Below the pieces are notes generated by a model. The model was not told the origin of the DNA and made no database searches. It worked only from the letters and a program-made list of their open reading frames with translations. Positions 1-64,000 of a DNA stretch of 64,000 nucleotides are shown one piece after another. The stretch covers positions 81,339 through 145,338 of the forward strand of contig CAKZPI010000021.1 in the NCBI GenBank assembly GCA_937139155.1. The letters run 5' to 3'. The DNA comes from an uncultured Flavobacteriales bacterium (lineage in GTDB: Bacteria > Bacteroidota > Bacteroidia > Flavobacteriales > JBLHRE01). Made by a program: the position numbers and the translations under genes. How positions within the stretch are numbered: position 1 is the stretch's first letter; every line of letters begins with the position of its first letter.

Positions 1-572
1 CCGGTATAGGGTAAATTTTCCCCTTTTGCTTTTTGCATTACATAGAATGGTGGCCGCCAGGCATGTACTTGAAGATTGTAAAAGAAACCAACCTTATTGT
101 CAATAATTCCGTTCACATCTACCCCTTTAAGGTCATGGAAGAGCACTTCTTCTTGTCCGAAATCGTACCCGGCTTTCTCAAAAAATATGGGGTTTATTTG
201 TAGGTTCACCCGGTCATCCATGATTCCTATGAAATGACCTGGCCATGGAAAAAAGTACTTGAGTTTTGGGGATTTTTGGTAATGCTTTTGCCAAGCTTCA
301 TCCGCATAGATTAAATTATCAATCAAGACCCTTTTATGAATCGGACTTAAAGTATCATTTGGGCTAACTTCATCCAGGCCGAAGTATTCAAAACCAAGTT
401 TTCGAGAAATGGGCTTATGCCCGATGTACAAACCTTGCTGGTTTCCATTTAAAATTTGATCCCGCTCAATCAAAAGATTAATCTCATGGTCGGGTTGGTA
501 AGGAACGCCTTGAGCGAATCCAAGAATTGGCAATGCTAAACACGAAAGTATCCGGATGATAAATTGGTTCAT
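1..572 (-). CDS. secreted hypothetical protein, N-terminal 190 codons (3' end lies outside the window)
   Basis: Not in the ORF track because it runs off the edge. My translation from the ATG at 572-570 (minus) reads MNQFIIRILSCLALPILGFAQGVPYQPDHE... (signal-peptide-like) and stays open to position 1. Its ATG overlaps the stop of the upstream methyltransferase by 4 nt (ATGA). Confidence 0.55.
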   Translation of the reverse strand, partial: MNQFIIRILSCLALPILGFAQGVPYQPDHEINLLIERDQILNGNQQGLYIGHKPISRKLGFEYFGLDEVSPNDTLSPIHKRVLIDNLIYADEAWQKHYQKSPKLKYFFPWPGHFIGIMDDRVNLQINPIFFEKAGYDFGQEEVLFHDLKGVDVNGIIDNKVGFFYNLQVHAWRPPFYVMQKAKGENLPYT

Positions 573-1399
573 GGTCTTTGTTTTGTGGCCAAAATCAGAG
601 CTGATCTCCCTTCTGAATTGGGCCAAAGAATATCTAGCAAGTAAAGTAAAAATAAGATGAGAAAGCCTGGAAGCCACCAAATCAAGGAAACCCAAATCAA
701 TGCAAAGGGAAGGGCCTGGGTAAGGTAGTTCAGGCTCAAGTATAATTGATAAGCTAGATTTCCAAATATGCCATAGGTGATAATGGTTTCATCCAAACTA
801 AACCCTCGGCTTTCAAGTTCGATATTAAAGCTATCCAATGGAAAGTGCTTTCCTTGGGCATGGCTTTGAACATAATCTGCGTCTTGAATTTTTTTGGAAA
901 GCCATTGGTTTAATTTCCAGCGAGAATGCTCACGTATGGGAATGTACAAAGCCAAGCTAGAGCCGACTTGAGCTAACCCTTGAATTTTGTTCATGGCCGC
1001 CTCAAAATTCGGAATGGCTTGCAATACCCCAACCATATATATAAGATCAAATTTCTCATCTTCTAGACTCAGGAAGTCTTGGTTGATAAACTCAACCTTA
1101 CGATTTAATTTTTGAGAAATGGATTCTGCCATTTGAATATTGTCTTTGACCATATCCAATCCAATGAGCTTAACATGCTTGGGCAAGGTGAAGAGTATCT
1201 CTCCTGATCCAGAGCCAACTTCTAGCACCTTCGCCCCCCGAGGCAAGTCTTTCACCAAAGCCTTAATTTTGGGCACCACATACCAATACCGAAGGGTAAC
1301 CAAGCGGTTTAACCGATGCCAAAACAATACGATTCTCGGAAACTTAAAGGACCAAGAAGGAAAACTATGGGTATTGCTATAAGCCCCTATTTTCTTCAT
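569..1399 (-). CDS. class I SAM-dependent methyltransferase with hydrophobic C-terminal membrane segments
   Basis: 276 aa. SAM-binding motif I is VLEVGSGSGE, followed by LIGLD. The C-terminal ~60 aa are strongly hydrophobic (ALPFALIWVSLIWWLPGFLILFLLYLL). The start overlaps the asd stop by 4 nt. Confidence 0.75.
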   Translation of the reverse strand: MKKIGAYSNTHSFPSWSFKFPRIVLFWHRLNRLVTLRYWYVVPKIKALVKDLPRGAKVLEVGSGSGEILFTLPKHVKLIGLDMVKDNIQMAESISQKLNRKVEFINQDFLSLEDEKFDLIYMVGVLQAIPNFEAAMNKIQGLAQVGSSLALYIPIREHSRWKLNQWLSKKIQDADYVQSHAQGKHFPLDSFNIELESRGFSLDETIITYGIFGNLAYQLYLSLNYLTQALPFALIWVSLIWWLPGFLILFLLYLLDILWPNSEGRSALILATKQRP

Positions 1400-2397
1400 G
1401 CCTTGCTGGGAGCCAGAACCTTGGTGGCTATCAATTCTGCAATTTGAACGGTGTTGGTGGCTGCACCTTTTCTCAAGTTATCGGCTACAATCCACATGTT
1501 TAAGGTGTTTTTATGAGAGCGATCCTTTCGAATTCTCCCCACAAAAACCTCGTCTTTTCCACGCGCGAAAAGAGGCATGGGGTAGGTGTTTACATCCGGA
1601 TTGTCCTGGACTTTGATTCCGGGAAACCCTTGAAGTGCTTGAAAAACTTCACTTAATACGGGTTCCCTTTCAAATTCAACATTCACAGACTCAGAATGTC
1701 CGCCCTGAACAGGCACCCGAACCGCGGTACAAGTAATGGATAGGTTTTCAATGCCTAAGATTTTACGGGTTTCATTTTCAACCTTAAGCTCTTCTTTGGT
1801 GTATCCGTCTTCCTCAAAAACGTCGCAATGTGGCAGACAGTTTTGGTCAATGGGGTAAGGGTAAACCATGGCCCCTGTTTTTCCAGCACGTTCGTTGAGC
1901 ATTTGGTCTACCGCTCCTTTCCCAGTTCCGCTAATGCTTTGATAGGTGCTTACAACCACTCTTTTTAAGCCATATAATTTATGCAAGGGCTCCAGGGCCA
2001 TAACCAGTTGAATGGTTGAGCAGTTTGGGTTGGGAATGATTTTATCTTCCGGGGTCAAGCTTTCTCCATTGATTTCCGGAACAATGAGCTTTTTATCTGA
2101 ATCCATCCGGAAGGCAGAGGAATTATCAACCACGTAGCAGCCCTGGCTTGCAAATTTTGGAGCCCATTCTTTGGCCGTTGCCCCGCCAGCAGAGAATAAA
2201 GCCAGTTCAGGTTTCAAGCTCAAAGCCTCCTCCAAATCTCTTAGAATATGTTTATGCCCCCCAAACTCAAGAACTTTTCCTTTGCTTTTTGAAGAAGCAA
2301 CCATAATGAGTTCGGTAATTGGAAACGACCTTTCGGCCAATACCTTAAGCATTTCTTGGCCTACCATTCCGGTAGCGCCTACCAGGGCTATACGCAT
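1396..2397 (-). CDS. asd: aspartate-semialdehyde dehydrogenase
   Basis: 333 aa. N-terminal Rossmann motif is VGATGMVG. The active-site Cys context is NPNCSTIQL. Length and overall pattern are typical of Asd. Confidence 0.95.
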   Translation of the reverse strand: MRIALVGATGMVGQEMLKVLAERSFPITELIMVASSKSKGKVLEFGGHKHILRDLEEALSLKPELALFSAGGATAKEWAPKFASQGCYVVDNSSAFRMDSDKKLIVPEINGESLTPEDKIIPNPNCSTIQLVMALEPLHKLYGLKRVVVSTYQSISGTGKGAVDQMLNERAGKTGAMVYPYPIDQNCLPHCDVFEEDGYTKEELKVENETRKILGIENLSITCTAVRVPVQGGHSESVNVEFEREPVLSEVFQALQGFPGIKVQDNPDVNTYPMPLFARGKDEVFVGRIRKDRSHKNTLNMWIVADNLRKGAATNTVQIAELIATKVLAPSKA

Positions 2398-2497
2398 GAT
2401 TTTAAAATTTTTGCAAAGGACGGAAATATTCTGCTTATCCCTTCTTCTTCAAGGTTCTGATTTGGATTTAGTTCTGGAAAAACTTTAAATTTATCCT

Positions 2498-4987
2498 ATG
2501 AACCACCTAGCAAAACTTCTCGTCTTTTTGCCTCTATTGTCTTTGGGGCAGTTTCCTGTGATCGATTCTTTTCAGGACGGAAATTTTCACCTCAATCCTA
2601 AGTGGGTTGGAGATTCCGCTTTTTTTGAAGTGGAGGAAGAAGAACTTAAGCTTAAAGGACCCAGTCAATCCGATAGCTTGGGTTTATTTACAGCTTTTAA
2701 TCCTGCGGATAGCCTGATTGAGTGGAGGTTTAAGATGCGACTTTCCTTTTCCCCTTCTCAGAACAATCAGGCTTACTTTTTTCTCTGGACCAACGGAGAA
2801 AAAAATGAAAATTTTGAAGGCATTTTCCTCCGTTTAGGAAATTCTGGCTCGCCCGATGTATGGAATTTGGTGCATCAAACCGGTTTCTCACAAGAAATTT
2901 TAGGTTCTGGTCAAAAAAATTTCCCAAATTCTTCAGGACAAATCTTCCAAAGTAAAATAACCTATAAATCAGGGATTTGGACTGTTTTTTTTGATGCTTT
3001 TGGAGGGCCTTATTTTCAAGAGGAAATAAAAATTTCAAAAAATTTTCAATTTTCTTTTGGATTTTTAGGATGGGTTTGTAAATTTAGTCCCAGTAATGCA
3101 AACGCATTTTCACTCGATGAAGTTTACGCAGGTAAAATAATCGAGGATAATGAGCCACCGATCTTTGAACACATTACTTCGTTTCAAGATTCAATTCGAA
3201 TCAAAGTAAACGAACCCATTGACACCACCCGGTATCCAATCATTTTATGGAACCAAGATACGCTAGAGCTGATTCTGCGTACACGGGAAATCATTGCAAA
3301 ACATTACTCGGGGGTAGAATGGCCAGGTCTTATGCGGGTGGTTCTTTTATATGACTTGGCCGCGAATTCTACCCCCTTCTTTGATTCTCTTCTCACCCCC
3401 GAAAATCCGAAACAACATAGCCTCCTCTTTACTGAGGCCATGATTGATCCTTATCCTACCGTAGGTCTTCCAAACCAAGAATACCTTGAAATAACCAATA
3501 ACTCACCCCAAGATTTGAATCTCAAATGGTTCACCCTCGAGGTCAACCAAAAGAGAATCCCCCTCCCTGATTTTGACCTTTCTGTGGGGGAAAGCATTTG
3601 CTTAAATGAAGGTCTATTCCTCCAAAGCGATTCAATTTTTCTTAACCTTGATTACCTTCCTAGCCTGACCAATGATGAGCTGAGTTTAGGACTTTATTGG
3701 AACGATTTCCCCATTCATCAAGTTCATTTTAAAGCTTCTGATTTTGAAGATGAACCAAAGTCTATGGGAGGCTGGTCCCTGGAAATTCCAAGCTTGAACC
3801 AGGCTTGTGTACAAGGTTTTGATTGGGAGTTTTCAAATCAACCCACCGGTGGAAGCCCAGGTTTTCTAGATCCTCACCCTTTTAAAGACTCCGATCAAAG
3901 CCTTAAAATAAGGTCCTTTTCCATTGATTCAAACCGCACCATTCAGCTTGGGTTTAACCAGTATCTTGAATACTACTCACTTGATAAACTTGAGCTCCGA
4001 ATAAGCCCAAGTATACATCTTGAAAAGACATTTCCTCAAAATCCAAAGGGTGAAGTACGCTTACGCTTTGGCCAGGATTTTGATCCAAATCAAACGTATC
4101 AACTTGAAATCTTTCATGCGAAATCTTGCCAAGGGTCCGGTTTAGATACCCTGATTGTCTTCACCTTGCCTCAAACCCCAAAGTATGGTGATTTAAGAAT
4201 TGTAGAGGTAATGATAGAGCCCAACGAAGACCAGGCTGAATTTCTGGAAATTCACAATCGTAGTACTTTTAGTTTTGACCTGAGCGAATTGAGAATTTCA
4301 GTAAGCTCTGATTCAGAAGCATCGAATTTCTTTGAAGAGATTACATCAAAATCCTATTTAATAAACCCAGGAGACCTTGTTCTCATTTCTGAAGAGAAAA
4401 TGCCTTTGGCCTGTGAAACCGGACTCGGTTATGAAGTAAATCTGCCTGCCCTGTCAAATTCAGGGGTTAAGATTGTTTTGGGAAATCAGTATTGGGAAGA
4501 AATTGATGAAATTTGGGTTGAACCTAGCTTTCATCATCCATACCTTTCCGATTCAAAGGGGCGAAGTTTCATTCGACTGGGTGAGGAGGGGGAGAACCCT
4601 GAAAACTGGCAAACTTGTTTAACGGAGCAGGGATTTAGTCCGGGCTGCAAGGATGGAAGTCCAAGTCAAACTTTCCTGGGTGAATTTCATTTGGAACCAG
4701 AGTATATAAGCCCGAATCTTGACGGGTTTCAAGATTATTCCATTTTATATTATGAGTTTCCGGAGGAGGGATACTTAATGGATATTAGCGTTTGGAATCT
4801 TTCTGGGCAATGGGTTTCCTCACCCGTTCAATCTAAACTTTGCCCTCAACGAGGAGAAATTTCAATTACCGGAACCGGTGAGTCGGGACAAATTTTACCC
4901 TTCGGAAATTATATTCTACTCATACACGCAGAACATAAATCCGGCGAAAGCCTAAGCAGAAAATTACCCTTGATTATTGGTCCATGA
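2498..4987 (+). CDS. secreted protein with two lamin-tail-domain-like segments and an FlgD-Ig/CHU_C-like C-terminus
   Basis: 829 aa with signal peptide MNHLAKLLVFLPLLSLGQ. Two LTD-like stretches are present (NQEYLEITNNSPQDLNLKWFTLE and AEFLEIHNRSTFSFDLSELRI). The C-terminus has ISPNLDGFQDY...ISVWNLSGQWV...GNYILLIHAE, which resembles PNGDG-type Ig-like sorting or adhesion domains. Confidence 0.6.
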   Translation: MNHLAKLLVFLPLLSLGQFPVIDSFQDGNFHLNPKWVGDSAFFEVEEEELKLKGPSQSDSLGLFTAFNPADSLIEWRFKMRLSFSPSQNNQAYFFLWTNGEKNENFEGIFLRLGNSGSPDVWNLVHQTGFSQEILGSGQKNFPNSSGQIFQSKITYKSGIWTVFFDAFGGPYFQEEIKISKNFQFSFGFLGWVCKFSPSNANAFSLDEVYAGKIIEDNEPPIFEHITSFQDSIRIKVNEPIDTTRYPIILWNQDTLELILRTREIIAKHYSGVEWPGLMRVVLLYDLAANSTPFFDSLLTPENPKQHSLLFTEAMIDPYPTVGLPNQEYLEITNNSPQDLNLKWFTLEVNQKRIPLPDFDLSVGESICLNEGLFLQSDSIFLNLDYLPSLTNDELSLGLYWNDFPIHQVHFKASDFEDEPKSMGGWSLEIPSLNQACVQGFDWEFSNQPTGGSPGFLDPHPFKDSDQSLKIRSFSIDSNRTIQLGFNQYLEYYSLDKLELRISPSIHLEKTFPQNPKGEVRLRFGQDFDPNQTYQLEIFHAKSCQGSGLDTLIVFTLPQTPKYGDLRIVEVMIEPNEDQAEFLEIHNRSTFSFDLSELRISVSSDSEASNFFEEITSKSYLINPGDLVLISEEKMPLACETGLGYEVNLPALSNSGVKIVLGNQYWEEIDEIWVEPSFHHPYLSDSKGRSFIRLGEEGENPENWQTCLTEQGFSPGCKDGSPSQTFLGEFHLEPEYISPNLDGFQDYSILYYEFPEEGYLMDISVWNLSGQWVSSPVQSKLCPQRGEISITGTGESGQILPFGNYILLIHAEHKSGESLSRKLPLIIGP

Positions 4988-5023
4988 ACCTTAAGAAAAT
5001 AAAGCTGCGTATTTTCGCCGAGC

Positions 5024-6856
5024 ATGAAATACAAAGCCTCCTTAAAAGACCATATTCGAATACTGCCTAATAAGCCAGGGGTATATCAATATTATAATAA
5101 GGAGGGATTGATCTTATACATTGGCAAGGCCATTGATCTCAAAAAGAGGGTGTCGTCTTACTTCACCAACAGCAAGGGCCATAGCAATAAGATTAGAAGG
5201 TTGGTGTCTCAGATTGATACCATAAAGCATATTGTGGTAGAGACCGAAACCGATGCTTTGCTTTTGGAAAACAACCTGATTAAAAAGTATAAGCCTAGGT
5301 ACAATGTAATGTTGAAGGATGATAAATCTTATCCTTGGATATGCATTAAAAAGGAAGCTTTTCCGCGGGTTTTTGCCACCCGTCAGGTGATTAAAGACGG
5401 GTCTGAATATTTTGGTCCCTTCATTTCAAGCCGGATGATGCACACGGTGCTTGAGTTAATCAAACAGATTTATCCTTTGCGAACCTGTAATTATAACCTT
5501 AGTGAGGATAATATCAATGCAGGTAAGTTTAAGGTTTGCCTTGAATATCATATTGGCAATTGCTTAGGTCCGTGTGAGGGAAAGCAAAGCGAGGAGGATT
5601 ACGATGTTTCCATTCAAAACATCCGGCATATACTCAAAGGAAACCTCTCAGAAGTCTCAAAACATCTTCATGGGAAAATGATTGAATATGCAGAGCGTCT
5701 TGAGTTTGAAAGGGCTCAAATGATTAAGGAAAGGCTTGATATTTTGGATCGGTACCAGGCCAAGAGCACCATTGTTTCCCCGACCATTAATAATGTTGAC
5801 GTTTTCGCCATTCTCAGTGATGTAAAGGCGGCCTATATTAACTTTCTAAAGGTTGTAAATGGGGCTGTTATTCAGGCCCATACCCTAGAAATGAAGAAGC
5901 CCTTAGATGAGTCAGATGCGGATTTATTGGCTACGGGGCTGACTGAAATTCGGGAGCGATTTGATTCGAATGCAAAGGAGGTCATCCTTCCCATTGAGCC
6001 TGGCTTCAGTTTAGGCGATGACATAACCGTTACCATCCCGCAAAGGGGAGACAAGAAAAAACTATTGGAGCTTTCCATGCGAAATGCCCTCTATTATCGA
6101 AAAGAGAAATGGGAGCAGGTGAGTCATACAGACCCTGAAGCCCATACCAACCGATTGATGGAGCAGATGAAGAAAGACCTTCGCTTGCCCAAGGAGCCCA
6201 GGCATATTGAATGCTTTGACAATTCAAACATTCAAGGAACCAATCCGGTGGCAGCCTGTGTGGTATTTAAAAATGGGAAGCCCTCTAAAAAAGACTATCG
6301 ACACTTCAACATAAAAACCGTTGAGGGCCCTGATGATTTTGCCTCTATGGAGGAAGTGGTTTACCGAAGGTATAAGCGCCTATTGGATGAAGACCAGGAT
6401 TTGCCCCAATTGATTGTTATTGATGGGGGAAAAGGACAGTTGAGTTCGTCAGTGAAAAGCCTTGATAAACTTGGCTTGCGCGGGAAAATTGCCATCATAG
6501 GCATTGCTAAGCGGTTGGAAGAAATTTACTATCCCTTAGACCCAGTTCCATTATACCTTGACAAGCGATCGGAAACCCTTCGAATCATTCAACAACTCAG
6601 AAATGAAGCCCATCGATTCGGCATTGAACATCATCGATCCAGAAGAACCAAGGCCGGAATTAAAACGGGATTAACAGATATTCCTGGAATTGGTAAGGCT
6701 ACGGCGGAAAACTTGCTCAAGCACTTTAAATCCATTAAAAGATTGAAAGAAGCAAGTTTGGATGAAATCATTCAACTTGTAAACCAAGACAAAGCCCATA
6801 AAGTTTACGATTATCTTCACCCAGAAAACGAGTCAAATCAGGGAAAGAAAACGTAA
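5024..6856 (+). CDS. uvrC: excinuclease ABC subunit C
   Basis: 610 aa. GIY-YIG N-terminus (GVYQYYNKEGLILYIGKA), a UVR-like segment, and a C-terminal helix-hairpin-helix (IPGIGKATAENLLKHF). Confidence 0.95.
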   Translation: MKYKASLKDHIRILPNKPGVYQYYNKEGLILYIGKAIDLKKRVSSYFTNSKGHSNKIRRLVSQIDTIKHIVVETETDALLLENNLIKKYKPRYNVMLKDDKSYPWICIKKEAFPRVFATRQVIKDGSEYFGPFISSRMMHTVLELIKQIYPLRTCNYNLSEDNINAGKFKVCLEYHIGNCLGPCEGKQSEEDYDVSIQNIRHILKGNLSEVSKHLHGKMIEYAERLEFERAQMIKERLDILDRYQAKSTIVSPTINNVDVFAILSDVKAAYINFLKVVNGAVIQAHTLEMKKPLDESDADLLATGLTEIRERFDSNAKEVILPIEPGFSLGDDITVTIPQRGDKKKLLELSMRNALYYRKEKWEQVSHTDPEAHTNRLMEQMKKDLRLPKEPRHIECFDNSNIQGTNPVAACVVFKNGKPSKKDYRHFNIKTVEGPDDFASMEEVVYRRYKRLLDEDQDLPQLIVIDGGKGQLSSSVKSLDKLGLRGKIAIIGIAKRLEEIYYPLDPVPLYLDKRSETLRIIQQLRNEAHRFGIEHHRSRRTKAGIKTGLTDIPGIGKATAENLLKHFKSIKRLKEASLDEIIQLVNQDKAHKVYDYLHPENESNQGKKT

Positions 6857-6880
6857 GTTTGAACCTATTACTTAAATATC

Positions 6881-7474
6881 ATGAAAAAAGGACTTATTGC
6901 TGTAATTGTAGTTGGCGTATTGCTTATGGTTGGCTACTTTATGTTCAAGGGTATGTTCAACCAAATGAATGGCTTGCGCGAACAAACTAAGAGCCAGTGG
7001 GCCAATGTAGAAACTGCCTACCAACGCAGGGCTGACCTGATTCCGAATTTGGTGAAAACCGTAAAAGGGTATGCAGATTTCGAACAGGAAACCCTAACTC
7101 AGGTGATTGAAGCCCGAGCAAATGCCACAAGCATAAATTTAAATGCCGGAGATATAAATCCAGAAAACATGGCGAAATTCCAAGCTGCTCAGGATAAACT
7201 CTCTGGGGCTCTAAGCAGGTTATTGGTTACCGTTGAAAGGTACCCAGATCTAAAGGCAAATCAAAATTTCTTGCAATTGCAATCTCAATTGGAAGGCACT
7301 GAGAATAGAATATCTGTTGAGCGACGAAGGTATAACGAGGTGGTTCGAACCTATAATACCTACATCCAGAATTTCCCTCAATTTATTTTGGCAAATCTTA
7401 GAGGATTCGAAGCTCAAGCCTATTTTAAATCTGCCGAAGGAAGTGAAACCGTACCAGACGTAAGTTTTGACTAA
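6881..7474 (+). CDS. lemA: LemA family protein
   Basis: 197 aa with a single N-terminal TM. Conserved LemA stretches are RRADLIPNLV and ERYPDLKAN. Confidence 0.9.
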   Translation: MKKGLIAVIVVGVLLMVGYFMFKGMFNQMNGLREQTKSQWANVETAYQRRADLIPNLVKTVKGYADFEQETLTQVIEARANATSINLNAGDINPENMAKFQAAQDKLSGALSRLLVTVERYPDLKANQNFLQLQSQLEGTENRISVERRRYNEVVRTYNTYIQNFPQFILANLRGFEAQAYFKSAEGSETVPDVSFD

Positions 7475-7901
7475 ACCTAGATTTTTTACCGAAGAGGAAG
7501 AGGCAATCATTGTCAAAGCCATTCAAGAAGCCGAGAAAATGAGCTCGGGTGAAATTAAGGTGCATGTTGAAAGACATACCCAGAAAGATAATTTTGCCCG
7601 TGCCCGGGAAGTCTTCGAGTCTCTTGGAATGACCAAGACTGAAGACCGGAATGGAGTTTTGTTTTACATGGCCATTGAAGACCATAAGTTTTCAATCTTA
7701 GGAGATAAAGGCATCCATGAAAAATGCCCGAAAGGGTTTTGGGATGAGATTCGAAATGAGGTTCAAGATAATTTCAAGGCTGGGAAATTTGTAGAAGGCC
7801 TTTGTACCGGAATCAGCAAGGCCGGGAAAGCCCTAAAAGAATATTTTCCACACGCTCCAGAACAAGGCAACCAATTATCCGACCAAATTTCAAGATCATG
7901 A
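7467..7901 (+). CDS. TPM (TLP18.3/Psb32/MOLO-1) domain protein
   Basis: 144 aa. TTG start overlaps the lemA stop. Family-typical N-terminus is EEEEAIIVKAIQEAEKMSSGEIKVHVE. It follows lemA, as in the common LemA-TPM-TPM arrangement. Confidence 0.8.
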   Translation: MTKPRFFTEEEEAIIVKAIQEAEKMSSGEIKVHVERHTQKDNFARAREVFESLGMTKTEDRNGVLFYMAIEDHKFSILGDKGIHEKCPKGFWDEIRNEVQDNFKAGKFVEGLCTGISKAGKALKEYFPHAPEQGNQLSDQISRS

Positions 7902-8662
7902 AAAAGGGCTTGTTCCTTCTCTTATTAATTGCCGCTAACATTGCCTTCGGTCAAGACCGATTTCCTGAACCAAAGTCACCACCCATGTTGGTTAATGACT
8001 TCTCAGGAACCCTTGATCGGGATGCGGTTGACTATCTTGAAAACAAACTCCTTAATTACACAGATACTACCAGTACCGAAATAGCGGTGGTTTTATTGAA
8101 TACGATTAATGGAGAAGACCCCAATCTTTATGCCGCTGAACTTGGAGAGTATTGGGGTGTAGGTCAAGATAAGTACGAGAATGGTCTTGTGTTTTTGGTG
8201 GCAGTAAAAGACCGGCAAATGGCCATTCAAAATGGCTACGGACTGGAAGAAAAACTCACCGATGCCAAGACCAAATTAATCATTGAAAACATAATTCTTC
8301 CTGAATTTAAAAGCGGGAATTATGCCCGAGGCATTGACAAGGGTACAGATGCCATCATAGAAGTATTGGCCGGAACCTTTAAGGATAAAGGAAACCGGAG
8401 GTCTTCAAAATCAGATAAATTCCCGAAAGCAATTATTTTACTAGGGGTCATATTCGTCATCTTCATGATTGCCAAAATCAAGGGCGGAGGCCGTGGAGGA
8501 AGAGGCGGCGGCCTAGGCGGTGGATATTGGATTGGTGGAACAGGCGGTCACTGGGGTGGAAGCTCTTTCGGGGGTAGCTCAGGGGGCGGTTTCGGCGGTG
8601 GCGGCTTTGGTGGCTTCGGAGGAGGATCCTTCGGAGGAGGTGGAGCAAGTGGAAGCTGGTAA
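7898..8662 (+). CDS. TPM domain protein (YgcG-like) with TM segment and glycine-rich tail
   Basis: I moved the start to the ATG at 7898 (MKKGLFLLLLIAANIAFG signal), which overlaps the upstream stop as ATGA. It has a TPM core, a TM segment (AIILLGVIFVIFMIA), then a GGGRGGRGGGLGGG...GGGGASGSW tail. Confidence 0.8.
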   Translation: MKKGLFLLLLIAANIAFGQDRFPEPKSPPMLVNDFSGTLDRDAVDYLENKLLNYTDTTSTEIAVVLLNTINGEDPNLYAAELGEYWGVGQDKYENGLVFLVAVKDRQMAIQNGYGLEEKLTDAKTKLIIENIILPEFKSGNYARGIDKGTDAIIEVLAGTFKDKGNRRSSKSDKFPKAIILLGVIFVIFMIAKIKGGGRGGRGGGLGGGYWIGGTGGHWGGSSFGGSSGGGFGGGGFGGFGGGSFGGGGASGSW

Positions 8663-8672
8663 ACTCTTAGGC

Positions 8673-9113
8673 ATGTCAAGTCTAAACCTAAATACTGACC
8701 CAAGGGTCAAAGAAAAATTTAAGTCCTACCCGAAAGGAGTTCACTCAAAAATGAAAATCCTTCGAGAATTGGTTTTGGAGGTGGCTGAAAACCACCCGGA
8801 AATTGAAAACCTCGAAGAAACCTTGAAATGGGGAGAGCCAGCCTACCTATCTAAAAAAGGCAGTACCTTGAGAATGGACTGGAAAGAGAAATCACCCGAT
8901 CAGTATGCCTTGTATTTTCAATGCACCACCAGTCTAGTAGAAACTTTTAAGCAAGTTTTTGGTCCTTTATTTAGGTATGAAGGCAACCGAGCGATTCTCT
9001 TTAGTTTGGATGAAGACTTACCCCTTGATGAGATTAAGTCATGCATCCAGGCAAGCCTAACTTATCATAGGGTGAAAAACCAGACCGACTTAGGGATTAA
9101 GGTAAGGTCTTGA
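8673..9113 (+). CDS. DUF1801-like (YdhG-like) domain protein
   Basis: I moved the start to the ATG at 8673 (MSSLNLNT...). The upstream part of the track ORF is an alternate-frame read of the Gly-rich tail of the previous gene. The LKWGEPAYL motif is typical of DUF1801. Assignment is from memory only. Confidence 0.5.
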   Translation: MSSLNLNTDPRVKEKFKSYPKGVHSKMKILRELVLEVAENHPEIENLEETLKWGEPAYLSKKGSTLRMDWKEKSPDQYALYFQCTTSLVETFKQVFGPLFRYEGNRAILFSLDEDLPLDEIKSCIQASLTYHRVKNQTDLGIKVRS

Positions 9114-9178
9114 AATATAGTTAAGTGGGTTGTTTCTGAGTTCTTTGTATCTTTAAGAAAATCAAAAATCAGAACACA

Positions 9179-9577
9179 ATGAAGTACCGGATCGATTTAA
9201 AAACGGCCCTCATCGCTGCCGTTCTAGCGGCGGCCATCAATACGGGGCTTTATTATTTGGGCGTTGAATTGGGTGTAATTGACACCAGTCTTACCGTTCG
9301 GCCAGACGGAGGGGGTTTGACTTTAAGCCCGGTTTTGGTTTTCTCCATTGCCCCAGTATTTCTGGCTTGGTTTGTGTTTTTGCTGATTGCAAACATTTCC
9401 TCTGAACCCATTAAATGGTTTTCCATTTTAGCCATTCTCTTCCTTGTTCTCTCCTTTGGTCTGCCCTTTTCGGTAGAAGGGATTCAAATGCCTATGGTTC
9501 TATACTTAAACTTAATGCATGCTGTAGTTGCGGGAATTGTTTTATACTTATTTCGAAAACAGGCTTTTCAAAAGTGA
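9179..9577 (+). CDS. small integral membrane protein (about 4 TM)
   Basis: 132 aa, almost entirely hydrophobic helices. I do not recognise a family. Confidence 0.5.
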   Translation: MKYRIDLKTALIAAVLAAAINTGLYYLGVELGVIDTSLTVRPDGGGLTLSPVLVFSIAPVFLAWFVFLLIANISSEPIKWFSILAILFLVLSFGLPFSVEGIQMPMVLYLNLMHAVVAGIVLYLFRKQAFQK

Positions 9578-9607
9578 AATAGTTTGAGGTAATGTTCAAT
9601 GATAAAA

Positions 9608-9637
9608 AAAGCCGGAATGCCCTCGCATCCCGGCTTT
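9608..9637. terminator. bidirectional rho-independent terminator between convergent genes
   Basis: aaagccggaatgc / cctc loop / gcatcccggcttt forms a ~13-bp stem with one mismatch. An A-run lies upstream and TTTATT downstream, so it can terminate both strands. Confidence 0.55.
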
Positions 9638-9692
9638 ATTACTTGAAAAAGTTAACGCAACCTTAAGGGGTGCGTTTGTATAAAGAACGCTA

Positions 9693-10994
9693 CTAGAATA
9701 CTACTCCAAAGCTCATGCCATTTAGGGTGGGTCCATTTCCTTGATCAAAGAAATCAGAAACCGCATAGCGCATGAAAAGGTTTACCCCTTTCACACCCAA
9801 CTGGGCTTGAAGGCCATATTGAAACTCGTTTAAATTAAAGCCCCCTTTGTCTTTTATCCTTTGGGTATTTCCTTCGTTGGTTTTGAATTTGGTTTTGCTT
9901 TTTGACCCAATCACATAGCCGGCATACCCACCTACCCCTAAGGTAAATGCGTCTTCTTCCTCAGGGTCTCCTGCATCCAACATGAGCATGAGAGGCAGGT
10001 TCAAGGTGGTGGTTTTCAGTTTGCTTTTTTCAATGCTTGAAACCTCTTGGTCATCAAAAGGCAAGAAAACTGTATTTCCGTTTTGATTATCAATGAAGTA
10101 TTCGCCTTGAAGGAAATAATCTTGGAAGGCAATTTCCACTCCATATTTAAGGAATAAAGGGCCTGCCATTCGGGTTTTAAAAGCCGTTCCGAAGCTGAAA
10201 ATATTCGACCTCCAGGTGTTCAAGGCGTAATTGTCATCACCTTCTGCTGGTAATTGGTTGCTGGCGTTTAGGTAATTTGAAAATCCTGCTCTTACTTGAA
10301 AGAAATCATAGGTCTGGCCAAATTTCTTGGGAGTTTCGTCTTTTTCTTCCTTACCTTCTACAATACGCTCAAGAATGCGCTCAAGGATTTCTTCATGATG
10401 GTCTTCCCAATCATTGTCATGGCTTTCTCCTTGTTGTCTATGATGGCCTTCAGGGTGGGCCGGACTTGGAGGGGCTGGAGGAGCAAAGTGGAACCAGTTT
10501 GGGTTGGGATTTGCGGGATATTGATATTCGAAACCATCAACAATGATCACCAGTTTTTTGTTGCCGAGGCTGTCAACTTCCTCTCTAAACTCAAAGCCTT
10601 CTTCGGCTAGCTCTTCTTGAAGCTCTTTCATTTCTTCCTGCCATTCATCCATGCTTTCTTCCCATTCAAACATGCCCTCTTGCCATTTCAGCATTTCTTG
10701 GCGGTGAATGGTTGCAATGGAGTCTCCGTTGAAACGAAAGGTCATTTCCATTTCCGGAATTTCATTTGAGATTTTTGATTGAGCCACAATTTGTTCAATC
10801 AATTCATCTAGGTCTAGGTCGGAAGCGTTTTCAAGACCTTGAAGGTCTTCAACTTCAATGGTGATTTTCATTCCATTGACATTGATGACGATGGTGTCTG
10901 GTTCTACTGGTTCAGGCATGGGCTCTTGGGCCATACTTGTGATTGAAACGGCCATAAAAGCCATACACAGCAAAGTGAATTTTCTAAGGTTCAT
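9693..10994 (-). CDS. outer-membrane beta-barrel protein with acidic Glu/Trp-rich and His-rich N-terminal region
   Basis: 433 aa with signal peptide ...SITSMAQ. The C-terminal half has alternating beta-strand patterns and ends in ...MSFGVVF (terminal aromatic), typical of OMP beta-barrels (PorT/OMP_b-brl_2-like). Confidence 0.65.
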   Translation of the reverse strand: MNLRKFTLLCMAFMAVSITSMAQEPMPEPVEPDTIVINVNGMKITIEVEDLQGLENASDLDLDELIEQIVAQSKISNEIPEMEMTFRFNGDSIATIHRQEMLKWQEGMFEWEESMDEWQEEMKELQEELAEEGFEFREEVDSLGNKKLVIIVDGFEYQYPANPNPNWFHFAPPAPPSPAHPEGHHRQQGESHDNDWEDHHEEILERILERIVEGKEEKDETPKKFGQTYDFFQVRAGFSNYLNASNQLPAEGDDNYALNTWRSNIFSFGTAFKTRMAGPLFLKYGVEIAFQDYFLQGEYFIDNQNGNTVFLPFDDQEVSSIEKSKLKTTTLNLPLMLMLDAGDPEEEDAFTLGVGGYAGYVIGSKSKTKFKTNEGNTQRIKDKGGFNLNEFQYGLQAQLGVKGVNLFMRYAVSDFFDQGNGPTLNGMSFGVVF

Positions 10995-11010
10995 AAGGAT
11001 AGGTTTTAGG

Positions 11011-11739
11011 TTATTCTTCGGTTTTGTTCCCGTCTCTGAAAATTTTAGGAAGACGTAAGTCTACTTCCGAGAGTTTCCAGTTTTCTGGGTCTTTTAGATT
11101 TTTGATTTGAGCCACAGCCTGGGTAGGCTTCACATTAAGTATTCTTTCCGCAGTACTGGGTTTTTTTCCGGGTTCTTCTGGGCGGTTTTTCTTTCCTTTT
11201 TTTACCACTACCTGTGCCAAATTATTCTCTGAGGGGGCAGAATTCAGCCCTCCAATAGGGTTGTTGATGGGATCAAGCTGGTCACGATCTACGCTATTTG
11301 CCGGAGTTTCTTGTTTACTACTCACCCCTGCTAGCAATACCTTAGGTTTGCTTTCGGTTTGTTTTTCTAAGGGCAAGTCTTGGGTTGCGCTTTCGCGGGA
11401 GGATTGATCAACCAAGTCTTCGGCCTCTATCTCTGGTTTCGACTCCTCTTCAATCAGGCCGGAGGCATCCTCTTGGGTGGGGCTTTGGGGGATTTCATTG
11501 GGTATTAGAAACTCGGGCTCAAAAGGCTTTACAGACTCCTGTTCCATGAAAAAGACCCCAGAAACTCCAACCAAGGCAACGAGCATGGCTGCTGCCAGGT
11601 AGGGGAACCAGATGGCTTTTTTCTTCTTTTTGGCGTCCATTTTTGATTCAATGGAAGCCCAAACCCGATCACTCGGGGCCTGCCGCACGGAGTTCAGGCG
11701 ACTTGCTAATTTTGTTTGGGACTCAGGCTTCATAAGCAT
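11011..11739 (-). CDS. putative anti-sigma factor (single-pass membrane protein)
   Basis: 242 aa, overlapping the ECF sigma stop by 17 nt. One TM (WFPYLAAAMLVALVGVSGVFF) follows a short cytoplasmic N-terminus. The extracytoplasmic region is low-complexity and acidic. The call rests on position and topology only. Confidence 0.45.
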   Translation of the reverse strand: MLMKPESQTKLASRLNSVRQAPSDRVWASIESKMDAKKKKKAIWFPYLAAAMLVALVGVSGVFFMEQESVKPFEPEFLIPNEIPQSPTQEDASGLIEEESKPEIEAEDLVDQSSRESATQDLPLEKQTESKPKVLLAGVSSKQETPANSVDRDQLDPINNPIGGLNSAPSENNLAQVVVKKGKKNRPEEPGKKPSTAERILNVKPTQAVAQIKNLKDPENWKLSEVDLRLPKIFRDGNKTEE

Positions 11740-12310
11740 CTCTTTTTTCTATTTCTTCTAAGGCCTTTTTTAAGGCATGTCTTGCTTTGAACAATTGGGT
11801 TTTGGAAGTTGATTCTGAAATTCCAAGGCTTTTTCCGATTTCCTTATGGCTATATCCTTCAACGGCATAGAGGTTAAATACGGTTCGGTATCCATCGGGC
11901 AATTCCCGAATCAATGACAAAAGGGCTTCCGCGTCTAAGCTTTCCATGAGTTCATCGGTGATTAAGCCGGCTTCATTTCCTTCCACATCCAAATCCATTG
12001 AAAACCGCGATCTCGCCTTGATATAATTCAATGACTCCCGCACGGCAATGGTCCGAATCCACCCTTCTAAACTTCCTTTACCTGTATATTGTTCAAGCTT
12101 GTCAAAGACCTTTACGAAAACATTTGAGAGTACCTCTTCAGCGTCTACTTCCTGTTTAACATACCTCAAACAGGTTGGATAAATCCGCGGTGAATAGGTT
12201 TGATACAAAGCATACTGAGCCTCTCGGTCGTTTAGTAAACAACCCTGTACCAATTCTTCTTCATTGCGGAATAAAGCGCGTACTTTCAATTCTTTTCGCT
12301 TTTCACTCAT
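11723..12310 (-). CDS. RNA polymerase ECF-type sigma-70 factor
   Basis: I placed the start at the ATG at 12310 (MSEKRKEL...); the track ORF begins at an upstream TTG. Region 2 (YSPRIYPTCLRYV..DAEEVLSNVFVKVF) and the region 4 HTH (GYSHKEIGKSLGISESTSKTQLFKARHAL) are present. Confidence 0.85.
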   Translation of the reverse strand: MSEKRKELKVRALFRNEEELVQGCLLNDREAQYALYQTYSPRIYPTCLRYVKQEVDAEEVLSNVFVKVFDKLEQYTGKGSLEGWIRTIAVRESLNYIKARSRFSMDLDVEGNEAGLITDELMESLDAEALLSLIRELPDGYRTVFNLYAVEGYSHKEIGKSLGISESTSKTQLFKARHALKKALEEIEKRDAYEA

Positions 12311-12505
12311 AAGACAATTCAAACTGGGGCTTTGGTTGTACGTGTAAGGAAGTTTTATTTCACTCAAACCTGAACAAAGTACACATTCATCGCCGAAAGG
12401 CCACTAAAATAAAGGAATCCATAACAGAAAGAATACAGGATATTTTAGAACAAGCCCAGTTATTTTTTCGTTCTTTACAAGAAGTATTAAAACTCAATTC
12501 CATTA

Positions 12506-14650
12506 ATGGGTAGAAGAAAAAAATCCAAAAACAGAAACCAAGCTCCAGGCTTAACCAGCTTAATAATGCGCTTGTTTTCAAAGAATCCACAAGTAAGTTT
12601 AAACTACAAACAGGTCTCAACCCGCCTAAGCCTAGAAGGTCCTGCCGACCGTAAGCGGGTTCAAAAGGCCTTGCATAAATTAAAGAGCTCAGGAGACCTT
12701 GTAGAAATACAGCCTGGGAAATACCGATTGAAATCCATCAAAACCTATATAACCGGACGTGTTGACATGACCCGGTCCGGAACCGCCTACATCATTTCTG
12801 AGGAAACCGAAAAAGATGTTTTCATCAACCATGGAAACATGAATCAGGCCCTGCATAATGACATTGTAAAGGTTTTCATCTTCGCGCGAAAGCGAGACGG
12901 AAAGCTTTATGGAGAAATTGTTGAGGTACTTGAGCGTGCCCATGATGTTTTTGTGGGGCAGCTTCAGATTCAGAACAATACAGCCTTTTTAATTCCTGAT
13001 AACCATAGAATAGCGGTTGATTTCTTTGTGCCGATGAACTCTTTGAAGGGGGCAGAGCATGGAGATAAGGTTACCGTTAAGCTTAAAGAATGGCCCAAGG
13101 GGGCTAAGAATCCGGTAGGCGAAGTGGACCGAATTCTTGGGAAACCCGGGGAAAATGATACAGAGATTCACGCCATTTTAGCGGAATACAACCTTCCTTA
13201 TGATTTTCCAGATGAGGTGGAGGCCGATGCTGAGAACCTTGCCGTGGAGATTCCTGATTCTGAGATTAAGAAACGGAAAGACCTTCGAGATGTACTCACT
13301 TTCACCATTGACCCCCATGATGCCAAAGACTTTGATGATGCCCTTTCCTTTGAAAAACTAGAAAACGGAAACATTCGCCTGGGTGTTCACATTGCAGATG
13401 TTAGTCATTATGTGAAACCCGGAACCCTTTTAGACCGAGAGGCATATGACCGGGGAACCTCCGTTTACCTGGTTGATCGTGTAGTGCCCATGCTTCCTGA
13501 AATTTTATCAAATAATGTTTGTAGCCTGAGGCCCAATGAAGATAAACTAACCTTCTCTTCCATTTTTGAATTGGATGAGAGCGGAAAGGTTCATAGTGTA
13601 TGGTTTGGTAGAACGGTGACCCGCTCAGACCAAAGATTTGCCTACGAGGAAGCTCAAGAGGTGATTGAAAAAGGAGAGGGTCCACTTGATCATGCAATTC
13701 TTCCCCTGCACCGCATTGCCCAAAACCTTCGGAAAAAAAGAGTCAAAAACGGAGCCTTGATTTTCGACAAGGAAGAGGTGAAGTTTAACCTCGACGATGA
13801 GGGGACTCCGAATTCTGTTTACTTTAAAAGAAGTAAGGAGGCCAACCAGCTGATTGAAGAATTTATGCTTTTGGCCAATCGTAAGGTGGCTGAATTTGTT
13901 GGGAAAAGAAAAGGAGAGTCTAAACCAAAAACCTTTGTGTATAGAATTCACGATAGCCCAGATCCAGAAAAGCTTCAAACCCTCGGCGAATTTGTTCAGC
14001 AATTTGGTTACCAAGTCAATCTGGGATCGCATAAGGTGATTTCCAGTAGCTTGAATAAAATGCTGAAAGAGGTGGTGGGGAAAAAAGAAGAGAACATGAT
14101 TGAACAGCTTACCCTTCGGTCTATGTCTAAAGCGGTGTACAGCACTGAAAACATTGGGCATTATGGGCTGGCATTCGACCATTATTCGCATTTTACTTCT
14201 CCCATACGTAGGTACCCTGATGTTATGGTTCACAGGCTATTGCAAACCTATTTAGATCAAGGAAAATCTGCCGATGCAGATGATTACGAGCAGAAGTGCA
14301 AGCATTGCTCAGATCGGGAAAGGGTTGCCACCGAGGCTGAAAGAGATAGCATTAAGTTCATGCAGGTGAAGTATATGCAAGGCCAAGAAGATAAGGAGTG
14401 GAAAGGATACATAAGCGGTGTCACCGAGTATGGCATATTTGTAACCATAGAGGCTAACCATTGCGAAGGTTTGGTTAGAACCCATGATATGGGAGACGAT
14501 TTCTTTGTTTACGAAGATGGAAATTTCAGGTATCGAGGCACTCAAAAGGGCACGGTTTACCAGTTAGGAGATGAGATTCTGGTAAAAGTTAAGCACGCAG
14601 ACTTGATGAAAAAACAACTCGACTTGAAAGTGGTTACCGCCGAGTCATAG
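12506..14650 (+). CDS. rnr: ribonuclease R
   Basis: 714 aa. RNB catalytic motifs are TIDPHDAKDFDDAL, HIADVSHYV and DRVVPMLPE. The C-terminal S1 domain contains GVTEYGIFV. Confidence 0.93.
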   Translation: MGRRKKSKNRNQAPGLTSLIMRLFSKNPQVSLNYKQVSTRLSLEGPADRKRVQKALHKLKSSGDLVEIQPGKYRLKSIKTYITGRVDMTRSGTAYIISEETEKDVFINHGNMNQALHNDIVKVFIFARKRDGKLYGEIVEVLERAHDVFVGQLQIQNNTAFLIPDNHRIAVDFFVPMNSLKGAEHGDKVTVKLKEWPKGAKNPVGEVDRILGKPGENDTEIHAILAEYNLPYDFPDEVEADAENLAVEIPDSEIKKRKDLRDVLTFTIDPHDAKDFDDALSFEKLENGNIRLGVHIADVSHYVKPGTLLDREAYDRGTSVYLVDRVVPMLPEILSNNVCSLRPNEDKLTFSSIFELDESGKVHSVWFGRTVTRSDQRFAYEEAQEVIEKGEGPLDHAILPLHRIAQNLRKKRVKNGALIFDKEEVKFNLDDEGTPNSVYFKRSKEANQLIEEFMLLANRKVAEFVGKRKGESKPKTFVYRIHDSPDPEKLQTLGEFVQQFGYQVNLGSHKVISSSLNKMLKEVVGKKEENMIEQLTLRSMSKAVYSTENIGHYGLAFDHYSHFTSPIRRYPDVMVHRLLQTYLDQGKSADADDYEQKCKHCSDRERVATEAERDSIKFMQVKYMQGQEDKEWKGYISGVTEYGIFVTIEANHCEGLVRTHDMGDDFFVYEDGNFRYRGTQKGTVYQLGDEILVKVKHADLMKKQLDLKVVTAES

Positions 14651-14775
14651 AGGCTTATTGGGTAATGGATGGTTTGGTGGTTGAGCGGTTTAAATCCGAG
14701 CCACTGAAGGGGTCTATTACCTAAGAAGGCTTTTGGCGATAGGCTGTTTTTGGAGTTAAAGCGTTCATTTTTAAA

Positions 14776-15062
14776 CCAGTCACTAGTCACGCCTGAGTTG
14801 TTAGTTGAAACCTAGCCAATTAAGAATAGGCATTAAGCTCAAGTTCCCTTTTTTAACAGAGTTTTGGTCAAAGTCAGAGTTCCTATTGCCTAGTTCCAGT
14901 TTAGCTCGTTCCCCCAGAATGGTGTTTGCTGTTTGTTATTGGCTGATTCAGGCTCCAAATTGCCCAATGGATATAATAAATAGTTGTTAACCAAAACGGT
15001 CAACGCTATTTAGGGAAGTACAAAGTACAACTAGTCACTGGTCACTAGTCACTAGTCACCAG
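14776..15062. repeat. intergenic heptamer-repeat element, locus A
   Basis: ccagtcactagtcac+gcctgagttgttagttgaaacc lies at 14776-14813. actagtcactggtcactagtcactagtcaccag lies at 15029-15062. Between them are motifs shared with the other loci (agagttcctattgcctagttcca at 14876-14898; ttattggctgattcagg near 14937). Confidence 0.7.
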
Positions 15063-15174
15063 AAACTCCTCCGCGACAGTTATCCAAACATCACTAACAA
15101 GCTCCCAACCCCTTATCCCAGTTCCTTGCAATTGCTATCTTTGCCGCCCTTTAACCGCAAAAATTATTTGTAAC

Positions 15175-16227
15175 ATGCAATTGCACAATAAGATAAGCGG
15201 CGAATTACTGCGGAAAAAAATTCAAGAAACGGCCGAGCCTCGGTCGACCCTGTCTTTTTACCAGTACGCCCACATCGGCAATCCAAGATTGTTTCGTGAT
15301 CACCTATTTATTGAATGGGAAAAACTCGGAGTTTTAGGCAGAACCTATGTTGCCAAAGAAGGAATTAACGCCCAGATTTCCATCCCAACCGAAAACCGTG
15401 ATGCCTTTCGCGAATTCCTGGATACCATTGAGTTTCTGAAAGGAATACGCCTCAATTGGGCCATTGAAGACGATGGGAAATCTTTTTTCAAGTTGACCAT
15501 AAAGGTGCGGGAAAAAATTGTGGCTGACGGACTCAATGACTCAAGCTTTGATGTTACCAATAGAGGGGTACATCTTACAGCTGAGAAATTCAATGAAATC
15601 ACCTCAAACCCCGATACGATCTTGGTGGATATGCGCAACCATTACGAGTCGGAAGTGGGGCATTTTAAAGGAGCAATCACCCCAGATGTAGACACCTTTC
15701 GGGATGCCTTGAAGGTGGTAGAAGATGACTTGAAAGGACAAGAAGACAAGCCCCTAGTGATGTATTGTACCGGGGGAATCCGCTGTGAAAAGGCTTCTGC
15801 TTATTACAAACACAAGGGATTCAAAGAAGTTTATCAACTTGAAGGTGGCATCATTGAATATGCCCGACAAGTGAGAGAGAAAGGGCTTGAAAATAAGTTT
15901 ATTGGAAAGAATTTTGTTTTTGATGAACGCCTTGGTGAGCGTATTTCAGAAGAGGTGATTGCAAAGTGCCACAATTGCGGATCGGCTTGTGATACGCATA
16001 AGAACTGTCAAAACGATGCCTGTCATCTTCTGTTTATTCAATGCGATGTATGCGCGGAAAAACTAAACGACCATTGTTCAGATGCCTGCTTAGATTTTAG
16101 CACCTGGCCAGATGAGGAAAGGAAAAAATTTAAATCGGGCTTGAACCTAGGGCAACAAATATTTAAAAAAGGGAGAAGCTCAGCTTTTCTTAAAGCCTAC
16201 CAAGCATGGCAAGAAAACCAGGGTTGA
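15175..16227 (+). CDS. trhO: rhodanese-related tRNA uridine(34) hydroxylase (UPF0176/YceA family)
   Basis: 350 aa. Rhodanese active-site loop is YCTGGIRCEKA. The Cys-rich C-terminal tail (CHNCGSACDTHKNCQNDACH...) is typical of the YceA/TrhO architecture. Confidence 0.85.
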   Translation: MQLHNKISGELLRKKIQETAEPRSTLSFYQYAHIGNPRLFRDHLFIEWEKLGVLGRTYVAKEGINAQISIPTENRDAFREFLDTIEFLKGIRLNWAIEDDGKSFFKLTIKVREKIVADGLNDSSFDVTNRGVHLTAEKFNEITSNPDTILVDMRNHYESEVGHFKGAITPDVDTFRDALKVVEDDLKGQEDKPLVMYCTGGIRCEKASAYYKHKGFKEVYQLEGGIIEYARQVREKGLENKFIGKNFVFDERLGERISEEVIAKCHNCGSACDTHKNCQNDACHLLFIQCDVCAEKLNDHCSDACLDFSTWPDEERKKFKSGLNLGQQIFKKGRSSAFLKAYQAWQENQG

Positions 16228-17108
16228 TTTTAATGTCCCTTATCCTTTCCTTAACGGGATGGGCTCAGGAAGATACCACTTGGATAAATACCGAGGTGTT
16301 TTATGAAATTCAAAAGGAAGGAGAGGTTCAAGGTTATGTTCTAGGAACCATCCATAGCCAGGACCCCAGGGTACATGCTTTTGATTCATCCCTTTTCAGG
16401 GATATTCTTTCGGTGGATGCTTTTGCCCTTGAATTGAATCCGGAAGAGGTAGATTATTCTGCCGTCTTTCAAATGATGGAAATGGACTCGAGTCTGGCGG
16501 ATATTTATGAGCCAGAGGACCTTTCGGCAATTTCGGTTTTACTCAGGGCCAGAACCGGAATGAATCCAGCCTTGTTCATGAAAATGCGCCCCCTTTTCTT
16601 GGCCTTCCTATGCATGGAGGAAATTGACTTGATCCCGGCAGAGTTTGAAATCCTAGATTTTCGGTTGGCAGAGTATGCAAAAGGTCAGGGCAAAGAAATC
16701 ATCGGACTCGAAACCCCTGAAGAACAGTTTTCCGCCTTAAGCAATATACCTCCTGATTTTGAAATTAAACTGCTTTTAGACCTTACCCGAAAATCTTTCC
16801 GCGACAGCCTTAAGGCAAGTGAGGGGTCAGAGAAGGAGCTTACGGATACTTGGTTGTTCGGAGGTCTAGATTCCCTTGATTTTCAGTCGGAAATCCTAAA
16901 CCTACCACAGGAATTTTTAGACGGTCTCATCGATAATAGGAATGAGATTATGGCAGAGCGAATTCTTGAAGAAATAAAAAGTAAAACCTTGTTCATTGCG
17001 GTTGGAGCCGGGCATTTAAATGGTGAAAATGGCTTGCTGAAACTTTTACAAGCCGAGGGATATCAAATTCAATCCAAACCCTTGAGGTTTAGGACGTTCA
17101 AAAAATAG
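16206..17108 (+). CDS. TraB/GumN family protein
   Basis: 300 aa with a signal-like N-terminus. Family motifs are GTIHSQDPRV and AVGAGHLNGENGLLKLLQAEGY. An alternative ATG lies at 16233. Confidence 0.75.
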   Translation: MARKPGLILMSLILSLTGWAQEDTTWINTEVFYEIQKEGEVQGYVLGTIHSQDPRVHAFDSSLFRDILSVDAFALELNPEEVDYSAVFQMMEMDSSLADIYEPEDLSAISVLLRARTGMNPALFMKMRPLFLAFLCMEEIDLIPAEFEILDFRLAEYAKGQGKEIIGLETPEEQFSALSNIPPDFEIKLLLDLTRKSFRDSLKASEGSEKELTDTWLFGGLDSLDFQSEILNLPQEFLDGLIDNRNEIMAERILEEIKSKTLFIAVGAGHLNGENGLLKLLQAEGYQIQSKPLRFRTFKK

Positions 17109-17544
17109 GTCGAAAACATACCGGCTAAAGTATTAATCGCAATCTGGCATCGTCGGCCTTGCTTAATCTAAGCTTTTGAGAGTCAGGTTGTAGTGGCTAT
17201 GGACCTTCTTCAAGTCCTTGGATCAAGCCGTCATTGAGTTCACAAGTTTCTATTAACAATTCAGGAATTCACCTGTGGATAATTTGTTAAGAGAAAAGGA
17301 TTAAAATTGTTTTCATCCTCTAAGCCATTGAAAACATAGGTGGTTTCATTTATGCCTGAAAATGCCTTGTTCATAACTACGGGAAAATGTGAAAAAAAGG
17401 AGGTTGGAAACCGAGAGAATAATGCCAAGATTTGTAGAGAACAAAAACACAGCCCTTTGGGCCTGATCGCCACCTACTTTGTTCATCGCCCTGTTATTCA
17501 AGGGTTTACATTTTACTAAAAAATAGATTTAAAGTCGCTTAGAC

Positions 17545-18513
17545 ATGCAAGAACCGATTTTACAAGACAATCCGGGCCGCTTCGTCCTCTTCCCAATTGA
17601 GCACAACGATATTTGGGAATGGTATAAGAAGCAGGAGGCCTGTTTTTGGACCGCCGAGGAGATTGATTTGCACCAAGATGTTTCAGATTGGGCAAACAAA
17701 CTGAACGATGACGAAAGGTATTATATCAAGCATATCCTAGCTTTTTTCGCTGCCAGTGATGGTATTGTGAATGAAAACTTGGCGGAAAACTTTGTGAACG
17801 AAGTTCAATTTACAGAAGCAAAGTTTTTCTATGGTTTCCAGATTATGATGGAAAACATCCACAGCGAAACATACTCTTTGTTGATTGATACGTACATTAA
17901 AGACAAGGAAGAAAGAAATAAACTATTCAATGCCATTGAGAACTTTCCGGCCATTAAGAAAAAGGCGGATTGGGCTTTGCGTTGGATTGAGTCTGATAGC
18001 TTTGCTGAGCGTTTAATTGCTTTTGCAGCCGTTGAAGGAATTTTCTTCAGTGGTTCTTTCTGCTCCATTTTCTGGTTGAAGAAAAGAGGAGTAATGCCCG
18101 GTCTTACCTTCTCAAACGAATTAATTTCAAGAGATGAAGGAATGCACCGTGATTTCGCCGTTCACTTACACAATGAACATTTGGTGAACAAAGTGCCCAA
18201 AGATCGGATTCGTCAAATCATTACGGAAGCATTAGAGATTGAGCGCGAGTTCATCACTGAGTCACTGCCGGTTGATTTGATTGGAATGAATTCCAAGCTC
18301 ATGGCTCAATACCTTGAGTTCGTATCTGACCACTTACTTGTATCGCTGGATTGCGAGAAAGAGTACAATAGCACCAATCCCTTTGATTTCATGGAAATGA
18401 TTTCTCTAGATGGAAAAACCAACTTCTTTGAAAAACGAGTGGGTGATTACCAGAAAGCGGGTGTGATGGGTGATAGCAAGAAAGACATTTATAGCCAAGA
18501 CGACGACTTTTAG
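17545..18513 (+). CDS. nrdB: ribonucleoside-diphosphate reductase (class Ia) beta subunit
   Basis: 322 aa. Di-iron and radical-site stretches are ENIHSETY and EGIFFSGSF. The acidic C-terminal tail ends ...QDDDF. Confidence 0.93.
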
Positions 18514-18552
18514 GAAGAAACAATCAATCACACTTTATAAAATCTCACGCCC

Positions 18553-20964
18553 ATGTTTGTAATAAAAAGAGATGGAAAAAAAGAGTCGGTGAAATTTGAC
18601 AAGATCACCGCTCGAATTCAGAAATTATGCTACGGCTTCAATCCATTGGTTGATCCAACCGCAGTTGCCATGCGGGTTATAGATGGTATTTATGACGGGG
18701 TGACCACCTCTGAGCTAGACAATCTAGCTGCAGAACAGGCCGCCTCCATGACCACCAAGCACCCAGATTATGCAAAGCTTGCCGCTCGTATTGCAGTGTC
18801 TAACTTGCATAAGAAAACCACCAAGTCTTTCTCAGAAACCATGAATGACTTGTACAATTATATTAGTCCGAAAACCAATGAAAAAGCTCCGTTAATTTCA
18901 GATCAGGCATGGGAGGTGATTGAAGCCAATGCTGAATTACTGGATTCTACCATCATTTACGATCGGGATTTTGAATATGATTATTTCGGGTTTAAAACCC
19001 TTGAGCGCTCCTACCTTTTGCGCATCAATGGTAAGATTGCCGAACGTCCTCAACATATGATTATGCGGGTGGCTGTGGGTATTCACATGGATGATATTGA
19101 ATCTGTGATTGAGACCTATGAGCTCATGAGTAAAAAATTCTTTACCCATGCAACGCCTACCCTTTTCAATGCCGGAACGCCTAAGCCTCAAATGTCTTCT
19201 TGCTTCCTTTTAACCATGAAAGACGATAGCATTGATGGTATTTATGATACCCTAAAACAATGTGCTCGTATTTCTCAAAGCGCAGGAGGAATTGGACTAA
19301 GCATTCACAATGTGAGAGCCACGGGTTCTTACATCCGTGGTACAAATGGTACCTCAAACGGAATTGTACCCATGCTTAAGGTTTTCAATGATACCGCAAG
19401 GTATGTTGACCAAGGTGGCGGAAAACGAAAAGGTTCTTTCGCCATTTATATGGAGCCTTGGCATGCCGATATTTTTGACTTCTTAGACCTAAGGAAGAAT
19501 CACGGTAAAGAAGAACTTCGTGCCCGCGATTTGTTCTACGCCATGTGGGTGCCTGATTTATTCATGGAAAGGGTTGAAGCGGATGGCGACTGGAGTCTGA
19601 TGTGTCCGAACGAATGCCCTGGCCTATACGATAGCTATGGGGATGAGTTCAAAAAGCTTTACGAAAAGTATGAGAACGAAGGGAAAAAGCGGAAAACCGT
19701 ACGTGCCCGTGAAGTTTGGGAGAAAATTCTAGAAGCTCAGGTAGAAACCGGAACGCCTTACATGCTTTACAAAGATGCTTGTAACGAGAAATCAAACCAG
19801 AAAAACCTGGGAACCATTCGTTCTTCAAACCTTTGTACCGAAATTCTTGAGTATACCTCGGAAGACGAAGTAGCGGTTTGTAATTTGGCTTCCATTGCAC
19901 TGCCCATGTTCATCAATGAAGAAACGGGTGAATTTGACCACGACCTTCTATTTGATGTAACCTATAAAATTACCACCAACCTAAACCGGGTAATTGATAG
20001 AAACTACTATCCAGTACCTGAAGCCCGAAATTCAAACATGCGCCATCGTCCGGTTGGCCTTGGAGTTCAAGGTTTGGCAGATACCTTCATCAGACTTCGT
20101 ATGCCTTTTACCTCTCCGGAGGCCAAAAAGCTGAATGCTGAAATCTTTGAAACCATTTATTATGCAGCCCTTACCTCCTCGAAAGATGAAGCCATCAAAG
20201 AGGGCGCTTACGAAACCTATGAAGGCTCACCCATTTCAAAAGGAATTTTCCAGTGGGAAATGTGGGACCTATCTAAGAACGACCTAAGCGGTAGATGGGA
20301 CTGGGATACCCTTCGCGGGGAAATTAAGAAGTCTGGTGTACGCAACTCTTTATTGGTTGCTCCTATGCCAACTGCTTCTACCTCTCAAATTCTTGGAAAC
20401 AATGAATGTTTTGAGCCTTATACCTCAAACATCTATACCCGTAGGGTGTTATCAGGAGAGTTTGTGGTGGTTAACAAACACCTATTGAAAGACTTGGTGA
20501 AATTAGGCTTGTGGAACGATGAACTGAAGAATGAAATCATCCGTGCAAACGGGTCCATTCAACACATTGACGCCATTCCGGATAATATCAAAGCCCTTTA
20601 TAAAACCGTTTGGGAGCTTAAGATGAAAGACATCATCGACATGGCTGCTGATCGTGGAGCCTTCATTGATCAAAGCCAAAGCTTGAACCTTTTCATGGAA
20701 AGCCCCAATTTTGGTAAGATGACTTCTATGCATTTCTATGCCTGGAAAAAGGGTCTGAAAACCGGAATGTACTACCTGAGAACCAAAGCTGCTGCTTCGG
20801 CCATTAAGGTTACCGTTGGGCCAATTGTGAAAAAGGAAACCACACCCGTTGTGAATTCACAAGAGCAGATTAAGGCCACAAGCGCTGAGGAAGCTGAATT
20901 GCAAGCCGCAGCCATTGCTTGTAGCATTGACAATCCTGACGATTGTGAAATGTGTGGCTCATAA
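18553..20964 (+). CDS. nrdA: ribonucleoside-diphosphate reductase alpha subunit
   Basis: 803 aa. N-terminal ATP-cone ([16 protein letters not shown]), active-site SSNLCTEI, and a C-terminal redox CxxC (CEMCGS). Confidence 0.95.
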
Positions 20965-21014
20965 ATTCTTTTAAGATTGGGTAAAACTCAATCTGCCATT
21001 TCAATTTGCGTAAC

Positions 21015-21056
21015 GAATCCCGATCTGATTTCCAGCAGGTCGGGATTCTTTTTTTA
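21015..21056 (+). terminator. rho-independent terminator after nrdA
   Basis: gaatcccgatc (21015-21025) pairs with ggtcgggattc (21038-21048), an 11-bp stem with one G-U. The loop is 12 nt and is followed by TTTTTTT. Confidence 0.75.
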
Positions 21057-21210
21057 TGGCTTAGCCTAGGCATTGCCTTCGCATTCACCGAGACGATCCG
21101 ACCAATTAGCAAGGTTTTATTGGTTTTTATATTCCTTTAATTATCGGCAACCCTGAAATTCACCCAAAACTTTTTCGTTCTTTGGAACGGTATTTGTCAA
21201 ACTCCATCTT

Positions 21211-21975
21211 ATGAAGAATCTATTGCTTGGAGGCCTTCTATCCCTCCTTTCTTTTTCGGCTTTAAGCCAACCCCAACCAAATGCTATTGAGGCCTTTGGC
21301 GTTGGAGAGTATCTTAGATATCGAGTTCATTATGGCATTCTAGATGCGGGCTACGCAGAGCTAAGGGTGCCTAAGAAAATGGAGCTTAACGGCCATGAGG
21401 TATTTCAAGTGGTTGGTACGGGCTGGAGCGCAGGAATGTTCAATTGGTTTTTTAAGGTGGAGGATCGCTATGAGTCTTTTATGACCACCGAAGACAGGCT
21501 TCCTGTTTTCTTTAAACGGAGGGTAAATGAAGGCGATTATCACCTTTCCCGAGACATCACCTTTGACCGGGAGAAAAACCTTGCCTATACTGATGATCAG
21601 ACCTTTGAGGTTCCTGAAAATGTACATGACCTATTGAGTTCTTTCTACTACGCTCGAACCTATGATTTATCGGGAATTAAACCTGGAGACTCTTTTGATA
21701 TTGAAGTATTTTTGGATCATGAAGTGTTTAAAATGCGCTTGAAATACCTAGGAAAAGAGACCATTAAGTCTGACTTGGGAAAATTTGATTGTTTGAAATT
21801 TCGACCCCAAGTTCAAGTAGGAAGTGTATTCAGCGATGAGGAAGGCCTTACCCTTTGGGTGACCGATGATGATAACCATGTGCCAGTGCGCGCCCAAGCC
21901 GATGTTTTGGTGGGCTCCATTCGAATGGATTTAATCGAAGCGAGAAATACCATTTCTCCTTTAAATCCCAAGTAA
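21211..21975 (+). CDS. DUF3108-like secreted protein
   Basis: 254 aa with a signal peptide. The GEYLRYRVHYGILDAGYAEL start is typical of DUF3108 as I remember it. Confidence 0.6.
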   Translation: MKNLLLGGLLSLLSFSALSQPQPNAIEAFGVGEYLRYRVHYGILDAGYAELRVPKKMELNGHEVFQVVGTGWSAGMFNWFFKVEDRYESFMTTEDRLPVFFKRRVNEGDYHLSRDITFDREKNLAYTDDQTFEVPENVHDLLSSFYYARTYDLSGIKPGDSFDIEVFLDHEVFKMRLKYLGKETIKSDLGKFDCLKFRPQVQVGSVFSDEEGLTLWVTDDDNHVPVRAQADVLVGSIRMDLIEARNTISPLNPK

Positions 21976-22018
21976 ACCACTTGATTTTAGGTATATTGCG
22001 CCCGCTTAAAACTAGTGG

Positions 22019-23005
22019 ATGGAAACGGACCAGAAATTATTAGAAAAGCTTCGTCAGCTTGAGGAAAAATACAGCCAGACTGGGCAGGATATAGAAGGAT
22101 ATCTTGAAGGTTTGCTGCTATCTAATTATCTGCCTTATTGGGATTATACCCACGTAGATACCTTGCTCACTCTGCAACAGCCTAAGACAGACTTCCCGGA
22201 TGAAAAGATTTTCATCGTATATCATCAAATTACTGAACTCTATTTCAACCTATGCCTTCATGAGATTGAACAGATTTCAAACAATGGGAGGGATGTTCGC
22301 CCCAATGGGGAAGATAGAGGATGGAAAGATCAATTAGACCCTGACTTCTTTTTGGCACGGCTTAAGCGAATCAATGCCTATTTTGATGCCTTGACCAAAT
22401 CTTTTGAGGTGATGGTCTTTGGAATGGAAAAGGAGCAATTCTTGAAATTTAGAATGGCCCTGCTTCCAGCCTCTGGATTTCAATCAGCTCAGTACCGAAA
22501 AATTGAATTGGCCTCAGCTCCCATCCGCAACCTTCTACAAAAAGACCACCGAGACGAATTCTCAAACGAAATCCCAAAAGAAGAAATCGCCAATGCCTTT
22601 CAGTATATGTATTGGAAAAGGGGCGCCATAGAGCTTTCTTCCGGAAGGAAAACCTATACACTTCAGCAGTTTGAGCTTAAGTATGAGGACGAATTGATTG
22701 CCTTCGCTGAAAAATATCACAACCAACATATTTGGGCTAAGTTTTTGTCGTTACCTAAAGACCAACAAGCTAGAGAGGATATTCGAGAGGAAATGAGGCA
22801 GATTGACTTGCATGTTAATGTGAAATGGCCATTGATGCATTATAAGTCAGCGGCAAGGTATTTGGGTAGGGAAGACAGTGATGTGCCAGCAACAGGAGGT
22901 ACCAACTGGCAGAAATACTTACCTCCTCGTTTCCAGAAAAGAATATTTTATCCAGAGCTATTCACAGAAGAAGAAATTGAAAATTGGGGAAGAATCCCTC
23001 AATAA
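22019..23005 (+). CDS. kynA: tryptophan 2,3-dioxygenase family protein
   Basis: 328 aa. TDO-like helices are YWDYTHVDTLLTLQQP and FIVYHQITELYFNL. Confidence 0.75.
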   Translation: METDQKLLEKLRQLEEKYSQTGQDIEGYLEGLLLSNYLPYWDYTHVDTLLTLQQPKTDFPDEKIFIVYHQITELYFNLCLHEIEQISNNGRDVRPNGEDRGWKDQLDPDFFLARLKRINAYFDALTKSFEVMVFGMEKEQFLKFRMALLPASGFQSAQYRKIELASAPIRNLLQKDHRDEFSNEIPKEEIANAFQYMYWKRGAIELSSGRKTYTLQQFELKYEDELIAFAEKYHNQHIWAKFLSLPKDQQAREDIREEMRQIDLHVNVKWPLMHYKSAARYLGREDSDVPATGGTNWQKYLPPRFQKRIFYPELFTEEEIENWGRIPQ

Positions 23006-23010
23006 GAAGT

Positions 23011-24285
23011 ATGAAGAACATAGCGAAACTCAGCGTAGTGCTCGCCACCATGAGCATTTTTGCCTGTAAATCTGAACCACAATCCAGTGCTGCAGTGCAG
23101 GCCATAGAACCAGATTCTATACAAACGGTAAGCATTGAAGAGCCCGTAGAGCCCCAGGTTGTATTTGGGATTGAACTAAAGGACTTAAAACGGGTGGATG
23201 CCACCATTGGAGCTGGGGAAAGCCTTGGAGCCATTTTGAACAATTACGGGGTAAGCTTTGCTACCATTGATGAATTGGCCAAAAAGTCAAAAGAGGTTTT
23301 TGATGTGCGCAGGCTTCAGAGAGATAAACCTTATACCGTACTGTGTAAAGAAGACTCCATTCTTAGAGCTCAGTACTTTATTTACCAGCCAAACCCAATT
23401 GAGTACATTGTATTTGATTTGATTGATTCCGTTCAGGTTTATCGGGGTGAAAAGCCGGTTGAGGTGCGAATTGAAACCGCTTCAGGGGTGATAGAAAGCT
23501 CCTTGTATGAAAGCTTAACCCAGGCAAATTTGAGCCGAGCCTTGGCCGTTGAAATGAATAATATTTACGCCTGGACCATCGACTTCTTTCGAATTCAAAA
23601 GGGAGACAAGTTCAAGCTTATTTATGAGGCCAAATATGTGGACAATGAATTTGTAGGCATAGGCATTATTCGAGCGGCTAATTTCAACCATTACGATGAA
23701 GATTATTATGCCTTTTATTATGAGGAAAATGAACTTTTCGGGGATTATTACGATGAAAAGGGAATGTCATTAAGAAGGGCTTTTTTACGAGCTCCAGTAA
23801 ACTATACTCGCATTTCATCCCGCTATAGCGGAAGAAGGTTTCACCCAGTACTCAAGCGCTGGAAATCACATTTGGGAACCGATTATGCTGCGCCAACCGG
23901 AACTCCAATTTTTGCTACGGCCAACGGTACCATTACCGAAGCCAGGTACAAACGGAACAATGGAAACTATGTGAAGGTTAAGCATAATTCAACCTATACA
24001 ACTCAATATCTTCATATGAGTAAAATTGCTTCAGGTATTCGTCCTGGAGTACGTGTGAAGCAAGGACAAATAATTGGTTATGTAGGCTCAACGGGCCTAG
24101 CAACGGGTCCGCATGTATGCTATAGGTTCTGGAAAAACGGGGTTCAGGTAGACCCGTATAAACAAAAGCTTCCGGCCGCCGAGCCGATTAAGGAAGAAAA
24201 CCTAGCAGATTATACCCAAAAAATGGAGGGGGTGAAGGAAAAGCTTGACCTTATTCCATGGGGACCTGAGGATCCAATCCTTTAA
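23011..24285 (+). CDS. M23 family metallopeptidase (lipoprotein)
   Basis: I placed the start at the ATG at 23011 (MKNIAKLSVVLATMSIFAC lipobox-like). M23 motifs are HLGTDYAAPTGTPI and GSTGLATGPHVCYRF. Confidence 0.85.
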   Translation: MKNIAKLSVVLATMSIFACKSEPQSSAAVQAIEPDSIQTVSIEEPVEPQVVFGIELKDLKRVDATIGAGESLGAILNNYGVSFATIDELAKKSKEVFDVRRLQRDKPYTVLCKEDSILRAQYFIYQPNPIEYIVFDLIDSVQVYRGEKPVEVRIETASGVIESSLYESLTQANLSRALAVEMNNIYAWTIDFFRIQKGDKFKLIYEAKYVDNEFVGIGIIRAANFNHYDEDYYAFYYEENELFGDYYDEKGMSLRRAFLRAPVNYTRISSRYSGRRFHPVLKRWKSHLGTDYAAPTGTPIFATANGTITEARYKRNNGNYVKVKHNSTYTTQYLHMSKIASGIRPGVRVKQGQIIGYVGSTGLATGPHVCYRFWKNGVQVDPYKQKLPAAEPIKEENLADYTQKMEGVKEKLDLIPWGPEDPIL

Positions 24286-24288
24286 TGA

Positions 24289-24510
24289 GGGCTAGGTAAC
24301 AGGAACTCTTACTTTGTCCTGAAATTGACCTTCTAAACGGCTAAACGCCTCAAGGGGAGTGACTAGTGACTAGTGACTAGTGACTGGAAATGGTATTTAG
24401 CATCTTTACATCTAAGCCAGCCAAAAGCCGTTTGGGGGAAAAGAACAATTGACTATGCCTGGAAATTACTGCTGGATCACCTAAACGACTCAACGGCTCA
24501 ACCTCTAACC
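24289..24510. repeat. intergenic heptamer-repeat element, locus C (inverted relative to locus A)
   Basis: The core is gtgactagtgactagtgactagtgactgg at 24359-24387. Imperfect 23-nt direct repeats flank it: ctaaacggctaaacgcctcaagg (24333-) and ctaaacgactcaacggctcaacc (24481-). gggctaggtaacaggaactct at 24289-24309 is the reverse complement of the agagttcct(a/g)tt(g/a)cctag motif of locus A. Confidence 0.65.
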
Positions 24511-24579
24511 AAGTATTTCCGGGTCAATGGAGATAAAAATCACCCCCTTGGATCTTTTTGGTTCTGTTATCTTTGCGGC

Positions 24580-25224
24580 ATGGCGAAGTTTTACACCACC
24601 GTTCCGAAAATTGTAAAAAGAATTTACCCCCAGGCTTGGTTTAATTTCAACGAACCCAACCAAAGGGTTTACTTAACTTTTGATGATGGTCCTACCCCAG
24701 GGGTTACCGAAGCAGCTCTTGATCTGCTGGCCCTTCATGGAGCCAAGGCTACTTTTTTCTGTTTAGGGAAAAACGTTGTCAACCACCCAGAAATTTATCA
24801 AAGAATTTTACAGGAAGGTCACTCGGTGGGAAACCATACCATGCATCATGAACTGGGGTGGAAAACAGGGGTGCAAGATTATTTGAATTCCATCGATGAA
24901 TGTGGAAAATTGGTGGATTCCAAACTCTTCCGCCCGCCGTATGGAAAAATACGGCCCCGGCAGGTAAGAGCGGTTCAGGAAAAATATAGAATGGTCATGT
25001 GGGAGGTTCTAACCGGAGACTTTCTTGAAAACCGTTCGGTTGAATTATGTACACATGCCTTCTTGAACTATACTCGTCCGGGTTCCATCGTTGTATTTCA
25101 CGATAGCCATAAGGCTGCCGAAAGAATGTTACCAACCCTTGAAAAAGGATTGGCTCATTTTACTGCCCTTGGTTTTGAGTTTGCGGCGCTACCAATGGAC
25201 GGCCAGTTGCCTTCCAAACAGTAA
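24580..25224 (+). CDS. polysaccharide deacetylase (NodB homology domain)
   Basis: I placed the start at the ATG at 24580 (MAKFYTT...). The upstream part of the track ORF is the heptamer repeat read as MTSDW. NodB motifs are LTFDDGP and HSVGNHTMHH. Confidence 0.85.
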   Translation: MAKFYTTVPKIVKRIYPQAWFNFNEPNQRVYLTFDDGPTPGVTEAALDLLALHGAKATFFCLGKNVVNHPEIYQRILQEGHSVGNHTMHHELGWKTGVQDYLNSIDECGKLVDSKLFRPPYGKIRPRQVRAVQEKYRMVMWEVLTGDFLENRSVELCTHAFLNYTRPGSIVVFHDSHKAAERMLPTLEKGLAHFTALGFEFAALPMDGQLPSKQ

Positions 25225-25615
25225 CCCCTCCTTTCAAATCATAAACCTCGGTAAAGCCCAGGTCTATCAAGATTTGAGCTGATTTTGCCGACCTGCCACC
25301 TGACCTACAGTATACCAGCACCGGAGCATTGGGGTCAAGGGTTTGACTCAAGGCCTCTTTGTGGTTTTTGTCGAAATAGTCAAGCATTACTGCATTTTCC
25401 AAGATGCCTTCTTCCCATTCCCTCGGGGTTCTTACATCTAATATTTGCAGGTTTTTTATGCTGTCTTGAAGACTTTTAAAATCCGAAGCTTCGGTTAAAA
25501 CAACTTCAGGTTTTACTTCTTCTTTGGCCTGTGGGCTCTTGGTTTCAGGAGCTTGGCTTTGACCATGACATGCGTAGGCTATGGCAAGAACAAAGATCCA
25601 GATGTATTTAGACAT
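25160..25615 (-). CDS. secreted rhodanese-domain sulfurtransferase
   Basis: 151 aa with a signal peptide. The active-site loop is YCRSGGRS. Confidence 0.8.
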   Translation of the reverse strand: MSKYIWIFVLAIAYACHGQSQAPETKSPQAKEEVKPEVVLTEASDFKSLQDSIKNLQILDVRTPREWEEGILENAVMLDYFDKNHKEALSQTLDPNAPVLVYCRSGGRSAKSAQILIDLGFTEVYDLKGGVTVWKATGRPLVAPQTQNQGQ

Positions 25616-25904
25616 GGTTAAGCTTCTTTTTGGTTTGGTCTACATTTTGCCAGCCCATTCCGTTTACCATTTCATCAAGTCCTTGCTTTTGCAAAAACTC
25701 CATGGCTTGTTGTGACCTTCCCCCAGATCTACAGCAAAGGATGAGAGGTCTAGGCATGGCCTTAAATTCCTCTACCCGTTGCGGAACCTCTTGAAGTGGG
25801 ATGTTTTTAGACTCTTCTACTCGGCCATCCCCTTCAAATTCTCCGGGGGTTCGAACATCAACAATAAGGTGTTCAGGGTGTTTTAAGGCTTCTTCTAAAT
25901 TCAT
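25608..25904 (-). CDS. single-domain rhodanese sulfurtransferase
   Basis: 98 aa with active-site loop CCRSGGRS. It overlaps both neighbours by 4-8 nt. Confidence 0.8.
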   Translation of the reverse strand: MNLEEALKHPEHLIVDVRTPGEFEGDGRVEESKNIPLQEVPQRVEEFKAMPRPLILCCRSGGRSQQAMEFLQKQGLDEMVNGMGWQNVDQTKKKLNHV

Positions 25905-27316
25905 GTGTTTTCTTTTAAGGCTCTACGCTGGGTTGCGCAAAGTCCGGTTTTAATAGGGGCTGAAGTTTGAGAAAGGGCTTGGTATCCTCCCAATACATTT
26001 TTATACCCCATGATTCCGTTTTTCTGAAGCAATGAGATACCAATTACAGACCGATATCCGCTGGCGCAATGTACCAAATGGGGCTGGTCAATATCTTCAA
26101 TATCCTCAAAGCTATCCTGAATCTCCTGAAGTCGGATGTTTTGGGCTCCCTCTACATGGCCAACCTCAACCTCTCCGGGTTTTCTGACATCCAGTACAGG
26201 TGTGGTTTTTAAGGCCTCGGCGGCAGCTTCCGCGGAAATCGATTCAATTTTTGAAGTCTGTCTACCGGCGTCTTTCCAGGTTTTGAACCCTCCGTTTAAA
26301 TACCCCTTCACCTTTTCAAATCCAACCCGTGCTAACCTTCGGACGGTTTCTTCTTCTTTTCCTTCCGGACAAACAAGTACCAATTCTTGATCGGCTGGGA
26401 TTACTGCACCCACCCATAGGGCAAAATTCCCGTCAAGGCCAATGAATACCGAAGAAGGAATGTGCTCCTCAACAAACTCTTCCTTATTTCGTACGTCAAG
26501 TACCCAAGCGCCATCCTTCATATGGCCCAGGAAATCATTCAGGCTAAGCGGACTAAGGTTTTTTGATTTCACCTCATCCAATGGTTGGTACCCATTTTTG
26601 TTGATGAAGGCATCGTGAAAGAAATAGGGAGGAGGAGTAAGGAGGCCTTCTGTTACCTCCTCAATGAACTCCACCTTGGTAATATCGCGCAAAGCGTAAT
26701 TAGACTTTTTCTGTTCACCAAGGGTTGAAACCGTCTCAGAGCTTAGATTTTTTCCGCAAGAAGAACCTGCCCCGTGTCCTGGATAAAGAATTACCTCATC
26801 TGGCACAGGCATAATTTTATTCCGAAGGGAGTCAAAGAGCATGCCGGCTAAGTCTTCTTGGGTGAAACCAGATTTAATGGCTAAGTCTGGTCGGCCTACG
26901 TCTCCTATAAAAAGGGTGTCGCCGGTGAAAATACTATGAGCCTTGCCATCCTCATCCTTCAACAAGTAGCAAGAGCTTTCAGGGGTATGGCCCGGTGTAT
27001 GAATCAATTCAATCCGGCAGTCTCCAAGCGGAAATTGTTCTCCATCTTTTCCGGTATATGTTTCGTATCCAGTTTCGGCTGAAGGACCAAAAACAATTTT
27101 TGCTCCTACCTTATTGGCCAAGTCAATATGTCCGCTCACAAAATCAGCATGAAAGTGAGTCTCAAAAACATAAATGATTTCAGCCCCCCGACGCTTGGCC
27201 AGTTCAAGATATGGTTCAGGTTCACGAATGGGGTCAATAACGGCAGCCTTCCCATTGGATTCAATATAATAGGAGCCTTGGGCTAGGCATTTTGTATATA
27301 TCTGTTCTACGTACAT
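25901..27316 (-). CDS. MBL-fold persulfide dioxygenase fused to rhodanese domains (CstB/Blh-like)
   Basis: 471 aa. Metallo-beta-lactamase motif is HFHADFVSGH. Two C-terminal rhodanese-like domains follow, the last with the catalytic loop HCASGYRS. Confidence 0.85.
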   Translation of the reverse strand: MYVEQIYTKCLAQGSYYIESNGKAAVIDPIREPEPYLELAKRRGAEIIYVFETHFHADFVSGHIDLANKVGAKIVFGPSAETGYETYTGKDGEQFPLGDCRIELIHTPGHTPESSCYLLKDEDGKAHSIFTGDTLFIGDVGRPDLAIKSGFTQEDLAGMLFDSLRNKIMPVPDEVILYPGHGAGSSCGKNLSSETVSTLGEQKKSNYALRDITKVEFIEEVTEGLLTPPPYFFHDAFINKNGYQPLDEVKSKNLSPLSLNDFLGHMKDGAWVLDVRNKEEFVEEHIPSSVFIGLDGNFALWVGAVIPADQELVLVCPEGKEEETVRRLARVGFEKVKGYLNGGFKTWKDAGRQTSKIESISAEAAAEALKTTPVLDVRKPGEVEVGHVEGAQNIRLQEIQDSFEDIEDIDQPHLVHCASGYRSVIGISLLQKNGIMGYKNVLGGYQALSQTSAPIKTGLCATQRRALKENT

Positions 27317-27397
27317 GTTGCTGTTTTGTGCAAATTTATGGTAAGAAATACGAGATTCCTTTGATTTATGTTCCTTTTAATAAAGTAACTTCGCGTT

Positions 27398-28519
27398 GTG
27401 TTTTGGCAAGCTAAAAATATTCTGGACGGTAGAGGGAATAACCTTGGTTCAGGCCAAGTTCGTTTAGATCGTGAGGGCCATATTATTGAACTTGTAGACC
27501 GAATTGACTCAAAGTACAACGTTTATGAGTTTCTTTCCCCGGCTTTCATCAACTCTCATTGTCATTTAGAGTTAAGTCACCTCAAAAGGGCCATACCTGA
27601 AGGAACCGGAATTCCAGGTTTCATTCAAAAGGTTCAAAGGTTTCGAAATACGGACCGTGATATGGTGAAAATGGCTGCCTCTGCGGCGGATTATGCCATG
27701 AAGGCCTATGGAACTATTGCGGTTGGGGATATTTCCAATAGCCCTGTAACCATGGAGGTTAAATTAAAAAGCAGCCTTCGTTATCATACCTTTGTAGAAT
27801 CGTTTGGGTTTGACCCCAAAATGGCTTCGGAAATTGCCAAAAAGAATGAGCAGCTAGTGAAAGCTTTCCGCGAAAAAGGGCTTTCTGCAACTGGGGTACC
27901 TCACGCACCTTATTCAGTTTCTTCTGATCTCATCAAGTACCTACTTAAGGAGAACTTTGAGCCCAAATGCATTCATATGCAAGAGAGTTTGGCAGAAGAT
28001 GATTTTATTCGAGAAGGTAAGGGGGAACTAACAGGAGCCTTGAAAACCCTTGGCGTTGATTTACAAAACCACCAAGGAAAGCAGGTTTCTCCCTTGCTTT
28101 ATATGCTCAGTCAAATCCGGAATGATCAAAAAATCCTCTTCGTTCACGGAACCATGACCCAAACTGCAGAAATGGATTTGATTAAATCTGATTTCCCAAA
28201 TGCCGCCTTCTGTGCCTGTCCGAGAGCGAACCTGTACATTGAAGAAACCCTTCCTGATTACCCGGGATTTCACAAATCTGGGCTGAAGATGCTGATTGGA
28301 ACGGATAGTTTGGCCTCCAATTACGACTTAGATATTTGGGCTGAAATAGAAACCATTCAAAACCATTATCCTGAAATTCCTTTTGAAGAAATTATTGCTT
28401 GGGCTACAGGCAATGCCGCCGACTTTTTTGGTTGGGATGACCTGGGCAAGATTGAGGTTGGTAAAAAACCAGGCCTACTTGGATGGAAGGAAGGAGGAAG
28501 GCCTAGAAGACTGGTTTAA
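27398..28519 (+). CDS. amidohydrolase family protein (chlorohydrolase/deaminase-like)
   Basis: 373 aa with a GTG start. The metal-binding HxH motif is [11 protein letters not shown]. Later conserved residues are HMQES, VHGT and GTDS. Confidence 0.7.
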
Positions 28520-28578
28520 GCCATCCCCTGAAACCGATTGAAACCTTACCTTTGCCGCCTAATTTTCAAATGGGTTTC

Positions 28579-31365
28579 ATGGAGCTTGACTTTCAGAAAA
28601 TAGATAAAAACTGGCAATCGTACTGGAAAGAAAAAGAGGTTTTTAAGGCCTCTAACCAAAGCGATAAACCTAAGTACTATGTGCTTGATATGTTTCCTTA
28701 CCCCTCTGGGGCGGGATTGCATGTGGGCCATCCCTTAGGCTATATTGCTTCTGATATTTACGCCAGATTTAAAAGACATAAAGGGTTTAATGTATTACAC
28801 CCCATGGGGTTTGATGCCTTTGGCTTGCCTGCCGAGCAATATGCCATTCAAACCGGTCAACATCCTGCAATAACTACCCAGGATAATCTTACCCGATACA
28901 AGGCTCAAATGAACCAACTTGGATTTAGTTTTGACTGGAGCAGAGAGGTGCAAACCTGTGATCCGAATTACTACCGTTGGACCCAATGGATATTCCTTCA
29001 GCTATTCAATGCCTGGTATGATGAAGCCCAGAACAAGGCACGTCCTATTCAAGATTTAATCGAGCATTTCGAGGCTCATGGAACTCAGGGCTTAAGAGCT
29101 AGTCAAGGGGAAGAAATCCATTTTTCAGCTGAAGAATGGAAGGCCTTCTCAGAAGCAGAAAAAGCAGAGAGGCTTTTGAATTTTAGATTGGCTTATCGGT
29201 CTGAATCCATGGTGAACTGGTGTCCGGCTCTGGGTACTGTTCTTGCCAATGATGAGGTAAAAGACGGGCTTTCTGAACGAGGAGGGCATCCGGTGATTCA
29301 GAAAAAAATGATGCAGTGGAGCTTGAGAATCTCGGCATACGCTCAGAGGCTATTAGATGGTCTGAATGAAATCGATTGGTCTGATGCCTTGAAAGAATCA
29401 CAAAAAAACTGGATTGGTCGATCGGAAGGTGCTTCCGTTCAATTCCAAATCAAGGGGCATGATAAGAAGCTTGAGATATTCACCACACGTCCAGATACCA
29501 TTTTTGGAAGTAGTTTCATGGTTATGGCTCCTGAGCATCCTTGGGTGGGTGAAATCACTAGTGAAGCTCAAAAAAAGGAGGTAGAAGCCTACCAAACCGA
29601 GGCTGCAAAAAGGTCTGAACGTGACCGGATGGCAGATACCAAGTCTGTGACCGGGGCTTTCACGGGGGCTTATGCCTCCCATCCTTTCACGGGCAAGGAG
29701 ATACCGATTTACATCGCGGATTACGTGCTTGCCAATTATGGAACTGGAGCCGTTATGGCTGTACCTGGGCATGATTCAAGAGATTATGCTTTTGCTCGAA
29801 AATTTGACCTACCCATATTGGAGGTGGTTGAAGGAGGAAACCTGGAAGAGGCCGCATATGAGGCAAAATCAGGCAACTTGGTGAATTCTGATTTCATCTC
29901 CGGAATGAAGGTGGAAGAAGGTATTCAAAAGGTCATCCAAGAGCTGGAGAAAAGAAATCTCGGCAAAGGAGAAATCAACTACCGACTTAGAGACGCTGTT
30001 TTTGGAAGGCAAAGGTATTGGGGTGAACCCATCCCCATTTATTTCGAAAACGGCATTCCGAAACCAGTTAAGGATTCACACTTGCCCTTGGAGCTACCTG
30101 AAGTAGATAAATACTTACCTACCGAAGATGGAGAGCCTCCATTGGCCCGTGCTGAGAAATGGTATTACCACCCCGATAAAGGCTTGGTGAATCAAGAAGA
30201 AGGGTTTCCATTGGAAACTACAACCATGCCTGGATGGGCAGGTTCCTCTTGGTATTGGCTAAGGTATATGGATGCTGGAAATTCAGATGAATTTTTGAAT
30301 CCTGAAATAGAATCGTATTGGAATTCGGTGGACCTATACATAGGTGGGGCTGAACATGCTACTGGGCATTTACTTTACAGCCGTTTCTGGCAAAAAGCTT
30401 TGAAAGACCTTGGTTTCCTTTCGGCCGAAGAGCCTTTCAAAAAACTGGTAAACCAAGGAATGATTCAAGGGCAATCAAGTTTTGTTTACCGATTGAAAAA
30501 CGAGAATACCTTTGTTTCACACGGACTGATAGACAAATACGAAACCATTGCCATCCACGCTGATGTTTCAATGGTACATCAGGATGTTTTGGATCTAGAA
30601 GCCTTCAAAGCATGGAGAGAAGATTTCAAAGACGCCAAATTTATTTTAGAAGACGGAAAATACATCTGTGGCTCTGAGGTTGAGAAAATGTCTAAGTCGA
30701 AATTCAATGTGGTAACCCCGGATGAAATCATTGAGAAGTTTGGGGCAGACACCCTGAGAATGTATGAAATGTTCTTAGGCCCTCTTGAGCAACATAAACC
30801 TTGGAATACCCATGGAATCACAGGGGTTCATGGGTTTTTGAAGAAGTTTTGGAAGCTTTATTTTGACGAGAAGGGCCTAAGGGTTCAAAACTCGAAACCT
30901 AGTAAGGAGGCTTTGAAAGCTTTGCATACCCTTTTGAAAAAGGTGAACGAAGATTTTGAAAATCTTTCCTTCAATACATCGGTTTCGGCCTTTATGATTT
31001 GTGTTAACGAGCTTTCTAAATTAAAGATAGACTCTAGAGAAATTCTAGAGCCTTTGGTGGTAGCACTTTCCCCCTTTGCCCCTCATATTTCAGAAGAGAT
31101 ATGGAAAAACTTGGGCCATGATGGAGGGATTTCCTTTGAAGCATATCCCCAAGCTGAAGAAGCTTTTTTGATTGAGTCAAGCCATGAGTACCCGGTGAGT
31201 TTCAACGGAAAAATGAGGTTTAAAAAATCCTTTGGCTTAGACCTTTCTAAGGATGAAATTGAGAAGGCAATTTTGGTCGATGAACAAAGTCAGAAATACC
31301 TTGAGGGGAAAACCCCAAAGAAGGTAATTGTGGTTCCGAAGCGGATCATCAATATTGTGGTTTAA
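28579..31365 (+). CDS. leuS: leucine--tRNA ligase
   Basis: I placed the start at the ATG at 28579 ([16 protein letters not shown], the typical LeuS N-terminus). The HIGH motif is HVGHPLGY and the KMSKS motif is KMSKSK. About 928 aa. Confidence 0.96.
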
Positions 31366-32153
31366 GCAATTTCCTCCTCCAATTTTTCAAGGAGTGAATC
31401 TAGTTTACTCAGGTCTTTCACCCGCTTGAGTTTATAAACCGGAATGGAATTTACAAGATGCCCAACCTGTAAAAAGGTCTGGGCTTCTTTTTTTCCATGT
31501 AGATAGAAAAGAGGTTTTACCTGGGCCAAAAGACTTTGAAAAGCATCTTGTCCGGTGAGCTTTTCAATTCCTGCCTCTTCCGCAAAATCAAGAATGAATA
31601 AGGCCGAAAGTGGTCCGGGTGGATTTTTATCTACCTCAAGATCTAGGCTGTACTTATCGTGGTCTGGATGAATTTGAGTTTTTTCTTCCTCAGGGTTTCC
31701 GAAGTAATCAAGGGCGTCTCCCCAAAGCCTCATTTGGGCCAGTCCTGGAAGAAGTTCATTTGAGGAGTGCACATCTTTGAAGGCAATGAAATCGTCAGAA
31801 ATCAAATCATGTCCTCTTCTCATCATGGCTTTTGCTGTGGTTGACTTCCCCATTCCGCTAAAGCCAAGGAACCCTATAATTTTCCCATTTACTTTTAGGC
31901 AAGAACCGTGAAGTACAAGATGCCCCCTCATGAAGAGTTGAGTGGTATATGGCGAACCAGAAGCGTAGACCGCAACTCGTTTAGGGTCAACGCCCTTTTC
32001 AGGAAGGGTGTCCATTTTACCTCCCTCATAAATAATGAACCTACCAACGTCTTCCCAAAACAATTCAATCCGGTTTTCAAAGACCTGGAAAAAAGAGCCT
32101 TCCCTAATTGGGGTTTCAGAGGTTTTCAAATCGGACGATTTCATGGTATTCAT
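31362..32153 (-). CDS. HPr-kinase-like (HprK-related) kinase
   Basis: 263 aa. [41 protein letters not shown] matches the HprK C-terminal-domain P-loop pattern (G.SG.GKS...RGH.L..DD). The start overlaps the B2-like gene by 38 nt. Confidence 0.75.
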
Positions 32154-32580
32154 TTAAATCGGGTAAGTTACCCAGTAAAATTTCATCCTTTTTCAAGAGC
32201 CAGGCATGTGCCTTAAATTCTTCATGATCCTTTCTTACCCCAATAACCACCGAGGTTTTAATTCCTTGTAATTTGCATTGCATATGTCCGGAAAGCGCTT
32301 GATACAAACAGGGGCGACCCGCAGGGGCAAAGTATTTACAGGCCCGTTTATTGGCCAAAACCAATTGGTCAAGACTGAAATCTTCATCCTTTTTTCGAGA
32401 ATCAAGTTCAGTTTTGAACCATTCTTTAAATTCTGGAAAGGACTTTTTCTTGAGCTCTTTTCTAAGAATCATCACATCGTAAAACGCCTTGTGAAAGGCC
32501 CTTCTTTCCTTCCCTCTTAATTGCAGGTATTTAATTAGGGGAAACACAGGCAACCAGTCCTTCTTTTTCCAAATCCGCAA
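32116..32580 (-). CDS. lasso-peptide B2-like transglutaminase-fold cysteine protease
   Basis: 154 aa. The Cys (GRPCLYQALS, C91) ... His (KAHAWLL, H125) ... Asp (KKDEIL, D132) spacing matches McjB-C-terminal/B2-type proteins. It overlaps the PqqD gene by 50 nt. Confidence 0.75.
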   Translation of the reverse strand: MRIWKKKDWLPVFPLIKYLQLRGKERRAFHKAFYDVMILRKELKKKSFPEFKEWFKTELDSRKKDEDFSLDQLVLANKRACKYFAPAGRPCLYQALSGHMQCKLQGIKTSVVIGVRKDHEEFKAHAWLLKKDEILLGNLPDLNEYHEIVRFENL

Positions 32581-32812
32581 TCAATTCTTTAAGGTCTTGG
32601 GCAGCAGTTTCCTTTTCTACATCAAATTCTGAGGTAATTTTATCGATCAGGTCCTCCAAGGTTTTCTCCTCTTGTATTAAGTCCCATATAAAACTACCAA
32701 CCTCATTTAATGTATAGTAAATGCCTGTTTCTGTGTGGAGTATGGCTTTCTCGCCTTGAATATCACAATGAACTTGTTCACTGCTTTGCTTAACTTTCAA
32801 CTTCAAATTCAT
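32531..32812 (-). CDS. PqqD family protein (RiPP recognition element, lasso B1-like)
   Basis: 93 aa. GIYYTLNEVGSFIWDLIQEEKTLEDLIDKI...AQDLKELIADLEKEGLV is the canonical PqqD/RRE pattern. The ATG overlaps the upstream stop (ATGA). Confidence 0.8.
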   Translation of the reverse strand: MNLKLKVKQSSEQVHCDIQGEKAILHTETGIYYTLNEVGSFIWDLIQEEKTLEDLIDKITSEFDVEKETAAQDLKELIADLEKEGLVACVSPN

Positions 32813-33348
32813 CTTGGGTGTCTATTTGGCTGGAAAGATGCCATTATTTTTTGATGCGTAAAAAGAGATTTCTGCAAATTGTTTTCCAGCGAGAGCCAAA
32901 GGATTAACCCATATTCACTGAGGTAGAAAAAATGGTCGTGGAAGAATTCAAAAACCGATTGAAACTCAAGCCAAATCCAGCTTAAGCTGACCAACCTAAG
33001 CGCTTGAAATAGGAATAGTAGTACGATGCCAAAGCTTATTTTACCAAGGTAGGAAGTTAAAGAGCTTGAGAGAATGATGCTCAAACCAAGGAAAAGGGAG
33101 AGGGCTTTCCATCCGGTACAAGAGAAAACAATTTCAAGACATGGGGTTTCATTTATAATGACCCATGAATTATGAATTTGGTAATCAGAACTGAGAAAGA
33201 AAAGGCTTAAAATCCAGGCTGTAGTTTTGCCCCAAAACTGAATTAGTAATTCTTGAAACCCAGGAATTTTAGGAGGAAGAAAGGCCAATGCCAGAAAGGT
33301 GAATAGGCCAAGGTTAAGCTTTATCAGGAAAAGTTTTAGGTGGTTCAT
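32809..33348 (-). CDS. exosortase/archaeosortase-like polytopic membrane protein
   Basis: 179 aa from the ATG at 33348; the track ORF starts at TTG 33381. About 5-6 TM. Numbering from 33381: LEIVFSCTGWKALSLFL (C88) resembles the exosortase CSGlrsl motif, then ALRLVSL (R129, 41 aa later), then EFFHDHFFY (H148/H150). This is the Cys/Arg/His order and spacing of the family. Assignment is from motif reading only. Confidence 0.6.
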   Translation of the reverse strand: MNHLKLFLIKLNLGLFTFLALAFLPPKIPGFQELLIQFWGKTTAWILSLFFLSSDYQIHNSWVIINETPCLEIVFSCTGWKALSLFLGLSIILSSSLTSYLGKISFGIVLLFLFQALRLVSLSWIWLEFQSVFEFFHDHFFYLSEYGLILWLSLENNLQKSLFTHQKIMASFQPNRHPR

Positions 33349-33427
33349 ACCTCGAATATCGGAAATTTTTAAAACTTGCAATCCTTGCCTGAAATTATAA
33401 TACTTTAGCAGATTAAATCAGAGAACT

Positions 33428-34303
33428 ATGGCATTTTCAATTGAGCGGCTCAACCGTAGAAGGCTAAGAACCTCTTACATTTCTGTGATCATAAGTCTGT
33501 CTTTGGTTCTTTTTACCTTGGGTTTATTGGGTCTTTTGATTTTAAACGCCAAGCACCTTTCAGATCAGGTAAGGGAAGATTTTGCCATGACCTTAATTCT
33601 TGATCCGGATGCGAAGGAGGTTGAGGTTAGGGAGTTTCAAAAAGGCTTAGAAGTGGCTGAATATGTGAAAGGCACTGAATATATATCAAAGGAAGAGGCT
33701 GCTGAAGACTTGGCCAATGAATTGGATGAGAATTTTGTTGAATTTTTAGGCTTTAATCCACTTTCAGATGCCATTGAAGTTCATTTCCGCGCAGACTATA
33801 CCCATCCAGATAGTTTGAGCTTGGTTGAAACCGAATTGAGAAAACAAGGGGTAATCAAGGATGTGGTTTATGACAAGCCACTTTTGGAAATGATGAACGA
33901 AAACATCCGCAAAATTTCCATTGGAATTTTAGGAGTAAGCCTTCTTTTGGTCATCATTGCTTTCGGTTTGATCAATTCCTCAATTCGCCTGGCAATTTAT
34001 TCCAAGCGGTTTTTAATAAAGACCATGCAATTGGTTGGTGCTACCAAACGTTTCATCCGGAAACCCTTCTTGGGAAGGAGTGTTCGACATGGATTTATAA
34101 GCGCCGTGGTTGCTGTAGGTTTGATTTATGGAATGCTTCAATTGGTGGAGACCAACTTTCCGGAAGTTGCTGTTTTAAAAGATTATAAAATCATGGGCAT
34201 AATGGCAGGAGGTCTTGTAGTAGCCGGAATTTTCATTTCGTACTTTTGCACCTTCTTAGCGGTTAAGAGATACCTGAACTTACGTACTGATCAACTCTAT
34301 TGA
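33428..34303 (+). CDS. ftsX: cell division protein FtsX
   Basis: 291 aa with an N-terminal TM, a periplasmic domain and 3 C-terminal TM. The conserved stretch is MQLVGATKRFIRKPF. Confidence 0.88.
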   Translation: MAFSIERLNRRRLRTSYISVIISLSLVLFTLGLLGLLILNAKHLSDQVREDFAMTLILDPDAKEVEVREFQKGLEVAEYVKGTEYISKEEAAEDLANELDENFVEFLGFNPLSDAIEVHFRADYTHPDSLSLVETELRKQGVIKDVVYDKPLLEMMNENIRKISIGILGVSLLLVIIAFGLINSSIRLAIYSKRFLIKTMQLVGATKRFIRKPFLGRSVRHGFISAVVAVGLIYGMLQLVETNFPEVAVLKDYKIMGIMAGGLVVAGIFISYFCTFLAVKRYLNLRTDQLY

Positions 34304-34304
34304 G

Positions 34305-34535
34305 ATGGAAGAAAACAAAGGATTTATATTCGAGAGAATCAATTATATCATACTCGCCGTAGGCGTTGTAGTCATGGCCCTTGGCTTTGCTTTGATGGTA
34401 GGAGGAGCAAGCGAAGACCCCAATGTATTTAATCCGGAGGTTTATAGCTTTCGAAGAATTACCTTGGCCCCCATTGTAATTGTTTTGGGCCTTGGCATTG
34501 AGCTTCTGGCCATTATGTACCGTCCGAAAAAATAA
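34305..34535 (+). CDS. DUF3098-like small membrane protein
   Basis: 76 aa with two TM. It is the conserved partner directly downstream of ftsX in Bacteroidota. Confidence 0.7.
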   Translation: MEENKGFIFERINYIILAVGVVVMALGFALMVGGASEDPNVFNPEVYSFRRITLAPIVIVLGLGIELLAIMYRPKK

Positions 34536-34537
34536 GC

Positions 34538-35329
34538 ATGAATTTTTGGGAAGCCCTAATTCTGGGCATTATTCAAGGCCTTACTGAGTTTTTGCCAGTA
34601 AGTAGCTCTGGGCATATTGAATTGGGCAAGGCCCTTTTAGATGTAGAGCCCAAAGACCCCCTTCTGTTTTCAGTAATGGTGCATGCAGCAACGGCCCTCA
34701 GCACCTTGGTGGTATTTCGAAAAACCATCCTCGACCTTTTCAAAGACCTCTTCAAGTTCAAATGGAACGAAGGAACTCGGTACATTTTCTTAATTGTGGT
34801 TTCCATGATTCCTGTTGGCATCGTGGGGGTGTTTTTTGAACAAGAAATTGAGGTGCTTTTTGAAGGGAATATTTTGCTGGTGGGCTGTATGCTTATGGTT
34901 ACGGCCTTTTTGCTTTTTGCCACCACCAAGATTTCAGATAAAAAACAAGACGTTACGATTAAACGCTCTGTTTTGGTTGGAATAGCCCAGGCAATTGCTG
35001 TTTTACCAGGGATTTCTAGATCGGGTGCAACCATTTCCACGGCCCTTTTATCCGGAATGGGAAGGCAAGAGGCTGCCCGTTTCTCCTTTCTAATGGTTTT
35101 GCCCCCCATTCTTGGAGCAACCTTATTGAAACTGAAAGATTATTTAGAAGCAGGGGCTTCGGTTGAGGTTGAAACTCAGTCTTTGGTCGTTGGTTTTCTT
35201 GGGGCTTTCCTTACGGGATGGGCTGCCTGTACATGGATGATTGCCATTGTGAAAAGGGCCAAACTTCAATACTTTGCTTACTACTGCGGAGTGGTGGGGA
35301 TAATAGCCATCATTAGCCACTGGTTTTAA
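34538..35329 (+). CDS. uppP: undecaprenyl-diphosphate phosphatase
   Basis: 263 aa. BacA motifs are EFLPVSSSGH and PGISRSGATIS. Confidence 0.93.
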   Translation: MNFWEALILGIIQGLTEFLPVSSSGHIELGKALLDVEPKDPLLFSVMVHAATALSTLVVFRKTILDLFKDLFKFKWNEGTRYIFLIVVSMIPVGIVGVFFEQEIEVLFEGNILLVGCMLMVTAFLLFATTKISDKKQDVTIKRSVLVGIAQAIAVLPGISRSGATISTALLSGMGRQEAARFSFLMVLPPILGATLLKLKDYLEAGASVEVETQSLVVGFLGAFLTGWAACTWMIAIVKRAKLQYFAYYCGVVGIIAIISHWF

Positions 35330-36051
35330 TGCAGGAGGTTAATCCAGATAATCCCTACCGGAAAGGACAGGTTTTATTGTTTGATAAACCTGAAACCTGG
35401 ACTAGCTTTCAGGTGGTGAAGCTTGTTAAAACCCGCCTTAAATACGATTGTGGTTTAAAGAAAATCAAGGTTGGGCATGCCGGTACTTTAGATCCTTTGG
35501 CTACGGGACTCCTCATAGTATGCACCGGTAAGAAAACCAAGGAAATTCAAGACTTCATGGGTCAGGAAAAGGTGTATGAAGGATCTTTGGTTTTAGGAGC
35601 CACCCGACCCTCAGTAGATCGAGAAACCGAAATAGATCAAGAATTTCCAGTTGATCATATTGGTTCGGAAATGATTGAGAAGGTTCGTCAGAGTTTTCTG
35701 GGCGAAACCGATCAATTTCCACCTTCTTTTTCCGCGGTTAAAAAAGACGGGAAAAGAGCCTATGAATTGGCTCGGGAAGGGAAGGAGGTTGACCTGAAGT
35801 CGAGGAAGGTTGTTATCAAAGAGTTTGGAATTTGCCCCATGGGAAACAACGAATACGCTTTTCGAGTGGTTTGTTCGAAAGGAACCTATATCCGAAGCTT
35901 AGTGCGTGATTTCGGAGAAAAATTAAACTCCGGAGCATGGATGAATACTCTTCGGCGCACAGGCATTGGATCCTACTCGGTTCAAGATGCCATTCACCCC
36001 AAAAGTTTTGCGCCCAGCAATGATCAAGGCGCTTCCTCTTCAGTAGAATAA
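35329..36051 (+). CDS. truB: tRNA pseudouridine(55) synthase
   Basis: 240 aa. The catalytic motif is GHAGTLDPLATGLL. Confidence 0.93.
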   Translation: MQEVNPDNPYRKGQVLLFDKPETWTSFQVVKLVKTRLKYDCGLKKIKVGHAGTLDPLATGLLIVCTGKKTKEIQDFMGQEKVYEGSLVLGATRPSVDRETEIDQEFPVDHIGSEMIEKVRQSFLGETDQFPPSFSAVKKDGKRAYELAREGKEVDLKSRKVVIKEFGICPMGNNEYAFRVVCSKGTYIRSLVRDFGEKLNSGAWMNTLRRTGIGSYSVQDAIHPKSFAPSNDQGASSSVE

Positions 36052-37256
36052 TGCTGGCTATAAGGGATGACCGCAGGGTTACCTAAGAAGCCTAATTCGT
36101 CTAAAAGGGTTGTAATTAAAGGCCGGTAAAAATGGAAGAAGAACCTACTTCGATCAAGAGGTTCTGTTGTATACAGCAGGAAGTCTAAATAATGGATTCC
36201 TTTAAAATAAGAAGCTGAATAAGGAACCAGATTATCCGCATAATCCGCGCAGAAATACCAGGTTAATCCATCTCTAGACTTAATCAATGCAGGGAATGTG
36301 TTTTCAATTCCCATACTGGCCAAAAGGCTATCACCGCTGGGTAAAGTTTCAATTCTAAAAACACCCATGCTCTCAGCATCGGTGCCCGCTCTGGGGTAGG
36401 TAACATCAAACCAGAAGGGGTATGGAACCCTTTCTCTTGTACCGTAATGTTCTGAAAAAACGGTGTCAACCTCAATATGGGGCATGGGGTCTGAAACATG
36501 CACCTCTTCATCGAATACCTCGATCCGCTCCGATTCATGTACAAAGGCCAATCCAGGGCCTTCAAAGGGCCACCTTCCTCCATGTTGCTCTTTGTACCCT
36601 CGAATAAGCCATTTAGGAAGTTCGGGATTTTTGGTAGAGTCTAATTCGTCAAAAAACCGTCCGGTCCAGCCCGACCAGTTTACATTCAGCAATTCCTCAG
36701 CTCGTTGTCGTACGTATCCTCCAGTAGGTGAAGCAAAGGTGTTAAACTCACCCCACATGGGTTTCCCTTGGTCTACCACCCGTTCCATTACCCGTATTTC
36801 ATTCCGCTTTAAGCCACCATAAACAAGAGGTGAATGTTCAGTGAGCAAAGAATCTAAAATCCACTCGTTATAATACACCCCGTAGGTATCGGTGAGGTAG
36901 AGAAGCTCGGTGGTATCTGCAAGGGAGTCTAATTGGTTTCTACTGAAAAACCGCCAATCCCGAGCAATGGGTTTGGGGTGCTCTCTGGGGTCAAAACCGT
37001 AATAATCTTGATTGAAGATGTAATAGCGATTGCTATGATCTACCAATTTCTCATAATTGAGAATCCAGTGAAAAGCTATGTGTTCAAAATAATCTTCGCT
37101 CGGAACAGTTTTGTCAAGAATGGTAACATTGATGGGATGCTCATCACTGGTGGTCCACCAGATGTATGACCAAATGGGTGAGAAAACCAAGAAAAGGAAT
37201 AATACCCGTATAATGGCAAAAACGCCGATTTTCCGAAAGGGTCTGAACTTTTTCAT
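36024..37256 (-). CDS. membrane-anchored hypothetical protein
   Basis: 410 aa with an N-terminal TM anchor (IGVFAIIRVLFLFLVFSPIW) and a large Trp/Tyr-rich globular region. I do not recognise a family. It converges on truB with a 28-nt overlap. Confidence 0.5.
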   Translation of the reverse strand: MKKFRPFRKIGVFAIIRVLFLFLVFSPIWSYIWWTTSDEHPINVTILDKTVPSEDYFEHIAFHWILNYEKLVDHSNRYYIFNQDYYGFDPREHPKPIARDWRFFSRNQLDSLADTTELLYLTDTYGVYYNEWILDSLLTEHSPLVYGGLKRNEIRVMERVVDQGKPMWGEFNTFASPTGGYVRQRAEELLNVNWSGWTGRFFDELDSTKNPELPKWLIRGYKEQHGGRWPFEGPGLAFVHESERIEVFDEEVHVSDPMPHIEVDTVFSEHYGTRERVPYPFWFDVTYPRAGTDAESMGVFRIETLPSGDSLLASMGIENTFPALIKSRDGLTWYFCADYADNLVPYSASYFKGIHYLDFLLYTTEPLDRSRFFFHFYRPLITTLLDELGFLGNPAVIPYSQHYSTEEEAP

Positions 37257-37374
37257 ATTGCGATGTGAGCCTAAAGATATAAAGGAAATATAAGGTATAA
37301 ACGAAACATGATTTAATTCATATTTAAAGCTTGAATCTCCCTGATTTTTCTAAGGATTTCGGCAAAAAATAGAA

Positions 37375-37409
37375 AAACCTCGCCCGATGGTCAAAAAGGG
37401 ACGAGGTTT
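37375..37409 (-). terminator. rho-independent terminator after the ABC permease gene
   Basis: Minus-strand reading: aaacctcgtccc / loop / gggcgaggttt, followed by TTTTCTATTTTTTG. Confidence 0.6.
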
Positions 37410-37444
37410 CTCACACACACCACGAAAACTACTCAAAAAAGGCT

Positions 37445-39856
37445 TTATCCGGATTCATATTTTAAGGCGTAAATGGCACTTGCCTCAGAGGCTTTAAATG
37501 CATGATAGGCGATAATGCTCATGGTTACCAAAGAGGCAATGCCCGCTGTTATCAACATATAAGTTGCATCCAAAGAAATGGAGTAAGCAAAGCCATCTAA
37601 CCATTGAATCAGGAGGTAATAACTAAAAGGAACGGCCAATAAAAAAGCCAAGCCCAAAAGGCTCAAGAACTCACTAGATATAATCCAAGCCAAGTCACTT
37701 GCATTGGCGCCTAAAACCTTGCGCACCCCGATTTCTCGGGTTCTTTGTTTTAGGTTAAACGCGGTTAAAGCGTAAAGCCCAAGGGCCGAAACTAGGATGG
37801 ATAAGAGGGCAAGAAAGCCAACAATTTTCACCATTCTTTCTTCGGTTTTGTATTGCTCGGCAAACCCTTCATCTAGGTAAAAGGATTCGGTGATTCGTCC
37901 AGGGTCATGCTTTTGCCAAATGGACCCAATTTTTTCTTCGGTAAATGAAAAATCTGAGCGAACTTTTATGGTGAGGTAGGCCACAAAAGAATTGGTGAAT
38001 TGAATGGCAAGAGGCTCAACCGGATGATGAAGGCTCTCAAAATGAAAGTCTTCTACTACGCCAATAACCTTGCCATCAACTGTGGCTTGGTCATCGGCAA
38101 GTAATCCGATTTGAATCCTCTTGCCAATCGCATCACTACCCCAATTGTAAACCTCCGCGGTTTTCTGATTGATGATGAATGCTTTGCTATAATCTTGCGC
38201 TGAATCTGGGTTGAAATTTCTGCCTTGAATCAGGTTGAGATCCATGGTTTTTAAATAGTCTTGATCAACCGACATGTATCGCATGGTGGCCTCGTGAAGC
38301 TTGTTCTTGGTTTCCACCCGAACCATTAATTCTCCAAATCCTTGCCCAGGAACATTTGAGCTAAGGGCCACATTTTCTACAGAAGGAAGTCGTTCAATGT
38401 CTTTTAGAATTCCTGATAAGTTTCGTTGAAAGCTGGTGTCAGAAGGAATTCTGTATACCAAAAGGGGGTCATGACTAAAACCCAGGTCTTGTCCTTTCAT
38501 GTACCGCATTTGTTGCCCTACCACCAAGGTGCCTAAAATCATGGCCATGGAGAAAGCGAATTGAATCACTAATAAAGACTTCCGCACCAAACCCGACGAG
38601 CCTAAGCGGGGAAGCCTTCCTTTCAATACATGAATGGGTTCAAACGAGGAAAGGATGAAGGCCGGATAAGAGGCCGATAAAACGGATACGGCGATAATAA
38701 TGGACAAGCTTAAGAGAATGACTTTTCCTTGAAGAAGGATGCTTAGACTGAATGACTTGGCCGCCATTTGATTGAAGGAAGGAAGGGCCAATTCTACCAG
38801 TATCAATGAGATGGCATAGGCCAATAATGACATGATAAAGGTCTCTAAGAAGAACTGTAAGCGAATGGATGATTTTCCTGCTCCCAGGGTTTTCCGAATT
38901 CCGATTTCTCTAGAACGCTCGGCAGATCTGGCCAAACTTAGGTTGATGAAATTTATGCAGGCAATGATGAGCATGAACAAGGCTACAAGTCCAAAGATTT
39001 GAACGTAGGTATAATTGCCTTTCGGACTGTCAAATTCATTGGTGTGATCAAAATGTACAGCCTCAATGGGTACAGCCTCGTAATAGTACATTTCTTCTGA
39101 GCCATTTTGTTCTGCCCAAGGCCGAATATGCTTTTCGCCGAATGCGTCTAGGCTTGCCTGAAGGCTAGCAGGGTCAGGGGTTTTGTGAAATTTCAAATAA
39201 GTGAAACAAACGATACGGAAAAGGTCCTGATTGAAAACTTGAGCCCATTGTGGGTTCAAATCTTCCATTGAAACCAAGGCGGAAAATTGAAGGTCTGAAT
39301 TGCTTGGTACATCTGCCATTATTCCTGAAACCTGATAAACCTTTCCGTTTACCTGAAGGCCTTTTCCCAGGGCATCCCCTTCAGGGAAATATTTCTCAAC
39401 CATTGATTGAGACAAGACGATTTTCTCTTTTCGATTCAGTACCTGCTCAGCTTGGCCTTGAATTAGCTCATATCCAAAGACCGAGAAAAAAGAAGAGTCA
39501 GCGTATAAGATTCCATTTTCATTGTAGTGAATTTGGTCTCTTTGAACGTCTACGCGTTTCCCATAGCTCAAAAGACGAACCACTGACTCTATCTCCTGGT
39601 TTTCTTCAGCAATCATAGGTCCGATGGGCAAGCCCGTAAGACCAGCGGTAATGTTAGAGCCCTTGGTGCTCAGCCGGTAAATTTTTTCTTTTTCAGGATG
39701 AAAATTATCGAAGGTAACTTCATCCACTACATACATGCCCAAAAGGAGGCAGGCGCTGATTCCGGCAGTCAATCCTGCCAAAGAAATAAGGCTGTAAAGT
39801 CTATGCCTTCTCAACAAGCGCACGGTGAATACCAAATTTGCCCAAAGCCTTACCAT
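37445..39856 (-). CDS. ABC transporter permease, MacB/FtsX-like with duplicated FtsX domains
   Basis: 803 aa in two repeats. Each has an N-terminal TM, a large periplasmic domain and 3 TM carrying the conserved REIGIRKTLGA / REIGVRKVLGA motifs. Confidence 0.85.
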   Translation of the reverse strand: MVRLWANLVFTVRLLRRHRLYSLISLAGLTAGISACLLLGMYVVDEVTFDNFHPEKEKIYRLSTKGSNITAGLTGLPIGPMIAEENQEIESVVRLLSYGKRVDVQRDQIHYNENGILYADSSFFSVFGYELIQGQAEQVLNRKEKIVLSQSMVEKYFPEGDALGKGLQVNGKVYQVSGIMADVPSNSDLQFSALVSMEDLNPQWAQVFNQDLFRIVCFTYLKFHKTPDPASLQASLDAFGEKHIRPWAEQNGSEEMYYYEAVPIEAVHFDHTNEFDSPKGNYTYVQIFGLVALFMLIIACINFINLSLARSAERSREIGIRKTLGAGKSSIRLQFFLETFIMSLLAYAISLILVELALPSFNQMAAKSFSLSILLQGKVILLSLSIIIAVSVLSASYPAFILSSFEPIHVLKGRLPRLGSSGLVRKSLLVIQFAFSMAMILGTLVVGQQMRYMKGQDLGFSHDPLLVYRIPSDTSFQRNLSGILKDIERLPSVENVALSSNVPGQGFGELMVRVETKNKLHEATMRYMSVDQDYLKTMDLNLIQGRNFNPDSAQDYSKAFIINQKTAEVYNWGSDAIGKRIQIGLLADDQATVDGKVIGVVEDFHFESLHHPVEPLAIQFTNSFVAYLTIKVRSDFSFTEEKIGSIWQKHDPGRITESFYLDEGFAEQYKTEERMVKIVGFLALLSILVSALGLYALTAFNLKQRTREIGVRKVLGANASDLAWIISSEFLSLLGLAFLLAVPFSYYLLIQWLDGFAYSISLDATYMLITAGIASLVTMSIIAYHAFKASEASAIYALKYESG

Positions 39857-40545
39857 ACCAGTTCATTTTGGGAGGTTCGGTTTTCAGAAAGAAGTTCGCC
39901 ATCCAAGAGCCTGATGATTCTTGACGAAAAGGCTGCATCATGGGCAGAATGGGTTACCATCACAATGGTGGTGCCTTGTTCGTTGAGCTGAGCCAGTAAG
40001 TCCATTACTTCATTGCCTTGCTTTGAATCCAGGTTTCCGGTTGGCTCATCAGCCAAGATGACAGATGGGCTGTTCACCAAAGCTCGGGCCACAGCAACCC
40101 TCTGTTGTTGTCCGCCAGAAAGTTGACTTGGGAAATGCTTATGCCGGTGGCTCATTTTCATGCGGTCCATGACCTGCTCAACCAATGCTCTTCTTTCCTT
40201 CCGCGGTTTGTCAAGGTAAATAAGCGGGAGTTCAATGTTCTCGTAAACGGTAAGTTCTTCAATGAGGTTGAAGCTCTGAAAAACAAATCCAATTTCCTTT
40301 CGACGAATCTCTGATCTGGCTTTTTCATTCAGTTCAACCATGTTCTTGCCTTGAAAAAAATAAGCTCCCTGACTGGGCACATCAAGCAATCCTAAAACAT
40401 TAAGAAGGGTGGTCTTGCCACAGCCTGAGGGACCCATAACCGAAAGGAATTCACCCGATTCAATGTTGATGCTCACCTGGTTTAAGGCAATGGTCTCAAC
40501 CTCTTTGCTTCGGTAGATTTTAGATATGGACTCAGTTCTTATCAT
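39850..40545 (-). CDS. ABC transporter ATP-binding protein (MacB/LolD-type)
   Basis: I placed the start at the ATG at 40545 ([13 protein letters not shown]). Walker A is GPSGCGKTT, the signature is LSGGQQQRV and Walker B is ILADEPT. Confidence 0.9.
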
Positions 40546-40676
40546 TTTAATTTTCTGGGCAAGTTCTTGATTTTTTTCTCCTGAAAAAGTCAATGCCAGC
40601 TTCTTTGCGCTCACCGTATGATTGACTGGCATTGACTCGATTCAAGATTTGGTTTAAGAAACCTACAAACAGGATT

Positions 40677-41009
40677 TTAGAGAAGTTTAAAGTTTATTGG
40701 AAGGGCAAAAACCTCTCCTGGAACTTCTACAGATTTTAATTTTTTGGCATCTAGTTTTTCAAGGATCATTTCAATGGCCTCTTTGTTCTCAGAGGAAATA
40801 TTGAGGATTTCAATTTGATTTTGGGCATTTACTCGAAATTGAACCCTGGCCGTGGCGTATTTAATGTTTCGCTCAACAAGGTCATTGAGTTCAAAATAAG
40901 ATCTTACCTCCTTTTGAATTTTTTGGGTGGTGAAGGAGTCTACGCCTGCTTGAACCGAGGCTCCGATAACAAGCAGGAAAACCGATAAAATTGCAGCTTT
41001 TGTTTTCAT
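40677..41009 (-). CDS. small secreted protein, first gene of the ABC operon
   Basis: 110 aa with signal peptide MKTKAAILSVFLLVIGASVQA. I do not recognise a family. Confidence 0.5.
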   Translation of the reverse strand: MKTKAAILSVFLLVIGASVQAGVDSFTTQKIQKEVRSYFELNDLVERNIKYATARVQFRVNAQNQIEILNISSENKEAIEMILEKLDAKKLKSVEVPGEVFALPINFKLL

Positions 41010-41065
41010 AATTGCTTTTGATTTGAGATGAATTGAACATTAGGTTTTAGGTTGCTTGTTTTATG

Positions 41066-41081
41066 ACAAGCCCTGTGCCAA
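41066..41081 (-). promoter_or_regulatory. candidate sigma-54 (-24/-12) promoter for the 41009->37445 operon
   Basis: The minus strand reads TTGGCACAGGGCTTGT, i.e. TGGCAC-N5-TTGT against the consensus TGGCAC-N5-TTGC. GG-N10-G spacing is correct, but the -12 C is replaced by T. It lies about 57 nt upstream of the ATG at 41009 and next to a divergent sigma-54 activator gene. Confidence 0.35.
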
Positions 41082-41144
41082 AACTCATTATATGCTATGA
41101 ATCAGGGGGTTGCTGTTTTGGGCTGGATTTTAATCCCTCAAAAC

Positions 41145-41181
41145 TGTTCGATATCGAACACTCTATGTCCGAAATCGCACA
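41145..41181. promoter_or_regulatory. two tandem 16-bp palindromic sites (candidate activator UAS)
   Basis: TGTTCGATATCGAACA (41145-41160) is a perfect palindrome. TGTCCGAAATCGCACA (41166-41181) is an imperfect copy. Centres are 21 bp apart and lie about 70-95 bp upstream of the -24 element. Confidence 0.4.
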
Positions 41182-41217
41182 TAGAATTTCTACCCTGCAT
41201 GCATTACATTTGAAGCC

Positions 41218-42555
41218 ATGGCCCATTCAGCTAAAATTTTATTGATAGATGACGATTCAGATGTACTTACATCCTTGCATCTATTATTGAAAAGGAGGTA
41301 CTCACAAGTTGACAAGGAAAAGAACTCCGTGAACATCCATAATCGGGTTTCGAATGAATCCTATGACCTGGTTTTTCTTGACATGAACTTCAGGAAGGGA
41401 TTGAACGATGGAAATGAAGGCCTGTACTGGATGAATCAAATCAAAAACCTTTCACCTCAAACCGCCATTGTGGCCATGACGGCTTATGGAGATGTTCATG
41501 TAGCTGTGGAAGCCATGAAAAGGGGAGCCGAAGATTTTGTCTTGAAGCCCTGGGAGAATGAACGCATCATAAACCTTGCTGAAAAGCTCCTCAAAGGAAA
41601 AAAGAAGAAACCAAAACAAAACGAAAGACCTGATAAGGTTGAATTTATTGGGGGCTCAGAGCCTGTTCGTCAAACCCTTCGAACGGTAGAAAAGATTGCT
41701 CCCACCCAAGCCAATGTTCTAATTCTTGGCGAGAATGGTACCGGAAAAGATCTAATTGCCAAGAGGATTCATGATCAATCCTCAAGAAAAGATCAACCCT
41801 TTGTGAAGGTTGATGTTGGAGCCCTTACCGAAACCTTGTTTGAATCAGAACTCTTTGGTCATGTTAAAGGAGCTTTTACCGATGCACATGCGGATAAGCA
41901 GGGAAGGTTTGAACTGGCCGATAAGGGAACCCTTTTTCTAGATGAAATCGGAAACTTGGGGATGGCTCAACAGGCCAAACTCCTTACTGTTTTGCAGAAT
42001 CGGAAAATTACTCCGCTCGGAACCGGGGAAGAAAAGCCCGTTGATATTCGTTTGATTGCTGCTACAAATTCTCCCATTTATCAAGAGGTTGAACAAGGAA
42101 ATTTTAGGCAAGACTTACTCTATAGGCTAAATACGGTTGAACTTCAACTTCCCGCCTTACGAACCCGGAAAGAGGACATTCCTGAACTGTCAAGATTTTT
42201 CTTGGATAAGTTTTCAAGCAAATACAGCCGGAGTATTCAAGGACTGGAGGATCAAGCCCTTCAAAAATTAATTCAACATTCTTGGCCCGGAAATGTACGA
42301 GAGCTAGAGCATTGCTTAGAACGAGCGGTAATTCTTTCTGAATCAAGCATGATTACGGCATTAGACTTAAGCTTTACCGCCGAAAAAGCCAAAGAGGCAG
42401 CCCAAGCCTTTGACAATTTAAACCTTCAAGAAATGGAACGAAAGCTCATTCTCAAGGCCATTGATGAAAACCAGGGCAATATTTCAAAGGCTGCCAAAGA
42501 ACTGGGCATTACTCGCACCGCACTTTATAGACGATTGGATAAGTATGGGATTTAG
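41218..42555 (+). CDS. sigma-54-dependent response regulator (NtrC family)
   Basis: 445 aa. Receiver domain (LLIDDDSD...FLDMNF), AAA+ domain with GENGTGKD, the sigma-54 contact loop GAFTDA (GAFTGA variant) and ESELFGH. The C-terminal Fis-type HTH is ISKAAKELGITRTALYRRL. Confidence 0.92.
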   Translation: MAHSAKILLIDDDSDVLTSLHLLLKRRYSQVDKEKNSVNIHNRVSNESYDLVFLDMNFRKGLNDGNEGLYWMNQIKNLSPQTAIVAMTAYGDVHVAVEAMKRGAEDFVLKPWENERIINLAEKLLKGKKKKPKQNERPDKVEFIGGSEPVRQTLRTVEKIAPTQANVLILGENGTGKDLIAKRIHDQSSRKDQPFVKVDVGALTETLFESELFGHVKGAFTDAHADKQGRFELADKGTLFLDEIGNLGMAQQAKLLTVLQNRKITPLGTGEEKPVDIRLIAATNSPIYQEVEQGNFRQDLLYRLNTVELQLPALRTRKEDIPELSRFFLDKFSSKYSRSIQGLEDQALQKLIQHSWPGNVRELEHCLERAVILSESSMITALDLSFTAEKAKEAAQAFDNLNLQEMERKLILKAIDENQGNISKAAKELGITRTALYRRLDKYGI

Positions 42556-43903
42556 TAGATTTACCATACAGGTTTTAATCAGGGTGATTTTACTAACCCT
42601 TTCCATTTTAGCTCTGGCCTATATCCTGCAAGGTATGCACCTTATCTTCTTGCCCATTGCCTTGGGCGGATTGATACTTTTTCAGGTCTTTGAACTTACT
42701 CGCTTTGTGAGCAGAACCAATAAGGAGCTTGCCCGGTTTATTTTCTCCCTTCGTCATGCAGACTATACGGCAAGGTATCCCGAGGCTGATATGGGCAGCG
42801 GATTCAAGGAACTTTCTGAAGCTTTTCAGCTGGTATCGGATCGGATGCGGGAGAAAAAATTAGAGAATGAATCGTATTTGCATTTTTTGAATACCGTAGT
42901 TTCTCAGATACGGGTGGGAATTATTGGGCTTTCTCCTTCCGGGGAAATCATGATTATGAATCAATCGGCTACCAGCCTATTAGACCTTCCAAACCTTAAA
43001 AAATGGGAGCGGTTTGAAAAGAAATCTCCAGACTTTTCGGCTGCCGCCAAGCTTATGAAAGATGGAGACCGAATCTTATTGTCTTTGGATACAAGCACCG
43101 GAAAAAGGCAGCTTTCCTTGAGCTTGAAGGTCATTAAATTGCTGGGAGAGAAGCATAGGATTTTCACCTTTTACGACATTAAATCTGACCTTGAAAGGAA
43201 GGAAATTGACTCGTATAATAAATTGATTTCCATTCTCACCCATGAAATTATGAATTCGGTAACTCCTGTTTCCTCCCTAACCCAAACCGTTTCATCTCTC
43301 TTGCATACGGACAAAAATGAGGTGGTTTCAAAAGAAGACCTAAGCCAGGAAGACTTGAAAGATGTAGCAGACTCAGTTGAAACCATTCGGAAGCGAAGCA
43401 AGGGAATGCTTTCCTTCATTAAAGATTACCGAAAAATTGCGAAAATCCCGGAGCCTGTGCTCAACGAGGTTGGGGTAAAAGATTTCTTAGATCAGGTGGT
43501 AAGACTTATGAAAACCGAAATCACCAATTCAGGTTTGTCAATACGAATCAATGTGAGTCCGCCCCCTCTTAAAATATTCATGGATCAAGCCCTGATTGAA
43601 CAGGTTCTTATCAACCTAATCATCAATGCCATTCATGCCATGGAAGGGCAAGAAGAGGGTTTGATTGAAATTCATGCCGGATTGCAAGAAGGGTATAAGG
43701 TGATTAAGGTAATTGATCAAGGAAAGGGGGTGTCTGAGGAAATTCAGGATAAAATTTTCGTACCCTTTTTCTCAACCAAAAAAACTGGATCGGGCATTGG
43801 TTTAAGCCTTTCTCAACAAATTATGCAAAAGCATAAAGGGGTAATTGACTTGGAAACCAAAGAGGGGAGGGGCACCACCTTCCTCCTTAAATTTAGGTAT
43901 TGA
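42545..43903 (+). CDS. sensor histidine kinase
   Basis: I placed the start at the ATG at 42545 (MGFSRFTIQV...), overlapping the regulator by 11 nt. Two TM, H-box LTHEIMNSVTP, and N/G boxes NLIINAIHAM, DQGKGV and GSGIGLSL. Confidence 0.85.
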   Translation: MGFSRFTIQVLIRVILLTLSILALAYILQGMHLIFLPIALGGLILFQVFELTRFVSRTNKELARFIFSLRHADYTARYPEADMGSGFKELSEAFQLVSDRMREKKLENESYLHFLNTVVSQIRVGIIGLSPSGEIMIMNQSATSLLDLPNLKKWERFEKKSPDFSAAAKLMKDGDRILLSLDTSTGKRQLSLSLKVIKLLGEKHRIFTFYDIKSDLERKEIDSYNKLISILTHEIMNSVTPVSSLTQTVSSLLHTDKNEVVSKEDLSQEDLKDVADSVETIRKRSKGMLSFIKDYRKIAKIPEPVLNEVGVKDFLDQVVRLMKTEITNSGLSIRINVSPPPLKIFMDQALIEQVLINLIINAIHAMEGQEEGLIEIHAGLQEGYKVIKVIDQGKGVSEEIQDKIFVPFFSTKKTGSGIGLSLSQQIMQKHKGVIDLETKEGRGTTFLLKFRY

Positions 43904-44054
43904 TCCACCCCGCCCCATGTCATGCCTTTGCTATCCGTTCTCATGGCAGGAAGTCAGTTCCTGTTAACAAGGGCGTTTTTAAAAGTTTCTGATTATTTCC
44001 ACATTTCAGGCCAATCAAAATATATTTTTAACCCGGCTTTAACGTTGTCCTAAT

Positions 44055-46571
44055 ATGGTCTGGATCAAAAGGTTGTTATGGGTTTTGGGGTCGGTATTAA
44101 TAATGCTGGCGCTTGCTTTGGTAGGAATTGGTTATTTCTTTCAAGATGAGCTTGTTGGAATCTTCACGAAGGAGATAAACAAACAGCTCACGGCGGAGGT
44201 TTCGGTGGATGAAATCAAGTTTTCCGCTTGGAAGAAATTCCCCGATGCCACGGTTGAGTTTCAGAACATTTCCTGTTTAGAGGCAAAATCTTTTCCAAGG
44301 AAAGACACATTGTTCACTGCGGAAAGCCTGTTTTTGAACTTTAACCTATGGGATTTAATCCAAGGCCGGTATAAGGTTAAGCAAATTGAACTATCCGCAG
44401 GAAAGCTAAACTTGGTTACCGATTCTCGAGGAAATAAGAACTATTCCATTTGGAAGACTTCTGAAAACCCTGAAAACTCAAATTTCCAGATTGACCTTGA
44501 GTCTATACTTCTTTCAGGGATCGATTTTCAATTCGCGAATCAAGTATCCAGGCAAGAATACAGTGCCATTGTGGAGAATGCACGGGTTTCAGGTAGCTTG
44601 AAGTCTGGGGTTATGCAGTATAAGTCCAATGCTAAATTAAAAGACTTCCGCGCCAAGCACCCCCATTTTCAAATCTTAGACCCAATCCCGCTTGATTTGG
44701 ACCTTGAAATGGTCCTTGAAGGTGAGAAAATCACCATCCGCGAAAGCGAAATACGCTGGAACCAAACCCGGTTGATTGCTGAAGGGGAGATTCAAGGGGA
44801 TGATTTTAACCTTCTGGTTTCGGGCTCTTCGCTTAAGCTTGAAGAAACCCTACCCTTCTTGCCTGAAAACATTCGTGAGGCATTGACTCAGTACCACCCA
44901 AAAGGGAAGATTGCCCTTTCTGGCCGGGTGATTGGAAATAAATCAGGGCTTAAGGCGGAGGGGTCTTTTTCAGCGGAAAGGGCTGAAATTTTAAGAAAGG
45001 ATGCCGGACTTAGCCTATCCAATATGGAGTTTTCAGGCGATTTCAATTATCCGGGAAATTCAAGGCAAGCCCGTATTCGAATCAATGATTTTGAAGGGAA
45101 TTTGAACAAGGGTAAAATCAAAGGAAAGCTGGATTATGAGAATTTCAATTCTCCAAAAATTGACCTTCAGGTTTCCGCTAATTTAGATTGGGCCTATCTA
45201 CTTCCCTTTGTGGGCATACCTGAAATAGAGTCGGCCTCCGGAGCTTTTGATTCGGAAATTCGTTTCCGGGGTCAGTTTGCTTCCGCTGGAAAAATTAGAG
45301 GTTCAGACCTGGGTAATGCGGAATTCTCTGGGTTTTTGAATACCCAACCTGCCAGAATCAAGCTTCAGGGCAATTCAAACCCCTATGAGATTTCTGCCAC
45401 GAAATTGGTTTTCGACAATCAAGAGGTTGGTATCAATAATCTTCAAGCTAAAATTGGGCAATCTGACTTTACCTTGAACGGAACTTGTAAAAACCTACTT
45501 GACTACCTATTGGTGCCAGGAAGGAGCTTATTGGTTCAGGCCGATCTAAAGGCAGGTAATTTAGATTTCAATGAAATTCTCAGTTCAAATGCCCGGGTTG
45601 AAAAGAAGGAAGAGTCGTATGCATTGCGCATTAGCCCGAGGTTAACTGCTCAGGTAAACTTAGAAATTGGGGCCCTTAAATTCAGAAGGTTTGAAGCCAG
45701 AAACTTACGTGGAAAAATGGACCTTCGGGATCAAATTATGCGGATTGACCCCTTGTATATGGAAACCCTTGACGGGAAAATTCAGGGCAATTTTGTCTTG
45801 AATGGAAGAGGGAATAGACTGCATTTAACAGGAAGGTCTGACCTGGAAAATATTGACGTTCAAGACTTGTTTTATGCCTGTGAGAATTTTGGTCAAGCCT
45901 ATTTAAGGTCGGATCACTTGCGTGGATTGGCCACAGCTTCCATTGTTTGGGATACCTACTGGTCAGAAGGGCTTGAGCCTGATTTGGATAAATTTAATGC
46001 CGTAGGCGACATTCAAATTGACCAAGGTGAGCTCATTAATTTTGAGCCCATGAAAGCCTTGGCTGATTACGTTAGACTGGAAGAGTTGGAGCATATTAAA
46101 TTTCAAACCCTGCAAAACCAAATCACCATTCGAAACCAAAAAGTGATCATTCCGAAAATGGACATTAAATCTTCCGCATTAACGGTAGAAGCTAGTGGGA
46201 TTCATGGGTTTGACAATAGCATTGATTATAAATTCAGACTTTTGCTTCAGGAGCTCTTAACTAGAAAGGTGCGAAATCAAGACCCTGAACTCTTTGAAGA
46301 ACATGGGGTGATTCGGAAAGAAGGCTTAGAAACTTCCTTGTATTTAACCATGGTAGGAACCGTGGATGATTTTACCATAAAGTACGACCGGCAAGGCTTG
46401 AAAGAGAAAATAAAAGACGAAATTCAAGCCGAGAAAAAAGAGGTGATAACTTTAATTCGGGATGAGTTCAAGGGGGAGCAAAAGCCAGATACCTCAAAAA
46501 CTACCCCCATTAAGGAAAGTGGGTTTACCTTTGAATGGGATGAGGACGACGAAAATCCCAAAGACCCATAA
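44055..46571 (+). CDS. AsmA-family / AsmA-like C-terminal domain protein
   Basis: 838 aa with an N-terminal TM anchor and a long beta-rich repetitive body typical of AsmA/TamB-like proteins. Assignment is by architecture. Confidence 0.65.
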   Translation: MVWIKRLLWVLGSVLIMLALALVGIGYFFQDELVGIFTKEINKQLTAEVSVDEIKFSAWKKFPDATVEFQNISCLEAKSFPRKDTLFTAESLFLNFNLWDLIQGRYKVKQIELSAGKLNLVTDSRGNKNYSIWKTSENPENSNFQIDLESILLSGIDFQFANQVSRQEYSAIVENARVSGSLKSGVMQYKSNAKLKDFRAKHPHFQILDPIPLDLDLEMVLEGEKITIRESEIRWNQTRLIAEGEIQGDDFNLLVSGSSLKLEETLPFLPENIREALTQYHPKGKIALSGRVIGNKSGLKAEGSFSAERAEILRKDAGLSLSNMEFSGDFNYPGNSRQARIRINDFEGNLNKGKIKGKLDYENFNSPKIDLQVSANLDWAYLLPFVGIPEIESASGAFDSEIRFRGQFASAGKIRGSDLGNAEFSGFLNTQPARIKLQGNSNPYEISATKLVFDNQEVGINNLQAKIGQSDFTLNGTCKNLLDYLLVPGRSLLVQADLKAGNLDFNEILSSNARVEKKEESYALRISPRLTAQVNLEIGALKFRRFEARNLRGKMDLRDQIMRIDPLYMETLDGKIQGNFVLNGRGNRLHLTGRSDLENIDVQDLFYACENFGQAYLRSDHLRGLATASIVWDTYWSEGLEPDLDKFNAVGDIQIDQGELINFEPMKALADYVRLEELEHIKFQTLQNQITIRNQKVIIPKMDIKSSALTVEASGIHGFDNSIDYKFRLLLQELLTRKVRNQDPELFEEHGVIRKEGLETSLYLTMVGTVDDFTIKYDRQGLKEKIKDEIQAEKKEVITLIRDEFKGEQKPDTSKTTPIKESGFTFEWDEDDENPKDP

Positions 46572-46580
46572 AATTGGTGT

Positions 46581-47747
46581 ATGCGGAATGATATTTACCA
46601 GGTGAAAAACCGATGGAAAATAGGATTGCTCTTAACGGCTATCCTTATTGGTCTTGCCGCTACCTTTTACTCAAACCACCTGGTTTCCGCCCTGCAAAAG
46701 CAAGAAAGAAAAAAAGTGGCCCTGTGGGCAGAAGCTACCCGAAAACTGGCTGAGGTTGCAGACCTTGAGGCAGACCTGAGTTTCCTCTTTCAAGTGGTAA
46801 ATGACAACAGTACGGTGCCGGTGATTTTAGCCAATGAACAGGGTGAAATTATTGCGCATAGAAACCTAGACTCTGCCAAGGTTCGAAAGCCTGGGTACCT
46901 TCAGAAGCAAATTGGGAAAATGAAGCAGCAGCATGATCCCATCCGAATTGATTTTCAAGGAGGAGTGAATTTTATTTACTACAAGGATAGCTTCATTCTG
47001 AATTTGCTGAAATTTTATCCCCTTGCCGTTTTAGGCATCATTGGGGCCTATTTATTGGTTGCTTACGCGATATTTTCTTCAACCCGTAGAGCGGAACAAA
47101 ACCGAGTTTGGGCCGGCATGGCTAAGGAAACGGCACACCAAATTGGCACCCCCCTTTCCTCATTATTAGGGTGGATTGAAATATTGAAGACCCATGAGGT
47201 TCCACAAGACATTCTGGACGAAATGTCAAAGGACGTTGACCGGCTAGAAAAAATCACCCAAAGGTTCTCTAAAATCGGATCGGCCCCTGAAATTTCAAGC
47301 CAAAACCTGGTTGAGATTACCCGAAAAAGCATGAACTACATTCAAGTTCGAAGCTCTAAGAAAATCAATTTTCAATTCAATCTTCCGGAAGAGGATGCCC
47401 CCATTTTGGTAAACCTCAACCTTGAATTGTATGAATGGGTGATTGAAAATCTACTTCGGAACGCCATGGATGCTATGGAAGGAATTGGCGAAATCGAAAT
47501 AACAATTGGGTCTACATCAGGGTATGCATTTGTAGATGTTAGAGATACCGGTAAGGGGGTTAAAACAGGGCAATGGAAAAGAATTTTTCGTCCTGGATTC
47601 ACCACCAAAAAAAGAGGTTGGGGCTTAGGGCTCTCCCTGGCTCATAGGATTATCAATGAATACCATGACGGACAAATTTTCGTAAAGGAGTCTAACCTTG
47701 GCAAAGGCACAACCATTCGTATAAAACTTCCCCATGCAAAAGACTAA
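46581..47747 (+). CDS. sensor histidine kinase
   Basis: 388 aa with two TM. H-box is AHQIGTPLSSLLGW. The ATPase boxes are NLLRNAMDAM, DTGKGV and GWGLGLSL. Confidence 0.85.
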   Translation: MRNDIYQVKNRWKIGLLLTAILIGLAATFYSNHLVSALQKQERKKVALWAEATRKLAEVADLEADLSFLFQVVNDNSTVPVILANEQGEIIAHRNLDSAKVRKPGYLQKQIGKMKQQHDPIRIDFQGGVNFIYYKDSFILNLLKFYPLAVLGIIGAYLLVAYAIFSSTRRAEQNRVWAGMAKETAHQIGTPLSSLLGWIEILKTHEVPQDILDEMSKDVDRLEKITQRFSKIGSAPEISSQNLVEITRKSMNYIQVRSSKKINFQFNLPEEDAPILVNLNLELYEWVIENLLRNAMDAMEGIGEIEITIGSTSGYAFVDVRDTGKGVKTGQWKRIFRPGFTTKKRGWGLGLSLAHRIINEYHDGQIFVKESNLGKGTTIRIKLPHAKD

Positions 47748-48885
47748 GGCTGGTATTTACATCCACATACCTTTCTGTGCCCAGGCCTGCTCCTATTGCA
47801 ATTTTCACTTTTCCACCACTCGGAAGAACATGGATAAGCTCATCACATCCATTGGAAATGAGATGGCAATTCGAGAAAAAGACTGGAGGGCTTACCAGTT
47901 CGACACCCTATACTTTGGAGGAGGCACCCCATCCCTCTTAAGGAGTGAGAATTTTTCCTTTTTGATGGAGGCTTTGAATAAACATTTTTTCATGACTTCC
48001 CTTCAGGAGTTTACCATTGAGGCCAATCCAGACGATATTACCCATGAAAACCTCAAAGCGTGGAAGGAAATTGGGGTTAATAGATTGAGCATTGGGGTTC
48101 AGTCTTTTGACAATGAGGTTTTGGAATGGATGAACCGTAGCCATAAGGCTGAGGATAGCTTGAAGGCCTTGGAAAGGGCCAGAGGTTTTGGGTTTGAGAA
48201 ATTCTCAATGGATTTAATCTATGGCCTTCCGGAAGGCAAAGGGGGCGACTTTATGAAAGACCTCGGTAGGGTTGATGAGCTTGGGGTGAATCACATCTCA
48301 GCATATGCGCTTACCATAGAAGAGAACACCCCACTTCACAAGAAGATAATGACCCAAAGCTTCCCTGCTCCGGATGAAAATAGGGCGGTGAATGACTTCC
48401 AGAAACTTCAAGAATGGGCCAGGGAAAACGACTGGAGGCATTACGAGCTCTCAAACCTCTCTAAGAAAGGAGCTGAAGGAGTTCATAATAGTCAGTACTG
48501 GAGTCGGAAGCCCTATTTAGGATTGGGTCCGTCAGCCCATGGATTTCAAGAAGAGAAAAGGTATTGGAACCTAGCCAATAACCCTCAGTACATAAAGCAA
48601 ATTGACCTTGGTATTTTGCCCGAGGAAAAGGAGAGCTTAAGCCTAAAAGATCAATTGAATGAGTGGGTAATGACCAGCTTGAGGTTGGATACGGGCCTGA
48701 ACTTAAAAAACCTAAATGGCTATCCCACTGAACTGGTTCAAGAAATCATAGATTCCGCTGACGAATTAATCCGTATCGGGGAACTGGAAAGGTATAAAGA
48801 CTCCTTTGGTCATCTACATGTAAGGGTGCCTCTTGAGAAACGATTTTTAACCGACGGAATCGCTTCCAAGCTCTTTTTGGTCTAG
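47734..48885 (+). CDS. hemW: radical SAM heme chaperone HemW (HemN-like)
   Basis: 383 aa. The radical-SAM cluster motif is CAQACSYCNF. It has the HemN-like fold length and lacks the HemN N-terminal extension. Confidence 0.88.
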   Translation: MQKTKAGIYIHIPFCAQACSYCNFHFSTTRKNMDKLITSIGNEMAIREKDWRAYQFDTLYFGGGTPSLLRSENFSFLMEALNKHFFMTSLQEFTIEANPDDITHENLKAWKEIGVNRLSIGVQSFDNEVLEWMNRSHKAEDSLKALERARGFGFEKFSMDLIYGLPEGKGGDFMKDLGRVDELGVNHISAYALTIEENTPLHKKIMTQSFPAPDENRAVNDFQKLQEWARENDWRHYELSNLSKKGAEGVHNSQYWSRKPYLGLGPSAHGFQEEKRYWNLANNPQYIKQIDLGILPEEKESLSLKDQLNEWVMTSLRLDTGLNLKNLNGYPTELVQEIIDSADELIRIGELERYKDSFGHLHVRVPLEKRFLTDGIASKLFLV

Positions 48886-48910
48886 TCTCAGGCTGCTTGG
48901 TTAAGAATTT

Positions 48911-49423
48911 CTACTTTTTCTTATAAACCGGCACGGAAGAGCAAATTTCTCCATACATAATGGATTTCACCAAGGGTTGAAGCTTGGTCACCAAACGCAC
49001 AAAGGCATATTCCATTTCGGGTAAATTTGTGCAACCTTTAACCATGACCCTAAGGTCTTGAAACTCCTTTTCATCAAGCTTATTGATGTTTTGATCCCAG
49101 AGGTGACGATAAAGGTCGTTTCGGTCTCCAGAAACCACGGCGGCAGCAAGTGAAAGGTGTGAAGCAACCAGCATAAAAGCCCATTGGGGCAAAATGGCAT
49201 CGGTTGAGCAAGTTACCATTACATAGGCGTTTTCATATTTACGCCAGTCGTGTTCTTTTAGGGCATTGCGAAAGTCTTTCTCTCTCAAAATGAACCCTTC
49301 TTCCAAGAAATCACTCAGGTCAAAAATGATTTCTTCCTTTCCAGGGATGAGCTTGGCAAGGTCTAGGTCGAAGATATTAGCTTCAGCCACTTTATTGCGT
49401 ATGGGGTGATTTACGGTGTCCAT
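48911..49423 (-). CDS. DUF2480-like protein
   Basis: I placed the start at the ATG at 49423 (MDTVNHPIRNKVAEANIFDLDL...). About 170 aa. The pattern and its position beside queA are as I remember for DUF2480 in Flavobacteriia. Confidence 0.6.
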   Translation of the reverse strand: MDTVNHPIRNKVAEANIFDLDLAKLIPGKEEIIFDLSDFLEEGFILREKDFRNALKEHDWRKYENAYVMVTCSTDAILPQWAFMLVASHLSLAAAVVSGDRNDLYRHLWDQNINKLDEKEFQDLRVMVKGCTNLPEMEYAFVRLVTKLQPLVKSIMYGEICSSVPVYKKK

Positions 49424-49503
49424 GGTTTTAATCTCTTCATTCCCTTGACAAAGGGGCTTTGTGGTTGTATATTTGCCGGCCTTTAAATTAAGCATTTACT
49501 GCC

Positions 49504-50562
49504 ATGATGAAGTTCAAACTTTCGCATTTTAAATTTGACCTCCCAGAGGAATTACTAGCTGATCGTCCGGCTGAAAACCGCGATGAAAGTCGTTTAATGG
49601 TAGTTCATCGGGATACGGGAAAGTTTGAACACAAAATGTTTAAAGACCTAATTGATTATTTTGATGATCAAGATGTTATGGTCTTGAACAATACAAAGGT
49701 TTTTCCAGCTCGAATGTACGGAAACAAAGAGAAAACCGGCGCAAAGATTGAGGTTTTTTTACTTCGAGAATTGAACGCTGAATCTCGCCTTTGGGATGTT
49801 TTGGTAGACCCAGCCCGTAAAATTCGGATTGGAAATAAACTTTATTTCGGAGAGGATGAAAGCTTGGTGGCGGAAGTCATTGACAATACAACCAGCCGTG
49901 GAAGAACCCTTCGTTTCCTATTTGATGGGTCGTATGAGGAATTTAACGATAAGCTAAGAGAGCTTGGGCAAACTCCACTACCTAAATACATTCAGCGCCA
50001 ACCTGACCAAGAGGATGCTGAGCGGTACCAAACCGTATTCGCCAAAGAAGAAGGGGCCGTAGCTGCTCCAACTGCCGGGCTTCATTTTTCAAAACACCTT
50101 TTGAAGCGGCTTGAAATTAAAGGAATCAATTTTGCTGAGGTTACCCTTCACGTAGGACTAGGAACCTTCCGTCCTGTAGACGTAGAAGACCTTTCCAAGC
50201 ATAAAATGGATTCTGAAGAGTTTAAAATCTCAGATCAGGCTGCCAATGTAATCAACAAGGGAATCGATCATAAGCGTAAGGTTTGTGCCATCGGTACAAC
50301 GGTTATGCGCGCCATTGAGTCTTCAGTAAGTGCTGATCAGCATGTGAAGCCTTTTGATGGCTGGACCAACAAGTTCATTTTCCCTCCCTACGATTTCAAC
50401 ATTGCCAATTGTATGGTCACCAATTTCCATACACCTCAGTCTACCTTGATGATGATGACGGCAGCTTTCACAGGTTTTGACCTGTTGAAAAAGGCTTATG
50501 CCGAAGCGATTAAAGAGAAATATCGCTTCTACACCTATGGCGATGCCATGCTGATTCTATAA
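49504..50562 (+). CDS. queA: S-adenosylmethionine:tRNA ribosyltransferase-isomerase
   Basis: 352 aa. Typical QueA N-terminus ([24 protein letters not shown]) and TAGLHF motif. Confidence 0.95.
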
Positions 50563-50564
50563 AT

Positions 50565-51242
50565 GTGTCTCAGGCGGTAATCATCACAGCCGGAGGGATT
50601 GGTTTGCGAATGGGAGCAAAGGTTCCCAAGCAGTTTTTATTGGTTCAAGGCCTGCCCTTATTGATGCATACCTTGAATAATATTCACAAAGTTTTACCTA
50701 AAGCTGACTTGGTTTTAACCTTGCCTCAGTCAAGCCTTTCTTATTGGAAAGAACTTTGTCAAGACCATAATTTTAATTTAAACCATACCCTTGTTCCTGG
50801 TGGTGAAACTCGATTTCATTCCGTTCAAAATGGTTTGAATGCCTTGCCAAACAACATTGATTGGGTGGGGATTCATGACGGGGTTCGGCCTTTCGTTTCT
50901 CAACGAATGATTTTGGATCTTTTTCAGGCGGCCCGTGAAGATGGTGGGGCTATTCCCGTCTTACCTGTAAACTTTAGTTTGAGGAAAAAGTCAGAACAAG
51001 GGTCAAGAGCCCTTGATCGGGAAGGCGTACTTGAGGTTCAAACCCCACAGGTCTTTAATAAATCCTTGCTAATTCAAGCCTTCCAAAAAGGATTTCAACC
51101 CCATTTTACCGATGAGGCCTCTGTTTGGGAAGCCGATGGAAGGGAGGTTCGATTGGTTCAAGGAGAACATTTCAACCGGAAAATAACGGTTGGTGAAGAT
51201 TTAGACTGGGCTCGGTATTTTGTGGACAAGGATTTGATTTGA
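50565..51242 (+). CDS. ispD: 2-C-methyl-D-erythritol 4-phosphate cytidylyltransferase
   Basis: 225 aa with a GTG start. AVIITAGGIGLRMGAKVPKQFL is the IspD P-loop-like motif. Confidence 0.9.
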   Translation: MSQAVIITAGGIGLRMGAKVPKQFLLVQGLPLLMHTLNNIHKVLPKADLVLTLPQSSLSYWKELCQDHNFNLNHTLVPGGETRFHSVQNGLNALPNNIDWVGIHDGVRPFVSQRMILDLFQAAREDGGAIPVLPVNFSLRKKSEQGSRALDREGVLEVQTPQVFNKSLLIQAFQKGFQPHFTDEASVWEADGREVRLVQGEHFNRKITVGEDLDWARYFVDKDLI

Positions 51243-51285
51243 CCGTGGGGAAACTACGGGTCAATTGGTACATTTACCCCCTATT

Positions 51286-52260
51286 ATGACAAGGCTCGAA
51301 GAAATTAAAAAACCCATCCAAGCTGAGATGGATGTCTTTGAAGGGAAATTTAGAGAATCCCTTTCGAGCCGCGTGGCTTTGCTTGACCGAATTACCAATT
51401 TCATTGTGAAAAGGAAGGGAAAGCAAATGAGGCCCATGTTTGTCTTTCTTTCTGCCAGATTATTTTCAGAGCCAGATGAATCTACTTTTCGGGCCGCTTC
51501 CTTGATTGAAATGCTGCATACTGCAACCTTGGTGCACGATGACGTGGTTGACGATGCAAACCTAAGAAGGGGTTTCTTTAGCTTGAATGCCCTTTGGAAG
51601 AATAAAATTGCTGTTTTGGTGGGCGATTACCTCTTGAGCAGATGCTTGATGATGGCCACTGAACACAAAGAATTTCACCTCCTTGAAATTGTAAGTCGGG
51701 CCGTGCGTGAAATATCCGAAGGAGAATTGCTTCAAATTGAAAAAGCCAGAAGGCTTGATATTCAGGAAGATGTCTACTTCGAAATCATTCGCCAAAAAAC
51801 GGCATCCCTAATAGCCGCTTGCTGCCAAGCCGGAACAGCTTCTGTAAACCAAGACCCCGAGCTCAACAAAACCATGTATAAGTTTGGGGAAACCATCGGA
51901 CTTGCTTTCCAAATCAAAGATGACCTCTTCGACTACCAAAAATCCGATGTAATTGGAAAACCTACGGGTATCGATATTAAGGAGCAGAAAATGACCCTGC
52001 CCCTGATTCATGTCCTTTCAAAAGCCTCTTCCGCTGACAAGCGATACATTATAAACACCGTCAAAAAGCATCATAAAAATCCTAGAAAAGTCAATAAACT
52101 CATTGATTTTGTGGTTGAGCAGGGCGGACTAGACTATGCCAGCAATAAAATGCATGAGCTCCATGCAGAAGCTCGTGAAATGCTTTTAAAACTGCCTAAA
52201 AACGAAGCCAGAGATAGCCTTGAGAACCTGGTAGACTATGTGATCAATCGGAAGAAATGA
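51286..52260 (+). CDS. long-chain polyprenyl diphosphate synthase
   Basis: I placed the start at the ATG at 51286. The first DDxxD is LVHDDVVDD and the second is KDDLFD. Confidence 0.88.
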   Translation: MTRLEEIKKPIQAEMDVFEGKFRESLSSRVALLDRITNFIVKRKGKQMRPMFVFLSARLFSEPDESTFRAASLIEMLHTATLVHDDVVDDANLRRGFFSLNALWKNKIAVLVGDYLLSRCLMMATEHKEFHLLEIVSRAVREISEGELLQIEKARRLDIQEDVYFEIIRQKTASLIAACCQAGTASVNQDPELNKTMYKFGETIGLAFQIKDDLFDYQKSDVIGKPTGIDIKEQKMTLPLIHVLSKASSADKRYIINTVKKHHKNPRKVNKLIDFVVEQGGLDYASNKMHELHAEAREMLLKLPKNEARDSLENLVDYVINRKK

Positions 52261-54221
52261 TCAAAAGAGAAACCATAGATAAAATCTTTGAAACCTCTAG
52301 AATAGAAGAGGTTATTGGGGAATTTGTGAACCTGAAAAAAACAGGGGCAAATTTTAAAGGACTCTCTCCTTTTACCAATGAAAAGACGCCTTCTTTCGTG
52401 GTTTCTCCATCCAAGCAAATTTTCAAGTGCTTTAGTTCCGGGAAGGGAGGTAATGTGGTTACCTTCTTAATGGAAGCCGAGCATTTTACCTACCCGGAAG
52501 CCCTTAAGTGGTTGGCGGATAAGTACCAGATTGAAATTGAGGAAACCGTTGCCAGTCCGGAAGCCAAGGCAGAACGAGATGAAAAAGAGTCCATTTTTGC
52601 GCTTTCCGCATTTGCCGACCAGTTTTACCAAGATCAGCTCCACAATACAGAAGAGGGAAAAGGAATAGGCCTAAGCTATTTTCAACAGAGAGGCTTTACC
52701 CCTGAAATTATAAAATCTTTTGGCCTTGGGTACTCCCCTGAAAAGCGCAATGCTTTCACAGAATATGCAGAGGCAAAAGGCTACCAGAAAGAGTTTCTTG
52801 AGCTTTCAGGCCTAAGTATTTATAAAAACGGGCCGGGATTTGATCGCTTTTCGGGTCGGGTGATGTTTCCAATACACAGCATGTCAGGAAGGGTGCTTGG
52901 CTTTGGGGGTAGAATTCTGAAGTCGAATACCAAGGCGGCCAAATACCTGAATTCGCCAGAGAATCCCATTTATCATAAGAGCAAGGTTTTATATGGTATT
53001 TATCAGGCCAGACAAAGCATAGCTAAAGCGGATTTATGCTATTTGGTAGAAGGCTATACCGATGTGATTTCTTTGCATCAAGCCGGAATCACTCAGGCTG
53101 TTGCATCCTCAGGAACCGCCCTTACCCCGGATCAAATTCGGATGGTTTCTCGGCTCACCAAGAACTTAACCATTTTGTACGATGGGGATGCGGCGGGGAT
53201 TAAAGCTGCCATCCGAGGAACCCATATAGCCCTTGAACAAGGCATGCACGTTCGGGTGGTTTTATTTCCAGAAGGAGAGGATCCAGATAGTTTTGCCCAA
53301 AAAAACAGCCTAGAGGATCTTGAGAAATTCCTCAAAGAATCGGCTAAAGACATTGTTCAGTTTCAAACCGATTTAGCCCTAGACCAGGCAAAGGGAGACC
53401 CCATTCGGAAGTCTGAATTGCTTAAAGAGATTTTAGAAACCATCTCCCTGGTAAAGGAAGACACCCTTCAAACCCTGTACATTCAAGAAACTTCAAGAAA
53501 GTTTGAAGTAGATGAAAGAAGGCTGTTCAATGAGCTTGCCCGAATTCAAGGCAAAAAGGAGCGGGAGGATGCCCGTAAAGAAAATCGGGAACAGCTTAGA
53601 GCAGTTACTGACACCCCAAAGGAAGAACCAAAGAAAAACCTAGGGGCAGATCATAAAATCTTCAATGAAGACCAGGAGAAATCTTTGATTCGGATTTTGA
53701 TTAGCTGTGGGGCTGATGATATGGAATACCACCCCCCTAGAAAATCAAAAGAGGATGAGGAAGAGGTTTTAATAATCAATGTTGCTAAGTTCATCGTGCA
53801 AGAACTTCAAGCCGATGACATGCATTTTCATCACCCGCTTTTCGCGAAGGTTTATGATGAAATCTTAGACGGGATTGAGGCCGGAGAAATACCTGACAGT
53901 CATTTCTTTACTCGACATGAAAATCCGGAAATTGCTCAATTGGCATCCGATTTAATCACAGAGAAATACCACCTCTCTGAAAACTGGAAGTCAAAAGGGA
54001 TATTCATTCATCCCAGAGAGTCTTACCTCAGCCGAGATGTTTTTGAAAGCCTGTATTATTTCAAGAAAGGCAGGGTAAAAGAAACCTTGAAAACTCTGAC
54101 CGAAAAACTTCGAAAATCGGACAATAGCCCTGAGCAATCCATGGAAATCATGAGCCAAATGAAGCAGCTTAAATTTGTTGAGTTGGCCATCGCCAACCTA
54201 ATCAATGAAAAGCATTTTTAA
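52257..54221 (+). CDS. dnaG: DNA primase
   Basis: 654 aa. The zinc-binding region is [34 protein letters not shown]. The TOPRIM motif is VEGYTDV...YDGDAAG. Confidence 0.93.
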
Positions 54222-56257
54222 CGAATCACGTTTCCGTTTTCACCACCGGTTGATTGCACAAAGAACAATTTCCCGTCTTGGTCTTCTCCCATTAGAATCA
54301 TCCCCTGAGAAACCACTCCTCTAATTTTTCTGGGTTCTAAGTTCATCAGAACCGTCACCTTCGTGCCCGGAAGGTCTTCTGGCTTAAAGTGCTCAGCAAT
54401 TCCTGAAACAATGGTTCTCTGGTCTAAGCCGGTATCAACCTCTAGCTTTAGAAGCTTATCGGCCTTCTTTACTTTTTCTGCACTTAGAATGGTTCCTATT
54501 CTAAGGTCAAGCTTTTGGAAATCGTCAAAACTTGCAGCTTCCTTTTGAGGTGGAAGGTTTGGAGATTGACTTGAGGTTTCGGTATTCTTTAGTTTTTCAA
54601 TTTGAGCTTCCATTTCTTGGTCTTCAATTTTTGAGAAAAGGAGTTCGGTTTTCCCCAATACATGTCCGGGTTTTAACCAGTTTCCTTCTCCAGCCTCTTT
54701 CCAATCACCTCCTACAAAATTCAACATCCCTCTTAGTTTCTTGGCAGAAAAGGGCATGAAAGGCTCCATTAACACCGATAGTGAAGCCGTTATTTGTAGG
54801 GCCACGAAAAGAATGCTTTTGGTGCGTTCTGGGTCAGTTTTGAACTTTTTCCAAGGCTCTTCATCGGCCAAGAACTTGTTTCCGTGACGGGCTAAATTCA
54901 TCAAGCTGGCCAGGGCTTCTCTGAACTTATAATCGTGAATTGACTTCCCGATGCTTTCAGGGTATGACTCTATGGCCTTCAAGGCCAATTGATCTTGAGG
55001 TGAAATTTTCTCAGGATTTGGAACCTCTCCTTGGTAATATTTATGGCTTAGCACCAAAACTCGGTTTATAAAGTTGCCGAGAATTCCTACCAGCTCAGAA
55101 TTGTTCCTGGTTTGAAAATCTTTCCAAGTGAAATCATTGTCTTTGGTTTCTGGAGCAGCGGCGGTAAGCACATACCGAAGTACGTCTTCCTTTCCGGGGA
55201 AGTCTTCCAGGTATTCATGCAACCAAACCGCCCAGTTTCTTGAGGTAGAAATTTTATCCCCTTCAAGGTTTAAAAACTCATTGGCCGGAACATTTTCTGG
55301 CAGCACATAAGACCCATGTGCTTTGAGCATTACCGGGAATATGATGCAATGGAAAACGATATTATCCTTTCCGATGAAATGCACCAATTTGGTTTTCTCA
55401 TCCTTCCAATATGGCTCCCAGTTCTTGCCGGTACGTTCCGCCCATTCTTTGCTTGAAGAAATGTATCCAATGGGGGCATCAAACCAAACGTAGAGTACTT
55501 TTCCTTCCCCACCTTTAACCGGAACAGGAATGCCCCAATTTAAATCTCGAGTTACAGCTCTTGGGTGCAGTCCGCTGTCAATCCAAGATTTTACTTGGCC
55601 GTAAACATTGGGCTTCCAGTCTTTTGCATGCCCTTCAAGAATCCATTCTTTGAGAAAGTCTTCGTATTTATTTAGGGGCAGGTACCAATGTTTGGTTTCT
55701 TTAAGTACGGGTTTATTTCCGCTTAAAGCGGATTGAGGATTGATAAGGTCGCGAGGATTTAGGCTACTGCCACACTTCTCGCATTGGTCTCCATACGCCC
55801 CTCCTGATTTGCAATTCGGGCAGGTTCCCGTAATGTACCGATCGGCTAGAAACTCACCTTCTGCTTCGTCGTAAAACTGTTCTGAACTTTCAACATCGAA
55901 GCTCCCGTTTTCATGCAAGGTCTTGAAAAATTCGGAAGCAGTTTCATGATGGATTTTAGCTGAGGTCCGGCTGTAATTGTCGAAAGAAATCCCCAGTTTC
56001 TCCATGGATTCCTTAATCATGGGATGGAATTTATCCACCACATCTTGGGGGCTTACCCCGAGCTTTTTAGCGGTAATGGTAATCGGAATACCGTGTTCAT
56101 CGCTTCCGCAAACAAAGAGCACGTCTTCATGGCTTGCCCTTAAAAATCTGGCATAAATATCTGCTGGAATATAAACTCCTGCCAAATGACCAATATGAAC
56201 GGGTCCGTTGGTATATGGCAATGCTGCCGTAATGGTATAACGATTGGGATTTTCCAT
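54218..56257 (-). CDS. metG: methionine--tRNA ligase
   Basis: 679 aa. HIGH motif is VHIGHLAG. Zinc knuckles are CPNCKS...CEKCGS. The KMSKS-like motif is KISTS. A C-terminal Trbp111/EMAP-type tRNA-binding domain is present. Confidence 0.96.
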
Positions 56258-56295
56258 CTAGCCCTTGTACTTTGGCCGCAAAGTAACACAATTCA

Positions 56296-57210
56296 ATGAC
56301 GCCTTTAAAGTCAAATTTCCCCCAGCTAAGGCCGGGAGCTAAAATCGGTTTAATTTCAACCGCTCGAAAAATATCAATGCCTGAGCTTAAGGCCTTTCAT
56401 GATTTTTCAAAGGCCCAAGGCTGGGAAATCATTCATGGCGATTACCTTTTTTCAGAACATCACCAATTGGCAGGCACCGACCAAGAAAGAAGGTCTGACC
56501 TTCAGAATATGATGAATCGGGAAGATCTTTCAGCCATTTGGTTCGCTCGAGGCGGATATGGTACCGTTCGGGTTCTTGAGGGACTGGATTTTTCAAAATT
56601 CAAAGAACATCCAAAATGGATGATTGGATATAGTGATTTGACGGCCTTTCACCTTCAACTTTATGCCAAGACCCAATTAAAGAGCTTGCATGGAACCATG
56701 CCCGTTAATTTCAAAACCAATACCCCAGAATGTTTAGAAATCACCAAAGGGATATTGGAGGGAAGCCCAAATCCTTATGAATGGAATTCAGGTTCAGATT
56801 TGAGTCTTGATGGAAAAGCAGAAGGGGTTTTGGTAGGAGGGAATTTAAGCGTAATCTATTCCTTGCTTGGCTCTGAATCCATACCAGACATGAATGGAAA
56901 AATATTATTCATTGAAGATTTGGATGAATACCTATACCACATTGACCGGATGATGATGAATTTAAAACGGAACGGAATATTAGAAGAAATTTCAGGATTG
57001 GTGGTAGGCGGTATGACGGATATGAATGACAATGCCATTCCTTGGGGGAAAAGAGCAGAAGAAACCATTTACGAACATTTCAAAGGGTATGGTAAACCCC
57101 TGGCTTTTGATTTCAGTGGAGGCCATGTTGATCACCATTTGCCCCTGATTCATGGAGAATTTCATACCTTGGAGGTGAACCAGGGTCATTGCCGGTTGAG
57201 TTCGGTATAA
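56296..57210 (+). CDS. LD-carboxypeptidase (peptidase S66)
   Basis: 304 aa. The nucleophile context is GYSDLTAFH, and the C-terminal GGH...H pattern is typical of the LdcA family. Confidence 0.85.
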   Translation: MTPLKSNFPQLRPGAKIGLISTARKISMPELKAFHDFSKAQGWEIIHGDYLFSEHHQLAGTDQERRSDLQNMMNREDLSAIWFARGGYGTVRVLEGLDFSKFKEHPKWMIGYSDLTAFHLQLYAKTQLKSLHGTMPVNFKTNTPECLEITKGILEGSPNPYEWNSGSDLSLDGKAEGVLVGGNLSVIYSLLGSESIPDMNGKILFIEDLDEYLYHIDRMMMNLKRNGILEEISGLVVGGMTDMNDNAIPWGKRAEETIYEHFKGYGKPLAFDFSGGHVDHHLPLIHGEFHTLEVNQGHCRLSSV

Positions 57211-57234
57211 TCTTGACCCATAAATCCCGCAACC

Positions 57235-57600
57235 ATGAACCATAATCAAGAAATCGGTAAGAAAGGAGAAGAGTTGGCCTTGGAATTCCTTCTTGAAAAA
57301 GGCTTCCAATTCGTTTCTAAAAACCACCGCATTGAAAAGGCAGAAATTGACATCATCCTTCGAAAGGATAATACCATTCACTTTGTAGAAGTGAAAACCT
57401 TGTCAGATTTTAAACATCATGACCCCCATGAGTCGGTAAACCGGCGCAAAGAAAAAACCATGATTCAGGCAGGGGAAGAATACCTTGAACGGGAAGGCCT
57501 TGACTTGGAAATTCAATTTGACGTGGTGGGCATTGTCTTAGCTCAGCCACCCCAAATTCAATACTTTCCAGCCGCCTTCCATGGGGTGGATTATTTATAG
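57235..57600 (+). CDS. yraN: YraN family (UPF0102) endonuclease-like protein
   Basis: 121 aa. GKKGEELALEFLLEKGFQFV...EIDIILRKDNTIHFVEVKT is the canonical YraN pattern. Confidence 0.85.
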   Translation: MNHNQEIGKKGEELALEFLLEKGFQFVSKNHRIEKAEIDIILRKDNTIHFVEVKTLSDFKHHDPHESVNRRKEKTMIQAGEEYLEREGLDLEIQFDVVGIVLAQPPQIQYFPAAFHGVDYL

Positions 57601-57716
57601 ATTCAACCAAGGAATACCCTATTGATTCTAAGTTAATTGGGCTTTTTTGAATTCCTTTTTAAAGAGGATTATAAACCCATGGATAAAGCCTAGCTTTGCA
57701 AAAAATTTCGGGCCCT

Positions 57717-58766
57717 ATGAATAGGAGAAAAAATACACCAGGAAGAGGAAATAAAGACCAGTCAGAGAGAGGAGATAAAAAGCCCATCCGTTCAGGCGGA
57801 AAATCGAAGTCTTATTCAGAAAAAGGAGATAAAAAGTCCTTCCGCAGCGACGGAAAATCTAAGCCGTATTCTGAGAAAGGAGATAAAAAGTCCTTCCGCA
57901 GTGATGGAAAATCTAAGCCGTTTTCAGAGCGGGGAGAGAAAAAATCTTACAGTGGAGAAGGGAAGTCTAGACCGTATGCTGAAAAAGGAAAGAAGTATAA
58001 TCCAAAATCTAAGTTTAAAATCACCCGCAAAGACGGACCCAAAAAGCCGGCTTCAGACGAAACCCGTTTGAATAAGTATTTGGCCCATGCCGGAATTGCT
58101 AGTCGAAGAGAGGCAGATGAGCTGATTCGTACGGGGTTGGTTTCTGTTAATGGAGAGATCATTACCGAAATGGGCCATAAGGTGAAACCCGGTGACGAGG
58201 TAAAGTATAATGGAGCTAAGATTCACCAGGAAACCAAACGCTACGTTCTTCTCAACAAGCCCAAAGACTATATAACCACTGTTTCCGATGATCGGGGGAG
58301 AAATACCGTAATGAACCTTTTGGGGAAGGCCTGCAAAGAAAGAATTTATCCAGTAGGACGTCTTGACCGAAATACCACAGGAGTATTGCTCTTTACCAAC
58401 GATGGCGAACTGGCCAAAAAGCTTACCCACCCCAAACATGGAATTCGGAAAATCTACCATGTGCACTTGGATCAGAACCTAAAACAGGCCGATTTTGACA
58501 AAATTAAAGCTGGAGTTACCCTTGAAGATGGGAAGGTTTCAGTGGATGAGGTATCGTATGTTTCAGGGGCAAAGAAAAATGAAGTCGGACTCGAGATTCA
58601 CATCGGAAGAAACCGAATTGTTCGTCGGTTATTTGAAAGCCTAGGTTATAAAGTTACCAAGTTAGATCGGGTGGTTTTTGCCGGATTAACCAAGAAAAAC
58701 CTTGAAAGAGGTCGTTGGAGATTTTTAACCGAACAGGAGGTAAGCACCTTAAAAAGACTCTCTTAA
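57717..58766 (+). CDS. rluB: 23S rRNA pseudouridine synthase (RluB/RsuA family) with lysine-rich repeat N-terminus
   Basis: I placed the start at the ATG at 57717. S4 domain is RLNKYLAHAGIASRREADELI and the catalytic motif is GRLDRNTTGVLL. Confidence 0.88.
   Translation: MNRRKNTPGRGNKDQSERGDKKPIRSGGKSKSYSEKGDKKSFRSDGKSKPYSEKGDKKSFRSDGKSKPFSERGEKKSYSGEGKSRPYAEKGKKYNPKSKFKITRKDGPKKPASDETRLNKYLAHAGIASRREADELIRTGLVSVNGEIITEMGHKVKPGDEVKYNGAKIHQETKRYVLLNKPKDYITTVSDDRGRNTVMNLLGKACKERIYPVGRLDRNTTGVLLFTNDGELAKKLTHPKHGIRKIYHVHLDQNLKQADFDKIKAGVTLEDGKVSVDEVSYVSGAKKNEVGLEIHIGRNRIVRRLFESLGYKVTKLDRVVFAGLTKKNLERGRWRFLTEQEVSTLKRLS
57771..57986 (+). repeat. four tandem 54-bp (18-aa) repeats inside rluB
   Basis: GDKKPIRSGGKSKSYSEK / GDKKSFRSDGKSKPYSEK / GDKKSFRSDGKSKPFSER / GEKKSYSGEGKSRPYAEK. 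The two central DNA copies (57825-57878 and 57879-57932) are nearly identical. Confidence 0.8.
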
Positions 58767-58865
58767 ACGGCCTAGTTTCTTTGGCTTGAGGTAAACTTAA
58801 TCGCCTTTGTTTACGTAGGTTGGGGGTGAAGACTCGTAGAGTTTAAACTAAAAACCCAATCGCTC

Positions 58866-61800
58866 ATGAAACTTAAAGCTACGCTTTTTAAGGGCTTTGC
58901 ATTATTTCTAATTTTAGGTTTATCGCAATCGGCTTTGGCCCAGACAACGGTAACCTCAACGGCTGATTCAGGCCCTGGATCCTTGAGAGAGGCCGTAGCA
59001 AATACTGCTGCTGGAGGAAGCATTTCCTTCTCTCCATTAACCGCTGGACAAACCATTACACTCAACTCAGAAATTCTTATTGATAAATCCCTGACCATTA
59101 CAGGGCTTGATACCCTTTTAACCACGGTAAGTGGAGGAAACAATGGAAGGGTATTCAAAATTTCACTGGCAGATTCAGTTTTCTTGAACAGCCTTTCCTT
59201 AGAAAATGGTCAGGCCGGAAATGGGGGCATCCTTCATACCTCAAGCACGAAACTTGTAATCAATTCAGCCTCAATACGTGGCGGACAAGCGGATACTTCT
59301 GGAGGAGCTATTTACAATGCTGGTGGACAACTGGAAGTTTCAAACTCCAACATTTATAATTCAACCGCAAATGGTTCAGCTCCAAACGAAGGAGGGGGAG
59401 GCATCGCGAATATTGCCGGAAACCTTGAACTGAACTCGGTAAACATTACCGGAAACTCTGCCACCAACGGTTCTGCCTCGGGTGGAGGAGTTCTTCACCT
59501 TTTAAGCGGCACGGCCAACATTAGTGGTGGAAGCATTTCAGGAAACTCTTCAGCCAGAGCAGGTGGTGGAATTGAGCTAAACGGTACCAGCATGAGCCTT
59601 ACCAATGTGAGCATGGCCAACAATTCAACAGGTCCGATGCCCGGTAACGGCGGTGCTGTTCATATTACCGGAAGCGGGAATCTTACCGTGAATGGCGGAA
59701 GCTTTACAAACAATACAGCAGACTCTGAAGGTGGTGGTCTCTGGAATGGGTCAGGGATTATGACCATTGACGGAGCAAATATTTCATCCAATACAGCCAG
59801 TGGAGATGGAGCCGATCAAGGAGGCGGAGGTATTTATAACCTCTCAGGCAGCCTGATGGTTTCAAACTCAAACATAAACAACAATACTGCTGATGGTTCA
59901 TCCGGTTCAGGCGGCGGAATACTCATTGATGCAGGTGCAGGAATGACCCTTTCAAATTCTTCCGTTTCCGGAAATACTGCAGTTCGTGCCGGGGGTGGAA
60001 TTGAAGACAATTCAGGAAGTGGCTCAACCCTCATTTTAACCAATGTAAACCTTGACAACAATGCCGTGGCATCCAATCCGGGCAATGGTGGCGGACTTCA
60101 TATCACAGGAAGTGGAAACCTCAGCTTTACCGGAGGAACAGCCAATAATAATACAGCTTCAGCCGAAGGTGGAGCCCTTTGGAACGGGGCTGGATTTATG
60201 ACCCTTGACTCACTCACCATTACGGGCAATACCGCAAGTGGAGATGCAGCAGACCAAGGGGGCGGCGGTGTTTATAATCTAAGCGGCGACCTGAGCATTT
60301 CAAATACAAGCATAGCAAACAATTCAGCCAACGGCCAAGCCGGTTCAGGTGGTGGAATCTTAAACGACCAAGGCGGGAATTTAAGCCTTACTGATGTTGA
60401 CCTTACCGGAAATACTGCCGTAAGAGCAGGAGGAGGTATTGAAGACGTTTCAGGCTCTTCCACAACCTTGGTTTTAACCAATGTGAGCTTCGATGGCAAT
60501 TCAGCGGCTTCAGCACCAGGTAACGGTGGGGCCCTTCACATTACAGGCGACGGTGATATCACCTTTACCGGGGGTTTTGTTGACAATAATACAGCAGCCT
60601 TTCAAGGCGGTGGACTCTGGAATGGATCGGGGTCTATGTTCATTGATGGTGTAGACTTCGACGGAAATATAGCTTCTGGAGATAGCAGTGCAACGGCCGG
60701 AGGAGGAGCCATTTACAACCTCTCCGGGTCTCTTACTATTTTAAATGCCAGTTTTGACAACAACCAGGCAAATGGTAGTCTTGGTTCAGGAGGAGCCATT
60801 CTCACAGATGCCAACACTGGACTTACCGTGTCAAATTCTAGCTTTAGTTTCAACTCCTCTGCCCGGGCCGGTGGAGCCATTGAAGACAATTCTGGAGACA
60901 GCAATAAGACGGTGCTTTCCAACCTGAGCTTCGATGGAAATTCAACAGCATCTAACCCAGGCAATGGTGGTGCAATTCACATTACTGGGAATGGTGACAT
61001 GGACATCGTGTCTTCTACCTTTACAAATAATACCGCTTCCGCGGAAGGAGGTGCCATTTGGAATGGATCGGGAGATATGAGCATTGATGCATCCATCCTT
61101 GACGGGAATACAGCCAGTGGCGACGGATCCGACCAAGGGGGTGGAGGTATTTACAACCTCAGCGGAAATTTATCCATCCAAGGAAATTCTCAAATCATAA
61201 ACAATTCAGCCGACGGTGCCTCCGGATCAGGAGGGGGAATTTTAAACGATGTAGGTGGAAGCCTCACGGTCTTAAATACTCGAATTTCAGGAAACTCTGC
61301 GGTTAGAGCTGGAGGAGGTATAGAAGACAATTCCGGTGCCCTTACCCTGGTATCTCTGAACGTTGTAGCCCTAGACTCAAATACAGCTTCAGCCTCTCCA
61401 GGAAATGGTGGAGGATTGCACATTACGGGGGCTGGTGACCTGTCCATGACCAATTCAACCGCCAAGGGAAATCAAGCTGCCTCAGAAGGAGGAGCCCTTT
61501 GGAATGGCACTGGGAATATGACTTTGGACAATTGTAATATTGCCAACAATACAGCCTCAGGAGACCTCGCAAACCAAGGAGGTGGAGGTATTTATGCCTT
61601 AGGCGGAACGGTAAGTATAAACCAATCAAATATTCAATTCAACATGGCTGATGGAACCGCTGGCTCTGGGGGTGGAATTTTAATTGACTCTTCAGCAGCC
61701 CTCACCATTACTTCAACGGCCATCAAAGGAAACTTTGCTTCTAGAGCTGGTGGAGGAATTGAAGACAATAGTGGAGCAGGAAGCATGACCAGCCTAAACT

Positions 61801-62930
61801 TGGTTTTCCTTGATTCCAATTCAACTGGATCTGCTCCAGGAAATGGAGGAGCCATCCATATTACTGGCAATGGAAGTTTAAGTTTTACATCCGGTACTGT
61901 TATTGGAAACACAGCCGGCAGTGAAGGAGGTGGTTTATGGAATGGTTCAGGAACCATGTCGCTTGCCAACCTTCGCATTGAAAACAATACAGCTGCCGGG
62001 GCTACCGCCCAAAACGGGGGTGGAGGACTCTACAACAACGGCGGAACCTTGGTAATTCTGGGTTCAAGCATTACCAATAACTCAAGTCTATCAGCCCTTG
62101 GCTCAGGTGGAGGAATTCACAATTCAGGCAACGGTGATTTATCCTTGGTTTCAGTAACGGTTTCTGGAAATGAAAGCCTGAACAATGGTGGGGGAATCCT
62201 GAATGAAGGAGACCTAAACCTTGAATCGGTGACCTTGGCGCAGAATACTGCGGGTAACCTTGGAGGAGGAATTGCCCAAACCTCAGCCGGAACCCATTTT
62301 GAAACCTGGAATTCAATTATTGCAGAAAATTTGGCTGCCAATGGAGGAAACGATGTTCGAATCTCCGCCGGTATTCAAACTTCTGCTGGATATAATTTAG
62401 TGGGTAACGACGATGTAGGGAATTTCGTAGGCCAGGCTTCCGACCAAATCGGAACCAATACCTCGCCCATCCTTCCATTGCTTGACTCACTTGCCCTGAA
62501 CATGGCCACTACAAAAACCCATGCCTTATTATGTGGTTCCTTGGCCATTGATGCGGGTGATCCAAACTTGGCAACCAACGACCAAAGAGATGAGGCCGTT
62601 TTTAATGGCAGAAAAGACATTGGTGCTTACGAGCGTCAAGATTCCTGCGCAAGCATTTCAATTGACCCGGAAGAGCAAGCGGCTTCCATTGCTGTATACC
62701 CAAATCCAGTGATTGATCAGCAGGTACAGGTTGAATTGCCTAGAAATTTATCGGCTCAAACGAGAGTATTGATAGTTGATCTTTCATCAGGAAGGGTAGT
62801 TCAGAGCATTGAATCTATGCAAGAAGGCGTAAATCTTATACAGCTTGAAAACCTAAGTTCAGGAAATTACGTTCTTCAAATCATAAGTACAGAATTCATT
62901 GAAAACCGTAAGATCACGGTGATTGAATAA
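58866..62930 (+). CDS. giant secreted right-handed beta-helix repeat protein with choice-of-anchor-Q-like region and T9SS C-terminal sorting domain
   Basis: 1354 aa with a signal peptide ...SQSALAQ. Dozens of GGGI/GGAI(Y/W)N coils (Pmp-like). CGSLAIDAGDPN...DQRDEAVFNGRKDIGAYE lies near the C-terminus. The last ~80 aa (VYPNPVIDQQVQVEL...GNYVLQIIS...KITVIE) match the Por/T9SS CTD pattern. Confidence 0.8.
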   Translation: MKLKATLFKGFALFLILGLSQSALAQTTVTSTADSGPGSLREAVANTAAGGSISFSPLTAGQTITLNSEILIDKSLTITGLDTLLTTVSGGNNGRVFKISLADSVFLNSLSLENGQAGNGGILHTSSTKLVINSASIRGGQADTSGGAIYNAGGQLEVSNSNIYNSTANGSAPNEGGGGIANIAGNLELNSVNITGNSATNGSASGGGVLHLLSGTANISGGSISGNSSARAGGGIELNGTSMSLTNVSMANNSTGPMPGNGGAVHITGSGNLTVNGGSFTNNTADSEGGGLWNGSGIMTIDGANISSNTASGDGADQGGGGIYNLSGSLMVSNSNINNNTADGSSGSGGGILIDAGAGMTLSNSSVSGNTAVRAGGGIEDNSGSGSTLILTNVNLDNNAVASNPGNGGGLHITGSGNLSFTGGTANNNTASAEGGALWNGAGFMTLDSLTITGNTASGDAADQGGGGVYNLSGDLSISNTSIANNSANGQAGSGGGILNDQGGNLSLTDVDLTGNTAVRAGGGIEDVSGSSTTLVLTNVSFDGNSAASAPGNGGALHITGDGDITFTGGFVDNNTAAFQGGGLWNGSGSMFIDGVDFDGNIASGDSSATAGGGAIYNLSGSLTILNASFDNNQANGSLGSGGAILTDANTGLTVSNSSFSFNSSARAGGAIEDNSGDSNKTVLSNLSFDGNSTASNPGNGGAIHITGNGDMDIVSSTFTNNTASAEGGAIWNGSGDMSIDASILDGNTASGDGSDQGGGGIYNLSGNLSIQGNSQIINNSADGASGSGGGILNDVGGSLTVLNTRISGNSAVRAGGGIEDNSGALTLVSLNVVALDSNTASASPGNGGGLHITGAGDLSMTNSTAKGNQAASEGGALWNGTGNMTLDNCNIANNTASGDLANQGGGGIYALGGTVSINQSNIQFNMADGTAGSGGGILIDSSAALTITSTAIKGNFASRAGGGIEDNSGAGSMTSLNLVFLDSNSTGSAPGNGGAIHITGNGSLSFTSGTVIGNTAGSEGGGLWNGSGTMSLANLRIENNTAAGATAQNGGGGLYNNGGTLVILGSSITNNSSLSALGSGGGIHNSGNGDLSLVSVTVSGNESLNNGGGILNEGDLNLESVTLAQNTAGNLGGGIAQTSAGTHFETWNSIIAENLAANGGNDVRISAGIQTSAGYNLVGNDDVGNFVGQASDQIGTNTSPILPLLDSLALNMATTKTHALLCGSLAIDAGDPNLATNDQRDEAVFNGRKDIGAYERQDSCASISIDPEEQAASIAVYPNPVIDQQVQVELPRNLSAQTRVLIVDLSSGRVVQSIESMQEGVNLIQLENLSSGNYVLQIISTEFIENRKITVIE
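59646..62280 (+). repeat. six tandem 438-441-bp super-repeats (146-147 aa each) within the beta-helix gene
   Basis: The landmark NGG(A/G)(V/L/I)HITG codon Asn recurs at 59646, 60084, 60522, 60963, 61404 and 61842. The periods are 438, 438, 441, 441 and 438 nt. The last unit is more diverged. Confidence 0.8.
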
Positions 62931-62950
62931 AAAACTTGGTTGGTTGTTTT

Positions 62951-62990
62951 AAAAGGGGTTGTCGGGAAACTGGCGCCCCTTTTTACTTTT
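62951..62990 (+). terminator. possible rho-independent terminator after the beta-helix gene
   Basis: aaaagggg (62951-62958) pairs with cccctttt (62977-62984) and is followed by a T-rich tract. The loop is long (18 nt), so this is weak. Confidence 0.4.
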
Positions 62991-63090
62991 CCTAGGTTTC
63001 AAGGTTTAGAGATAGGGCTCATTTCTTGACAGGGAGACTCCTCCTTAAAATTGAACCTAATAAGATCTAACAAAAGATAGACCTTAGACT

Positions 63091-63400
63091 CCTAGTTCCA
63101 ATTACCTATTTCCTCAAAAGGCTGTTGGCTTTTTGCTTTTAGCTATTGGCTTATTCAAGTGTTAAAATACTCATTTTCAGTACACCCAGTCACTAGTCAC
63201 TAGTCACTCCTGAGTTGAGAGTTGAGGGTTTATAGATGCTTCAAGTGGTGAACTTCAGGAAAAATGTGCGGTGTTACGAACGATTAACCTCGATTCCCAA
63301 TTCCCGATTCCCAATTCCCGCTCCGAAGACGTAAAGCCGAATATTTCTAGAGAATTTCTAATCACAAGTCACTAGTCACCCCAGTTGAGGCGTTGAAATG
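63091..63400. repeat. intergenic heptamer-repeat element, locus B
   Basis: Motifs in order: cctagttcca (63091), ctattggcttattcaag (~63143), cccagtcactagtcactagtcac+tcctgagttgagagttgagggtt (63185-63230), gattccc-aattccc-gattccc-aattccc (63292-63319), and caagtcactagtcaccccagttgaggcgttgaaatg (63365-63400). Confidence 0.65.
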
Positions 63401-63516
63401 ATTAGCTAGTCTTCTCTAATCTTGGGTGGCACTTCGGTTGAACTCAGCAGACCTGTGAGAGGTCCATGCAGCTACTGTTTAGTGGCGGAGCCGTCTACTC
63501 GATTGTATGCCGTTTT

Positions 63517-63915
63517 TTATTTTATTATTTGATTGAGTTTTTCAATTACGATTTCTCTACGTTCATCGACTGGAAATGGATTGATATGACATTCTATGAT
63601 TTCGTTTCTGGAAGTATGTTTCAGTATTTCAATACTCATCTCTTTTAAAAAATCTTGAACATCTTTGTCAGCATTTTCAAAGTCTTCAACAACCTCCTTA
63701 TTATTATCTAAAATGTAGATGATATCTTCAAAGTCATGGCTTGTTCTTGGGTCAGTACCTCTGCTTTTATAGGCTTCCCATTTTGTTGCAAGAAAGAGGC
63801 TAACAGGCAGTATTTTAATTTCGTGCTCACCAATATTTACAGGATAGGCTTTCTCAAAACCAGGTTTCAACCAGCTATTAGTTGGGCCCAAAGGAGTTTC
63901 TTCATATGGAATCAA
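63517..63915 (-). pseudogene. 3' portion of an apparently frameshifted gene (nucleotidyltransferase-like C-terminal region, family uncertain)
   Basis: 132-aa ORF starting at a TTG immediately after an in-frame stop. An upstream ORF in another frame enters from beyond 64000 and stops at 63902-63904, overlapping it by 14 nt. The region is AT-rich compared with its neighbours. Confidence 0.4.
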
Positions 63916-64000
63916 TTAGAATCTCTTCATGAGAATATCTGTACATTACTTTTTCGGTGGGAGCGGGATAGATTTTCTTTAAGGCTAGCTTTTCCCTTAG
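63902..64000 (-). pseudogene. 5' fragment (partial, continues beyond the window) of the same disrupted gene
   Basis: My translation of the minus strand from 64000 is LREKLALKKIYPAPTEKVMYRYSHEEILIDSI*. It is open to the window edge. Confidence 0.3.

Follow-up and report, generated by a model that had tools for sequence, protein, structure and literature searches.

A lasso-type maturation trio adjoining a mini-exosortase-family membrane protein in a cyclase-free Bacteroidota cassette

Lasso peptide clusters of the paeninodin/pseudomycoidin type carry split B1 and B2 genes, an HprK-like kinase and an Asn-synthetase-like cyclase C, often accompanied by a nucleotidyltransferase and an ABC exporter. 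Where such a kinase has been characterised, its target is the C-terminal Ser of the still linear precursor, which it phosphorylates (PMC8498205). For exosortase-type processing, the mechanistic paradigm is ArtA of Haloferax volcanii, which targets PGF-CTERM proteins; a tripartite sorting signal is cleaved and a lipid is then attached. The sorting signals cleaved by ArtA are those of secreted cell-envelope proteins (PMC9263693), and no report linking ArtA to RRE, B2 or kinase genes was found in the literature searched. The mini-exosortases XrtX, paired with PID-CTERM (NF046081 / NF046080), and XrtF, encoded with its partner (Fjoh_1448/Fjoh_1449), belong to Bacteroidota, the same phylum as the genome studied here. 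For XrtF, a surface-colonisation and biofilm phenotype is the sole function reported in the paper found (PMC10936215). Here, we describe a locus in a 64-kb window (the whole stretch of Flavobacteriales DNA that was analysed) in which parts of both kinds of system lie side by side.

The cassette and its products

An ORF check of the 64-kb window found four overlapping minus-strand genes at 31362-33381 (Table 1), each where an earlier note on this DNA had placed it, together with the leuS and ftsX flanks. The stop of the membrane protein gene and the start of the PqqD gene overlap by 4 nt (32809-32812, ATGA), and the B2 and kinase genes overlap by 38 nt (32116-32153), a length shared by the window and the related loci L003 and L021. 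The claim that the genes form a single tightly packed unit holds. The 50-nt PqqD/B2 overlap of the earlier note holds only if B2 is read from TTG 32580, from which its frame is open (32580 to 32116, 154 aa); with GTG 32547 the overlap is 17 nt. We favour GTG 32547 as the probable start, because both the gene call on the identical contig (143 aa) and the homologue alignment prefer it. At the far end, the kinase and leuS stop codons overlap by 4 nt in a common TTAA (31362-31365). At the other end, the start codons of the cassette and ftsX are 46-79 nt apart, and a consensus scan of the intervening region, using a sigma-70 model that leaves other promoter types uncovered, found sites no more frequent than in shuffled sequence.

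Table 1. Features of the cassette and its flanks (window coordinates)
Feature	Position	Strand	Remarks
Mini-exosortase-family membrane protein	32809..33348	-	179 aa from ATG 33348; 190 aa if TTG 33381
Lasso B1-type RiPP recognition element of the PqqD family	32531..32812	-	93 aa
Lasso B2-type transglutaminase-fold cysteine protease	32116..32547	-	143 aa from GTG 32547
HprK-type P-loop serine kinase, lasso-tailoring kind	31362..32153	-	263 aa
Short divergent intergenic region common to cassette and ftsX	33349..33427	.	presumed cassette promoter
leuS	28552-31365	+	convergent on kinase
ftsX	33428-34303	+	FtsX_ECD and FtsX domains; divergent

Three of the products resemble lasso maturation proteins, as the earlier reading of their motifs had it. 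The PqqD protein matches PF05402 with 77.9 bits (cutoff 23.4) and scores slightly below the cutoff of the lasso model lasso_PqqD_Bac NF033536 (73.1 against 80). The B2 protein passes lasso_biosyn_B2 NF033537 (56.1 bits, cutoff 33) and matches Transglut_core3 PF13471 with 54.7 bits; its Cys80 and His114, the latter in a HAW motif, do not vary, and six homologues retain the downstream Asp. The kinase passes Hpr_kinase_C PF07475 (37.7 bits, cutoff 33.3), matches the HprK structure 1ko7 over the P-loop (E 4e-5) and has a faint Pfam match to ScmC; across 10 homologues, neither its P-loop nor its ISDD motif varies.

The membrane protein had been proposed as an exosortase-type Cys/Arg/His protein, and it passes the exosortase/archaeosortase signature TIGR04178 with 35.0 bits against a cutoff of 23, although Pfam's own exosortase model gives no match. 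Residues C77, G107, R118, H137 and W151 are invariant over 27 relatives, of which Cys77, Arg118 and His137 are putative active-site residues. Among subfamily models, XrtX scores best (40.5 bits, cutoff 170), with XrtF at 26.3 (cutoff 90); for the L003 orthologue these two models score best (XrtX 64.7, XrtF 58.9). By sequence, the protein is a divergent exosortase-family member nearest to the XrtX/XrtF mini-exosortases. Its AF2 model (pLDDT 79.7) has five helices and a small sheet. Just 11 matches at E <= 1e-3 were found among 1.84 billion representatives.

Related loci and the missing lasso partners

The trio of PqqD, B2 and kinase is nearest to canonical paeninodin-type lasso clusters. The closest canonical relative is a cluster in a Sphingobacteriaceae MAG (L005), whose kinase is 41% identical; it encodes a precursor, MKKYNKPQIKKLGKFSKLVRGVGGTSMDAVTNTLLTIS, ending in Ser, and its cyclase gene follows the kinase gene. 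This order does not agree with the proposal that the membrane protein gene fills the cyclase slot, as that gene lies upstream of PqqD in the window. An exosortase HMM run over the lasso-type loci L005-L022 gave zero matches.

In the 64-kb window, no large ORF is an Asn_synthase, and a tblastn search using the L005 cyclase found nothing (best E 0.46), so the earlier statement that a cyclase is missing from the entire window stands. The window also holds no lasso-type precursor peptide, and neither an NTP_transf_5 nucleotidyltransferase nor the usual exosortase neighbours, a PID-CTERM protein and a partner of ~133 aa, were found at the cassette. The sequence inspected, 64 kb for the window genome and 20 kb for that of L003, revealed no lasso-type leader motif, no co-conserved small ORF and no sorting-signal substrate; PID-CTERM or other tripartite tails were found only in FtsX and DUF3098.

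It could be that the cassette belongs to an ordinary lasso pathway that has been split, with cyclase and precursor encoded elsewhere, the cassette supplying B1, B2 and kinase in trans, and the exosortase-like protein being an accessory (for export or immunity) or unrelated. B1, B2 and kinase, all intact, have lasso-type scores, the clusters nearest to them are true lasso clusters whose precursor has a C-terminal Ser, and the inspected sequence is limited to the 64 kb and 20 kb given above. However, the cyclase gene is adjacent to the kinase/PqqD genes or within a few kb of them in 9/9 independent canonical contexts of kinase homologues (L005, L010, L012, L013, L015/L016, L018, L026, L027 and L028), and it is missing in every window-type lineage seen. 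The nucleotidyltransferase, which L005 and most of the remaining canonical loci carry, has also been lost, and a Cys/Arg/His-conserving exosortase fold is no known exporter or immunity protein. We regard a split pathway as unlikely.

The co-occurrence of the four genes in other genomes, on which the earlier note had made its reading depend, was found. A second complete cassette, in a genome diverged at genus level (L003), lies next to ftsX-DUF3098-bacA-truB; two complete cassettes are thus known. Its other flank is rearranged, with metG in place of leuS and the breakpoint precisely at the kinase end, and its membrane protein and PqqD genes overlap by 47 nt as annotated. Two more lineages (L021 and L022) have partial cassettes on short contigs, with B2 and kinase genes and no cyclase after the kinase. 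In these four lineages, whose kinases are pairwise 49-57% identical, what follows the kinase gene is never a cyclase: either a convergent gene for an aminoacyl-tRNA synthetase (leuS in the window, metG in both L003 and L021) or non-coding sequence lies there. That homologous cassettes always sit beside a cyclase, which the earlier note named as an argument against its reading, holds for the more distant kinase homologues and not for the window-type clade, and this difference indicates that the locus is not simply a decayed cluster.

A non-functional remnant, in which a lasso cluster is decaying after loss of cyclase and precursor, would explain the absence of the core biosynthetic enzyme and substrate, and exactly such a deletion exists in a related lasso cluster (L007), where the cyclase is cut to 28 aa while the B1, B2, kinase and nucleotidyltransferase genes are intact. 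However, between the window and L003 the synonymous sites of the four genes are saturated (pS >= 0.78) and pN is 0.25-0.49, yet all four ORFs are open and the catalytic residues of the exosortase-like protein, B2 and kinase are retained, which argues that the cassette is under selection rather than a wreck. The arrangement is also retained in all four lineages. The conservation pattern largely refutes the remnant reading, which appears very improbable.

A candidate single-substrate pathway

The explanation to which we lean, with somewhat less than even confidence, is a selectively maintained four-gene operon of a small Bacteroidota clade, in which the lasso-derived trio and the mini-exosortase would serve one common substrate encoded elsewhere. 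Its ancestor may have been a lasso cluster of the paeninodin/pseudomycoidin type, in which the RRE (B1), B2 leader protease and HprK-like Ser kinase were retained while the cyclase, linked precursor and nucleotidyltransferase were lost. The trio would then have come to share a transcript, with translational coupling, with a mini-exosortase that is XrtX/XrtF-like and evolves fast. First, the RRE would bind the N-terminal leader of a substrate whose gene lies elsewhere in the genome and on which all four proteins may work. Second, B2 would cut off the leader. Third, the kinase would phosphorylate a Ser, probably C-terminal. Finally, the membrane Cys enzyme might cleave or transpeptidate the substrate at the membrane in the manner of an exosortase, so that it is anchored, released or cyclised instead of folding into a lasso. 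This coupling of leader-guided proteolysis and phosphorylation to membrane transpeptidation, proposed in the earlier note, is purely an inference. A pathway with a single substrate would need special ordering or topology, because ArtA substrates are secreted, yet the ATP-dependent kinase, RRE and B2 would be cytoplasmic.

Two unrelated neighbours, namely an orphan mini-exosortase whose sorting-signal substrates are encoded at unlinked sites and a lasso-derived trio kept for another purpose, could also give this locus. Relatives of the membrane protein pair with PID-CTERM proteins and the ~133-aa partner, and in three contexts that were inspected they have no PqqD, B2 or kinase beside them. The membrane protein also changes much faster than the trio, its 28-30% identity between window and L003 (28% as against 46-59% for the trio) comparing with 59-61% for PqqD, 46% for B2 and 60-69% for neighbouring housekeeping genes. 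Furthermore, the entire ftsX-side neighbourhood is syntenic in both complete examples, so that the adjacency could be passive inheritance and is weak evidence for functional coupling. Set against this, the genes share a strand and overlap at stop and start in both genomes, the block survived the rearrangement that replaced leuS by metG, and both usual exosortase neighbours are missing here. The exosortase subfamily, with two members in 1.84 billion representatives, adjoins the trio in 2/2 cases and was met only there. Chance neighbourhood seems unlikely.

In weighing the shared-substrate operon, we counted for it the family assignments, the second full cassette, the four lineages with no cyclase after the kinase, the saturated synonymous sites beside open ORFs, the retained catalytic residues, the specific co-occurrence, the missing usual partners and the gene overlaps. 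Counted against it were the substrate gap, the small number of complete examples, the ftsX-side synteny, the fast membrane protein, the ordering or topology that a single substrate would need, the cyclase loss in L007 with intact B1, B2, kinase and nucleotidyltransferase, and the limited stretch of each genome (64 kb and 20 kb) inspected for a cyclase.

Comparison with described systems

Compared to paeninodin/pseudomycoidin-type clusters, the window has the PqqD/RRE, the B2 Cys-His-Asp protease and the HprK-type kinase in common. It differs in having no cyclase, linked precursor, nucleotidyltransferase or ABC exporter, in a gene order repacked to Xrt-B1-B2-K with overlapping reading frames, and in the added exosortase-family gene.

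The window protein resembles XrtX and XrtF in its small size (~175-190 aa), in being a membrane protein of the exosortase family and in its invariant Cys, Arg and His. It nevertheless scores far under their cutoffs, and its neighbours differ: a PID-CTERM substrate gene is missing upstream, and the PqqD-B2-kinase genes follow it instead of a ~133-aa partner. With ArtA it shares the superfamily signature TIGR04178 and a Cys-to-Arg spacing of 41 residues, equal to that of C173-R214 in ArtA (PMC9263693). ArtA, however, is archaeal and a far bigger protein: TIGR04125, the archaeosortase A model, spans 271 positions, against 179 aa for the window protein, which scores 23.2 in it against a cutoff of 75.

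Other pairings of an RRE with an HprK-fold kinase that do not belong to a canonical lasso cluster are curated in NCBIfam, namely HPr-rel-A (TIGR04352/TIGR04353), HprK-related kinase B (TIGR04355) and SynChlorMet ScmC/ScmD (TIGR04249/TIGR04248). The window proteins match all these models weakly and fall far below the cutoffs, with 29.3 against 200 for TIGR04352, 20.3 against 35 for TIGR04353, 36.1 against 200 for TIGR04355 and a further score of 38.5 against 100. The earlier note mentions HprK-related kinase and PqqD pairs that may lie near proteobacterial exosortase loci; in the literature searched, none of the curated pairs is mentioned. The searches made found no curated family or paper describing the combination, in line with the earlier remark that no characterised system has such a composition. 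A lasso-maturation trio together with a tiny exosortase-type enzyme, with neither cyclase nor precursor nearby, is, as far as these searches reach, an undescribed combination, real and rare, which is made from known parts.

Composition of the cassette

All four minus-strand open reading frames described in the earlier note were found where it had placed them, and profile searches bore out every family that it had named. The membrane gene overlaps the PqqD gene by 4 nt (ATGA), and the B2 gene overlaps the kinase gene by 38 nt. The 50-nt overlap reported between the PqqD and B2 genes holds for the longest B2 reading frame only; with the GTG start, which is favoured both by alignment to homologues and by the gene called on a metagenome contig of identical sequence, the overlap is 17 nt. 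On one side lies leuS, convergent with the kinase gene and sharing TTAA with it at the two stop codons (31362-31365), and on the other lies ftsX, divergent and 46-79 nt upstream of the cassette. The GC content of the cassette (0.38-0.42) shows only a slight dip relative to its flanks (0.40-0.47). A scan for promoters and terminators returned sites no more numerous than in shuffled sequence, and Rfam and tRNA scans of the window gave no matches.

Genes of the cassette, with positions in the window
Gene	Position	Strand	Basis
Membrane gene	33381 (TTG) or 33348 (ATG) -> 32809	minus	ORF call
PqqD gene	32812 -> 32531	minus	ORF call
B2 gene	32580 -> 32116 (longest ORF); GTG start at 32547 favoured	minus	ORF call
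Kinase gene	32153 -> 31362	minus	ORF call

The PqqD protein scored 77.9 bits against PF05402 (cutoff 23.4), which identifies it as a PqqD-like, leader-binding RRE of the B1 kind, and 73.1 bits against the lasso-specific model lasso_PqqD_Bac (NF033536), slightly under the cutoff of 80. The B2 protein, a transglutaminase-fold leader protease of the Cys-His-Asp type, passed the lasso B2 protease model lasso_biosyn_B2 (NF033537) with 56.1 bits (cutoff 33); all aligned homologues share its Cys80 and His114, and they keep the Asp as well. The kinase matched Hpr_kinase_C (PF07475) with 37.7 bits (cutoff 33.3) and aligned over the P-loop with the solved HprK structure 1ko7 (E 4e-5); its P-loop and DD motif are intact.

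The exosortase-family assignment of the membrane protein stood at the level of the superfamily. The signature TIGR04178, which defines the superfamily, was passed with 35.0 bits (cutoff 23; 45.6 bits for the orthologue in L003, a second genome with the complete cassette), but PF09721 did not match the window protein, though it matches 18 of 19 relatives from the profile search. The protein failed every exosortase subfamily model, XrtX being the best: it scored 40.5 bits against XrtX (NF046081, cutoff 170) and 26.3 bits against XrtF (TIGR04128, cutoff 90), and the L003 orthologue scored 64.7 and 58.9 bits, respectively. In an alignment of 27 relatives five columns alone do not vary: the putative catalytic residues Cys77, Arg118 and His137, together with Gly107 and Trp151. 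An AlphaFold (AF2) model built from the 27-sequence alignment was usable (pLDDT 79.7) and contains five helices and a small sheet; an earlier model from a two-sequence alignment was not (pLDDT 47). A Foldseek comparison of the usable model with the PDB found no solved structure with the same fold (best E 3.5), and a sequence search of the PDB gave no match. An exhaustive HMMER search over 1.84 billion representatives retrieved only 11 proteins at E <= 1e-3, namely the window protein, the L003 orthologue and XrtX/XrtF-like mini-exosortases. By word-indexed search the membrane protein had no homologues outside its own cluster, a metagenome scan with the two-sequence alignment returned nothing, and a plasmid search gave no match.

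Conservation of the cassette in other genomes

The kinase has few relatives; the window kinase forms a clade with P0003, P0004 and P0005, whose members are mutually 49-57% identical. Co-occurrence of the four genes in another genome, on which the earlier note had made its reading depend, was found in L003, a scaffold of 714 kb on which all four genes again lie beside ftsX-DUF3098-bacA-truB. The far flank in L003 is metG, not leuS, and a rearrangement breakpoint therefore lies exactly at the kinase end, with the four-gene block intact. Two short contigs carry partial cassettes: in L021 the tail of PqqD precedes B2 and the kinase, with convergent metG next, and in L022 the tail of B2 precedes the kinase, beyond which the sequence is non-coding. 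The end of the 1-kb L022 contig (~940-1031), read from its translation, resembles leftover sequencing adapter, which would be an assembly artefact and leaves the region downstream of the kinase unreadable.

Between the window and L003, the PqqD proteins are 59% identical, the kinases 53%, the B2 proteases 46% and the membrane proteins 28%, compared with 60-69% for neighbouring housekeeping genes. Because dS is saturated and dN/dS is not computable, pN was compared with pS: pS is at least 0.78 (saturated), pN is 0.25-0.49 and no reading frame is broken. These values carry the signature of long-term purifying selection on the cassette, weakest on the membrane protein. That the cassette, with its lasso-type genes and no cyclase in the window, is a decaying remnant is largely excluded by this conservation pattern and retains only a slight probability.

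The 38-nt overlap of B2 and the kinase is kept exactly in three lineages that are ~55% identical (window 32116-32153, L003:10001-10038 and L021:422-459); the same bases therefore encode a conserved B2 C-terminus (…EY.E..RFE.L) and a conserved kinase N-terminus in two frames. A protein of 410 aa that has a TM segment at its N-terminus and matches nothing in Pfam or NCBIfam (window 36024-37256, minus strand) occupies the same position in L003 and is 66% identical there.

Collections that total roughly 15 billion proteins yielded two lineages with the complete cassette and two with part of it. The ecological importance of the cassette is limited because it is rare; its rarity does not lessen its value as a mechanistic lead. 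Since the complete instances are only two and their neighbourhoods are otherwise syntenic, a reading of the four genes as one module carries a serious caveat. It is conceivable, though unlikely, that two unrelated functions merely lie adjacent.

Lasso-type and exosortase-type relatives

The next-closest kinases are 33-42% identical to the window-type clade and belong to a cluster in a Sphingobacteriaceae MAG (L005), which encodes, besides PqqD, B2 and the kinase, a cyclase of 592 aa, NTP_transf_5 and a precursor of 38 aa whose last residue is Ser. A scan of GTDB representatives with the kinase alignment returned the L005 contig only. The suggestion that the membrane gene holds the slot of the cyclase proved inaccurate, because it lies upstream of PqqD whereas the L005 cyclase follows the kinase. 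All of the more distant kinase homologues with sufficient flank have a cyclase nearby, both in metagenome loci (L010, L012, L013, L015/L016 and L018) and on plasmids of Azospirillum, Sulfitobacter and the archaeon Halopiger. No exosortase-like ORF was found in the canonical loci by an exosortase HMM scan of loci through L025, and none is annotated in L026-L028. The Halopiger xanaduensis plasmid pHALXA01 (L028; NC_015658.1 22874-27979) carries an apparently complete lasso-type set: PqqD, B2, a nucleotidyltransferase, an ABC transporter, a gene resembling asparagine synthase, and an HprK-like kinase region for which the annotation seems to give two short hypothetical proteins.

The cyclase, by contrast, is missing from the window, as had been claimed from the sequence. 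No Asn-synthetase-like cyclase (Asn_synthase) was present among the ten large ORFs scanned in the 64-kb window, which include UvrC, RNase R, ribonucleotide reductase, an AsmA-family protein, DnaG, MetG, a histidine kinase and a T9SS cargo protein, and tblastn with the L005 cyclase gave best E values of 0.46 in the window and 3.9 in 20 kb of L003. The L005 nucleotidyltransferase and SET protein had no tblastn match in the window or L003. A lasso precursor has a leader with a YxxPxL...G motif and a ring-forming Asp or Glu at position 7-9 of the core. A regular-expression scan for the leader motif, which recovers the L005 and L009 precursors with no false positives and missed the precursors of several canonical loci, gave no match in either the window or L003; a tblastn search with the precursor of L005 found no homologue, and an inventory of intergenic small ORFs contained none plausible as a precursor. 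The small ORFs conserved in both the window and L003 proved to be DUF3098 and shadows of known genes in alternate frames. A split lasso pathway whose cyclase is encoded elsewhere in the genome is an unlikely reading.

Two large proteins of the window are unrelated to the cassette: a 1354-aa protein (58866-62930, plus strand) with a Chlam_PMP repeat match and a T9SS Por_Secre_tail C-terminal domain, the latter in keeping with the Bacteroidota origin that related loci suggest, and an 829-aa protein with a lamin-tail domain (2498-4987, plus strand).

Lasso-like genes without an intact cyclase were seen at two other loci. In L007:3280-4738 (Logan SRR34065989_520), a close relative of the L005 cluster, the cyclase and precursor have been independently deleted; the cyclase is a 28-aa stub whose first 15 residues still match, and PqqD, B2 (TTG start), the kinase and the nucleotidyltransferase are intact. 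L007 is a cleaner, independent instance of cyclase loss. L009:3121-10645 (ENA ERZ25072468 contig_110) is a high-GC lasso-like cluster with B2, PqqD, an HprK-like kinase, an ABC exporter and a convincing 57-aa precursor (…ATLTKGGGPVLLDAQGTQFGGGGFS) with a C-terminal Ser, and no cyclase is present within 8 kb on either side. The tail of a 980-aa surface protein in the middle of this cluster passes the IPTL-CTERM sorting-signal model with 24.1 bits (cutoff 20.5). L009 is a second, unrelated case of apparently cyclase-less lasso genes beside a putative exosortase-type substrate.

The XrtX/XrtF-like mini-exosortases occur in a different setting. In all three contexts (L023-L025, from Confluentibacter, Mucilaginibacter and a metagenome contig) a membrane partner of ~133 aa comes after the Xrt gene; a small PID-CTERM protein that passes NF046080 comes before it in L024 and L025, and PqqD, B2 and the kinase are absent from all three. 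The multi-TM partners (L023:6548-6952, L024:6572-6976 and L025:6518-6916) have no Pfam match, and the L024 member matches no NCBIfam model. The protein upstream in L023, a presumed substrate, is 184 aa long and Asn/Gly-rich, with a tripartite tail (…VPMNDHIGLLMLAGGSAAMLMMYKRKQK) and no model match, PID-CTERM included.

Tripartite-like tails in real genes near the cassette were limited to FtsX and the DUF3098 protein, both generally conserved, with no PID-CTERM-like motif nearby. The DUF3098 protein (window 34305-34535, plus strand; 76 aa) has two TM segments and ends in a hydrophobic helix and RPKK, which is superficially tail-like, and matches no NCBIfam model. It was rejected as a substrate because it is a neighbour that ftsX generally keeps, and because the window and L003 versions share 83% identity.

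Interpretation and comparison with known systems

The cassette is a real, conserved chimera of two known machineries. One is the paeninodin-type half, with leader recognition, leader cleavage and Ser phosphorylation (functions: PMC8498205); the other half, a mini-exosortase, has XrtX and XrtF as its relatives. On the likeliest reading, to which we give close to even odds, selection maintains the four genes as a single functional module that acts on an unlinked substrate; a serious caveat is that no substrate was found in the regions searched. For such a module we infer, rather than observe, an order of RRE binding, B2 cleavage, phosphorylation and exosortase-type processing.

A more specific reading, which is rather doubtful, is a new maturation pathway for a ribosomal peptide or protein, in which the mini-exosortase would functionally replace the ATP-dependent lasso cyclase. 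In this pathway the RRE would bind an unlinked precursor, B2 would remove its leader, the precursor would be phosphorylated on Ser, and the membrane Cys enzyme would cleave and transpeptidate it. The product could be a macrocycle, closed head to tail or through a side chain, or a peptide anchored to the Bacteroidota envelope by a lipid or glycan. A topological puzzle is a further serious caveat to the module reading: the proteins that ArtA, the member of the family studied best, processes are secreted to the cell envelope (PMC9263693), whereas the cytoplasm is where the kinase, B2 and the RRE would be expected to work.

The cassette consists of known parts in a new architecture. NCBIfam and Pfam profile searches returned no family specific to it, a literature search found no paper linking exosortases with lasso, RRE/PqqD or HprK machinery, and a search on XrtX, PID-CTERM and the TIGR0435x models gave nothing relevant. 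RRE-dependent enzymes are a main route to new RiPP chemistry. A conserved operon joining an RRE and an exosortase without a lasso cyclase points either to a peptide-maturation chemistry that is new or to a new means by which an exosortase receives its substrates, and the replacement pathway, if true, would for the first time connect the leader-peptide logic of RiPPs with sorting of the exosortase type. Furthermore, the cassette offers a compact four-gene expression system in which the exosortase-family Cys/Arg/His site is testable alongside well-understood partner enzymes. The literature searched reports one function for bacterial mini-exosortases, and the only one found for XrtF: the mutant phenotype in F. 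johnsoniae, in which surface colonisation and biofilm are lost (PMC10936215).

Compared to known systems, the cassette differs in several respects. First, its proteins do not match the models of the HPr-rel-A or HprK-related-kinase-B systems: the kinase scored 29.3 bits against TIGR04352 and 36.1 bits against TIGR04355 (cutoff 200 for both), PqqD scored 20.3 bits against TIGR04353 (cutoff 35), and no HPr-rel-A members were among the kinase matches retrieved. Second, compared to lasso peptide clusters, it has B1 and B2 and lacks the cyclase C and a linked precursor within the stretches searched. Third, in the XrtX/PID-CTERM system a PID-CTERM protein and the ~133-aa partner adjoin the Xrt gene, whereas both are missing at the window cassette; a partner HMM and a PID-CTERM motif scan found neither in the window or L003. 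With the archaeosortase ArtA, the membrane protein shares its Cys-to-Arg spacing of 41 residues, which is equal to that between the catalytically required C173 and R214 (PMC9263693).

Follow-up and report, generated by a model that had tools for sequence, protein, structure and literature searches.

The window analysed here, a stretch of 64 kb, carries a four-gene operon on its minus strand (Table 1). The order is mini-exosortase, PqqD/B1, B2 and HprK-like kinase, with start/stop overlaps throughout. The pqqD start codon lies on the mini-exosortase stop codon (an ATGA overlap, read directly), B2, whose open reading frame extends up to 32580, overlaps the end of pqqD, and the kinase gene, which is convergent with leuS, overlaps the end of B2. 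The upstream neighbour of the mini-exosortase is the divergent ftsX, 79 bp away. The cassette itself contains no non-coding space; this intergenic region is the sole stretch that could hold a cassette promoter, and there is no room in it for a precursor gene. A sigma-70 promoter scan of the region was uninformative, the consensus being ill-suited to Bacteroidota. Rfam identified no non-coding RNAs in the 64 kb window.

Table 1. Genes and intergenic region of the mini-exosortase cassette (positions in the window)
Feature	Position	Strand	Description
Mini-exosortase-family gene	32809..33348	-	179 aa; TIGR04178 match, invariant triad, AlphaFold2 model
PqqD-family RRE / lasso B1-type leader-peptide chaperone	32531..32812	-	93 aa; Pfam PqqD
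Lasso B2-type transglutaminase-core Cys protease	32116..32547	-	143 aa; GTG start 32547
HPr-kinase-like peptide kinase	31362..32153	-	263 aa; P-loop GFSGMGKST + SDD motif
Divergent intergenic region, cassette/ftsX	33349..33427	.	79 bp

The initial annotation read the first gene from a TTG at 33381 (33381..32809, minus strand) and described a miniature exosortase-like protein of XrtF size (about 180 aa) with a Cys-Arg-His arrangement. The frame exists, as do the peptides ...ETPCLEIVFSCTGWKALSLFLGL..., ...FQALRLVSLSW... and ...EFFHDHFFYLSEYG... on which this description was based, and C88, R129 and H148/H150 are found as claimed in that numbering. The TTG is an alternative start: the NCBI and ENA gene callers both start the protein (P0001) at ATG 33348, giving 179 aa, and C88/R129/H148 then correspond to C77/R118/H137, the numbering used below. 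Read directly, the codons of Cys77, Arg118 and His137 occupy 33120-33118, 32997-32995 and 32940-32938, and 41 residues separate the catalytic Cys and Arg.

The exosortase-like assignment was confirmed. The protein passes the TIGR04178 exosortase/archaeosortase signature with 35 bits (curated cut-off 23, E=1.3e-8), as does its cassette orthologue P0002 (45.6 bits), and all 11 NCBIfam models that it matches are exosortase/archaeosortase models; none describes an unrelated membrane family. Cys77, Arg118 and His137 are invariant in 11/11 homologues retrieved with HMMER from 1.84 billion representative proteins, the invariant columns of their alignment (A2) being C77, G107, R118, L122, H137 and W151. 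The family resemblance is beyond chance and, judged by its sequence, the mini-exosortase is a divergent member of the exosortase/archaeosortase family, whose enzymes are membrane-embedded Cys transpeptidases/proteases, and belongs to no named subfamily. Every NCBIfam subfamily cut-off is missed. The best-scoring named subfamily is XrtX (NF046081; 40.5 bits, cut-off 170, E=2.6e-10). The XrtF paralogue proposed initially had to be abandoned: the XrtF model (TIGR04128) gives only 26.3 bits for a cut-off of 90, the gene context is not that of XrtF, and the closest sequence relatives besides P0002 are XrtX-like proteins. Among the relatives with readable surroundings, three (P0004, P0009 and P0003) adjoin PID-CTERM proteins in PID-CTERM/XrtX systems and one (P0006) sits in an exopolysaccharide (EPS) locus. 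Of the homologues with inspected surroundings, only P0001 and P0002 lack a Pfam Exosortase_EpsH match.

XrtX proteins resemble the mini-exosortase in size (about 170-190 aa), in helix pattern and in their triad, with the same 41 residues between Cys and Arg and a following His. However, in XrtX operons (L013, L014) a PID-CTERM substrate is followed by XrtX and then by the XrtX-associated membrane protein. Here both partners are replaced as neighbours by B1, B2 and the kinase, and neither was found in the 64 kb window by tblastn, hmmsearch or a scan for C-terminal signals. XrtF, also a mini-exosortase, is similar in size, shares the phylum-level setting and likewise has no known substrate (PMC10936215; bioRxiv 10.1101/2024.12.02.626408). 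It is widespread, whereas the mini-exosortase clade comprises two members (two 90%-identity clusters) in about 15 billion proteins. As the initial annotation noted, no exosortase F system-associated protein adjoins the gene, which is flanked by ftsX and pqqD; nor does the cassette contain another gene for a membrane partner. In ArtA, mutagenesis identified C173 and R214 as critical (PMC9263693), and their spacing is the same 41 residues. ArtA and XrtA are larger: their profiles run to 261-271 positions, and the mini-exosortase aligns with the C-terminal half alone. ArtA has Arg253 as its third critical residue, while the mini-exosortase has a His 19 residues past the Arg. ArtA substrates bear a PGF-CTERM signal; no such signal was found around the mini-exosortase in the window or in L003, a metagenomic locus with the same cassette.

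Hydropathy and an AlphaFold2 model (pLDDT 88.5, pTM 0.78) describe the mini-exosortase as a polytopic helical membrane protein. A positive-inside charge count over 11 sequences predicts an outside position for loops 51-76 and 128-138 and an inside position for loop 95-103 and the C-tail, in agreement with the AlphaFold2 helices. Together, these predictions would place C77/R118/H137 on the outer side of the membrane. The PDB holds no solved structure for the exosortase/archaeosortase family.

The three other genes encode the RiPP-type recognition and protease functions to which the initial annotation saw the exosortase coupled, together with the HprK-like kinase, and the same coupling is present in a second lineage (see below). 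The B1 protein matches Pfam PqqD well above threshold (77.9 bits, cut-off 23.4) and lasso_PqqD_Bac (NF033536) slightly below it (73.1 bits, cut-off 80). B2 matches lasso_biosyn_B2 (NF033537; 56.1 bits, cut-off 33) as well as Pfam Transglut_core3, and an alignment with L003, L005, L007 and L008 shows its triad of Cys (PCLYQAL), His (AHAW) and Asp to be conserved. The kinase matches Pfam Hpr_kinase_C (37.7 bits, cut-off 33.3) and, weakly, HprK_rel_A and HprK_rel_B; its P-loop and SDD motif are invariant in alignment A1. Faint similarities lead to other systems: the PqqD protein has sub-threshold matches to ScmD (SynChlorMet), GeoRSP PqqD and HPr-rel-A PqqD, and the kinase a faint one to Pfam ScmC, of the SynChlorMet ScmC/ScmD kin. 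However, the cassette scores far under the cut-offs of all three families. SynChlorMet, HPr-rel-A and GeoRSP systems have radical SAM or other partners and are not known to contain a B2 protease or an exosortase. An anti-phage defence role was also considered and set aside, PADLOC having returned nothing relevant.

A close counterpart of the three genes is the paeninodin-type phospho-lasso cluster, which likewise contains B1 (a PqqD RRE), the B2 Cys protease and an HprK-like kinase. L005, a canonical cluster of this kind in a Sphingobacteriaceae MAG, encodes proteins that share 41% (kinase), 43% (B1) and 30% (B2) identity with those of the window. At the level of protein comparison, these similarities show a lasso ancestry of B1, B2 and the kinase, and the three genes may descend from a Bacteroidota phospho-lasso cluster that has lost its cyclase and adjacent precursor gene. 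L005 encodes a 38-aa precursor whose last residue is Ser as well as a lasso cyclase (NF033535, 322 bits). The present cassette differs in that the Asn-synthetase-like cyclase is missing and the membrane exosortase gene comes first. With the L005 cyclase as query, tblastn (E<=0.01) found no match in the window or L001-L004, while the same search detected L010-L012; no cyclase homologue was found in the 16.5 kb of L003, and hmmsearch of the window was also negative. Motif scans for YxxPxL leaders and for T-x-G...D/E cores did recover the L005 and L008 precursors but yielded no credible small ORF in the window or L003. The nucleotidyltransferase and ABC exporter genes of lasso clusters have no counterpart in the window. 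A C-terminal tripartite signal (motif, TM helix, basic cluster) was likewise not found in the window or in L003 (16.5 kb), where the only match is a ubiquitous, generic DUF3098 protein. The expectation that the gene context would reveal the type of substrate was not borne out, the window yielding neither a precursor nor a sorting-signal protein nor a cyclase.

The identical four-gene order lies beside ftsX-DUF3098-uppP-truB in L003/L004, which represent one related metagenomic lineage. All four ORFs keep their length, overlaps and catalytic residues in both lineages. Identity between the two is 28% for the exosortase (pairwise BLAST E=2e-20), 46% for B2, 53% for the kinase and 62% for PqqD, and 60-84% for the flanking housekeeping proteins. 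All four cassette proteins evolve faster than their flanks, and the exosortase fastest, with a dN of 0.81 (flanks 0.25-0.38), about threefold higher; this could be a sign of relaxed constraint. Since dS is saturated in all genes compared, the dN/dS analysis is limited to dN and to the integrity of the ORFs. Beyond the lineage of the window and L003/L004, no exosortase-type cassette was found in protein, genome-contig or metagenome-contig searches. These comprised word-indexed protein searches with the mini-exosortase itself and with the two-member alignment, HMMER on 1.84 billion representatives, a scan of genome contigs with the kinase alignment and two scans of metagenome contigs. The conserved linkage is weak phylogenetic evidence because only two, fairly close lineages (about 65% identity in flanking proteins) carry the cassette. 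The pairing of an exosortase with lasso genes in one operon has not been described in the literature searched, where exosortases are not linked with lasso peptides, PqqD, HprK or RiPPs.

The reading we prefer, with a probability of roughly 45%, is that the cassette is an operon for peptide maturation, derived from lasso genes and devoid of a cyclase, into which a membrane transpeptidase was recruited for a C-terminal step at the periplasmic face. The precursor would be a small peptide encoded away from the cassette, its leader being bound by B1. The kinase would phosphorylate a Ser of this peptide and B2 would remove the leader, all three steps being cytoplasmic. The peptide would then enter the membrane, a transit that must be postulated because the other three proteins work in the cytoplasm and the active site of the exosortase is predicted on the periplasmic side. 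Finally, the mini-exosortase, which retains all catalytic residues of its family and would be catalytically competent in this scheme, would cleave or transfer the C-terminus of the peptide through its Cys77/Arg118/His137 site on the outer side of the membrane, leading to release or to attachment to an acceptor. It would thereby take over what the ABC exporter and/or the cyclase do in a classical lasso pathway. We infer the topology, the functional coupling of the four products and the order of the steps, and also that a substrate exists and what it is like. In lasso pathways the kinase acts on the linear precursor, ahead of folding (PMC8498205). The characterised enzymes require a C-terminal Ser, which is hard to square with a C-terminal membrane-anchor signal. 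The postulated membrane transit, the failure to find a substrate in the window or L003, the fast evolution of the exosortase and the restriction of the cassette to two fairly close lineages also count against this reading.

A bolder version, which we regard as unlikely, takes the operon to define a new RiPP class, lasso-descended and cyclase-less, in which leader removal by B1/B2 and phosphorylation would precede a class-defining step by the exosortase-family enzyme. In that step, cleavage at the C-terminus might go together with macrocyclisation or with transfer onto a lipid or glycan.

B1, B2 and the kinase might instead belong to a split lasso pathway, rather unlikely in our estimation, and serve a cyclase and a precursor located elsewhere in the genome, the exosortase being an accessory (for export, immunity or release) or acting on an unrelated substrate. 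Modules of B1, B2 and kinase without a cyclase do occur independently elsewhere: in L007, B1, B2, kinase and NTP_transf_5 are intact but cyclase and precursor are lacking, while L008 combines B2, B1, a precursor and a kinase, with no cyclase within 8 kb. Lasso tailoring enzymes may, moreover, be encoded outside the cluster (PMC8498205). However, the absence of a cyclase homologue extends over the 64 kb window and the 16.5 kb of L003, and such a pathway gives no reason for the translational coupling between a membrane Cys transpeptidase and B1 that the two lineages share.

The missing cyclase and precursor, the fast evolution of the cassette proteins (the exosortase above all) and the extreme rarity of the cassette might also point to an eroding lasso cluster, in which the exosortase-like gene would be an unrelated orphan sharing the transcript. 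This is quite unlikely, because neutral sequence at saturated dS would lose its frames, whereas all four ORFs are intact, and because overlaps and catalytic residues are kept in two lineages whose exosortases still recognise each other by BLAST.

The exosortase turns up in just the cassette that lacks a cyclase but in other respects is orthologous to a lasso gene cluster, and might itself act as macrocyclase or ligase in a new class of RiPPs. B2 would free an N-terminal amine and the Cys transpeptidase would form an acyl-enzyme at a C-terminal recognition site, to be resolved by that amine (head-to-tail or lariat) or by a lipid or polysaccharide acceptor. The exosortase family is seen as transpeptidase-like, and in ArtA cleavage is coupled to lipid attachment (PMC9263693). 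Nevertheless, we find this replacement doubtful indeed: the predicted active site faces the periplasm while B1 and B2 are cytoplasmic, neither the window nor L003 yielded a substrate, experimental precedent is absent, and the exosortase precedes B1 whereas the L005 cyclase comes after the kinase. An ordinary XrtF/XrtX-type sorting enzyme for surface proteins or an EPS-linked process, adjacent to RiPP genes by coincidence, would suit the XrtX-like nearest relatives next to PID-CTERM proteins or in an EPS locus but is highly improbable given scores far under the XrtX and XrtF cut-offs, the lack of a PID-CTERM protein and an XrtX-associated membrane protein in the window, the exosortase/pqqD overlap conserved in L003 and the missing Exosortase_EpsH match that sets P0001 and P0002 apart.

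Small Bacteroidota exosortases (XrtF and relatives) are important in biofilm formation and in the colonisation of surfaces (PMC10936215). The mini-exosortase shares its operon with enzymes of understood chemistry, which bind and cleave the leader of a small peptide and phosphorylate it on Ser. Should the coupling be functional, the substrate would be narrowed to a leader-bearing ribosomal peptide and the lasso machinery would prove rewirable without its cyclase; if not, the locus would be no more than a degraded lasso cluster with an orphan exosortase next to it. A new class, were it to be confirmed, would mean that an exosortase had, for the first time, a role in RiPP maturation and a peptide-sized substrate. 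As to the origin of the cassette, its GC content (38-43%) is not distinctive from that of its flanks (40-47%), and horizontal transfer argued from composition was discarded.

The open reading frame proposed for the mini-exosortase in the initial annotation (33381..32809, minus strand) is present in the window with the peptides quoted for it. Public gene calls use the ATG at 33348, giving a 179-aa protein (P0001), except that one caller begins at the TTG at 33381 and so predicts 190 aa. Numbered on the 179-aa form, the catalytic-type residues are Cys77, Arg118 and His137/His139 (C88, R129 and H148/H150 in the earlier numbering). Eleven NCBIfam models match P0001, all exosortase/archaeosortase and none from another family; Pfam gives no match. 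P0001 passes the family-wide signature TIGR04178 with 35 bits (curated cut-off 23; E=1.3e-8). Scores against named subfamilies are far below their cut-offs (XrtX 40.5 vs 170; ArtE 29.9 vs 95; ArtB 26.8 vs 150; XrtF 26.3 vs 90; XrtY 26.1 vs 160), and no curated NCBIfam model captures the clade formed with its orthologue P0002. A HMMER search of 1.84 billion representative proteins (E<=1e-3) yielded 11 proteins in all. The ten others (174-296 aa) themselves match XrtX, XrtF or XrtH models, and C77, G107, R118, L122, H137 and W151 are invariant in the 11-sequence alignment. The Cys-Arg spacing equals the 41 residues between C173 and R214 of Haloferax ArtA, whose activity needs these two residues and R253 (review PMC9263693). 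Because TIGR04178 is passed, the triad is invariant among homologues and the spacing is that of ArtA, the family observation stands; neither an unrelated family nor a variable triad, the two outcomes named as refuting in the initial annotation, was found. Sequence comparison thus assigns P0001 to the exosortase/archaeosortase superfamily, outside all its named subfamilies, and its conserved residues indicate a catalytically complete member. Since it is not XrtF itself, the XrtF label was only approximately right.

An AlphaFold2 model built from the same 11 sequences is confident (pLDDT 88.5, pTM 0.78). It comprises helices 2-23, 31-50, 75-93, 97-128 and 130-171 and a three-stranded sheet at 56-72, directly ahead of the catalytic Cys. 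Charges counted over all 11 sequences under the positive-inside rule place the N-terminus (+1.45), loop 95-103 (+2.18) and the C-tail (+1.4) inside, and loop 24-32 (-0.64), loop/sheet 51-76 (-1.27) and loop 128-138 (-0.91) outside. Cys77, His137 and Arg118, the last in the outer half of helix 4, would all lie at the predicted outer face of the membrane; helix 31-50 is probably not membrane-spanning. P0001 and P0002 share a Glu in the last membrane helix (Glu145 in P0001; LSEYGL / VAEYGL), an SCT motif at the catalytic Cys and an HD motif at the catalytic His. None of these is seen in their XrtX-like relatives in the alignment, and they may determine the specificity of the clade.

Features of the window and of the loci compared with it (window numbering unless a locus is named)
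Feature	Position	Strand	Details
P0001, mini-exosortase	33348..32809	-	first gene
P0001 catalytic codons (read directly)	33120; 32997; 32940	-	TGT (Cys77); AGG (Arg118); CAC (His137)
P0001 Glu145	32914-32916	-	
PqqD-family protein (B1), 93 aa		-	start overlaps exosortase stop (ATGA); Pfam PqqD 77.9 bits vs 23.4; lasso_PqqD_Bac 73.1 vs 80
Lasso B2 protease		-	third gene, after PqqD gene; NF033537 56.1 bits vs 33; Cys-His-Asp triad intact
HPr-kinase-like protein, 263 aa		-	last gene; Pfam Hpr_kinase_C 37.7 vs 33.3
Kinase gene/leuS overlap	31362-31365		4 bp shared at 3' ends
DUF3098 two-helix small protein	34305-34535	+	beside ftsX
410-aa protein	36024-37256	-	N-terminal membrane anchor; overlaps truB end
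L005 precursor, 38 aa	8634-8750	+	MKKYNKPQIKKLGKFSKLVRGVGGTSMDAVTNTLLTIS
L007 module	3033-5905		B1, B2, kinase, NTP_transf_5 nucleotidyltransferase intact
L008 secreted protein, 980 aa	3762-6704	-	repeat-rich; ends in VPTLGRWALIGFVSLLAVVGIVFMRRRRLA
L008 precursor, 57 aa	7685-7858	+	ends ...TKGGGPVLLDAQGTQFGGGGFS

The mini-exosortase gene opens a minus-strand set of four. The kinase P-loop GFSGMGKST and SDD motif are invariant among kinase relatives. Every junction within the cassette overlaps; upstream, a 79-bp gap separates it from the divergent ftsX, and at its other end the kinase gene and leuS are convergent. This arrangement argues for one transcription unit and leaves no room for a precursor gene in the cassette. 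Gene order places the mini-exosortase gene and the genes for B1, B2 and the kinase in a single operon, and all three partners keep their catalytic residues.

Sequence likeness likewise indicates a lasso ancestry for B1, B2 and the kinase. A kinase relative, 41% identical, occurs in the Sphingobacteriaceae MAG GCA_041743935.1 (L005 and L009), and identity to L005 is 43% for the window B1 and 30% for the window B2. L005 is a canonical phospho-lasso cluster in the order B1, B2, SET-domain gene (opposite strand), kinase, Asn-synthetase-type cyclase, precursor and NTP_transf_5 nucleotidyltransferase. Its cyclase matches the lasso cyclase model NF033535 at 322 bits. In its precursor a YxxPxI motif lies in the leader, Gly1 and Asp8 could form a ring, and the last residue is Ser. 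Val replaces the usual Thr at what is presumably the penultimate position of this leader (…KLVR|GVGGTSMD…); non-Thr lasso leaders are reported in PMC10368454. In characterised lasso systems B1 passes the leader to B2, and the C-terminal Ser is phosphorylated by the kinase while the precursor is still linear and unfolded (PMC8498205). By its likeness to L005, the window cassette descends from such a cluster but has neither its cyclase nor its precursor.

A tblastn search with the L005 cyclase, which finds the cyclases of L010-L012, gave no match in L003, a locus of the second lineage, nor anywhere in the 64 kb of the window. Searching for lasso core and YxxPxL leader motifs recovered the L005 and L008 precursors but nothing credible in the window. 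The operon was rejected as a lasso cluster because cyclase and precursor, both defining parts, were sought in the window and not found. Our best reading, with a probability of about 0.45, is that a small precursor is processed by B1, kinase and B2 before a C-terminal step by the exosortase at the outer face. In the cytoplasm, B1 would bind a small, unlinked precursor peptide, which would be phosphorylated and lose its leader; the exosortase would then act at the membrane, cleaving or transferring the C-terminal part at the outer face and standing in for the exporter and/or cyclase step. Difficulties for this model are the differing compartments of the cytoplasmic and exosortase steps, the preference of known kinases for a C-terminal Ser, and the lack of a substrate in the window. 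A split lasso pathway, with cyclase and precursor encoded elsewhere, would leave the operon shared with an exosortase unexplained, and we consider it unlikely.

Cyclase-less modules also occur in L007 and L008. L007, a relative of L005, has only 117 bp at the place of the L005 cyclase and precursor; its B2 was called as 40 aa, yet the reading frame is intact over all 141 aa. L007 represents an independent cyclase-less B1/B2/kinase module. L008 has B2, B1, precursor and kinase, and no cyclase within 8 kb. Between its B2 gene and the B1/precursor/kinase set lies the gene for a 980-aa secreted protein with an IPTL-CTERM-like exosortase-type sorting signal.

P0002, the closest homologue of P0001 (28-29% identity), belongs to an identical four-gene cassette (L003 and L004) from an unrelated sample, adjoining the same ftsX-DUF3098-uppP-truB block. 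Flanking proteins of window and L003 are 60-84% identical, as in moderately related genomes; within the cassette, identity is 62% for PqqD, 53% for the kinase, 46% for B2 and 28% for the exosortase. Synonymous substitutions have reached saturation in all genes compared, and the exosortase gene evolves fastest by far (dN 0.81 vs 0.25-0.38 for the flanks). Its ORF length, overlaps and catalytic triad are kept between the lineages (pairwise E-value 2e-20); as neutral DNA would not keep them despite saturation, purifying selection, weak but real, appears to act on it. A decaying remnant, with the exosortase gene as an unrelated orphan next to it, would suit the high dN, but is improbable in view of what is kept. 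The convergent neighbour of the kinase gene is leuS in the window and metG in L003, so the cassette keeps its ftsX side and not the other flank. The exosortase-cassette linkage appears conserved across two related genomes, on modest evidence because both cassettes in effect represent one family-level lineage. The cassette is very rare: no further instance occurs in any protein, genome-contig or metagenome-contig collection searched. It is known from metagenomes only, one source being Shandong aquaculture seawater (PRJEB22134; PMC9710629).

That the exosortase is a new macrocyclase or ligase would agree with the missing cyclase; we regard it as a long shot. Readable contexts of the XrtX-like homologues are of the standard type. 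L013 encodes a PID-CTERM protein (32.2 bits vs 26), an XrtX-like protein (163 vs 170) and an XrtX-associated membrane protein. In L014 an 84-aa secreted protein ending ...SIPIDGGLAFFLLAAGATGAVALRNNKKVV is encoded directly upstream of the exosortase gene and a 146-aa membrane protein downstream. The P0004 gene follows a PID_CTERM gene and P0006 sits in a glycosyltransferase/priming-transferase locus. In contrast, where contexts are readable, a RiPP context is found in P0001 and P0002 only. PID-CTERM-type and XrtX-associated partners (tblastn, C-terminal signal scan) and a second exosortase gene are absent from the window. An ordinary sorting enzyme with coincidental adjacency, as the contexts of its relatives might suggest, is very improbable beside a recurring cassette. 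The literature searched shows no link of exosortases to lasso, PqqD, HprK or RiPP systems; what is new here is the combination of two known modules, exosortase and lasso-type B1/B2/kinase. This coupling, claimed initially with RiPP recognition and protease genes, is unexpected, has thin phylogenetic support, and gives a concrete starting point for asking what a mini-exosortase might act on.

The DUF3098 protein, of a family widespread in Bacteroidota, has a C-terminal hydrophobic helix followed by YRPKK and is the only window ORF in a called gene to pass a crude C-terminal sorting-signal filter. It is 84% identical in L003 and probably unrelated to the cassette. The 410-aa protein matches nothing in Pfam, NCBIfam or PADLOC; a 69% identical counterpart occupies the same position at the truB end in L003, and it is thus conserved in the lineage.
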